A model generated the notes under the pieces. That model was not told where the DNA came from. It saw only the letters and a list, made by a program, of their open reading frames with translations, and did no database searches. The position numbers were made by a program, and so were the translations under genes. A DNA stretch of 60,320 bases, filler included, from Thelocarpon superellum (lineage: Eukaryota), in NCBI GenBank assembly GCA_026025795.1. It is 3 parts of 3 records of this genome, joined end to end, with 100 filler letters (N's around TTAATTAATTAA, not from the genome) between each part and the next. Parts side by side here need not be neighbours in the genome. Positions count along the whole stretch, not along the records: positions 1 to 20,110 come from JAPEUG010000333.1; 2 more parts are not named here. The stretch is one strand, 5' to 3'. Below, one piece after another: positions 1-60,320 of the stretch. Within the stretch, counting starts at the first letter, position 1; every line of letters starts with the position of its first letter.

Positions 1-1031
1 CAGCGGACGAACTCGTCCAGTGTCCCCGCGATAGCCTCGCCGAACCCTCGCTGGCTCTCCGACCTTAAAGGGCGAGTTGGGAGATGCATTCTCTTCGGAT
101 TACGCCCGGATCAAGCAGAGGAAGCCGGACGAATCTCCAGACGCCTGGCCACCAGCTGGAGAGAACTCCTTGCCGGCAGCGAAGGATATTTGACGGATCG
201 ACACCGGAGGGGACTCTACAGGCAGTCGGTGGTGTGGGGTGAGATGGTGGGTGGCTTGGTCCTTCATCAGCATGGGGCTGTTTGGCCCTCTCGACGAGAC
301 CGCATGGCTGACGCATGAGTCCGGCTGGACGCGGCAGGATAGGACGTCATGGTATGTCATCGCGTCGTCCCTCACACTGGCCATGACTCACTGATGCATA
401 GGGTATGTTGGACAAGAGAGGCGCCCACGATTTACCGAGCTGACAATCTTTGGAGGGCATGTGAACAATGTCACCTACATCCGGTACGCTGAAAGCGCGC
501 GGGTGAACTGGGCACAGCAGGTAGCTCTCCACGTCGATGCCGCCCACAAACAGGAGTGGCGCGAGCTGGTCAGCTCGCGTGGCGTGGGCCTGATCTTGCG
601 CAGTATGCAGACGGACTACAAGTTTGTGTGTGGGCTCCTCCCAGCTTTACACCTGTACTCTCTGCTCATGCCGTCTGCGACAGCCGATGACCTGGCCTGA
701 TCGAGTGACGGTTTACCACAAGTTGCGGTCGTCGCCGTCAGATGAGGCAGACTCGTTCACCTTGGACGTAATGATCCTCAGCGAGGTGCATCAACGACCG
801 GCGGCCCGTTGTGTCGAGGACGTTGTCATGTATGACTACCGACAAAGCCGGCGAACATCACTTCCACCCTTCATGAGACATGTCTTTACCCAGACATTCC
901 AACAGCAAGAGGCTGAGAAGCAGGCGTACCGTGAGCAGATTCACTCACTGACTCAGCGCGTGGAAGGTCTGGAGCGCGAGACGTGGAACCACGAAGATGC
1001 CAAGGAAAATCTGGGTCGGGTAGAGATGTGA
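1..1031 (+). CDS. Thioesterase / thiol-ester dehydratase-isomerase (hotdog fold, 4HBT-like), 5'-partial
   Basis: Frame open from base 1 (..PRWLSDLKGRVGRCILFGL..WRELLAGSEGYLT..VVWGEM). Predicted exons 1-246, 343-351, 402, 456-625, 684-1031 rebuild WGEMDVMGHVNNVTYIRYAESARVNW...YKFPMTWPDRVTVYHKL, the D-x-x-G-H-V-N-N hotdog thioesterase motif. Confidence 0.85.
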
Positions 1032-2318
1032 CAGGTGCAGCACCATCTATGCCATGTCGTTTTGGAGTGTGCGTGAACGTCATCTCCAGTAGTCCTTCGG
1101 GCCCCGATCGATCATGCGCAGGGCAAACCGCTCGGAGGTGGACGATCTGCTGAAGGTAAGTGGCAGATCGATGGCATGCTCTGCACAGCTCCTGGCACAG
1201 CCATCTGGTATGACGCCCGCGTTGGGCCATTCCGCCAATTGGCTAGAAGAAAGTCGAAAGATGGCCAGCCTAAGCAAAAATGACGCATCACCTACCCCGC
1301 TTGGACCAGGTCAATTGGTGGCGTAAGCTTTCGGTGCGCTCGTGCAGCATTTCAGTTGGTGCGGCTCATCTCCCGGAGAACGGGGAACGGAGAGGGGAGA
1401 GCGATGACGGGCGTGACAGGGTCATGAAATGGCACTTGGGCCAGCTGGTCATCGACGTGCGATGAGATGGCATGAATGCCTTGATACCTCCCAGATGCAG
1501 GAGCTGTGCAGCCGTAGCATGTAGAAAGCCTACCTAGACCCAGCGTCCGTCTGCACGACAGCTCCGAGAATTTTAGTTTGAGTCCGCGGACGAGTCAAGG
1601 AGCACAAGTAAGAGTGGTGTGGGAAGTCGAGGCTTTGACTTTTAATGCGACGGATCGTCGGGGAAGGTAAAGTAACCGGCTGCTTCAAGCACCCTTAGAC
1701 TTGGAGGAGGAGGGAGTAGTGAGCATGGGCGCCGAGTAACATTAACATTAACTAGTCTCGAGCGTCCAGTGATGAGTAACGAGCAAGGAACGCTCTGCAC
1801 TGTGGCATTATTCGCCGCACTCGTGCTTGCTGCTTGTGCCGTTTTGTTTCCAGCCCTATTCAGGCCCCAACGACGCCGCTCCTCGTGCTCCAACTCTCCC
1901 TGCGACGAGTTTTGTACTCCGTACTTCGGACTCCCGTACACAATCCTCCGCCCTCCGGCTGTTACTGGAGCAAACCTACACCAGCGCCAAGTAATTAGGA
2001 AGCCCTGCGGACCCTGGGCTCCACCACAAATCACACATCACCGCCCGTTGACCACAAACACTGACGACAAACCGTCCCACTTCGCCGCACTGAGGCCCCA
2101 GCACTATCATCACCCCACTCGTCACCCTACTCGCCCGCCCACTCGTCCTCGGAGTCATGATGATGCGTTTCGGAGCCGACTACGACTAACAGCTCCGACT
2201 TTGATCTTGATCCCGCCGTCTCCCCACCCGTCGTGGCCGTGTCCCATGTGGTGGCTTCGTTTCCGTCCCTTGCTCGAGCTGGCCGCGAGCCGTGTGCCCC
2301 CTCCCCGGATGCCGCCCG

Positions 2319-4863
2319 ATGCCACCACGTGCGTCCAAGAGACAGGGTGCCCACCACCTCAATGCCCGCCACGAGAATGGGTTGGCGGCACCCGGCAAGC
2401 GCGTGGACCGGAGCAATCGGGATAAAGAGCGTTCGAATGGCCACACCACCGCCACCGATACCCGCCGAATGCCCGATGCCGCTCCCACGCTGCACACCGT
2501 GACGACGGCCACACACGCTTCGCATGCTCCGATCAGCGCCGCCAACGGGAGCTCCGTCGCGCCGGCGAATGAATGGGTTGACGCACACGCCAATGGTCAC
2601 GGGAAGGGGAAGGAGGCCGCGATGACGCCCCGCATCGTGGGAGGCGGCACGATCGATTTGGGCAATGGCACCATCCTTCCATCCTTTGACCTGGACCGCC
2701 CAACTCATCGCCTCATCGACGTCAATACTGTCAAGAACCCGGCGGTCCACCACGACCCCAGTGCCATGCAGCTCGTCTCCACTATCCTCCGCGCGTGCCC
2801 GCTCACCGACACCATTGCCATCCTCATCATCCTGCTACAGATTCCGCCCACCTTTCTGACCGTCGTCCACTTTCTCTTCGCTACCCTGACCTTTGTGCCG
2901 CCGTCCGCCTCCTCCTCCGGCGCCACCGTACCCTCCTTCCCCGACTTCTTCCAAGGTTCCAGTGGTACGCCGTCCTTGGCGACCATCGCCTTGGCCGACA
3001 TGGCCTGCCTGGTCGTCTGGCTCTTCCTCTGGACTCCAGCACAGCACGTCGCCGCGGACGTGGCACAGGTGGTCATCGCTACTTCGCTCGGCGGCGGCCG
3101 GTCGGCCCGGCAGGGCGGGACGCAGAGCACGGCCCTCTGCATTGGCCTCATCCTCCTCGCCCAGCTGGCGCGGCGGAAAAGCCTACAGCCGCTGGGTTTC
3201 AACTTCGGCCCGCCCGTCGCACTCAACGGCTCGCTGTATCACCCGTCCTTCCCTGATTACGAGCAGGCCCTTGGCTCTCGCTCGTACACGAGCTGGATTC
3301 GCAGCGTGCTCACGGTACACATCCTGACCCAAGGTATCGTCAAACTCGTTCGGCGCTGGCTGTTTCGGCGCGAGGGCCAGTTGACTGACCCTGCCGCCAA
3401 ACGCTCCGAGGTGGAGAGCTCCACGACTTCGCACCATCATGTCAATGGTGCCGCTGGCACGGAATTGGCCAGCACGGCCAATCATGCCGCCCACGAGGGA
3501 AATAACGCGGGTGGGCCGCCGGCCAGCAAGGATTGCAAAGAGAAGGCCGCAGGAGGGAAACGGAAGAGGAAGCAATCGACGCAGGTGCGCAGTCAACAAC
3601 CCCTGTGGGCCGCGCTCGCCAGCACCAAGGTCATCGTGCTCAAGGAGTATGAGCAGTCTCAGGCGACCGCAGAAGCCGTCGGGTCGCGCGCGACGGATGT
3701 GAACAACCTAGGCAACGCGGCCTTTGGCTGGGAGGAGGATAGCATCTGGATCACCCGGGTTGGATCGACCGAGATGACCTTTGACACGAGCTTGTTCGAA
3801 GTGCCGTCGTTCTTGGACGCCCAAGATGAATCGCACGTGCCAGGCCCGGCGACGGAAGTCGACGGTGTGGATCGGATCGTACCGTTCTATGTACGTATCA
3901 ACAAAGCCACCTGGCCATCGACGAGGATCCGCCCGCGACGGGAGAGCGGCTCGGAGGAAGCTCCGAGCGTGCCACGGCATTGCCGGTGGACCGGAGAGAT
4001 ATTTGGCTTGGCGCCAGCGACCAACTACGAGTGCGAGTTCCGCGGGACGGCGGATGGCTCGGTGTTGTACTCGACGAGCGTCACCACCCCACCGGAACGT
4101 GCGCTCGATGCAACTCCAACCCTCCCTCCCCCATCCCCTGTCGCGCAAGCGTCGCTCCGACCATCTTCACCCAAATCCACGCTCAAAAAGTCGATCGCCG
4201 CCGCGGAGAGCAAGGTCAACGATGAAAAGCTTCGAGCTCGACGCACCCGCAAAGAGCACAAGAATGCCGTGGCCAGCCTACGGCGAGAAATGGACGCTCT
4301 CAATTCCCGCCTATCTAGCGCCGGGGGTGGCGATGATCGGTTCCGGCAGCGTGTGTTGCAGATCACGCAGAACATCCGGCAGGCCGAAGAGGCGACCCAG
4401 GCCATCTCGGCCCAGATTGGCAGCATGGGTGCCGTCCCGGCGGAAGACGTGCGACGGTGGGCGGAGAAGCGGGAAGAATGGGAGCGCAACGGCCAGCGAC
4501 ATGAACAAGCTCGCGAGGGGATGGAGGCGGAAAAGGCCAAGGCCGATCGTCAAACCAATGCGCTCCAAGCCGAGGTGCAGAGCATGCATCAGAAGGCGGA
4601 ACGACTGCAGTCTCGGATGGGCAAGCTCAACGAACTACACGAGCGCATCACGCACACCAACGCCGCGGGTCTGAACGAGAAGGAGCGGCGGGCGGCCGAG
4701 CGCGCTACCAAAGCGAGCGAGCGCCAAGCGATGGAGCAGAATTACTTTGACCAGGTCAACAACGTCTATCGCTCGGTCAAGGAGACGCAATATGGGAGCC
4801 AACAGCTGTGGCAGCAGATTCACGCGATCGAGACGGCCTATCGCGACCAACAGCAAGTCCGAC

Positions 4864-4904
<41 letters not shown>

Positions 4905-5519
4905 CAAGCCGCCGCTTCATCTCTCCTCATGCCAATCTCGCCCACTCTCGACGGCGGCAGCAGTACTATCTTGTCTTCCGTACCACCAACGTCCCGTCCG
5001 TCGGCCGTCGGTGGTGGGAGCGGAGGAAGTGGCGGCAGCGGCAACGGCGGCTCGGGCACCTACGGCAACAATGCGGCCTTTCCGACCTTTCCCGCGAGTG
5101 CAGCCAACCTCGCCATGGCCCCTCCCTCGTCCGCGCCGACTCCGACCTCGATCCCGGCCATCTCGTCCTCTAACGCCTTCTACGCCACCCATCGCGACTA
5201 CACTCGTGGCCGATCCAGCTCCACAATCTCCAGCATCAGCGCAGGCGGAGCGGGAGGGGCAGGGGGAGGGCCTTTGCTGTTCACAGACTTCATGGATGTG
5301 CCGCCCCTTCCATCGCCACTACCGTTTCAACCTCCGCTCTCTTTCTCACCGCCTGCTCATGTCCCGGCGCCCTTTCCGCCCTCTTCTGCCCCCCATCTCC
5401 CGTCTCTCTCGTCCGTACCTACTGCCGACCATCCTACGTCGGGTGATCAGCACTCTGACGGTAGTGGCAGTGGCAGTGGTAATGGGAGTGGGGCAAGCAG
5501 CGGACGAAGCAGTCATTAG
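2319..5519 (+). CDS. acrB: AcrB-like ubiquitination-network signalling protein (TM segments, coiled coil, polyQ tail)
   Basis: Intronless ORF from ATG 2319 (MPPRASKR..HENGLAAPGKR). Contains STILRACPLTDTIAILIILLQIPP, hydrophobic segments, RSQQPLWAALASTK and a long coiled coil, as in Aspergillus AcrB. Confidence 0.8.
4866..4907 (+). repeat. (CAG)10(CAA)4 trinucleotide repeat encoding Q14 in AcrB
   Basis: Read directly from the sequence. Confidence 0.95.
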
Positions 5520-6672
5520 CTCTTCGACGTGTCGACATCTGGAATGAGGAGTTGGGAATGGAGAAGGAGCGGCGACAGCGAAGATGTGAGAGACGACAGT
5601 GTTGACTGTGGTGGAAGAGAGAAGAGGGAAGAACAGTGTGAGCAGGAGGGGGCAGTCACCGACCTACTGTCTGGCCAGCTACATAGTATACGTATCCATC
5701 CACGCAGTATACAAGTACGAGTATCTCACGTAGAGCTTTGTACGTCGTTGTGTCGAAGGTCGATTCCAGCACCTGGGATAGCGTATTCATCTCATTTATC
5801 CCATCTATCCCAATTGTTGCGTCTATTCGTCTACTGATGAAATGAAGTATCTGCGGTGATGACAGAGGATACGAGCATGCAAGGAAGCAAGTAACGGAAT
5901 GTTCAAAGTGATTGCTCCATGATGCTGCCACTTGACCTACCCACCTACCTGCCCACTGCTCTTGTGATGCTACATACACAACTAGTGCTCAATATGAGGC
6001 GCCAAGGGAGAAGAAAGGTGTAGAAGCGTGCATGCATGCATGCGTGCGTGCGGATTCGTGGTGACGAACGAGCCATGACCTCGGAAAGCCAGACGTCGAA
6101 AGTAATCGCTTGCTGACGCCGACGCTGACGCCGACGCTGACGTCGACTGCTGCCGCGTCTTTTCCCTTCCTTTCCTCTCGGCTCGTTCGCTCGTTTGCTC
6201 GTTCGGTCGCTCGCTTGATTTCCGCATACTCCGCGCACGAAGCCACCTGCCTACTGACTCACTCACTCAAGCACTCGTGCAAAAGTGGACGGGAGAAAAA
6301 CAAGGTCCCCGACTCCTTCGCTCTCGCCCTTGTGCCGGCTGGTGACCCTGCAAATGACAACAACGACAATGGCAAGAATGTCAATCAAGACGGACATGGA
6401 AGGAAAACGAAGATGAAAAGGAAAAAAGGGAGACATCATAAGAGATCACCTCGTCCCAGATCTTCCCAGTCCAGATCAGGTCAGGTCAGATCACACCCGT
6501 CAGGTCCGATCAGATCGCATCCGTCTTCCATCCAGCACGTCCGTCGATGTCGACGTCAACGTAGATCACAGAGACACATTCCATGCAGTCACCCACCCCA
6601 CCATGACCCATCCGCCCAACCATTTATGCATGCAGGGTGAGCAGGCAAGATGCAGTCGCTCGACCGCGGGCC

Positions 6673-8608
6673 TCATCGAATCAAGCCCCAACCATCGCGA
6701 CCATCGCCTCCCAGAACACCTCCCAGTCCGGAATTGTTGCTCTTCTTCTTGAAGCAATTCCAGAATCGGAGCGTTTCATCGCCCGCGCCCGTGACGATGA
6801 CTTGCCCGTCGGGACTCATGGCCAGGTAGAGCACGCGAAAGGTATGGCCCGTGAGCGAGGCCACCTGCGTCATCGACGGATACTTCCACACGACGATCTG
6901 GTTCTGGCTGTAGCCGTGGGTGCTGACGATCTCGTTGCTGTTCTTGCTCCACGCCAGATTGCACACCTGCGACCCCGTGTCAATCTCCGAGATGTTCTCG
7001 CCCGTCGCCGTGTTCCAGAACTTGATGCGTCGGTCGGCCGTACCGCCGCCCGAGGCGAGCAGATGATGTTGGTGCGGCGACCAGGCGATCGCCTTGACTG
7101 CGGCGGTGTGGTCCGAGAATTTGTACAGCGGTTGCTCCGCCAGCTTGTCCCACACCATCAGCTTGTTGTCGTTGCCGCCGCTGGCAAGCTGGCCGTCTTC
7201 GCAATTCCATCGCAGCCCGCACACTTCCTGCTTGTGCCCGACCAGCTTCCGGAGGAATTGATCCGGCTGTCGCACGTCGCGGTGGTAGATGAGCCGGTCG
7301 CGAGACCCCGACGTCAGGATATGCTCGTTCCATGCCAGCGCTCCGACTCGTGCCGTATGGCCCGTCATTGTCCGCAGTCGCCGGCATCGCTCTGCGTCCC
7401 AGATCTGCACAAGCCCTCGATTCGTGCCAATAGCCAGATGTGATCCCTATGCACGGCGAGATGTCAGCGTAGTCCCTCCAGCCTATCTCGCCGTACTCAC
7501 CCGCTGTATCCAGCTGACGCTGGTCACGATGTCGTCTTGAAGGTCACACAGCTTCGTCACACGACCTGACTGCGAGTTCCACATGTACACGCAACTTCCC
7601 AGGCCCACTCCCAGGACATTACTACTCCCCCAGTCGACGAGGTTCAAGTAGAAGTCGTCCGCCAAATCGGGAGCATCCAGCACCTTGTAGGGCACCTTGC
7701 TGACGGCACGCGGCGCCTTTCGTGGGCTCAGCAACATGCGCTGGCTATCGAAACGAACCGGCGAGAGGCTGTAGATCTCCGACCGGGCATCGAGATTCGG
7801 TCCATGTCGGCTGCGAGGCGTCCGCGAGGGCGTTGGGTGACCTGGGATGCTCGTGTGATGGCGTGGTGACATGTAGGAGAAGAGGTTCTTGTGCGGGGTC
7901 GACGGCGTGGCTGATCCCGCCGGAAGTGACGAGGAGGAATGAGGTTTGGGGGGAGTTCGGGTGCGCGAGGGGTCATGAAACGTCGTCGAATGGGTCGAAG
8001 GGGGTAGGGTCGGATCGGGAGACAGCGTCGGCGGAGTCGGCTGTGGTACTTCGGTATCGAAAATCTCCGAGCGGAGCAGAGTGGAGAAGGTTCGGTTGGC
8101 TTCCTCAGCTGTTGTTCACTCGTCAGCGGCCCTTGTCCACGATGCACGACATCCCGTCCTTCGATCCGATGGACCTACTCTTCTGAAAGTGAAGTTCACC
8201 ATGAGGCGTCCGTTTCTTGGATCTGGACGGCGTTGCCGGTGAGCCGTCGTCGTGTAGTAGACTAAAGCTGGCCTGAAGATCTTGGCCCTCTCGATTCGGG
8301 ATGAACCTGTCACAGATGTCAGTCTCGTTCAGCAAGTGAGCCGGGCTGACTGACCGATCGCCATAAACCCGTTGCCGCTTCCGGCTCGGACTACCGCCGG
8401 GAGTTCGTTCTCGCTGGCGAGTGATGCCATCATAGTCCTTGAGCGCCCGGTCCAGGGCGTCCGTATCAAGGGCGGTCGCAGCAGGGTCCATTGGTCGTGG
8501 GGCGCTGCCGTTGAGTTGGTTCCGCTTTCCGGTTGTCGTCGCCTGCAGCGGCGGAGTCGAGGTTCGCGGGGGAGAGACCAGGAGCGGCGTGCGGGGCGGT
8601 TGCTCCAT
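6673..8608 (-). CDS. CDH1: APC/C co-activator Cdh1/Srw1 (fizzy-related WD40)
   Basis: 4 exons with GT-AG introns. C-box DRFIPNR is split by intron 1. KVPYKVLDAPDLADDFYLNLVDW, WD40 repeats (GHKQEVCGLRW, HTAAVKAIAWSPH, GHTFRVLYLAMSPDG) and a C-terminal IR tail are present. Confidence 0.95.
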
Positions 8609-9955
8609 GAGGGCGGTGTGGTGTGCAAGTGATGGAGCGATACGAGAATGGGGTCAGTCCGTCGATCCGTCAATCGCACGTCATATGTCAATCGACGAAA
8701 CGTCCCGTGGGTCGCGGAGTCAGACGAAGTGGGGATGCAATTCGTCACGGCTGTTTATTGTGATTGATGTTGGACAGGTGTTGGTCTGGTTGTCGATGGC
8801 GTCGCTGTTGTTCGAGCTTGCGGGCCGATGGACATGTCCCGGGCTCGTGGCAGGTGGTTCGTGGCTCGGTCGGGACCACGATACCCACGCGGGCAGCCGT
8901 CGCGTCGATCTCGCCCTCTCCCCACGCTCAATTCATCGTCCTCCCACAGGCTCGAGGATGGCGGCAGACGGCACTCAGCGACGACGATATCAGAGCGATG
9001 TGGAGTCTAATGGGTGCGCCCGTGAACTTTTATCAGCCGCCGTCGGCTGTTGTCCGTCGGATCAGTTGTGATCGGTGGTATCGAGACCACGCTAGCCCAA
9101 TCTGGGGGGTCAATTTCCAGCGAACCCGTCACTGTCGCTGCCGCTGTCACTACTCCGCCACCGTTCGACACGACTCGCATTCACGACGTTCCCAGGTAAC
9201 GTCACCGCGGGATGAGGATGGTGATGATGGTGGTGATGATGACGGGGAACAGAAGATAAGGATAGGAGGCGATCTGTAAATCATGCGAAACACGGATATG
9301 CGATGGGTTCGTTGGAGCGACACGCGCCACTGGGGGTCATGCTTGGACGGAGGTCAATAACAAAGACCGAATAGGGATAAGAGGGAGCTTCAGGATCGTC
9401 GACCTTCATGCACCGGCAGTGGCACTGGCAGCACCACCACCATTCAAGTAGTCGTATGGTACGCTGGACGGTCACCACGCGCACCACTGCCACCGTACGT
9501 TCTCGCTCGAGTCTGGGCGACCTTGCCGCACGCCGACCCGTCGGTCGGCGCCCAGGTACCGCCCGCCATTCACCCTGGTGCCGGAGCTGCGTCTAGGCGG
9601 TCGCCAAATGCCGACGCTGATTCGAGCGAGCGCTGTCAGGGGTGCAAATGATTGGTCCTCGGTCGTTCCTGCCTTTCAAGGTACGACGCACCACCGCAAG
9701 TGGGCTCTCGTACCGAGTACTCCGTAACATAGTTAGTCCTATCGTGCCAAAGATACCACAGCGGGCGCCTCTGGCCCAACCGTCGCAGTTGTTCTGCGAG
9801 GTCGACGTCGTCTCTCGATCCGCCGCGACGCCTGCAACTACTCGGACCCACGCGCGTCGTGCTCGTAGCCGCCCACCTGGAATCTACTGGTCCCCGGGCC
9901 AGACCTCCAGTTGAGTCTGCTGTAACGAAGCACTCTGTCCCGATTCGAGGACGAC

Positions 9956-11176
9956 ATGCCTGCCGCACCGCAGTATCTCACCGGTGACGGTCCCGGCATC
10001 GCTGAATTCATCGATACGTTCGACGTTGGTCCACCATCCTTGCGTGCACCTATCGACGCATGGCCTTGCTGACCGTATGCCATGATACGGTCAGGTCTTT
10101 CTGTTCGACTGTGACGGTGTGTACATAATATCAATGCGATGATGGTCGCGACCGCGCTCAGCATGGCTGAGGCGTGGGTGTCACAGGCGTCTTGTGGTCG
10201 GGCGACCAGTTGTTCGAGGGCACCGTGGACACGCTGGAGCGGTTGAGGAAGAAAGGTGACTCCTCGAGTCATTACTGTAGACGTGCTCGGGACGCCGTTG
10301 ACCCCTGGTCCCGGGCCGAACAGGTAAACAGATCATCTTCGTGACGAATAACTCCACCAAGTCGCGGGTCGAGTACAAGAAGAAGCTCAATGGCATGGGC
10401 ATCCCCGCTACGGAGGTAGTACCTCTCTCATCCGCCACCCCGCATTGCAGTTATTCTCGCGATCCACCCATCCTCTGACCCCTTCGCGCGCGCAGGATGA
10501 AGTCTTCGGCTCGGCCTACTCGGCAGCGATCTACATTTCGCGGATCCTGGCGCTGCCGGCACCACGCAACAAGGTGTTTGTGCTGGGCGAAGCGGGGCTC
10601 GAGCACGAGCTGGCGTCCGAATCGATCCAATACATAGGCGGGACGGACCCGGCCTTCGCGCGGGCCGTGACGGCGGCCGACTTCCCCGGGATTGCGTCGG
10701 GCGCCACGCTCGATCCGGACGTGGGCATCGTGGTGGCGGGGCTCGACTACGGCGTCAACTACCTGAAGTTGGCGCACGCACACGCCTACCTGACCCGGCA
10801 CGACGCCGTCTTCTTAGCCACCAACACGGACTCGACGCTGCCCAGCGCCGGCGCTCTGTTTCCTGGAGCGGGTAGCATTCACGCGCCCCTGGTTAAGATG
10901 ACGGGTCGGGAGCCCTTCGTCCTCGGCAAGCCGAGTCGTCGCATGATGGACGCTATCGAGGGCCGGTTCCGCTTCGATCGAACGAAGGCCTGCATGGTAG
11001 GTGACCGGCTGAATACCGACATCCGCTTCGGCGTCGAGAGCGGCCTCGGCGGCACCCTGGCTGTCCTGACGGGCGTGAGCAAGAAAGCGGACTGGGAGGG
11101 CGTCAAGCCCGATGCCCAGGGTCACCTTGTGCAGCCTCGATGGTATGTGGATCGCTTGAGCGATCTACTGGGGTGA
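9956..11176 (+). CDS. PHO13: 4-nitrophenylphosphatase / phosphoglycolate phosphatase (HAD IIA)
   Basis: 5 exons: MPAAPQYLTGD..FIDTFD|VFLFDCDG|VLWSG..|KQIIFVTNNSTKSR..|..FLATNTD..GKPS..MVGDRLNTDI..VLTGV. Confidence 0.92.
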
Positions 11177-11254
11177 GGAGCACACGGGATGGGTCTTGAG
11201 ATCACCATATAGACGATCTGGGTCCTTGCTCGTTCACTGCCTTCTATGATATGA

Positions 11255-12758
11255 CTAGAGTACAAGTCTGCCCGGCTCGGCCTCTAAGAGCACCTTGACG
11301 CGTTCTAGAAACAACCTGGCACGCTCTTCTTCTCCCCGGGGAGCCGTCACGCTGAAGACGTTCCTAGCGTTGTGTGTTCCGGCTGCGATACCCTCCCTCA
11401 ATGCAGGCAGACGTGGCGAAGTCTTCCCTTGCCGGGTGGAGGTAGAGAGGATGTCGTAGATGTCGGTAGACCGGGCCAACTTGGCCTTGGGCGAAGACGG
11501 AGATAGAGCAGGGGTTGAGGGGGTGGGAGACGACAGAGCAACAATCTGTGGGATGAAATGCCCCCGTGCCGTCTCGTTGCCGGCGATCGTGTCCAGGCCT
11601 AAGACTTGTTGGTAGAGCTCATCCAGTGACGGCTGTTGCGTCTTCGACCGCGGTAGGTCGTCGTTGGCGAGCTCTGTGGCGCGCGCGATGAAGGTCGAGA
11701 GCGGAAGGACGACGCCGAGCGTTTCTTGGATCCGTTTCTGCACCGCCAGAACGCTGCTGAGTGAGATTAGGACGGCGATCTCCGTGGCGGTCTCCGCCTC
11801 GGGCTCCGGCTCCGGCGCCGCAGCGGGCTTCGTGGAGGGGGTTGGGATTTCGGATTTGGTCGGAGGAGCAAGTTTGATATTACTGAGGTCCAAGTGCTCG
11901 AGTTTGCTGACGCGAGCCGAGAGCTCGGCGGGATACGAGGATGGTATGTCTCCGAGATATGCCAGCACGTCGCCTTTGAGCAGACGACCTGAGGGTCCAC
12001 TCGCTGGGATCTTATCGGCCTCAGACAGATTAAGGCCATGCACGTGTAGAAGGTGTTCAACCGAGGGGTAGAGCGGGTAGGTCTGTTTCTTGGCTTTTGC
12101 CGCTGTTGAGGTTGACGGAGAGGCGTCTGACGGTGGCGGCGATGGTTTGGACGGGGGAGCAGCGTCTGCCGAGGATGGAGAGGTTTTCGAAGGTGCCGCT
12201 TTTTCGGCGGGAAGGGACAGAGTCGAGAGATCGTCATCCGGCTCAGCCAAAATGGCTATCCGCGAGCCCACTTGGACCGATTTCGTGCCATCCGGTTGCT
12301 GCTCCGTCGTCAGATTGGCGGGGAGCAATTCTGCACTGAGATGCATACCGTGATCTTTGCCACCACTCCGTCATCCTGTGCTTCCACATCCATCTGTGCC
12401 TTGTCCGTCTCGATCTCTAAAAGGACATCTCCGGTCGAGAAGGAATCCCCTGCAGGTTACAGTCATCAGCGTTGCACGAGGCCATGCCAGCAACAGAAGA
12501 TGTCTCGGCCTCACCCTCTTTGACCTTCCAGGCAGCAATGTTGCCCTCAGTCATGGTCGGCGACATGGCGGGCATGGTGAAGTTCTGCGCGGCACACTTG
12601 GCCGCGGCTGATCGAAAGCCTGGTGCGCCACCAAGGTCAGCCAGCGCTCGTGCAATCATGGGAGGAGGGGGGCAGTGACCTCTTGCGGTGCCATTGCTGC
12701 GCAGTCGGCTCGAGGCGAGCCTCGACGACAGCTTACAAGCTGCCACCAAGGAAGCCAT
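11255..12758 (-). CDS. PDX1: Pyruvate dehydrogenase complex protein X (E3-binding protein), mitochondrial
   Basis: Presequence, lipoyl domain ([27 protein letters not shown]), E3-binding domain ([27 protein letters not shown]), no acetyltransferase catalytic domain, 3 introns. Confidence 0.9.
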
Positions 12759-13023
12759 CCCCGTCGAGTGGCACTGTGGGATGTGGGGAGGCGGGGAGAT
12801 GGACGAGGGCGGAGGACGGGCAACTGGCGGGAATTGGCGGAGCTGTTGGGCGTCGCGCAGGATTTGGGTGAGGAGCGGAAACTTTTGCCGGGCGCGACGG
12901 AGAATGATGGCATACGGGGCGGATCAACCTTCCTGTCTCGAATATGAAGGTCAGGTCGAGGGCGTAGAGCGGACATGTAACGATGAATGAAGGTGCCTCA
13001 CTTCCAATAGACAGAAAGGTCTC

Positions 13024-14024
13024 ATGTCAGTACTCTGGCGAAGCTGCCCGCGCCGCGGCCGGCGACCATTGACCCGGTCATTATGTGTCGAGACGCCGGG
13101 GTCCCCTTCTCGAGTTCCCGCTACACGGTGGTTGTCCCAGTCGAGCTGGTTCCAGCAGGCATCCAAGAAGACGCATCAAGCCCGGCCTGCACCGAGAGCG
13201 ACCAAGGCCCCCACTCCGCCAGCCAGCTCGAGCATCCCGCTGCGCTCCCATGTCTCCCGTCCGCCGGCTGCCAAATATCTTTCCTACGCCGATACGCTGG
13301 CTCGCCGTCCGTCGCCCACCCTGCTGTATCGCGCGCCCTCACATACCCTGTACAAGCTCGGATCATATGGCTTTGGAGGCTTCTGCTTGAGTTACGCGGG
13401 GTACAATTTCTACGCCCATTATCTATACCCGCCTGAAGGATTGTCGCCATGGGTACCCGTCGCCTTCGGCGGCGTCTGTTTTGCCATGACGTGTGCGGGA
13501 ACGTGGCTCCTGCTCGGACCTGCACGGTAGGTTGCTTCTCGGGTCGGTCAACAAAGCAGAGCACGGCACAGGACTGACGATGACCCAGGTTGATTCGAAC
13601 CATGACGGCCATCCCGCTCACCACCACCTCTGCACCGACACTGGCGGTCCGCCTCGAGCTCCGAAGGACGTGGCCGATCCCATTTCTCCAGCCACGCACG
13701 GTGGAGGCGGCTGCGTCTGACCTGACGCTCTCTTCGCGCCTCTTCGACCCGCCCCCCGAGGCGATCCATCCGGCCGAAGCGCGAAGGCGACTGGAGCAGG
13801 AGCGCGAGTACGAGCTCAGCCACCTCCTCACCGCGCCCTTCCGCCACATGAGCTACTTCTTCTGGCGGATCTTGACGTCCCTGGGTCGGGTGTGGACCCG
13901 GGACGGCTTCGTCAAGGTCCGCATCAAGGGGAGAAATGGAGCGTGGAAGCTGGATGGGAACGGTGGATGGGCTCTGGATGGGGGCAGGGCCGTGGATCGA
14001 TTGATTCGTGTTCATAGTTTGTAG
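13024..14024 (+). CDS. Conserved fungal mitochondrial-type membrane protein (2 TM; possibly TMEM223/Mrx15-like)
   Basis: Arg/Ser-rich N-terminus, LLYRAP motif, two hydrophobic segments followed by RLIRTMTAI. Intron 13527-13588 (gtaggt..ctgac..cag) joins the two ORFs in frame. The family label is inference. Confidence 0.7.
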
Positions 14025-14221
14025 ATAGACGAATGCCTTCGGGGTAGCACGAGCATCATCACACTTGTTCTATTCGTCCCTTTCTTCATTGTCTGCCAAT
14101 CTATCAATGCGGTTCCATCTATCCCAATTCATCGCGTGCGGTTCCATCTGAAATCCAAGAAGTGGCGTGAGAGAGTGGCCAAGAATCGTTCGGCGTCCTC
14201 CAACCTCTCCAAGCGCGGCGT

Positions 14222-15091
14222 TCACCGACACTTCACCGCGCCAAGCTCACGATTCATCATGATCATGAGCTCCAACATATTCTGATCGGCTCCAGTATAG
14301 ATCGTCCCCTGCCGCAAGGGGCCATGACCCCTGCCCCGAGATTGCTGCCGATACCGGCGAGGAGCCGACAGAGACGGGGCCGGAGGTGGTGGGGGCCGAG
14401 GCGGAGGCGGAGGCGGAGGCGGAGGCGCGGGCGCGGGCGCGGACGGGGCCGGAATTTCATCCCCATGCACATCCGGCGGGGACCAGGAATCTTTAGGTTT
14501 AGTCTGGGGCGGCGCTTGATCTCCATGCTGATACGGCGGGGTCAGGGGCATGGGCGACTCTTGATCCTTGGGCTGATATGGCGGGGCAACGGGGGACAGC
14601 TGAGAGCTGGGCCGATAAACCGGGGCATTGGGGGACAGCTGAGACTTTGTCGGAGACTGCGGGGCCGAGGGGGACTTCTTATTCTCGGTCCGAGCCGGCG
14701 GGGCGATGGGGGACGGCTGATCCTCGTCCGGAAGGAATGAGGCGACGGGGCCCACCGGATCCTCGTCCCAAAGATATCGCATATCCTTGAGCGTCAGCTT
14801 GGACACGATCGGACCTCGCGGGGCGTGCTCCGGTTGCTGAAACCAGAGCGTCTTTTCCGGGGCCGGGGGCGACGGTGGGTGGTCGTCGTTGTGGGGGCTC
14901 TCCCCGTTGATCGAGGGCGTCGTCGCACCAAGTTTGGGAGCGTCGTTCCATGGGGTGTACAACGGGTCGTTGACGGGTCGGAGGCAGGGGCTATCCACGG
15001 TAAGGTTGCGTGGGCAATGGGCAGGCATCATCAGGTCGCGCCGCGAACGAGGCGCGGGGAGGAAGGAGGTTGTGGCGTCAATGAGAGCCAT
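14222..15091 (-). CDS. Proline-rich orphan protein (289 aa) with two PAM2-like repeats
   Basis: Single ATG-initiated ORF, TATAAAA about 140 nt upstream, internal duplication, polyproline tract. Confidence 0.55.
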   Translation of the reverse strand: MALIDATTSFLPAPRSRRDLMMPAHCPRNLTVDSPCLRPVNDPLYTPWNDAPKLGATTPSINGESPHNDDHPPSPPAPEKTLWFQQPEHAPRGPIVSKLTLKDMRYLWDEDPVGPVASFLPDEDQPSPIAPPARTENKKSPSAPQSPTKSQLSPNAPVYRPSSQLSPVAPPYQPKDQESPMPLTPPYQHGDQAPPQTKPKDSWSPPDVHGDEIPAPSAPAPAPPPPPPPPPRPPPPPAPSLSAPRRYRQQSRGRGHGPLRQGTIYTGADQNMLELMIMMNRELGAVKCR

Positions 15092-15228
15092 GGCAGATGA
15101 GATGCTCAGACACCGTTCGAGTGGGACAATGCAGACAAGGTGCTGACTTCAAGGGTCTGCACGACTAGGGAGGAGGGCGGAAAGTAGATACAGAGGCAAG
15201 AGAGATCGGGGCGTCCGGGGCAGGTACC

Positions 15229-15235
15229 TTTTATA
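15229..15235 (-). promoter_or_regulatory. TATA box (TATAAAA) upstream of the proline-rich orphan gene
   Basis: The + strand TTTTATA reads TATAAAA on the minus strand, followed by a pyrimidine-rich leader before ATG 15091. Confidence 0.5.
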
Positions 15236-15824
15236 GTCGGGTGGGCAGGGGTTTCCCCCCTATCTGCGTCGTACTTGCCCATCCTGGGATGCAACGTACT
15301 TGTCTGTTCTCAGGTGCATCGCACGGGAGCCTTGTGGGATGTGTCGTACTTGTCCTTTCTAAGAGGAATCTGGAGGCCGGATCGAGTTCGCCGGTGTGAA
15401 GGAGGTAAGCGCGGCCCTCGTCATGGCGGATGTTCAACCTATCTGCCTGGTGCGTTTCTTTCTCCCATCAAGCTCGGGCATCGTATAGGAGTGGGGGGCT
15501 CAATCCACCGGTAAAGAGTGAGTCGTGTCGCTTGAACGAGGAAAGTACGAAGATAGTGGGACATTTTGGAACTTTGACGATTTGGACGAGCACTGGAGTG
15601 ATGGAGAAGCGTGAAGAAGGCCACTGCACAGGGAGTTCGGCAGGCCATCCTGCGCCTAGGGTATTTCTAGGCACGACCAAAACTCGCCGTCTCCAGCTAG
15701 ACCGAGGCATGAAAAGTCACCGCCACCGCTGAGGCTTCAGCCCCGCCCTATCTCAATCATCGCGAGATGATACTGGTGGATCATAGAGCGTGTCCCAGCG
15801 CATCGCCCTCCTGTACCATCACAA

Positions 15825-15928
15825 CCATCAAGCCATCAAGCCATCAAGCCATCAAGCCATCAAGCCATCAAGCCATCAAGCCATCAAGCCATCAAGCCAT
15901 CAAGCCATCAAGCCATCAGGCCATCAAG
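15825..15928. repeat. Tandem 8-mer repeat (CCATCAAG)x13, one unit CCATCAGG
   Basis: 104 nt read directly; lies immediately 3' of the SMC1 stop codon. Confidence 0.95.
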
Positions 15929-15934
15929 CTGTCG

Positions 15935-18900
15935 TCACTTGTACTTTCGTAGCTGCGGCACGGTCAGCATCAAGGCCTTCGACGCCCCCCACGTCGGGCC
16001 GTCACTCACATCTAGCGTCAACGCTTTGCTCGAGTTGGCGCTCTGGTCTCGGTAGATGCCGACCAGCGCCTCACTGTTCTGAAAAAGCCCGGTCTTTAAC
16101 GAGATGACGATGAACTGCATGCCGGGGCCGGCGTGATCCCGAATGTAGTTGGCGATCTTGCCAACGTTAGCGTTGTCGAGCGCCGCGTCAACCTCGTCCA
16201 GCACGAAGAAAGGAGACGGCTGGTAGCTGTGCACCGCGAAGAGCAGCGCCAGCGCCGCCATCGTCTTCTCTCCGCCCGACAGATGCTCCATGTCCCGGAA
16301 GCGTTTGAGCGGTGGCATGGCGTGGTATTTGATTCCATCTAGGTACGGCTCGTCCGAGTCCTCCATGTCCAGGTACCTGGATGCGGCAGCGTTAGTGCCG
16401 AGGTCCGATCGCCCGGATAGGGGGACACCTACGCCGAGCCACCGAGCGGCAGATTCGGACCTTTCGTGAGATCCTTGTAAACTTGCCCAATCTGCTCCGA
16501 GATATGGGAGAAGGCCTTGTTGAAGAGCTCGAAGCGCTGCTCCTTGACCGCCTGGAAGTCGTCCTTGGCCTTTTTCGCTGCCCGCCGGGCCTCCTCGAAG
16601 TCCTTCTCCGTGCTCTTCAGCCGACTCTCGACGCCCTCGAGCCGCTCAATCGCCCGCATGTTGGGCGCCATCTTGTCCAGCTCGCTCGTGAGCGTAGCCA
16701 CTCGGTCCTGCAAGTCCTCGTCCCGGCCTTCGTCGGCTCCCTGCGCGTCCGGGGGTTAGCGAGGCAGGAGCGTTCCGCACACGCGTGAGACTAACCTCTC
16801 TCAGCTCCTCATCGAGGCCGTCAAAGTCCACCTCGATGCCGTAGTCGGGAACAGTGGGGGCCTGCACAGCGCTGGAGGAGGGATCCTCATCGACATCCAT
16901 CTCGTCTGGATCATCTGCCGCAAGCAGCTCGTCGATCGGGAGCTTATCCAGCTCGGCCGAGCCGTCGGCCAGCGGCAGATCGATCTCCTCGAGCTTGCAT
17001 CGACGCAAGAGGGCATATCGACCCGCGGCTGTGCGCTGAATCTCCGCCTCGAGCCCGGCAACGGCCTTCAGCGTACCCTCCACCTCCTTTTGCCGCGTTT
17101 GGACCTCACGCCGCTGCTCCGCCACCTTCTCCACCTTGGCGGCGTACTTGCCCTGCAGCGATTCCAGCTGCTCTTGGAGCTGCTTGATCTCGGCCTCGAT
17201 CACCTGCCGCGCCTCTTGGATCGTCTCTTTCTCTTGCTGCAACGCGTCCATCATGGCCTCGTCGCGCGCCGCCTTCTCCTCCAGCCGCTTGATACGCTCC
17301 TGGGTGGACTGCAGACGCTGCGTCTCGAAGCTGAGCTGGTTCTCGAGCTTGCTCTTCTGCATCGTGAACTCGAGTTTGCGCTGGGCCGCCTCCTGTTGCC
17401 GCGAGCCCTGCTGCGCTTCATACTCGCGGATGTCATGATACGCCAGACGTCGGCAGAAGTCGGCGAAGACGTCATCCTCAACCTTACGGATGGCACCCTG
17501 GAAGTGCGCGAGACTGTCGTTGAGCCGCTGGAACTGACGCGTCTTCTCCTCATACGTCGGCTGCAGCTCTTTCAGCTGGCGGCGGTGGAACTGCAGTTCC
17601 TTGTCCTTGCTCGCCAGGTTCCGCTCGAGCGCCTTGAGCTCGTCCGTGGCATAGCTCAGGCGTTGCTCAAGGCCGGCGAGCTCGCCCTGGATCGTCTCCT
17701 CCGCGGTACCGCGTCGGTGGCTCTTGGGCAGGGCGGCGAGGTCGGCCATCAGCTTGTCCTTCATCTTGCGGAGGTTCTCCACCTCGGCGTCCTCCCAGCG
17801 TCGCGCATGCTGTTGCCCGGGACCGCGGCCGCCGGTCATGAGACCGCCTCGGTGGATGATGGTGCCGTCGAGCGTGACGGCTTTGGCCTCGACGCTCTTA
17901 TCATAGCAGAGATACTTGGCCGTCGCCAGATCGTCGCAGACCATGGCGTTCCCGCAGGCGTACGACATGGCCCGCTCCAGCGCGTGGTCGTACTCAATCG
18001 TGTCGATGGCCATGCGCATCTTGGGGTGCATGCCCTTGAGGTTGGCGTTCACCGCCTTCACCTGGATGGTGTCGAGCGGAATGAAGGTGGCCTGGCCGGT
18101 GCGCTGATCACGCAGGTACTGGATGCAGTCCTTGGCCGTCTTCTCGTTGTCGACTACGATGGCGTCAAAGTTTCGTCCCAGCACCGTGCTGACGGCCTCG
18201 CCGTACTTCTTGAGCTTGGGCTTGCACAGCTCGCTGACCCGTCCACGCACGCCGGGGAAGATGCGCTTCAAGGCGACGACGGTGTCGCGCGTGCGGATCT
18301 CGCGCTCCGTCTGGCGACGGCCGTCGTCGGCCTCGAGCAAGGTGCGGAGCACCTCCTGCAGCTTCTCATCCAGCTCCGTCTGCTTCTGCGCCGTGCGCAA
18401 TCGCTCCGAGGTGAAGGCGTGCACCTCCTTTTTCTTCTCGGCGATGTCGTGCGAGGTCTGCTTGACCTGCTGGGCCATGGTCTGCTTCCGCTCGGTCAAG
18501 GCGCGCATGTCCTCCTCGAGCTTCTGCACCTGCCACTGCGTCGCGTCATACTTGCTCTGGAGACTCTGCACCGTCTCTTCATCCGTCTTGCGCTGGCGCG
18601 TCAGCGCGTCGAGCTTGGTCTGGTCGGCGGACGTGCGGGTATTGACTTGCTCGCGCAGCTTGCCATACGCCTGCAGATCGCTCTCGCTGAGCTGACGGCC
18701 GTCCTGCTGATCCGTCTTCCGACGGTCCGCCTCCCACTGGTCCTGGGCCTTGGCGACGACGGCGAGATCCTTCTTTAGCCGGTGGGCATTGCTCGACTGC
18801 GCGTCTCGTTCCTTGGCGATCTCGGCGATCTTGTCGGCATAGGCCGCGACATTCTTGCCGGTGAGGCCAATCTTCTCGTCGAGCGGGAGGATGGCATGCT

Positions 18901-20034
18901 CTTGGTCCTCCATCTCCTTTTCCTTGGTCTTGATGGCGCGCTCGACCTTGCCGAGCTCGCGGCCCACGCGGGCCTGCTCGCGTCGGGCCTCCTCCAAGGC
19001 GCGATCATATTTCTCTACGCCCCGGCGATACTCCTTCAGCTCCTCCTGATGGCGCAGGATCTCGGCAGTGGAGCTCTCGACGGTGCGCTGAAAATGGAAC
19101 AACTTCCACAAGATGTGGGTGACGATGGCATGGTCGCGCTCCTCGGCCTTCCGGGCGTAATTGTCCGCCTCCCGCTTCTGCTCCTGGTACAGCTTGCTCT
19201 CGGCATTGATGCCGCGACGGCGGTTCAGACTGTAGTTCTGGGTCTCGGCCGCCTGCTCGGCGGCGTCCTTAAGCCGTTCATACTCCGCCTTGTACTCGAG
19301 GCTGCCGGAGATCTGCTCGATGAGCCGGGTCAGGTCCCTGGGGGACTGGGACGCGATGGCCTCCACATCGCCTTGGAAGACGAGGAAGTTGCGGGCCTTG
19401 ATCAGGATGTTCTCCGCCTCAAGCGCGTCATTGTAGTGCTGGGCGGTGACGACGCGATTGTTGATGCGGTATTCGCTAACCCCTTGGCTGGTGATGGTAC
19501 GCTTCCACAGCTGTTGGTCGCCCGCGTCATCCTCATAGACGGCCATGACCCAGGCGCTCTTGGGGTCATGGCGCTCCGAGTGACTGCGCTGAGTGTTATC
19601 CTCGTCCGAGCCCGGCTCCGCGCCGTCGGCGTGGCCATTGACGTCGCCATTAGCGGCAGGAGCTGTGGCGGAGCCGTCGCCGTTGATCGTCGAGGTCCGG
19701 AGCACGCGGCCGCGGTAGACGAGGTCACGTAGATGGGAGGATCGTAGGTGGGAGGACTTGATGCCAAGGACGAAGGAGATGGCGTCCATGCTGGGTCAGG
19801 GTTAGCCCCCGTATCCATCGGGGAGGTGGAAGACGCACGAATTCGACTTGCCCGAGCCATTGGGCCCGATGATGGAGGTGAAGAAGGAATCGCCAAAGAG
19901 GAGAGTGTGGTGTCCCTTGTACGACTTGAAATCTGCATCGTAGACGTCAATAGGAGCCTGGGGACGAAGCTCTCCGCTCGTCGTCAGGCGTAGGAGCACT
20001 CACTGAAGAGCTCGAGGCGGATAAGCTTGCCCAT
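15935..20034 (-). CDS. SMC1: Cohesin subunit Smc1
   Basis: MGKLIRLELFN|FKSYKG, Walker A GPNGSGKSNS, hinge (FPGVRGRVSELC..AVTLDGTIIHRGGLMTGG), signature LSGGEK and Walker B FFVLDEVDAALD; 6 exons. Confidence 0.97.
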
Positions 20035-20110
20035 GATGGCGAGGGGCCGGCAGTGTTGCCGCTCACTACACTGCAAGGGACGCAACGGACGTTGAGGATT
20101 GAACGCGCGA

Positions 20111-20210
20111 NNNNNNNNNNNNNNNNNNNNNNNNNNNNNNNNNNNNNNNNNNNNTTAATTAATTAANNNNNNNNNNNNNNNNNNNNNNNNNNNNNNNNNN
20201 NNNNNNNNNN
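20111..20210. other. Artificial contig linker (44 N + TTAATTAATTAA + 44 N)
   Basis: Exactly 100 nt with a palindromic six-frame stop core; identical to the linker at 40225. Confidence 0.97.
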
Positions 20211-21007
20211 TTTGCGGCCGTCCAGGCTAAGCACTGGCGGGGGGGAAACGTCTGACGACAGTTGTAAGAGTACACGTCCAGTCAGATTGCGGATTACCTG
20301 GGCCGACCGCGCGGTCGTCCCTGATCCAATCTGCATGAGCGGGCACAAGCGGGACATATGGTGGTCGAAGGCATTGAAACCCAAGCTGGGCCGCGGCACC
20401 AAGCATCAGCACAGTGAGAGGGTAACCCGGACAGGTTCCATGTTGCCGCCGCAGTACAATCTAGCCATGCTGGCACGCTGGCCGCGTGCCGGGCGGCCCC
20501 ACCCCGAACGCCTCTTCGTCGAAGCGTCCGAGCAAGCACCACATTGGTCGGCGGTCGGGGAATGACTGGTCGACCGTGCGCACGTCCTCGTCCGTTGGAG
20601 GACCGAGGCCCTGAGGGCAGGCTATTCGAAGTTTGACTCACCGCAGATGCTCGGCCCTTGCCTGGCTCCACCTCGCCATTGGTAGCGGGCACGGTGCTGC
20701 ACGCTCTCTACCCGAGGATCTGGGAAGGGGTTGCACAACATGGGCACGGTAGTCATGTACGAGCGATCCAGAGCTTTCGCTTCTCCACTGAGGCCGCCCG
20801 CCCCTTGAGACCGTCCAGGCTCAGCCGTGAGAGCACACTCGGAGGACAACTGCGCCGTCGTCACTCCTTGCACCACCCAGTCACGCCGGGAAGCGATGTA
20901 TGTGATGCGGCCAGGGGACCGTGTTGATGCGTGCAGAAAGGCGAGGGACCTTGAACGCCGACGAGGCTGAAGCCCTCGCTTCTTACCTCCTTGATCTCGG
21001 GACAGCG

Positions 21008-22937
21008 TCACAGCTTCTCGAGGTTGATGCGTGGCCCATGGTAGTGTCGGCGGGCGTGCAGCCACCAGTTGACGAGGGTGAAGATGGCCATGCCTCCGAG
21101 CACCGCACAGGTATAATCTACCGGGAGACGGACAAAGAGCGGTCAGACCCATCTCCGCTACATGTGGAGGGGGCGAGAGAGACTCACTCATGTTCGAGGA
21201 GGTGGCCGGAAGGGAGACGGGCAGGCTGTAGATGACCAATGACAGCATGGCCCAGCCCACGGTCACCGCGTTCGCTACCCATCCGAAGGCGCCCAGATTG
21301 AAGCGACCTTTCGGGGGTAGGAATCGGGGGTGGCGACGTTGCCACATGAGCAACGCAGCGGGGAAGGCATAAGAGAGCTGTTGTAACACGAGTGTTGTGC
21401 CTACGATGGCATTGAAGGCTACGTGGCGAGGCCGGGTCAGCCATATGGAGGAGGGAGGAGGGAGGAGGGGCCCGCAGGCTACGCCCACACGCACCTGTTG
21501 ATGATCCCAGGAAGACGCAGCCGAGGACGAAGACAACAAAGGCGTTGAACACTAGCGCCCACACCGGCACGCCGAGCTGCGGGTCGATCCGACCGATGTA
21601 GTCCGAGAAAATGAGAGCATTGTCCCGAGCAAAGGACCAGGTCAGGCGCGACGCGGTCTGCTGTGCGCCATTGAGGGCGAAGAAGCCAATCAGAATGAGC
21701 AAGACCATGAAGACGGTCGTCGCGGCGGTCGAGCGCGTCGCCTGCGACCAGATTTCCAGGATGGGCACACTATCCGACCCGTCAGCAGGCATCGGCCACA
21801 GGCGAGGCGGGTCGAATACTTCGTTGGCGTGTCCAGCACGGCCGTCGGGTCGCTGATGCAGTAGAACATGGACACCGTGAACCAGAAGGCCGACACCGAA
21901 CTGATCAGCATGACGCTCACCAGCGCCCACGGAACTGCCGTCGCGGCATTGGCGCAGTCCTCGGCCAGGTGTACGGCACCATCGATGCCGGCCAAGCCAA
22001 AGTTGGGATTGATGAGACCGGTCAGAAAGACCAGACCGTCGGACGACCAGCCCGAGTCGTTGACGAAATTCGTCCACACGTAGCTGTTCGACTGCTTCGG
22101 GTAGGCGATGGCAAGACAGGCGACGGTGATGACGAAGAACGAGGTCAGGGACAACACGACTACCACCCCTAGGTCAGCCTTCCCGTCATGAGGCCGTGGC
22201 GCCCGAGGACGAAGCCGATGTGCCAGGTCTCGAGGAGAATTACACTAACATCCTATGTCATGCGTCCAGGGGGCGCGCCGCAGCAGGAGGGTATTGTAGG
22301 CGACCACGAAGATGTTCAATCCCTGGTACATCAAGAAGACGTGCCAGCGCTGGATCGTGTACTCGGGGTGATAGTATGCAATAACGCCTACGACCTGCTG
22401 TGGGGGTATGAGCGTGACGCTAGCACAAACCGCGATCCAGCTGAAGAAATTGGTGGATCCGCATGCATAGCTCTGGCCAGGGAGGGGTCACATCAGCGCA
22501 GAACCGGATGGGTGACGCGGGCAGGGGAGTGACACCACGCACCAGATACCGACTCGCTCGCTGGGGGGAGAGGATGGCCGTCCAGTGATACTGGCCGCCG
22601 GCGGTGGGATACCGCGCGGCCATCTCGGCGAGCGACAGAGCGCTGGCACCGAGGAGGAAGAACATGACGACGAGGCCGTAGACGACATTGAGCGGGCCGC
22701 CTTGGGAGATGCCGAGGGCCAAGGTCGACGCGAGACCGGTCCAGGTGTTACAGATGTTGAAGCCCGCACAGAGGATGACGAACGCACTCAGGACCTTTGG
22801 CGGATGTTGTGTTTCGTCGATGTCAACGTCGACCCGAGGCGCTGTAGATCGGACATCAGCCTTGTCGCCAGGCCCTGCCAGGACCCATTTGCTCGTGGGG
22901 CCCCTCGTCTCGGTGACCTACGCTTCTCGTCGTCCAT
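21008..22937 (-). CDS. APC-family amino acid/choline permease (HNM1/UGA4-like)
   Basis: 7 exons. Motifs GFNICNTWTG, GGPLNVVYGL, SLAEMAARYPTAGGQYHW, GIDGAVHLAED, ASRLTWSFARDNAL, FNLGAFGWVAN, NMNY; many hydrophobic segments. Confidence 0.9.
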
Positions 22938-24009
22938 GGAGCTGACTGTTCACCACGTCAGCGCGTCCGTGGGTTACATGCAGGTCCTGCGCGGGGCGTT
23001 GACGCCGACACGACAACCTACCGATTGGCTGCTCATTGTGGCGTTCGGGCTGGAGGGTAGACATGAGGAGAGGAAGGGGGTCGTTTGGCTTGGATGCCGA
23101 CCGGGCGGGGCAGAAGCACGACCACAGGCAATCGTCGTCTGTAGCCCCGGACGCAACGGGGCGATGAGCAACAGTAAGTAGGACCCATGGGCGCGGCCAT
23201 GTCCGACACGCACGTCCCCAAAGCAGCCAGATAATCTCGTCCGTCGACTGCGCGTATTCTGACCGCGTCAGTGGGGAGGCCTCCCTCAGGATGTAAGCTC
23301 GCGGTCGCGCTAGGCAAGGGCGCACGTCGTTTCCGAACTTAACCTGCGCCCTTCAAGGATCCTTTTTCTAGGCCGACGCGGGCAGGAGCGCCGCATGCTC
23401 GCCCAGTCCAACGGTCGGTGCATTCGTCCCTCTTGGCTCAGGGAGGCCCGCAGATCCTCTCCGCCGCTAGGGGACAGGTGGGGCAGGAAAGAGCGGCTGC
23501 TACCGTAGCGCCGACCGCTGCGTCACATTCGATCTGTCCGACAGATCTAGTTGGCCGCTGAGCCACATGCTGTCTCTCGTTACCTGTACTCCCCGTCCTT
23601 CGTACATCATGAACATAAATCTAGTAGATGGGCGTGGTGCTTTCTAAGTGTAGCATCACAAATGCACATCACAATCAACAGAGAGCTGCTCCGGACCGTG
23701 TCGAAGCGACTGCCGGCTCACATTTCGGCGACGACACTCTACGGCCGCGAAGCCGGTCCGTAGACGCAGCTGCCGCCGCCGTCGCCGCCGTCGCCGTCCC
23801 GCTTCCTCTCTCGAGACGAACGGGGGCGACGTCTCCGCCGACGGACATAAAAGGCGAGCCGGGTCGGCTTGCTCGGGGTGGTGTAGCATCGCTCAACATC
23901 ATCTGCTCGGAGTCCCAATTCTACTCGGACCAGCCATCGATTCTCGCTCCTCATTAAACCCGGACTTGCTTTTACCGTCGCTTCGCCGCCCCATTGCCTA
24001 CCCAACGTG

Positions 24010-24925
24010 ATGCCTCCATTCCCTCTCGTAGTCTTCGATTTCGATGGCACCTTAATCCAGGAAGAGGTGATTGATGAGATTGCCCGCATCGCCGGCGTGG
24101 AGGAGCAGGTGGCCGTACGTGTGGACCCATGCAGTCCCTCGCGAGGGCCGTCGAGCTGACCTCATCTCGCTCGATGGCGGCAGGCGATCACGGCCAAGGC
24201 GATGAATGGCGAGATGGACTTTACCGAGTCCTTCTTGGCCCGGGTGCAGCTGCTCAAGGGCACCCCGGTCGCCGTCTTCCAACAGGTGCGAGCGCACATC
24301 AACATCACGCCGGGGGCCTTCGAGCTGTGCAAGGCTCTCAAGGCCTCGGGGTGCAAGCTCGCCGTCCTCAGCGGCGGCTTCACGCCGGTCGTGCACTTCG
24401 TTGCCGCCCAACTGGGGGTCGACTATGCCCATTCCAACCACGTAAATGCTCCACCTCTCACCCTGGGCCCGAGGGCGGCGTGATTGATCGGGCGGCAGCT
24501 GGCCTACACCTCGAACGGCGACCACTTCACGGGCCAGGTCATCGGCAGAGTGGTCGACGCCCAGCGCAAGGCCGATTTGCTGCTCGACATCTGTAAACTG
24601 GAGAACATGTCGCCCAGCCAGGCCGTGGTGATTGGCGATGGGGCGAACGATCTGCTGATGATGAAGCAGGCCGGACGCGCCATAGCCTTTGATGGCAAGG
24701 CGGCAGTGCGCAAGCACGTAGGTGGCTCTGGCTCCGCTCCGCTCCTGGGCGACCCCTTGATGGACGGATGGCTGATGGCGATGACAGGTCCCGCGCCAGT
24801 GCAACGGGAATCTCTTGGATGTCATCTACCACCTTGGCTACGACCCGGAGGAGCTCCGCAGTCTCATCGACTTTGACGAGACGAAGGTGGTCCATACCGA
24901 ACCGGCGGCGGAATGGATCGAGTGA
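24010..24925 (+). CDS. Short SerB-like phosphoserine phosphatase (HAD IB), 239 aa
   Basis: Introns 24115-24183, 24442-24498 and 24718-24787. Motifs VVFDFDGTLIQEEVIDEIA, ITAKAMNGEMDFTESF..RV, VLSGGF, K, IGDGANDLLM. Confidence 0.88.
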
Positions 24926-25211
24926 GGGTTCCCGCGGCGACATTGCGCCGATCCGACGACGATTCACCCTCTCCGTGCATCGTGTAGCTTAACGGAATGA
25001 ATTATCAGCGATCGCCCCGTTCATCATCCACAATGACACTTCTTATCCTCGTCTGTTGTGCCCACGTTCCCATCCTCTTACGACCCCGCCTGGGCATCAA
25101 GGAGTCTAAAGCGATACAAGACAGCCCAGAGCCCACGCTCCCTGTCTTCATCCGCTCGCTCCATCGTAAAGGAAACATTCAATGAGTGACTCGTCGCGGT
25201 CGTGCCATGGC

Positions 25212-27580
25212 TCACGATGGACGTGGACCGCCCACCGTACGCTGCACGCTGCGGCGGAGAGTGCCCGCGGCACTCATGACACGGGACCGACGCGTGGCGC
25301 CCGGTGGGAGGGGAGCACTGGCTCTACGCTGCATCACGCCGGGGCTTCGACGCGAGGTCTTCGTGGCCGTGTTGCTCGCTGACGTGCCCGGACGTGAGGG
25401 CGCCGGAAGCGCGCCAACACTCTTGCGACCCGTCGAAAGACCAACACGGGCCTTGGAGAGGCCTCGCAGCGACCCTCCCTTGCGCGGGCTGGTGGCACTG
25501 TCGACGCTCCTACGCGAGGTGGAGATGCCGACGCGGGCCGTGGACGTGCCTCGCAGAGACCCACCCGCACGCACGGCGGCGGCCTGGACAGCCTTGGGCA
25601 CCAGGACCTTGCGCTTCTTGGCGTTCTTGAGCGGCTTGTTCTCGTCCCCCGTGACCAAGTCGTGCATCTTGCGCTTTGCACTCTTGGCCTGGCCAATGAT
25701 GTTGGCCAGCACCGTCTTGGGCTCCTTGGGTCGTGGCCCGAGCACGCCGCGGCATTGGCTGGAGCCACAGCGACACTGCTGCACGTTCTTGACCGAAAAG
25801 GGGCTGTGATGGCGTGGCGTCAGCCGTCGCTCTAGTCTCTGTGGGGGGTGTGACGTGACGGGGTGGCTCACTCAAAGTTGTAGTCATACGAGAGCTCCTC
25901 GCCACTCATGACCCCGTGCTCGCCGGCAAAGAGGGCCATGCGAGGCTTGCCGGCGACGGTCCACTTGACCATCTTGCAGTTGGGCTCGCATGAATGGTTG
26001 ACGAAGCGCGCGATGGAGCCGCGGGTGGCATCGATGATCATGTTCTGATCGAACAGCATGAGGTAGTAGCACTGCAGGGGCGTCAGCTGATGTTGCCTCG
26101 GCCGGGGCCAGGGCACCCACCTCATTCTGCTTGTAGATCGTCTTCATGCGCGTCTCGCACTCATCTTGCGTGATGATCTCGCCGGTGTATTCGACGATGA
26201 TCTGGTGGGGCTCAAAGGTCCGGTTGCTGCGCACTCCGTACCCCTTCCCCTCCGTCTTGATGACCTCGACCCCGATGTTGTACTTTCCGCCCGCCTTGTA
26301 CCGCTGCTGCAGCTGCTCAAAGGGTCGGTTCGTGCATCGGTCAGCTCCGATGCTGCAGTTGCTGTCGTCGCATTCGTAAAACATGTGACGATTCTGGCAA
26401 TCTTCGTCGCAGCCCGACTCGAAGGGGCACAAGCACTTGGACATCTCGGGGAGTTTGGTGTTCTTCCAGAACGCCGCGGCATCGCCCACGAAGACATCTG
26501 GAGGGACGGGGTCAGCAACGAGGGTACGTGTGCGGCGGCTTCCACCATTGGCAGAATGTCACCGCTGGGGGACCCACTCTTCTGCTTCTTTCGCCACTCG
26601 TCAGGTTTCGGTTGCCCCGGCGGCAGCGGAGCATAGACGTCGAATGGCAGACGGAAATTTCTTCCCGTCTCCAAGAGTCTCTCCCCGCCAAACATGGGCA
26701 GCGGCATGATGGACCTCTGTGTGGCATCGGTCACCTTGAGGGAGGCCGCCTTGAGCTTGTTTTTTGCTTCGGTGAAGCGAGGATTGAAGCCTCGTGTCTG
26801 GCCGACGTACAGGCCAGACGACAGCCATCGCTTCTTGGATCGTTGGCTGGTGAGGGTGGGTGAGCGCTGGATGGTGTCGGCGGAGGCCCTTGGCTTCTTC
26901 TTTGCTGGACCATCGTCCGTGGCGGACGCCCCCTTTTCCGTGGCGGACGGAGCCGCGGCTCCCGCCCGGAGACCATGGGCGACCTCGCGGGCGCCATCTC
27001 GTCCGGCATCCACGGCGGCCCGTCCTCGCTTGCCCAAGGCAGTCAAGCCACCCTTGACGCCCGCCTTGGTCATCTGCACCATATGGGCACGAGTGGAGCG
27101 TCGTCGGCGGAGCGCGGCGGCCGCCATGGTAGTCTCCGCCGCGGCACCCACGGCATCGGGCGAGGTGGCGATTCGCCACTCCAAGTCGAGGGCCTTGATG
27201 CCCTCGCCCAAAAGCTGTCGACTGGGGTGACCGTCGACGAGAGTCTCGCCGGAGATGGTGCGGTTCCTGGTGTCGGTGGAGACATGTCTCCGGGACGTGC
27301 CCGACAGAATGCTCTCTCGATAGCTGCCGACATGGCTCCGGCGCGTGCGGAGGACGTGTGTGGCGTCGGGGGTGTGGTCCCCCGTCACCGACCCTTTGCT
27401 CGTGATGCTCGATGCGTCCGTTGCCGACGTGGGAGGGGTGCTCGATCCCAGATCCGTCGAGCCAGATTCCTCGGCCACGGTGCTGCAAGACGAGGTGGCG
27501 GCCGAGGTGGAGCGTGGGGCGGGGACCTTGGCGATGGTGGTGCCTGGCCCGAGGGGGGGCATCATGCGAGCCTTGGACAT
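25212..27580 (-). CDS. ASH1: ASH1-like histone H3K36 methyltransferase (AWS-SET-postSET)
   Basis: KKRWLSSGLYVGQ..RNFRLPFDV..PKPDEWRK, Cys-rich AWS, GKGYGVRS, RGSIARFVNHSCEPNC, ELSYDYNF, CRCGSSQCRGVLG; 3 introns. Confidence 0.88.
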
Positions 27581-28255
27581 GATGAGGGAGAGTTGCGCCA
27601 GTCAACGACCAATCCAAGTCTCGACCTGTTTCGGGGCGGTGATCGTACGACAGGCACGGGTCGAGCTCGCGCAGCCGGGGCAATCCAACAGATCCAGGTG
27701 AGGGATCGAGGCCAACGACTTATAGCGCTGCTGAGGGTTGGTGACGGAGCTACGAGTACGTTGACGTGCCCCGTGCTGCGGCAACACCGGCGAATGTTGT
27801 CGTGCACGACGGAAGACGAAGCCTCGCCGGTAGGATGGCCGACCAGCACCGCTCTCATAACAAACCAAATTCGGTAACGAGCCGTCGGCAGCATCGCTGG
27901 TAGCCAATCACCATCTATCGCTTCCGTCTCAGGGCGACGCGCGAGATGGACCTGGAGATCACGTGACTCATCACGAGTAACGTAGCACCATTGCTGTTTG
28001 GGTGGCAATGGAGGGACCGGCCATCTGGTCGCGCTGCTGCCTTGACTCCCCTGACCAATCCCAGTGCATTCGCACTCGCTCTGACAGCTGAACATGAAAA
28101 GAACATGACTAGATCTGCCTCATCCACCCACCTGCCCTCTCCTCTGTAATATATCACACACGTCTCGAGATGATACAGGCCCAAGCGCCGAACTTGGGAA
28201 GACAGGGAAAAGAAGGCAAATAAACGCTGGCAGATCAATGATGTGGAGCACCTCA

Positions 28256-30398
28256 TCAGAACTGGGGACGCCGGGCGGGGGCCGGCATTTCCCCGTCGGG
28301 TCGTGGACTGCCCCCTCCGAGCCCCGCGATTCCGAGGAAGCGATGTTGGAAGGAGGTCTTGCCGCCACGCACGGGCGCCATCTCCATCCCACCCCCACGT
28401 TCTTCGTCGACCAGCGGCCGCGAGCGCGTACCACGTCGCGCACCGAAGCGCTGATCGCCCGCTGCATAAGGCCGCTTGAAGCCCAGATACGTCGGTGGCC
28501 GTGGTCGGCACTGAACCACGCTGAGATTGGCGAGCACGTTTCCTTCGGAGAAGGGTCGGTGGCGATCCTCCTTGGTGAACTTGTGCGAGTTGAGGTATTC
28601 CCGCGTCGTTTCGCCCCGGCCGTTGAGCATGAAATGGTAGGCCCAAAGCGCTGCCGGATACGGCGTCACGATGACGCCCAAGATGGCCATGGCAAACGGC
28701 GTGCGCCACACGTTGATCGCGTCGCCAAACGAAATATCTTGCCGGGCCCGGTAGAGCAAGATGTGGGTCAGGCTGGCGCCCACCAAGAAGAGCCCAAGTA
28801 GGGTGCCGGAGGCGATGAAGACGAAGAAGTATCGATAGTTGCGCCGACCCACGCAGTTGTTGAGCCAGACGCAGTGATGATCCTGGGTCTCGATGCAACT
28901 GTCACAGACGCGGCAATGGTGGGCCCGGGGTGGGCGCCAGATGTTACACGTCTTGCAGTATTTCGTCGGCACCTCCATCGCCGTCCGCGAGTTCGTGAAG
29001 GATTTGATCGTCGTCCAGCCGGTCGTGGCGGGCCCGAGCGCGAGCGGATCTTCGTCTTCGGATGGGGGGGGAAAGGGGTGAAGACTCCGTGGAAGGATCT
29101 ATCGGCCACGATTAGCATGCCCTGGCGCTTACCACATCTCTCCCAACTTACCCCAGGATCCGTCACGGAGGCGTGAACAAAGGACGAGAGGCAGATGAGA
29201 AAGAGGTAGCCAAAGAGGATGGGGAGTGCCAGTGACACATTCTGTGCCAGCCAAGGACCGCTGAAGGGTAGGTTAGCTAAGGGCCATATGCAGAGACGCA
29301 CGCAGGGGAATCGTACGAGATGGCGAGAAAGAGGACGCCAGGAACGATGACGACGAGGCCTGTGATGATGTTGACCGGCCGTGAGCGTGTGTTCTGCCAT
29401 CGACCACCCCAGCAGAAAACGGTGTTGCCAGGAAAATATTGATAATTCTTCCCGAGGCGCGACTGATTCTCCGGTTTCGGCACGGTCGAGCCCGATCGTG
29501 GCGACGTCGTGGTGGACGAGATCTTTTCTCGGCCATGCATACTGGGCTTGGCCTGCGCCGCGATCTTTGCGGGGAGGATAAAGGATGAGCGGAATGTTCG
29601 CGGCGGTGACTGTCGCCGGGACGCGAATTTGCCGTCCGGCGCAGGTTCTTCGTCCAACACGACCGCACGATTGTTCGCCCGTTGTTGCAGGGGGGTGATG
29701 CTGTCGGTGAGACTGCGCATGGTCCCATATGCGCCCGGGCTCGCCTTGAGTGCGTCTCGCTCCGGCGAGTCTGGCTGGGTGATCTCCGTGTCCCGCGAGG
29801 GTGGAGGGAGCTCATGGTCTTGATGGATGACCAGACCCTGCGGCAGCGGTGGAATCGAGCCGATGCTCTGTCGATTGGGATTGCTAGCCGCGTCGCTGAA
29901 GCCATCGCCACTGACGCTGTTCTGAGCCGGGGTCGAGGCCCGACCCGCGCGTTGTGCCTGCAGGCGCTGGGAGCTCATGGGCCGGAAGAAGGCGTGAGAG
30001 CTGATGGTGGAGACATGGGTGCGGGATGCTGCACTCCCTGGCCTCGTGCCAGAGGATCGCTGGGGACTGAGGGCGCTCGGCGGCTGCAAGCTCCGCCTCG
30101 ACGGCGTCGAAGGAGACCAGACGCCTCTGGACGCTGTGTAGGCCGTGGCGGCGGTCGAGGGCCGGGACGGGCCCACCGAGGCGTCGGGGACGGAGGACTG
30201 GGTCATGGGTCGGCCAAAGCCCGGTCCGAGGTGGCTTTCGCCGACTCGGTCTTCGTCGCCATCCTCCGAGGCAATGTCGGTCATACGCGAGGAGATGATG
30301 CTGTGCGCATCTTGATTCTCCGACACGGGAAAGAGCGGATTCGGGAACGAATTGGATGGGAAGGACTGGAGATGATTGCTGCCCGGAGGGGAGGCCAT
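28256..30398 (-). CDS. ERF2: DHHC palmitoyltransferase Erf2
   Basis: GKNYQYFPGNTVFCWGGR, VTDPG|ILP, KYCKTCNIWRPPRAHHCRVCDSCIETQDHHCVWLNNCVGRRNYRYF, GETTRE; 2 introns. Confidence 0.93.
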
Positions 30399-31143
30399 GG
30401 TCGGTCCCTCGGGCTCGAAGACGGATCGTGGGGATCGATGTCTACCGATTCATCTGCCGCCGCCGTGGAGGCGTGGGTGGGAATGACGGAAATAAGCCGT
30501 GCGACGGTGTCAACGTCGCGGCCACAAAGAAAGGAGCACCGAACGGATGAAGACTGAGATTAGGTCCGTTGGCAAATCATGATAGGTGGTGATTGACGTG
30601 TGAAAGATGGGCCTGCCAAGAAAAGGGCACGGTCTCAAACCTGCGGCCGGCTGGGTTGGGTGGTAAAGAGGGCACAGGGCGGTGGTGTCGACTTTGGAGG
30701 TGGTAGGGGGGACCGTGCAACGCGTTGCCTGACTTGGGTCAACGCAAGAGACGAGCGACGAGTGACGAGCGACCAGCGACGAGCGACACGGCAGACGAAG
30801 CGACGGGGCGCGCTCTCACTTCATTTTCCCCCTTGGCGTCTCGCTTCAGCCCGCCCGACCGCTGCGATACCGTAGTCGCTCGTCCCTAGCCCGGCGGTGC
30901 CGGCAATCGCTTTTCCGGCGAGTCGTCGTCGTCGTCTCGGGCGAGTGCCCACGGCGCTCATCTGCAACTCTTTAGTCATGGATTAGTAAGGACCCTCGGC
31001 ATCTGCATCAACAGCGCCGTGGAGCACTGATCACATCATCGACGGCTACATTGTTGTCCATCCCTGTGGAGACCCCACCATCGCTCGAACCGTTACGCTC
31101 GCAGCATCGTCCACCCTCGCAGCACATCTGACCCGCTTTCATC

Positions 31144-31842
31144 ATGTCGACGATTGCGAAGCAGGCGGCCGGGAAGGTGGCCAGCAATGTGGCCAAGGCT
31201 GCCAAACCCGACGCCGCCGGCAACAAGACGTTGCGGAGAGAGGCGTCCAAGAACCCGGAACTCTACGTAGGTTACCAATCACCCTGTGATCCATCGAGTC
31301 ACTGCGGGGCACTGCTTCTTGGTTCCTCGGTCGCTTTCCAACTGCCACCTGACCGTCCACGCCCACGTCCGACTCACAACTTCATTCGTTTGCCGGACTG
31401 ACGCGCAACATCACAGATCTTGCTCGCCGTCATGTCGGGAGCATTTGCGCTCGCAGGCTGGCAGTTCGGTACGCCCGCCCATGTCGCTGTGCTCCAGTTC
31501 CACGAGTCTGCTCCTAGCAAGCTCACTGACCCATTTCAGGCCGCAAGCCCACATCCGCCAGCTCGGAAGAGAAGATTGGCATTGCACCGGGCTCAATGCC
31601 ATGGCAGACGGAGGGCACCAAGGGAGACGAGGCACGAGAACACTTCAAATACCAGTACCATCCGGGCGGTGACCCGCGAAACCCGCCCAAGAACGCGCCC
31701 AGTGCGCTTCACAGCGTCATCGTGCCCAACGTTAACTTGCCCAAGGTATGCCCATTCTCCTCCTGTCTTGACGGCACGGTGCTGACGTGGTCCCTAGGAT
31801 CTGCATGAGAAATACAACAAGTGGGGCAAGGATGGCTACTAG
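31144..31842 (+). CDS. Small conserved single-TM protein (141 aa), possibly B12D/NDUFA4-like mitochondrial protein
   Basis: Introns 31267-31416, 31469-31539 and 31746-31797 give ..KNPELY|ILLAVMSGAFALAGWQFG|..KYQYHPGGD..APSALHSVIVPNVNLPK|DLHEKYNKWGKDGY. The family label is inference from the PELY+TM pattern. Confidence 0.75.
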
Positions 31843-32532
31843 ATGGATGGGGTGGAAAGTGGTCGTGGTGGCGAAGGAGAGCGGGTGGACGGGAATGGGA
31901 CTTGTAAGGGTGGCAGCGGTGATCGTGGGGGCCAGCCCACCCAAATGCATCGATGTACCGCGTACTCGACACCTCATATCACGTGTTGAACCGTCACCCA
32001 GCGACCTCTCCGCCCTGCGAGCAAGTTGCTACAAGGTGTAGCTCGCACCGGGGACCTACGCACCTCGTTAGGAGAATCTCGCTTCTCTTCGTTGTACGCT
32101 GTCTGCGTAGCCTACATCCAACTCAATTCACGACGGATGCAACGAGAGAGAATACCCTCAGGCCTGGGCCCTGAATTAGAAAATAGCCCCAACAATCCTA
32201 ATCGACAGGAGAGAAGAGAAGAAGACTAGTATCGGCAAAAGAAAGGAGGGAGAAGAGAATGGGTGGAAGGGTGCAAAGGACGCCCCGTCCACCTGTCCTT
32301 TGATTGGCCTTGCAGTCAAGGAAATTATCAACGCCCAGATTATGCTTATGCGTTATGCGTGCAGGAGATCATTAGAGCTCGCTCCGAGGGGAGTACCCTA
32401 TGCCAGAAAGGTCACGTGCGCGGTGCGGGGGGGAGCGAGGAAGGTCCGCGAGATCATCAAGATGCGGTGAGGGTCGAGGGGGTGCGGTCGATGGGCAGAG
32501 ATGCGGGGAGACGAGGCCGGTGGAGGCCGCGC

Positions 32533-35230
32533 TCATGTGGGCGCCCCAACACCCACGACGCCGTTGCCGAGATCAATGGCAAAGGTCTTGAAGTTGAGAG
32601 TGATGCCATTGCCGGCACTCACGTTGGCGCTGGCGAGTAGCGTCGCGCCCAAAGAGGTGGATAGCGTTTGCTGTGCACTGGTGGCGATATTCATGCTCTT
32701 CTCTTGCAGGATGTAGAGCATTCCGACTCGGGCAAAGTCCAACGTATCCTCATCCACGAAGAGCGCCGTCGCGGTCGGGCTCGAGAGGGGCGCGGTGACG
32801 GGGCTGGCAGTGGGACTGGCGAAGATGATGCCATTGCTGGTCGCCTCCGGATCGAGGCTGGCCGGTGCCGAGATGACCGTCGGAAGGCCCGCAATGTCTT
32901 GCCGCTTCCTGTGCGGCGTCACCGTGGGCCCAGCCGCGGACGTGGACGATGCGCCGCCAGTGTTTCGGTCCGAGCGGCCATTGAACGTGACTAACGCGTT
33001 CTCGGATGGGCACGAGGCGTTGGCCGTCGTGAAGCCGGCGAGGATCTGGGAGCCATTGAGGGGGATGTTGAATTGACTCTGGCCGACCTGGAGCAGGCGC
33101 GGGATGGCGGACCCAAGCGTGGCGTTCTGCGAGCCCCCGCTGAGGTTGGTGACGGTGGTGTTGGAACAGCCATTGTCGGGCGGTACCGTGCATCGGTCGC
33201 CCGTATATCCGCCCGAGCAGACGCAACCGCACACGCCCGTGTCAAAGGAGTTTTGCCCGCCGTTGGCGCATTGCACGTTCGTCTGGCAGCTCGCCAGCTG
33301 CGCCTTCACGTCATTGTCATGCTGACGGGGGAGCACGACCACAGTGAGCGGAATGACGACGGCGGCGGTGATGACCACCATGGCGACGCCGAGCGTGACC
33401 AAGATCCACAAGGGGATGCCACAGTATCGACGAAAGCGGGCCGGCACCGGCTTGAACTTCTTGTCCAAGCTGCCCGTGGTGGACGAGCTGCCGCGGCGAC
33501 CACTGCGGTACACGGGTGGAGTATCGCGTGCATCTGATCCTGGCGTCGCCAGACCGGGAGGCGGGAAGGAGGCGAGGAGATCGGTCAAAGAGCCACCAGA
33601 TCGTCGTACTGATCGCAACACGTTAGCGCAGGGTTCAGCGGCAGAGCAGAGGGGCAGCGCAGAGGGGGCGTGTCCATGACTCACCTGACAGCACCTTTTC
33701 ATTCCCTCGCTCAGCCCGCGGCCAGTTGAAGCCCATGTCCATGCGGCTTGCAGGTCGTCCGCGATCGAGCACCGAGGCCAACGTTGTGGCTCGTCGGATC
33801 AGGTCCGGCAAACTGGTCAGGCTTCCCCGGGCTTCTGCCGCTTTGACAGCGTCCATGTTTAGGGGCGGCGGGCGTTTGAATCCGAAGTACGCATCATCCG
33901 GGCCCGCACCTCTCGCAGAGCCAGCATTCGCGGGGCGGGACATGCCCGCACGGGCGAGTGGCTTCGGTTTCATCACGGCGGCGGTGCCAAAGTCAGCACC
34001 TGCAGGCGCTGCGGCCGCGGCCGTGAGGCCGCTCGTCTCTGCTCCACTTCCTTGTGATTGCGACTCGCGCTCGGCGGAATCGGACTCGTTGAACTGCGCA
34101 CTGAGGCTCTCCGTGGATCGAGGCATGGACCGCGGCATTTCCAGTTCACTGCTCTCACGTTCGTAGGTGCGGATGGTGGTGAGGGATGGTCGGTGTCTCT
34201 GGCCTAAGCTCGCGTGCCGGACGAGGTCCCGTTCATCGCCGTCGGTTGACGTGGGTGATTGCGTTGCGCCATCAGCAGAAGGTTCCTCCTCATCTTCGAC
34301 GGCTTCATCCAAGCCAGATGCCTGGGGCGGAGGTAGTGGAGAGTTCCATCCCGAAGGAACCCCATTACCGGACGAGAATGATCCCGACGCTTCCTCGGGG
34401 ATGGGGTGGAAGGAGCTCTGTGAATAGTAGGAGGAATAGCCCCGCCGTGAGCTCGGCGGTCCAAAGCTCTTCCGTGCGGGCGTAGCATTGGGGACCGGGA
34501 AATCCGGGATGGAGCTGGTTGAGGAGGCGGTTGACTGGCGCGAGGAGATGACGGACGGCACGTGAGTGGAAAAGGCCGCAGGGGTGTTCAAGGGTGGGTA
34601 GAGCCCGCTTCGAGGCGTCTGCAAGCCTTCATCTCCCGCTTGGTTGACACTCTTGGCCGTGAGGCGATTAGGGTCCGGGATCCGTGGGGGCCCCATGAGC
34701 GATGAGATGTGACTGGGCAGCGGGGGCGTCTTCAAGCGTGATGGAAGGTCGGATTGGAACGTGTCTTGCGTCGGACTGTTGTTTAACCGCCGGCCGCTGC
34801 TGCGCCGATCGCTTTGAAAGGATCGTTGAGTGGCGGCAGGCGAGGGTGCCGGGGCCGGCCGCGAGATGGAGGCACCGATGGCCCCCGGATTTGCCCATCT
34901 CGACGACGACGATTTGCTGCTGGTCGATGGCGATGGTGATGGTGATGGTGCTTGCAGCCGCAGCGCCAACGGGCTCGGCGGCGGAGGTCGGCCACGATCT
35001 CCACCGCCATATCCGCGGTGGTTGCGGCCTCCGGCTTGTAGTGAAGACGGTAGACCGAGCGCCTCCCGTGCCTCGGGGTCGTCTGTCAAGACTTTGGTGC
35101 CGGGGGGTAATCCGCTCTCGATGCGTTCTCTCGCCTTTCGTACAGAGCCGACAAGCGCGGTGGGTGCGCCTTCTCGGGTCTGTTGCGGCCGCCCCGGGCC
35201 TCCGGGCGCGGCACGCGGGTCGAAGCTCAT
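32533..35230 (-). CDS. Type II single-pass membrane protein with an EGF-like domain (~873 aa)
   Basis: Intron 33609-33684 (gtgagt..gctaac..cag) joins the two ORFs. S/P-rich N-terminus with RGSLTSLPDLIRRAT..LDRGR, TM ILVTLGVAMVVITAAVVIPLTVVVL, then C..CANGG..CGCVCSGGYTGDRC. Confidence 0.8.
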
Positions 35231-38013
35231 CGAATGGTTCAGGGTGGGGTACGATCACCGTCTCATCCACACTCCTCCAAGTTCGAGCCTCGGCGGGTCG
35301 ATTGATCCAGTCAGGACGACGCTTCACCGAGGTGAGTTAAGAGGTGAACAGGGCTGAGGGGCGATGGCGAGGTCGGTCATGAGAAATTATTGGGAACGAG
35401 AACTGTGATGGCGACGGAAAGCCACGAAGGTGGGTATTATTTGCCTCAGGAAGAGCCACGATGCCGTGCGCGGTCTTCGAGGAGAGCAACGATGAAGGTG
35501 CGTCGAGCCGCCGTGACAACTGGATCGACACGCCAGGTCAACCGCGTCCTGGGGAAGCAGAAAACGGGCAGAGGGGAGAGTTGAGGGCGGCGCCGGAAAT
35601 GATCTCATGCAAAAGGGGAGGCCCGCAATGTCGCAACGTGGGGGAGGGAGATGAGGATGGCGAGCATTGACAGGTCGAGATGATCTGGATGGCCAATGAA
35701 TCTCCCAGGCGAAGCGGAGAGCCCGTGCGTTGCGCGTGGGCCGGTCTCAAACACCGTCTCCCTGCCTCCCTTTCTCTCCAATAACCAAGCGAAACAGGAG
35801 AACGGACACGTACGGATGAGGTTAAAATGGCCACGAACCGACCGCTGGGGAGGGCTGTGAACGACAGACCAGCTGGGGCCACGGAGAGCGTCTGGTCGGG
35901 ACTCGTCCGACCGCTGTTGTTTCGAAGGTGGTCGGTGGTCGATGAGACGGGTCAACGGTTGAACGGCGGAGCGAGATCGATTGGCAAGATTCCTGACGCT
36001 TGTCGCTTCGCTTCTGAGATTGCCGGCCTATGCCACTCTGAATCCCAGCACGGGCGCACACATCGGAGGAGTGTTCGAGAAGAGAAAGAAGACAGTCGAC
36101 GATGGCGCGGCACGAGGGTGGAGGCCGGTGGTTCGGCGACCTCGGGGTGTCGAGTGCAGTGGCCCGGCTGAGCCACACGCTGCCGCGGCGTGGTACTCGT
36201 CCTCGACTCTCGCACACCTGGGCACCGCGGCACGGCTGCCAACAAGACAAGCGGCTTGGGTGTCGACGCGGTAGTGACGAGGATCTACTGAGGCTCCTGC
36301 TCCTGCTACAAGTACGGGTGTTGGCCCGACTCGCCTCGTCTCAGGCTTACCCTGGAACAACGGGCCTCGTCTGGCGCTCGGCGCTCGGCACAGATGAGCG
36401 GCGTGCGTGTCGGTCGACGCTCACGATTCTTATGCCCCGGAGTCGACCATACCCCGGCCCAGCTCCTCTCTCGGGGGCGCCCTGCTTTGTCTACAATTTC
36501 CTTCAATTGGACTCTCCAGGCTCCGTGCTCCCCTAGTCCAGAGACCATGCCCCTGGTCCAGCAGGGTGCAGGCACGTCGATAGCGTCGCTCTTGGGCCAG
36601 GAACCAGCGGGGAGGTCCAATGGCCGCCCCGCCGACGTCTGCACCGACGGTCGCTAGTGGTGCCCTAGTCGCCCATCCGGCTGGACCGGTCCACTCCCCT
36701 CGCTCTGCGTGCACACACGGCACCGCGAATTTCCCACGCGGCAAGGACGGACGGGCGTGGTAGGGGTCGCTTGCAGTCGCTTGCAGCCGCTTGATTGGCC
36801 ATCCTGCCCAGGCAGATGACTCGTCAACTCTGCTGGCTCGCAGGTCCACCGCACGACTGTTCCTTATTTGGGAACGACCCTTGCCCAAATGAATCGCTGT
36901 TCTGACGTGCCTGATGGGTGCGACGAGCCCATTCGCTGACGCTCGTCGTCCAAGGGTCACACGTTTTCAATCTTGATGCCGCCATCGAGAATGGGTGGTA
37001 CGAATGGAAAGGATAGGACATGCGCATCACACATGGTCACCTCGGTGGGACTCACCCAACCTACCTGCAGTCTGAGTGGTACGGGTAGGAGTGTGACTGG
37101 TTCATGGAATCACGACTCCGAGTCATCCGTAAACCACCGTGCCGAATCGGAGTGAGAGGCGAAGGATCGTGTGAGATCCGACTTGCGGCTCATGTTCCCA
37201 CCGCAGGACGAGTGCAGTCACAGGGCCTAAGTATACATGGTCCGGAAAGGCCCGAAAGTGTCAAAATTGTTACGCTTAGCGGGTTTGTTCGACCATGCCG
37301 TCCATTCATGCCGTGTCCTCCCGCTCCGCCGCATTGTTTGTTCGCACCGTTCCGTACAAGTGGCCGTATGAGTGCTCATGCACCTTGGAGGCCGGGGGGA
37401 TCGGCCGATGACTTGGTAACTCCCAGCAAGCGGGCTGGCGTCAACCTGTTCGTACAACGACGCAGCCATAGCAGCCACGGCTTCTCGAACAACTGCGCCT
37501 TCGTTGCTACGTTTGATCCACCCATGCTGAAACGATCGACAACCGGCAACGCCCGTTAGAGCAACTGCACCGCACCCCCGCCAAGATGAATCGCTGTCAT
37601 CGTGCGGACGTGCGAGCGTGCGTGGGGTATGTGCATACTAGACCGTGGCCAATGCGGAAGTTTCAAGTCAAGTCGAGGAAAGATGGCAAACACCAGTCGT
37701 GTAGTTGCCGCCTGAGCCCACGCTGTTGATCGTAACCGGGATCTACCCACAGGGCCGTGACCTTGAGGATCTGCTCATCTTGGCTTTGTTCTATTTCTGC
37801 GTTCGCTCCGAGGCTTGAAGCCGATCTTCGAGCCTGAAGGTGTCCTCGAGACCGAGTTCACGGATCTGTGCAACCATTCTCCTAGAGGGTCACATCCATC
37901 CATACCGTCCTGAGCCATGGTATGCGAAGACGTCTCTGGCGTCCTCCGCTGACTGATGGTCGAAGGATCCGCCCTCGAACGGAGAACTGTCTGCGTTGAG
38001 CGAGGCCCGGCCC

Positions 38014-38973
38014 ATGGCGTCTGCTCGTGGTACGTGGTGCGAGCTTGTCATCATGCGGACGCTGATCAGAGACATGCACGGCGGTTCAGCTGGCCAAGTT
38101 GCGTACCCAAGTCTTCCACTCGTCTTTCCCACCCCTCCACGGACCTGGCTTAGACAAGGTGATCAAGCGACGACCTCCGGATCTCGTGCAGCGTATGGTC
38201 AAGGACAGACTTCGCCCGCGCGGGCGCGTGCCAATGTTGGCAGGAGGCGCCGATCGTTGCGCGCCTTGGCCAGACCAACGACGAGTCCCAGTCATCGCAC
38301 CAGCATGACGCAGATCTTTCACGATGCACAGGTCGCCCTGCAAGACTGTGCGGACCCCACGACTCCCACGAAGCGTCTGTCGTCAAACATGAAGCGATCG
38401 CGCACTGCTCTCACCCTGCCGGACCACCGGGTCGCGGACTGGACGTCTGGGCCAGCTGCGGTCCTTTCAGCGCCGTCTGCCTTGACCAGCGTGGCGAGTG
38501 GAACCGGGGGCTCACCACACCGAAGACCGCCTCGTGAGCGTAGTGGAGACTCCAAGCACAACGTCTCTCATTGGCTCTCAGACCTCGTCATCGAGGCCGA
38601 GGAGCCGATCTCCGGGCCGGGCGGCGTCCTTTGCCAAGCGAAGACACACACGGCAGTCTTGGCTCAGCCCGAGACGCGTCCATGGAACAGCGAGGGCCAG
38701 AATGCGAAGCAGCCGAATCCCACCACGATGTGCGAGAGCGATAAAGAAAACGATCTGCCTGCTCCACGTACTCCTACATCTGCCCGTCGTTGGGACGACA
38801 AGCGCGCCGTGTCGAAAGCGAGAGCCGGCATCTCACTTGGCTCCCCAGGACGTTTCGAGGATGACAGCCTCTCGGGGAGCAGGACTGGCGCCGCTGCAGA
38901 GTCGACCCGACGCCGCAAGGCCGCCTCGCGGTTTCAGAGGGCATCGGCTCATATCCAGCCGGTGGATGAATAG
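38014..38973 (+). CDS. Hypothetical low-complexity protein (S/P/R-rich, KEN motif)
   Basis: ~320-codon ORF in otherwise non-coding DNA; no recognisable domain; start and 3' end uncertain. Confidence 0.4.
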   Translation: MASARGTWCELVIMRTLIRDMHGGSAGQVAYPSLPLVFPTPPRTWLRQGDQATTSGSRAAYGQGQTSPARARANVGRRRRSLRALARPTTSPSHRTSMTQIFHDAQVALQDCADPTTPTKRLSSNMKRSRTALTLPDHRVADWTSGPAAVLSAPSALTSVASGTGGSPHRRPPRERSGDSKHNVSHWLSDLVIEAEEPISGPGGVLCQAKTHTAVLAQPETRPWNSEGQNAKQPNPTTMCESDKENDLPAPRTPTSARRWDDKRAVSKARAGISLGSPGRFEDDSLSGSRTGAAAESTRRRKAASRFQRASAHIQPVDE

Positions 38974-39361
38974 ACCAAGCGTTGTTAACATACTATACCG
39001 GCGAGATCGTTGGGTGGTTTGAGGAACGCCGAGAGCTATGTGAATGGCCGAGCTGAAGCTTTTCCTTACCAAGCTTCCCTTCCCAAGCTTCCTGCTTCTC
39101 GGTCGGCCGCGGGAGAATTGTGTCAGCGAGTACAAGTAGAGGCTGGCCATTATTTGTGATATTGTGTTTTTCTTCACGCCAGCATGGTCGCAAGCGATGA
39201 CTGCTTTGTTGGCTTGGCCCGACGCCTCTGCTGTGTGGAGTCGAACTTGCCACATATGACTTATGTCTCTTATGTCTCTTATGACTCATGTCTCTGAAGA
39301 CTCTTCGGGCAGAAAGACGGGCATCCCACTCAACCTCTTCTGACATGATCTGCGATCACGA

Positions 39362-40224
39362 CTAGTCTATAGCAGAGAACAATGTGCTGAAAATCCCGGC
39401 CTTGAACCACTGCGCATTCCGCTTATACGCATTTCGAATGACCTCGCTCCCAAACAGAATGCAGCGCTCGATTTGCTCATTGGTGCCCCACCCAGAAACA
39501 CGCCACGGCCAGACGACCAGATGCGTACCACAATGGAGCATAATGTTGAAGCGGTCCTGTGCAACAATATCCCCATAAGCTGCAAGAAACGAGCCCAGGA
39601 TAGGAGAAATTGCTTGCGAGCCTCGGAAGTGGTGAAGAAGATACAACTCCGCGAACATCTGGCCAAGGTCAAAGACCGATGACGAGACGTGGCAAAGCTC
39701 CCAATCGAGCACGAACACTGATCGCATCTCATGTGTCTGATCAGCCTCGTTGGCTCTGGAAGCTCCATCGACCGGGTAGGCCTGACCCGTCCAGGACGAT
39801 GGCGATAGAAGGATACTGCAAGCGCTCGTGAGACATGTGCAAAGGGGGGGTTAGGCAGCACATACTTTCCAGGCCAAAAGTCACCATGAATGATGCCATT
39901 TTTGTCTTGCTCTGCTACTTCCTTCATCCAAATCCGTACTTTCTGGAAGAGGATCCTTTGATCTGCAAGAAGCGTAGGGAACTTGTCAACCGTCGAGTCC
40001 AGACGTCCGTAGTAGATGGTGGACTTGAGCGTGTGTGCTTCTCTATTCTCCCTCAACGCTTTCCGTAATCCGGCTTGATTGGGATGTAAGCCCCAACTAT
40101 GGAATCGCATCGTCCATTTGCCCAAAGCTGTCCCGAGTTGAATCGCAGAGAGCTCTGATACTGACGTATCGTAGAGGAAGGTTTTCAGATTAACGGTTTG
40201 TGGGATATGTTCGATGACCTGGAT
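39362..40224 (-). CDS. APH/choline-kinase-like phosphotransferase, 5'-partial (cut by contig end)
   Basis: Intron 39816-39865 reconstitutes IIHGDFWPGNILL; followed by VFVLDWE..FDLGQMFAELY. Confidence 0.85.
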
Positions 40225-40324
40225 NNNNNNNNNNNNNNNNNNNNNNNNNNNNNNNNNNNNNNNNNNNNTTAATTAATTAANNNNNNNNNNNNNNNNNNNN
40301 NNNNNNNNNNNNNNNNNNNNNNNN
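40225..40324. other. Artificial contig linker (44 N + TTAATTAATTAA + 44 N)
   Basis: Identical to the linker at 20111; genes on both sides are truncated. Confidence 0.97.
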
Positions 40325-41654
40325 CGCGGACATCCCCAGTCGCAGCCGATGTAGGAGCGCGGACGCATGTGATGACCAACGGCGGGCGCCCTGAAGACCT
40401 CCCTGCCACGTCGCCGGCGTTGCGCGAACACGCCATGCCCATCACCGAGGCATCATGTCCCACCCTTCCCGCCATCCATACCCGCGGATCACCGTCGCGC
40501 GACAGCTCTACCGCCTCGCCGCGCGGCGAGAAGCCGAGTCTGCCATCCCTACACAGCCACCTGAAGCTGATCGAGGCATCTGGCCAGCCATACGAGGCCT
40601 TGACAAACGGCTCCGCTAACGTACGACCCCTAACTGCTGCAGTGGGCGGCCCCCTCGTGCGGCCCTCCCAGAATGGGTCTGGCCTGCATAGCGAACTGGA
40701 TCGGTCACGTCTCCCCGCTCAATTCCGGGACCAGGCTCCCAGCGCGGCCTTCATGGCCACCCCGCGTCCAAATGGCCAATATGCGGCTGGCCCTGGCAAG
40801 GTAGCAGAGCCCCTACGTCGCGACGCTCCGACCGGTGAGCATTTTCGCCCGAATCGCGAACTTCCCACCCTATCGCCCTCCCCTGGGCCCAATAAGCACG
40901 GGTCGGATCCATATTATTACTACCAACGCCCCGGCAAAGCCTCCGTGACTGTATCCTCCCGGCCCGCTGCTCTCGCCGCGGATAGCCCACACTCGGTCTC
41001 CACCTCCACTAACAGAGATCCGAGTCCGGAGACGCGCGGGGTGCTAACGAGCATGTCGGCTCCCGAAGCGCTCATGGACGTCGACCCCTCCCCAGTCTAT
41101 TTACCCGCGCGCTACTCCTCCGCCCCCCTCAGTACAGGCGCGTTCAAGTGTGACTTTCCCGATTGCCCGGCTCCGCCTTTTCACACGCAGTATCTGCTAA
41201 AGTATGTGGCACTCAAGCCTGACTCCTGGCGCCGGGCATGTCTGCGTATTGCATGTAGCTGACCAACGCATAGCTCACATGCCAACGTGCACTCGGAGGT
41301 CCGGTCTCACTATTGTACGGTCAAGGGATGCCCACGTGGTGAAGGCGGCAGGGGGTTCAAACGGAAAAACGAGATGATTCGCCACGGTCTGGTACATAGC
41401 TCGCCGGGCTACGTCTGCCCCTTCTGTCCAGACCGTGAGCATAAATATCCGCGGCCGGACAATTTACAGCGGTCAGTGCATCTCACCGGCGTGTGGTGGT
41501 AGCGATCCGGCAAGGCTGATTTGAGGGCAGCCACGTCCGGGTGCATCATGAAGACAAAGACCCTGACCATCCCGAATTACGTGAGGTCTTGTCGCAGCGG
41601 TCGGGTGGCAAACGCGGTCCGCGACGTCAGCACAGCCACCGCGTGACCACTTGA
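40325..41654 (+). CDS. C2H2 zinc-finger protein (3 C-terminal fingers), probably 5'-partial
   Basis: FKCDFPDC..HANVH, YCTVKGC..FKRKNEMIRHGLVH, YVCPFCPDREHKYPRPDNLQR|HVRVHH; introns 41202-41273 and 41472-41530; frame open to the contig edge. Confidence 0.88.
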
Positions 41655-42711
41655 ATCATCTCGCTCTGCTTTCTTTCCTATCCGCGGTTTGGGTTTATGG
41701 TCTTGGGCTCCGGGATGTCTTGGCTTTCATGCGCCGGATCTTGCACTAGCGTGGGGTCTTTTGATTTGCGCTCCGCTCGACAAGTGCATCACTTTGGCGT
41801 GGCGGGAACGAGGACGGTGCCCGGTGAGGCAGGATGGCTCGCCCTGCAGGGTGGTGCATGATAGTTGCCATGAGCCATTGGAGTTGCCATGAGCTATCCG
41901 TCTTGTTCCTCACTTCCTTCCAGGCTCCGCCTCTGTACATAATCGTGTTCGGCGGTATCGTGCGAGCGCGCTTGAGTCACCGTACATTGTAACATATACG
42001 AAAGCAATCTCTTCGTCTTACGAACCGTAGTTCCATCTATCTCCTAGATTTTGCCAAGACGGCAACCGTTAGTTGACTGCTCGTCTTTTGCCCGCGGGCA
42101 GAAGCCGTTCTGGGGGCACATCGGGTCATGTCACCGCTGCTGATTCCTAGAATCTCAACGAAGTCGAGACGACTCCTCAAAGGAAGGCGCCCAGCACTGG
42201 GTGTTGTCTCATCTTCGCCCAGCATGAAAACATTCCTCGCCTTGGGAGGATGGCGAGGCTGCCGTCAGTAATGTGATGTGTACGCTGGCGTGAAGGAGGG
42301 AACAGACGAGGTTGGATCGAAAATCGGAAGAAATAGGTGGCTGACGGACGGATCTTACCTAAGCGCAGGTGAGTGCCGCACCTGGAGGACGTGGGAGCAC
42401 ACAGCCAGCGTTAATATGTTTTGGGACTAGGGGCGAGTTGAGGCGGTCAGGAAGGTCGAGTCGTACTCGGGTGGTATGCGAGGCGAGGAGTTGGAGATGT
42501 GGTAAGTTGACAGGCCGCAAGATACACCTGCATCTCCATCTCTGGAGCTCCAACGTCCAACCGCCACGTTCCGAGGACACGCCTACGTCGGCGAGTCGCT
42601 ACCACTCCTGCTCCTGCTTCTGGACGACTGGTCTCCAGTGGCTTGAACCGTGCTTGATTCCTCTCAACGGTTGGTTCAACGGTCTCCTATCGACCGCCGG
42701 AGTCCATAACC

Positions 42712-45364
<2,653 letters not shown>

Positions 45365-45724
45365 AGTCGGCCCGCCCTGGGTGCGACGAAGACAGCGGAC
45401 TTGCGTAGGCAATGTAGAGCACCTGAGCCCGTGATGTAGACCACACCTCCCAATCCCATCTGACACCACATCCTCCTCTCGCTCGATGCGTGATGTATCT
45501 ATGGTCGTCGCCGTGACGTGGTTGGAACTCATCAAGTTCGGCAGCACGCAATAATCGTTGCGACTGTGGTGGGGCTCAGCCCTGGCGAATCCGCAGAAAT
45601 TTCCCGAACTTTTCGCTTACGAGTGCGACTACGACTCCGACGACGGTTAAGCTGCCGTAGACATCGTTTGTCGACGTTGCAGCACATCCCTCGAGGACGT
45701 CCACCACATCGTCCGCCCGTCATC

Positions 45725-46516
<792 letters not shown>

Positions 46517-47562
46517 AGGGCTGTTCTCTTTTCATGTACGACAGATGAGACGCTTGAATTCATGACGCCATGTCAACATGACTACATGAGGTCCTCCTCC
46601 TCTTGGCCCTCGGCCGTACCGTGATCTCGTGCTGTAGTAGGATGCAAGCTCTCCGTGGGCGTACTTTGCCAACACTCTGGCCCCTACCGCCTTTCCTCTA
46701 CGGATCGGTCCAATCTGTGGTTCGGGCCTATTTTGGTGCAAAGGAGATTGTGATTGACCGACTACTCACCGCGGCATTCCCTGCTCTCACTGGGGCGTGA
46801 ATGCAGCGGTCCATCGAATCAGGCCCACATTTGCGCATATATACGAATGGTCATGGCCTCTCGCATTGGCCTGTGCTTGAAGACATACTTCGTTCATACT
46901 AAATCTGGTCCGCAGATATGAACATCCGCATTCGACTGAGTTCAGCATAGTGATCTTTGTAGGCTGGCATGGTTGAAGGAGCGCAACAGGTCACGATACA
47001 GATGCACTGAACCTGCATGTGATGGCCTTTCCAATATGATACGAGGCATCAAGATACCAAGCACGACATTCTACAGTTCATGAAAGCTGGTTACGGGTAA
47101 CAGAGAATTGGTGGATTGACACCACTTACCGATGGTCCTGCCCAAAAGTGAAGGGACTGTTTGTCCGGTCTTGCTTGTTCGACGCCTCGTCTGAGCGCTA
47201 TCACGGTGTCGAGAGGCTGATGCTAATATTTGGCACTTCAACGAGGCTGATCGATTTTCACATTAGCCATGTCGTGCATGAATGAGTGGCGTTGCAGCCT
47301 GCCGACCCCTCTCCACACGGACGGTCCCTGGTCATACGCTGAGCTAGACGGCCGTTGTCGGGTGTGGCTGTACACCTTTCTGCCTAAGCTCGAGTTTCCA
47401 TCCTGTTTCTTCTCTCCATCTACGCATTTCTTCACCATTGCTCGGAGACGTCTCCTCTTCTCCTCGCTATCTCTTGAAAAGATATTCGACGTGCTGCACA
47501 AGACACCCAGTGAGCACGAACGGCTTTCCCTCTGCGAAGAAACCTATCTAGCCACGTCGACT

Positions 47563-48544
47563 ATGGAGCTTGTCGAGGCCCCGACAGCAGTACATGCGTC
47601 AGCCGAGAGTCCGCCCCTCAGTGCCAACACCGCGAAAGGAAGAAAGGCGCGACCTTATTCGGAGCTCCAGGAGTCGCACGGCAGAGAGCAGGAACGTGTG
47701 TTAGCTTTGTATCCCATAGTACGGCAGAGCTCAAGGAGACTTCAACGATTTTGACCCTTTCAAGTTTCTTAGGTTCGAATTCGCCGAGCTCTGCATCCGC
47801 GATTGCCACACACATCACACGGACCTCAGACTCGTGTACCGCATCGCGTTAAAGCTTCGTGATCCCATCACCGAGGCGGCTTCCCAAAGATTTCTCGACG
47901 CAAAACTGCGCGAGGGACTACATCCTAAGATGTTAGCCTTGTAGGAAGACTTCCGCAAGACACGCCGAAGGCCGGGCAAGCCCAAAGAGGATCTGATATC
48001 GGAGAGCTCTTTACGGTGGTAAGTCCAGTCGCATCTCGACTCCTGTCATTCTGTCCTCCCCTCGAATCGCTAACACGCGACGCAGGATCGTCGGACCAAA
48101 CGCCAAATCCCCAGACGAGCCCAACCCGTTACACGTCGCGCACGCCTACACGCAACCAAGGCGCACACTGGCGACACTGAGCTTCCTGGTTCCCGTCCTC
48201 TCAGTCCTCGCCACCATTCCCGCCGTTTTAGCTTTCATCCTGTCCACAGACACGAACTCCGTCGGCCGCACCGCAGATGCAGACTGGTACCAGCTTATCT
48301 CGAGCTCGGCGACGCAGCTGGTCGGCCTATTGACGCTCGTCCTGCCTACGCGCTCGCACGGCCGCCTCGTCAAACTCGCTTGGTTCTATACCTCGCTCCT
48401 CGCTGCCGTTAGCGGCCTGTGTGCTCTCCTTGCTGTCCCGCTATCTCGTCGCGGATGTATTTCGTACAATGAAGCGCTGCCCTTTCTTTCGCCGCTGGTG
48501 TGACTCAGGGATTGGTTGTTCTACAGCTTGTCCACGCGCTCTAG
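47563..48544 (+). pseudogene. Disrupted multi-TM membrane-protein gene
   Basis: Intact intron 48019-48085 (gtaagt..gctaac..cag) and a hydrophobic exon (..DADWYQLISSSATQLVGLLTLVLP..AWFYTSLLAAVSGLCALLAVPL). In-frame TAG at 47942, TGA at 48470, and frame changes near 47720 and 48445. Confidence 0.6.
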
Positions 48545-49410
48545 CACTGTTGTAGTATGAACGCGACCTCAGTCAATTGTAAGAAAGCGGTACAAGTAGG
48601 CACCCCCGCCGGGCGCTCACGCTCCGAATTTAGCACCGTGCTGGTCCGCGCGTTCCCCTGGCAGGACAGCGTTTGCTGCTGTCCGTCGGGGTTGCTGATG
48701 GTACAGGTGGTCTAGGCCGGAGGGTGATTGGACGCAGAAAGGGGCCAGCAACGATGGGCTTCATGGCCTGAATGCACGAGTTCAAACGATATTCTCTGTG
48801 CCTGTTTTGATGCGGTCGCCTGCAATCCCATCGGTTGCGTCAACTTATGCTCGGGGTTCGAAGGTCGAGCCCGTGGGCCAGGCCAATGTCTTGTGCATCT
48901 CCACAATTGAAACAAGTGGTTTCTTATGCTTGCTCTGCACATGTGAAGCGTGATCTACGAAGCATCGCCCAAACGCGTTTCTGGACCAAGGCATGATATG
49001 AAAGCGTGGTGTCTGCGGCGGAGCGCCAAGCAATAAGTGAAGTAGTTTCATCTGCATCGTCGAATTTGTCATGCCCCAGGCTGTTTTCCATGATTTGCGC
49101 AGTATCTGGATCCTTGCATTCGATGTGGATCCTTGCACTCTATGCTTATACATCTAAAATCTACAGGCAGCTCATCTCTACTTGGCTTGGATGAATGCAT
49201 GTGCAGCCCTTCCCAATGGCACAGCCGGAGGCTAACAAAGTAAGACGCCAAGGACTTCTGCGCGATATTCCATCTCCTGCCCTTTGAAGGTGATGGTTTA
49301 CCGTCAAGGATCTACAAAAGCTGGTGCTTCTTCATCTATCAGGCACGATATGCTGCCCTTAAACGTCTGAATTGACATTTCTGCTGCTCAAGGCCGTTAA
49401 GTGTGGCACA

Positions 49411-50055
49411 ATGTTTGCTCCCACGCTCCTCCTCCTCCTCCATTTGCTCCTCTCACACGCCTTGGCCACACCAAACCCTGTCCGCTCCCACCACCTCGAG
49501 CGACGTTCACCAGGCGACAAGGGTGCCTGGCTAAACAGTCCTGGCTCAGCGTACACCAAACCATTGGGGTGGGATAACCTACGGGACCCAGCTGCTCTGG
49601 GGTATCTGCAGCGGGGATCCTGCCCCCAACTCAACTCATCTTCAGCTTCTCCTCCGGTCCTTCCACCAGGCAACTCATTCAAGATGAATGGCTACGGATG
49701 GTTCAACGATTTTGGACACGGAAACTACCTGGTCATCGTGTATGGCGAGAATTGGCCTCTCAACGAGACAGCGCCCCTCCAGAGCTTGAAAGACCACCTG
49801 TTTTCGAACCGCGACTATCACCTTTCTAGTTGGAAAGCCGATTCATGGGACCCTGCTACCAATCAAACAAGTCTGCAATCTGGTGCGAGCTTCGTCCTCC
49901 GATTCGCATTCTCGTCAGGATGGTTCTCTCTCGATAATGTCGCAGACAACGCCAACAATGTGACGGGGAAGATTGTGAATTGGAATGAGGCTTCGCTTTG
50001 TCTTCCTGATGCTTTTGTACCTGTCAAAGTAGCAAGATCATGGAATGGTCTATGA
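49411..50055 (+). CDS. Small secreted protein (214 aa), unknown function
   Basis: Signal peptide MFAPTLLLLLHLLLSHALA, short pro-region ending LERR, 2 Cys, several N-x-S/T sequons, intronless. Confidence 0.65.
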   Translation: MFAPTLLLLLHLLLSHALATPNPVRSHHLERRSPGDKGAWLNSPGSAYTKPLGWDNLRDPAALGYLQRGSCPQLNSSSASPPVLPPGNSFKMNGYGWFNDFGHGNYLVIVYGENWPLNETAPLQSLKDHLFSNRDYHLSSWKADSWDPATNQTSLQSGASFVLRFAFSSGWFSLDNVADNANNVTGKIVNWNEASLCLPDAFVPVKVARSWNGL

Positions 50056-52622
50056 GAGCCTATAGCATGGAGATTCGGTATGATTGGGAGGAACTATCCA
50101 ATGAATATCTCATTTCAAACTTAATTCCTGGGATGAATGGCTACAAGATGTTGAAGTCCTTTCTGAAGGCGTGTCTGCAGCTAATCGGAACGAATTGATA
50201 GCATTGCCGCCTACTATTGAAAGTCTGCTTGGGTCTTGCGATACCAATGATATAGAATTCCTTTGCGCATCCCGGGTCGCGCAAGCGTAGGGCGCCGCAA
50301 ACCCGCTCGATCGGGACGGGCAATGGATGAATCGTCTGCAGATGTCCATTCCACAGGCGCCACTGCTCACTAGTGATGGGTGCAGTGGCGCTTTCTTTAA
50401 CGAAGACACATACCGGCGTCTTGTGGAGCCAAATTCACACTAGTGGTGGGCTGCCGACATTCTGGCTTCAACCACGCATGGGTCGTCGGCGGGAGACGAT
50501 GGCGAGGTAAAGCTGCCTCGTCTGGCGTCATCGTCGGCCGCTGCAGGTGGACAGCGCGATCGACAAGCAGCTTGATCCCATCGTCATCACCGAGACCACC
50601 ACTTCACTCACCACCTGGTGAGCCGTGGCTGAAAGATGTCTTCCGTTCTTTTCCCTACATCTGCCGCATCACAGAATGCGAATGACGCCCACGGAGCGCA
50701 CGGAGTGCTCCGTGCCATACATACGACGAGCCGGCTCTCTCGACTTGCGCCCGACGTGGCGTCGCGGTGGCCGGCGCCGGCGTCAGCGCTTGATCGGGTC
50801 CCAATAGGTCGACGCCACGAGTGTAAAGCCTGCCGCATCCGCCGCCGTCGCGCACCCCCCTGCTGTACCAGCAGGGGGGTGCGTCTGGGGACGATTGCTG
50901 GCCCAAACTTGCAGTATTCGGCGATAACATTCCACTCCGCAGACTGCCTGCACCAGTACGCGTACGTCTACAGATGTGACCATGCGACGCTGCGAGTGCA
51001 TCGGATCATACAGGACGGCGTGCACTACTTCATGCGCGCGCACGCAACTCCCTCTGCATCAATCGCACTATCTCGCCGTCGCGGACGTGGTCGCTTGACT
51101 CTGCCACTGCCTTCTACGCCGGCCTTCATAGCATGAGTTTTCGTGCCTTACTGGTACCATACGTTTCGGCTGTGCGGCGTGTCAGGGTCACCGCCAATAG
51201 TCTCCCGGTCCTGGCTCGCTACGAGTAATCGGAAGGCCCCATAATGGCGTATCTTGCGCTGCGGCCGACTTGTGGGAGAATAATACCAAAGGTAGGGCAG
51301 ACCAATCACGGGTCCGGGCCGAGCTCGCGAAGTGGATCAACACGCCAAGGTGTCAGGCCGACGCGCGGCTGACGACCAGCGACCGGCGACCGGCGACTGA
51401 CGACAGACGACAAGAGCGGTGCGAGGGGTGCTGCCGGGATCGACGTTAGGCGCCACCGAGGGCCAAGCTGGGAGGGGAGCATGGCGGTCGAGCGAGTCAG
51501 CATCCACCGCGGCCCCCCCTCCATTGTCCTGGACAAGCCATGGGCGCACCAGGGCGAGCCGGAGCGTGCGTGCGTGAGGCAAGGCATGGTTGGGACAAGG
51601 GCCGCCGCCGCCCGCCGGCCAGACGGGGTAAAAGCCCGCCGTCTCTTTCAACGAAACGATGGGTCGCATCGGACCCGCCGGGGTTGCGACGTGCGAGACG
51701 GGCGACTCGGTCCGTTCACCTGCAGGAAGCACCGGAGGGTGGCGTACTCGTGATGCACTTCCTGCCTACGCCGGACGTCGGGCACGGGGATTCGAGGGCA
51801 GCGTAGCGGGCAACAAGGCAACGAGGCAATGAGGGCTACGAGGGCAACGAGGGAGGAAGGCAGATGACGCTCATCCTTTCCGCGCCCCTCCTCGAGAGAC
51901 ATGCATGAGCGTAAAGCGGTGCGCAGCAGCTCACTACCATGACATCCTGGTCCATGCCCCAGGTGAGTGACACTGAAAGGAGCGCCGTACATGCGAAGTA
52001 TGGTACCATCCCGACATTCCCAAGCCACCGAATAGAGACCAGTCCGGCCACCAATGGTGACCGCGGACAAGCGACGCCTGGACGAACACCGCCCGTGATT
52101 GTGTTCTCACAGAAGAAGCGACCTAGGGCGGATGACGGAGGCGTACGGTGTAGGGTGTAGGAGTAGAAGGGGGCCAATCAAAGAATTGAAGCAGCAGAGC
52201 ACGGCTGGGAGCGCCCGCTCCGCTGGGCGTGCAGCGGACCTGGACATGACGCTGGATTACACTTCGATCCCTCGCTATTGATCGGCGCCTCCCCAAATTC
52301 TTCCCGCCGGACGTGTCACCCTGTGCTGTGTCGCCGCCTCCGCGCCTCTCCACCCCAACCTCATCTTTCAAGGGACGAGGTCACTTTTCCAACGTCGTCG
52401 GCGGTCGTCTCGCATCCACGGCGCCTCGCATTCGGCGAGCGGATCCGACGCAGGCAGCCCGCAGGAAGGCTACCGGCCGAGCGTGACCGCCACCACGACT
52501 ACGGAGCCGGACGACGACCGCGACCACCCCGGACGTACGAGGACGGCGAGTGACAGCCAACCAACGCGCGACGGCGCCTCCGCAAGGCGTGCAGCGTCAC
52601 TCGCTACCCTCGTCATTTGCCT

Positions 52623-52660
52623 CGGACGCTGGACGCTGGACGCTGGCCGCTGGCCGCTGG
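52623..52660. repeat. Degenerate heptamer repeat (GGACGCT/GGCCGCT) upstream of OGT
   Basis: About five tandem 7-mers read directly. Confidence 0.8.
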
Positions 52661-53305
52661 CTCGCTGCTACTGCTACGGCTGCTAGACATCCTGCACGCC
52701 GGCTGTTTGGCGTTATATTCTCAACACGACACCTGTGAATGTCCCCCGTCTCGGGCGGCTCCTTGCATATCAGCATCCCTAATCCGACCATCTCCATCCA
52801 CGTCAGGCCCAATTCTCACATATACCTGCCTACCCTGTCCGTCCTGCCCATCCTCTCCGCCGCCGCTCTCGCCGTCACCGCGTGCTCGACGTCCTTCACC
52901 ACTCACGCTCCGTCGTGACCGGCCTCCATCCCGGCCCCGCCGTCGACGGCGAGAACAACGACGCCGGACTCTGATCCCACCCTTCGTCCCCAGCACCAAC
53001 GTTGGGACCACAGTGCCACGGTGCCACGACCCAAGCACTACTCTGAGCGATGCTACGCCGCCGCGACTCCACTAGACTTGGGATCGGCATCACTACCACC
53101 GACCCTCCGACTCGATGAGCTAGTCACCGCACGCACGCCCGCGCCGCCTGCGGCCTCCTCTGCGCTCTCTGCCCCTCCGCCATCCGCTCCCGCAAGGAGT
53201 CGGGTGGGCGGTTGGCAGCGCCTCTGCTAGTAACTGTGGGCCTCCTCTCACAACCTCGGCGCCGAGTCATCTTCTCCTAGGCGTCCCCGCTGCCGGTCAG
53301 CTACA

Positions 53306-56300
53306 ATGGTCCCTCAACATGCCTCGAACCCCTCGTCGTCTCGCCCGCGCACCCTCCACATACAACCCTCGACCTCATACCCACCTCACCCTGAGCCTGC
53401 ACCTCATCGTGTTCCATATCATCCCTCCCGACCGGCGCCGTCGGGTACCGCCCTCGCACGCTCGTCGCAGCCGGGTGCGCCCAATACACAACCTGGTGTC
53501 CGTCTGCCGACACATACCATTGCGCGAGACGTCTCACACGCCCGCTCCGTCACATCAGAGCATATGCTGAGGAGAAAGACCCCAACTGGCACCTTGGCCG
53601 CCGGCTATGATGGCTCTCCCATCGAATGGGCCCGACCTGACCAGCATACCGTGAGATCCGCCGCCCCACGCACCGCCATCCCCGGCAGTTTGCTGCAGGG
53701 AGGGTCCCAGGAAGCCTACGCCCACAACGCGAGTATCCCGTTCCGGCCGACCAATCGGAACCCTGTTCATGCATACCCATCTGGCAACGAACATCAGGGA
53801 GGCCTGAAGGCGGGACCTGATGCTGGAGGCATGAGCTGGATTCATCCATCCCAATATCGCCCCGGTATCGACTCGGTGCTCAACCAGCTTCCGACGCACC
53901 AAGCCACGGCCTTTTTCCTATCTAATGGCGCCCAGATCCCGACGGTGCTCCAGCCTGCCTACCAACCCTCTCTAGGTCCGACGGCATCCAATGATGAAGG
54001 TCCTTTCGGGCCCTACTGGCCAGATGGCGCTTACATTCCCTACCGGCCCGCTGCGCTCCGTGACCCACGGTATTACAGCGCCGTCGCCACCACCTCGTGG
54101 TCCAGCCATCTACAGGCCGGCCATCACGCCAACCTGCAGCAAGGCGTCTGGTCGCATCCCCGCCCGCTTCCCATTCCCACCTCCTTCGAGCTGTCTATCG
54201 TACCCTCCCCAGGAACAAAGCGCCACGGCGTGCCGACCGAGACGCTGAGACCTCGCGGTGGCCATCGGGGAGCCGGGTGGATGCCATCGGGGGGTGTGCC
54301 TGGATATGGGGGCGCCAGTATCCCATCGTCGTTGCGCTCAGCCTCAAGCATGTTCGCGACCCACCAGGCAGCGGACACGGTGCATCCCAATCTCGGCCAT
54401 GTAGGCGCGAATCTTGCATGGTCGGATCACCGTCAGATCCCGGCCCCCGGTCCAAGCATGCACGCCGAACAGGCGCCCGTCCGGGAGAAGGTCTTGACCT
54501 GGGCCCACAGTGTCTACGTCGACCTGATCGCCGCCATCCAACAAAGTTCCGGCAGGACGGCGCAAATGCGATATGGCACTAGCCAGACACAGCCGCCGCG
54601 CGCCAGCATCTATCCTCGTCCGCCCCGACAGCCGGGCTTGCCGTTCCCAACTTATGCGACGGAACACCAATCGACCTCGCTTCCTGGGGAAGACCTTCCC
54701 TCCACCGGGCCAGGAGAAGGACCATCCGATCAGCATGCCTGCAAGCGCCTCAAACGACAGCCGGACATTGATCCCTCACAACCCCTGGAAGACCACGGGC
54801 GCCGTGATTACCACCCACCCTTGTCCGCCGATCATGCCCGGCGGCTCTCTGATCAGACTTACCGGCCGATGCCAGTTGATGCCGCCTACCAGACGCCCCG
54901 GCCGCCCATGCCTTCCACCGACATGGCCGACCCCACCCTGGCCATACGGCGAACCCCCACTGCCAGCTTTTCGCCCCGATATCCGCAGCCCCCAGACGTC
55001 GTCGCGCACACCACCGCAAATGCACTGGCGGCTTTGGAAATGATCACGCGACACTGTGGCGAATGCGCCTGGCAATGGGTCGACGGCATGCTTCTCGGCG
55101 GCTGTCTCGCCTATGGACTGGGCGACTACGACAAAGCGTTGCGCTGGCATCAAAAGATCCTGGAGATTGATCCTAAGTAAGGCCCAGCATCCCCTCGCCA
55201 CACTGACGCGCTTGACTAAGCAAAGGTGTCACCCTAGCCATGTCGAGGCCATCTCCAATCTAGCTGCGACCCTGCTGTCCCTCAATCGCCGCGAAGAGGC
55301 GGAGCAATACTGGCTGCGCTCGGTCAAGTTGCGACCCAGTTACTTCGAAGCGGTCGAGCATCTGATTGGTCTCCTGTGTGGAGACCATCGCGGGAAGGAG
55401 GCGGTGGACATTATCCAGTTCGTGGAGCGCTCGCTCCGCAACGTCAATCATGGGGAAGCCTTCCGCGCACCCGATCATGGTAGCGACACGGGCAGTGAGA
55501 CTAGTCGTGCCTCGAGCGTTGCGCCCTCCGACTCCTCCGAGCGCGTAGCATTCGACTACGAGGGTGATGAGGCCGGCTCCGTCGCGCGCGACCCTAGCGA
55601 GCCCAGCGCCGCCACCCGCCTGCCCGGCTTCGGTTCGAGCGGCTTCGCAGTGTCGGGCTCGGAGAATGGGCGGATCTTGGCCCTGGTCCACGCCAAGGGA
55701 AACATGCTCTACGCCCTGGGTCACAATGCCGCCGCCGCTCGCGCCTTTGAGGACGCTATCCTCATCGGCGCCGGACGGCGGAAGAGCGGTATCCAAGGCC
55801 TCATCCGACGCATCGCGCGCGCCATGTCTCCCGACGCAGGACCCGGGCGGCCGTCGGGCGCATCCGCCACAACCATCTCCGACCCGATTCTGCTCCCGCC
55901 TGAGCGCGCCCTGCAGACTGCCAAGTCCGTCTTCCCTCACCACGGCGACCTGCCCGGACTCCGCTACATACCCAATGGCATTGCGAAGAAAGCGGCCATC
56001 TCCACCATGAGTAACTCGCTTCTCTCGCTGGCCAAGATCTTCCAGGATGGCATGTCATCCGGTGCGGCGAGCGGACCCAAGCCGGCCACGGGCGTGCGCG
56101 ATATCTTGGCCTTGTACTACCTGTCGCTGGCCCTGCAGCCGAGCCCGTCGACGGCCAACAACGTGGGCATCCTCCTGGCAAGCGTGCAGCAGGCTGCCCG
56201 GCCCCCGTCGATCTCGCCCCCAACCACGCCGCAGCTGCCGGCCCTTCCCGGTGTCGACCCCGGGAGCGGGGTGGCCCTGGCGCTGGCCTACTACAACTAT

Positions 56301-58542
56301 GGTCTGAACCTCGATAATCGGCATGCTCATCTCTACACGAACTTGGGCAGTCTGCTCAAGGACATTGGGCAGCTGGCCGCCGCCATCAAGATGTATGAGC
56401 AGGCCGTGGCCTGCGATCCCAACTTCGACATTGCCCTGGCCAACCTGGCCAACGCCGTCAAGGACCATGGGCGCGTCAGCGACGCCATCGGCTATTATCG
56501 TCGCGCCGTGACTGTCAGCCCGGACTTTGCCGAGGCGGTGTGCGGGCTGGCCAACGCCTTGAACTCCGTCTGCGGCTGGACGGGGCGCGGGGGGGCATTG
56601 AGCTTGCGCGGCGACCATGATCGATGGCACGTGGATGAGCGAGGCATGCTAACGGACGCCCGGGGGCCGTCGGGTCCTTCGGGCGGCTGGATCCGCCGCG
56701 TCGTCGACATTGTGGAGAAGCAGCTAGGCGATGGCGAAGCGTGGGGCCGGGGCGTGCTCACCGACGAGCTTGTGCACACCCTGCTAGGTCGGATGGAGGT
56801 GGCCGACGGCTGGTCGGCCAAGACTCGGGCTGCCATGGAGCGGTCCATCAAGGCGTGGTCCGGTCAGAGCTGGGAGGGCGCCCGGCTGGTGCGGCTCGTC
56901 GAGCGCATCGCCAGGAGGCTCGGATGGCAGTGGTACCAAGATCAGTACGTCCGTGGCGTGGGCATCCGTCCGGCCGCATACGTCCGTCCCCTGCTACCCG
57001 CCGCGCTCTCTGTCCCCGCCGCCCCGACCGTCCTACCCTTCCACACCTTCACCTGCCCCCTGTCGGCCAAGCAAATTCGCCAGATCTCCCAGCGCAACGG
57101 CCTCCGCATCTCTTGCTCGACGCTGCGTGCCCCTTGGCTGCCTGCGACGGTCTACCGGCCCCCGCCCCCCCCGGCCCCCCATCTGAATGTGGGCTACGTG
57201 TCCTCCGACTTCAACAACCACCCGTTGGCGCACCTGATGCAGTCCGTCTTTGGCCTGCACCATCCGTCACGCGTCAAGGCCTTCTGTTACGCCACCACGG
57301 TCGGTGACCAGTCGGTGCACCGCCAGCAGATCGAGCGCGAGGCACCCGTCTTCTACGACGCAAGCTCGTGGTCAGCCGAGCGTTTGGTCCAGCAGATTGT
57401 CGAGGATGGCATCCACATCATCGTCAATCTGAATGGGTACACGCGTGGTGCGCGGAACGAAGTTTTTGCCGCGCGACCGGCACCGATCCAGATGTCTTTC
57501 ATGGGCTTCGCCGGCACGTTGGGGGCAGAATGGTGCGACTATCTCTTGGCGGACGACACCGCCGTGCCGCCAGAGACGCTGCGTCCGTGGCGCGGCAACG
57601 TCGATCTTGTCGATCAGATCCGTGATGCGAGCTACGGCGACGACGCGGATGACTGGGTCTACTCGGAGAATGTCATCTTCGCGCGCGATACCTTCTTCTG
57701 CTGCGATCATCGCCAAAGTGCTCCGGACTCACAAGGACCCCGGGTGAGTTGGGAGGAGGAACAAGATCGACGATGGGGGATGCGCAAGGAGCTCTTCCCG
57801 CAACTGCCTGACGACATGATCGTGCTGGGGAATTTCAATCAACTGTACAAGGTAGGTGTGCGCTCCCATGCTCCGGACGGATCCATCCACTGACACTGCG
57901 TTGCAGATCGAGCCGACGACGTTTCGCAGCTGGCTTCGAATCTTGTCGCGTCTGCCCAACGCCGTGCTCTGGTTGCTGCGCTTTCCCGAGCTTGGCGAGC
58001 AGAACCTGAAACGCACGGCGCAACTGTGGGCGGGCCAAGAGGTGGCATCTCGCGTCCTGTTCACCGACGTGGCCCCAAAACATCAACATATCGCGCGGGC
58101 GCGCGTCTGCGATCTCTTCCTTGACACGCCGGAATGTAACGCGCACACGACGGCGGCGGACGTCTTGTGGTCGGGCACGCCGCTCCTGACGCTCCCGCGT
58201 TACCAGTATAAGATGTGCTCGCGCATGGCGGCGTCGATTCTCAAGGGGGCATTGCCCAAGACGGCCGCCGGACAACAAGCCGCGGCCGAGCTGATCGCCA
58301 GGTCGGAGCACGATTACGAAGATCGGGCCGTCTCGCTCGGGGCCGGGCTGCACTACGGCGTGGAATCTGTCTCGCCCGGCCGCGGACGGGGACGACTGGT
58401 GGAGCTGCGACGATTGCTGTACGAGAGTCGATGGACAAGCGCTCTTTTTGACACGCGTCGGTGGGTGGACGATCTAGAAGAGGCCTATGCCGAGGCGTGG
58501 CGGAGGTGGGTCGCGGGAGAGGGGGGCGACATCTGGCTCTGA
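53306..58542 (+). CDS. OGT: O-GlcNAc transferase (GT41; TPR + catalytic lobes), ~1706 aa
   Basis: Introns 55177-55237 and 57852-57906. TPRs (HVEAISNLA, HAHLYTNLGSLLK, FAEAVCGLAN), LNVGYVSSDFNNHPLAHLM, NLNGYTRGARNEVFAARPAPIQ, FNQLYKI, DLFLDTPECNAHTTAADVLWSG. Confidence 0.93.
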
Positions 58543-59111
58543 TGGACGAGGAGGTTCGACATTTTCAGGATCTCACTTGCGAACGACGATATACCACGGG
58601 CGATGGAATCGGGATTGGAGTTTTTGCTTCCTTGGACGGACAGGCGGGTTTGGAAGGAGAGTGGAACCCGACGCTGGAAAGGATATCTGGAGGCGTTGAG
58701 TGTTCCTTGCGATCTAAAGATAGGGAGGGTGAGAGCCACTGGAGCGGGGAATTGGGTTTGGTGAGGAAGAGGAGACTTTTGGAGGGGTGCCAGCAGCGAA
58801 GTGTTCGCGCGCCGCCCTTCCGTCTTCTGTGTCATCACGTCATGTCATCTGTTCTACAACTTCGGAGAGAGTGACCGATTTTGATGAAGTGCGACTTAAA
58901 GCGGAACCCTTTCTTCTTTCTTTCTTCCTACCTTACCTTATTCGCGGTTGAGCCGTCGATGTCCTTTTCCGAAGCGGATATGGAGGAGACCGAGGGGGGA
59001 GAAGAAGAAGACGACGAAGGAGAAGGAAAAGGAAAAGGAGAAGGAAATTCACCGGCTAAAGTCACGAAGTCACGAGTATGAATAACGACTCTCTGCCGTT
59101 GCGCGACACAT

Positions 59112-59478
59112 ATACCGTACCATACCATACCATACAACTGGGAGATTCTTGACGGGAGCAATGGCGGGTCGACGGGCGACTTGGCGATTTGGCGATTTGG
59201 CTATTGGAAACAACGTGTATGGTAGTCAGGAGGCAGAGATGGAAAATCAATAACCCTAACTTTCTGACATTGACGCCTCGCAGACCGTACGAATAGGCGT
59301 CGTCGAAGGAGCGCCGCAAAATGCGAGGGAGCCTCATGGCAGCTATGCGGCGGAAGCGCACCTCCCAATTGGTGAGTTGACTGGCGACTACAAGCAGGAG
59401 CACTTTGGGGGGCATGACAATAGTAACCGGTTGCTAGCAGACGAAGCGTGGCGTGGCGAAGCGTGGCGTGGCGTGGCG
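59112..59478. repeat. Cluster of short simple repeats: (TACCA)n, (TTGGCGAT)n, (GCGTG)n
   Basis: Read directly at about 59112-59134, 59180-59201 and 59445-59478. Confidence 0.75.
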
Positions 59479-60320
59479 CGGGCGCTCGTCCATGACTATT
59501 GGCCTTGCCAATAGCGACGCCCGGCCACGCCCCAGGCAATACAAGTTGCTATTGCTGGGTCTGGCTGGGCGTCGCTATTGAGGGTAGCATAGGGATGGGA
59601 GTTTGTTCACGTCACCGCTATGGTAACGTGGCGGTGGGTGGCAATCCAATAAATCTAGATTTTCTCACCCTCCACCCCGATCATCTGCCGATCGATCGAT
59701 CGATTGATTGATATGTCGCATGGCCTTGACTTCGTAGCTCTGCATTACCATATCGGACCATACTCACCTACCTTCCCATACCTGACCTCACATTGCCTTG
59801 CCACGCCCCCCTGCTTGGCCCCCAGTGTTGTAGTCCCGGCTACGGGATCGGATCGTGATTCAGAAAGTTTCTTGCCTGCCCGCTTCTCCCAACTTGCCAA
59901 TGACCGGCCCGCCCGTCGGTCGGTCTGACGGATGTACATGTACGAAGTCTTTACAGTACACCTGTCAGTCAGCCCCCAACGAAAGGTTAGCTGCGAGCAA
60001 ACGAGCGATCGAGCGATCCTGCAGCGGAAGCGACCGGGTACTGACTGGCCGGACAGACGTTGCGGTTGGTAGTCGCCAACATGCACGAGCCTGCCAACTA
60101 CTGCCCACTGCACCCCTAGTACGAAGTACTCGTGGTTGGGCACGGAGGTTTCCTGCCCCATGATCTCACCAACATAGTTCACGACGTGCCTACTTTAGCG
60201 TCCGATGCGGGCAAGGAGTGGGCAGAACTCGTCTGGTATGCTAGTGATGGTGGCATCTAGCGGCTCCGCCGTCCTGCACGATGAGGGCAGTTTGCTCCAT
60301 CGTGCTTATTCCTCGTATCT

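Follow-up and report, generated by a model that had tools for sequence, protein, structure and literature searches.

A conserved single-nucleotide exon in the predicted active-site motif of a putative fungal hotdog thioesterase

Exons of a single nucleotide have been described in fungi and in plants. In Fusarium, a 1-nt exon was reported in the CYP621A P450 genes (Nelson and Syed 2026, PMC12940212). Arabidopsis APC11 contains a constitutive 1-nt exon (PMC4674806), VPS55 likewise has a 1-nt exon (PMC8831610), and long reads from Coprinopsis cinerea placed 1-nt exons in 13 genes and 2-nt exons in 50, indicating that exons this short are rare but routine in fungi (PMC12230235). Fungal stwintrons of the [D1,2] and [A2,3] types also involve two consecutive intron-definition splicing reactions at one site, and have been linked to 1-nt intron shifts (PMC5587772).

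Here we analyzed a window, meaning the whole 60,320-nt stretch of Thelocarpon superellum DNA under study, in which a sequence-only reading had proposed that the single base G402 and a 9-nt exon upstream of it assemble the active-site motif of a hotdog thioesterase. On the features tested, G402 belongs with the 1-nt exons of Fusarium CYP621A, Arabidopsis APC11, VPS55 and Coprinopsis. As in CYP621A, a single G is embedded in AG-G-GT within a conserved glycine codon of a conserved motif, the exon is missed by gene models, intronless relatives provide a length marker, and the host belongs to Pezizomycotina. The two cases differ in that the G is the middle base of its codon in CYP621A and the first base in the thioesterase, and in that the former is known from 20 orthologs of one genus whereas the latter spans three classes. 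Furthermore, the upstream acceptor in CYP621A is described as fitting the CAG consensus whereas the thioesterase orthologs share conserved weak signals, and RNA reads span the Fusarium exon whereas the exon in the window is known from sequence. The thioesterase locus also has, unlike CYP621A as described, an upstream 9-nt exon and a 2-nt variant.

The APC11 and VPS55 exons are similarly conserved single bases located between two spliceosomal introns, required for the reading frame and accompanied by intron-loss orthologs. They differ in residing in plant genes with longer introns and in having been tested by reporters and RT-PCR, and VPS55 differs further in that forms with and without the exon are described from early land plants (PMC8831610). 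Coprinopsis is a basidiomycete, and the accessible part of that report names no thioesterase and makes no cross-species comparison (PMC12230235). In stwintrons one intron interrupts a signal of the other with no exon between them (PMC5587772), whereas both introns in the window are complete. Our literature search, with subscription journals mostly outside its reach, returned no paper on a 1-nt exon in the thioesterase gene.

The gene occupies the beginning of the window, and its parts are as follows.

1-246, plus strand: coding exon, truncated at the contig start, with its upstream part on another contig of the genome (G000:C130, locus L002); ends with W-G-E-M.
247-342, plus strand: intron A, 96 nt, phase 0; GTGGGT donor, GCTGAC at 307-312, TAG acceptor.
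343-351, plus strand: 9-nt microexon coding for D-V-M, including the putative catalytic Asp.
352-401, plus strand: intron B, 50 nt, phase 0; GTATGT donor, ACTGAT at 390-395, TAG acceptor.
402, plus strand: 1-nt exon G402, the first base of the Gly codon preceding H-V-N-N.
403-455, plus strand: intron C, 53 nt, phase 1; GTATGT donor, GCTGAC at 439-444, rare GAG acceptor.
456-625, plus strand: coding exon, from H-V-N-N to Y-K-F; PF13279 (4HBT_2), E 1.6e-7, above the cut-off.
626-683, plus strand: intron D, 58 nt, phase 0; position common to 37 other distinct segments.
684-1031, plus strand: last coding exon, stop at 1029-1031; PF13279, E 9.4e-8.

The exon and intron coordinates between 247 and 455 are exactly those of the sequence-only reading. 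The first exon is an open frame with 44-68% identity to 33 fungal family members, and contig C130, which shares a 127-nt overlap with contig C261, extends this frame upstream to a likely ATG at L002:1390, chosen by family lengths. The resulting predicted protein of 294 aa begins with a leader rich in Arg, Ser and Ala and is probably targeted to mitochondria. With intron D removed, the portion of the gene within the window stays open over 257 codons. Introns B and C each end at the first AG past the branch (7 nt away in B; in C the GAG, 12 nt past the branch A), and the exon following intron C opens with the last two bases of the Gly codon. Intron A, whose position is common to 25 of 63 distinct orthologous segments, has a long branch-to-AG distance that is conserved (median 21.5 nt), and in the window a GAG at 317-319 and a CAG at 335-337 lie between its branch site and the used TAG. 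This CAG precedes the acceptor by five bases and does not fit the frame of the 9-nt and 1-nt exons, so that its use would shift the frame and could yield unproductive transcripts. Pairs of 44-N runs at 20111-20210 and 40225-40324 mark the window as three joined pieces, of which contig C261 makes up 1-20110 only. An Rfam search over window positions 1-1500 gave nothing credible, its one match falling far under the cut-off.

To what extent does the gene need G402? When no more than three introns are allowed, 552 GT/GC-AG paths stay open, and a single one of them yields the 12-residue family motif. When G402 is skipped a stop follows two codons on, and when 403-455 is retained translation meets a TGA at 441, both as had been anticipated from the sequence; skipping of G402 and every retention form place the stop upstream of intron D. 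Skipping of the 9-nt exon alone keeps the frame and loses the Asp, a loss that would be invisible to NMD. The full pattern of donor, branch, AG, one base, donor, branch and AG occurs once in the window, at G402, against a mean of 0.05 and a maximum of 1 over 40 dinucleotide shuffles. The half pattern of branch, AG, one base and donor was not enriched genome-wide (11 matches, against 21 in a reversed control), and the argument is therefore built on the complete anatomy, the reading frame and the orthologs; the other 10 of these 11 genome matches held no convincing 1-nt exon. Taken together, G402 lies between two complete introns, is required for both the frame and the conserved motif, and has a layout that is kept in orthologs, with intronless orthologs serving as a length marker. 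We regard the existence of the exon as close to certain.

The two long exons downstream of G402 match PF13279 (4HBT_2) with 32.2 and 33 bits, against a curated cut-off of 25.5, and the gene product, judged by this family match, is probably a hotdog-fold acyl-CoA thioesterase. The bacterial 4HBT_2 thioesterases of known structure (2fuj, 3qy3, 5byu) share the motif found around the microexons, and the fungal protein adds to them an N-terminal extension and a C-terminal tail. Over the motif, the homolog P0015 aligns with 2fuj and 3qy3 (Asp and G-H-V-N-N), and the motif of the window differs from that of P0015 by one residue. By analogy to YbgC D18 and to Asp17 of 4HBT-I (PMC2698920), the Asp encoded by the 9-nt exon is the likely catalytic residue. 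The proposal that the 1-nt and 9-nt exons build a hotdog thioesterase motif is thus borne out by the unique path, the orthologs and Pfam.

Across the 120 listed homologs, the 12-residue motif is intact in 75, with the Gly present in 71 of these and the motif length constant in all of them. The other 45 are garbled exactly at the motif, and 44 of the 45 are NCBI gene models. Several of the garbled models read G followed by intron letters, as the AG-G-GT layout predicts. In the A. alternata cluster, 14 of the 15 listed members (of 39) have no intact motif.

We scanned metagenome contigs for orthologous loci and evaluated the best 80 of 185, of which 4 were truncated before the motif and were dropped, leaving 76. 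The AG-G-GT layout, which the sequence-only reading had suggested looking for in other Pezizomycotina, occurs at the same codon as a 1-nt exon in 33 of the 76 loci (27 with intron A and 6 without). A 2-nt exon, with intron C one base downstream, was found in 5 loci, intron B without C in 18, intron A only in 1 and no motif intron in 19, and none of the 76 evaluable loci has C without B. The 37 loci without a separate exon have lost intron C or all three introns, and the 19 loci that are intronless at the motif act as length markers. In 16 of 27 distinct orthologous 1-nt segments the 1-nt path is unique; in the other 11 the GT path was chosen by the strongest donors at shared positions, and the alternatives either alter conserved residues or likewise use a 1-nt exon. 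Two unspliced gene calls, P0187 (Logan, Aureobasidium-like) and P0270 (JGI), end in D-S-M-G followed by a stop, and may represent partly spliced RNA, or else genes in which intron B was lost but C retained, an arrangement absent from the 76 loci.

After clustering at 90% protein identity, in a set without the window and without L031, which has no model, the 1-nt form is present in 19 of 43 clusters. In a FastTree phylogeny with the motif columns omitted, whose backbone is poorly supported and in which the window is unplaced, 1-nt loci group with named Pleosporales, other Dothideomycetes, Aspergillus and Chaetothyriales, and Pleopsidium and Haloplaca, such that the 1-nt clusters fall among Dothideomycete, Eurotiomycete and Lecanoromycete proteins, that is, three classes. 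Loci near Leotiomycete names have intron B only or are intronless, and the highest identity of the window is 63%, so that a close relative is absent from the set. Read against the species phylogeny, one old gain of intron C followed by many losses is the simplest reading, the tree itself being no proof. The 2-nt exon (GG) occurs in L023, L024 and L025 (duplicates L026 and L027), which group with Aureobasidium and have a strong GTGAGT donor at C, and is an apparent 1-nt intron shift. In L030, L058, L063 and L070, intron D is displaced upstream by one base relative to 38 other segments, so that it falls inside the Phe codon, and has an AAG acceptor in 4 of 4; this offset is a second 1-nt intron shift within the gene.

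In 12 of 64 sequences searched, all of them Pleosporales-like, the stop codon is followed by a conserved non-coding element of ~125 nt (L028:2747-2871 and 11 further loci). The element was not detected in the window and has no Rfam match, and its consensus fold is weak, compensation being seen at 1 of 18 pairs. The structures described in Pezizomycotina include one named 'thioesterase family protein 3' UTR' (PMC8216456), which may or may not belong to this gene.

As for transcripts, two metatranscriptome runs (X1 and X2) contained 7% of the words of the window, and their contigs cover 840-990 (with no differences), 1056-1258 and a stray 2813-2852; the junction region 246-456 is outside this coverage. 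The 203-nt contig at 1056-1258, present in both RNA runs, maps to the gene's 3' flank (4 differences) and may be the 3' UTR of a close strain or library DNA.

Orthologous mRNA offers indirect evidence that the exon is included. The A. alternata protein P0147, with NCBI, JGI/IMG, Logan and ENA among its sources, was rebuilt from locus L050 by an exhaustive exact search, which gave 2 solutions, both using the 9-nt and 1-nt exons (exons of 138, 89, 9, 1, 167 and 20 nt). Logan gene calls elsewhere run straight into these introns, that is, they involve no splicing, and the unbroken 288-aa Logan ORF behind P0147 therefore points to an intron-free contig, which, on its source label as distinct from reads, is most simply RNA-derived. 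Similarly, P0043, a Logan-only ORF in an Exserohilum cluster, has an intact motif where the three NCBI models of the cluster are garbled. These ORFs indirectly support inclusion of the 1-nt exon in the mRNA of A. alternata and Exserohilum orthologs. Skipped isoforms were sought among 120 listed short homologs, a survey of little power in that most of these are genomic read-through, and no such transcript was found: 62 run on into intron A and 51 do so into intron B, 2 close with D-x-x-G followed by intron-like residues, 4 are off-pattern, and the one skip-like sequence (P0196) is an NCBI gene model.

To characterize the splice signals around the exon, we counted distinct segments, the window included, and used introns A and D of the same gene as acceptor controls, because noise made unannotated DNA unsuitable as a baseline (the window gave 9 matches and locus flanks 26, against ~11 in shuffles). 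The acceptor of intron B is AAG in 28 of 31 microexon segments, whereas intron A has this acceptor in none of 26 and intron D in 7 of 38; at B the window has TAG, unlike most orthologs. An AAG at B is also found in 11 of 17 segments that have no intron C, and is therefore not solely an adaptation to the 1-nt exon. The -3 base of B changed 6 times on the tree, compared with 15 times for D (35 rows), whereas its -4 and -5 bases change as freely as those of D, and the branch is non-consensus in 16 of 48 B introns compared with 1 of 38 D introns.

The donor of intron C is similarly unusual. In 1-nt segments it has +3A in 28 of 28 and lacks +5G in 25 of 28 (25 of 27 without the window), whereas +5G is missing from no B donor (0 of 47) and from 5 of 26 A donors. 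The identical GTATGT donors on which the sequence-only reading had remarked are indeed seen in the window but are peculiar to this genome, the orthologous C donor having no +5G in 25 of 27. Donors without +5G rely on upstream bases that pair with U5 loop 1 (PMC11732430), and the bases upstream of the C donor, before B is removed, are B's own AAG and the exon G. Among distinct C introns the acceptor is AAG in 7 of 31 and GAG in 1 of 31, in keeping with the earlier description of the GAG as rare. All three lineages with YAG at B (L032, L079 and the window) have AAG or GAG at C, an association with a post hoc Fisher p of 0.015 across lineages that are not fully independent. Against a simple account, the C donor is weak in L032 and L079 even though their B acceptor is YAG. 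In each of the 31 distinct microexon segments, AAG or GAG is present at the acceptor of B, of C or of both.

A general rule that a 1-nt exon requires a weak AAG or GAG acceptor failed at L085, where both acceptors are CAG. This locus holds a second 1-nt exon of the genome, a T at L085:1517 (G000:C84) in a ubiquitin-conjugating enzyme gene (PF00179); the T is flanked by introns of 74 and 71 nt, each with a CAG end, and is the second base of a Met codon.

We favor the reading that G402 is a true, constitutively included 1-nt exon and that inclusion is the whole story, with a probability of roughly 0.78. Introns B and C would be ordinary short U2 introns, each recognized across its own length. 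Such intron definition operates in Pezizomycotina (PMC5587772), and under it the single base never has to be recognized as an exon.

The factors at the B acceptor and at the C donor require the same few bases. Because the two sites overlap, the introns would be removed successively, with G402 joined to one neighboring exon and only then to the other; we infer both this sequential removal and its order. In most orthologs, a slow 3' end of B (AAG, often with a non-consensus branch) would leave C to be spliced out first, and the AAG suggests this order for the orthologs that have it. In the window the cues are reversed, with TAG at B and a strong donor and GAG acceptor at C, and B may be removed first.

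Whether the weak signals are themselves selected is a separate matter. We hold only tentatively that this is an ancient 1-nt exon, shared by three fungal classes, whose flanking splice signals are kept weak by selection that fixes the order or rate of splicing. Were this so, the tail of intron B would serve as the 'exon side' of the donor of C, and reversion of the B acceptor to YAG would move the weak site to C, as in the window. The same signals could instead mark a conserved splicing rheostat, a wider version of the on/off switch that the sequence-only reading had suggested, in which the exon is real and partial skipping or retention, coupled to NMD, tunes thioesterase level. Consistent with this are the AAG acceptor of B (28/31, against 0/26 for A and 7/38 for D), its slowly changing -3 base (6 changes against 15 for D in 35 rows), its non-consensus branches (16/48 against 1/38), the missing +5G at C (25/28 against 0/47 at B) and the AAG or GAG at C in 3 of 3 YAG-at-B lineages (post hoc p = 0.015, not fully independent), as is the finding that the skipped and all retained forms stop upstream of intron D. 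Yet any skipped frame-shifting exon stops early, so that this last point is no sign of regulation, 19 of 76 loci are intronless at the motif and 18 have no C, and our search, although of low power at the protein level, found no skipping transcript, P0196 being an NCBI gene model. We therefore consider a rheostat unlikely, while noting that a regulatory role of the G402 site is possible and compatible with the conserved weak signals.

The explanations that dispense with the exon fare worse. It is very improbable that 352-455 is one intron with another acceptor (418 or 439), or that 343-351 is unused, giving an altered in-frame motif: such paths are open and have strong donors, and GAG acceptors are rare, but they insert 5-12 residues into the motif or delete D-V-M, whereas motif length is fixed in intact homologs. 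Moreover, the acceptor at 418 is likewise GAG and lacks a branch consensus immediately before it, and that at 439 (CCGAG) shares bases with the branch site of C. A fault in the assembly, or recent breakage of the gene, in which one base is missing from a single true intron 352-455, might be entertained given a fragmented assembly of 797 contigs, but other fungi have the internal branch-AG-G-GT at this codon in 33 independent assemblies and the remaining frame is intact over 257 codons, leaving this a scarcely credible reading. Finally, the back-to-back introns resemble the alternatively spliced [D1,2]/[A2,3] stwintrons, in which a single G is common to the two internal introns (PMC5587772), and the sequence-only reading had likened their ordered removal to that of fungal stwintrons. 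That likeness does not hold up, and unless non-canonical donors are in use, the sequence itself argues against nested introns with no exon between them, which are extremely improbable here: a stwintron is defined by an internal intron interrupting a splice signal of the external one (PMC5587772), whereas in the window both introns are complete, no signal is interrupted, and they lie one base apart without overlap. Removal of C leaves G-G and not a new donor, the base preceding C is G where [A2,3] needs A, and the reading frame demands that G402 stay in the mRNA.

One-base exons have already been published, and a constitutively included G402 is a further example and not a new kind, although the 2026 paper, with a single genus as its basis, described a fungal 1-nt exon as unprecedented (PMC12940212). 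What places G402 above a mere annotation fix is that its layout extends over three classes, has a 2-nt variant and is flanked by weak splice signals that are conserved. In practical terms, annotations of this thioesterase family are often wrong at the active-site motif, as in the 45 of 120 listed homologs that are garbled there. If the weak signals do not set the order of splicing, the gene is one more well-supported annotation curiosity; if they do, it is a compact test of how adjacent introns with overlapping sites are ordered. Should the reading of weak signals held by selection prove true, the 1-nt, 2-nt, one-intron and intronless versions of the gene would offer a natural series in which to test how one base is shared between two spliceosomes and how 1-nt intron shifts arise.
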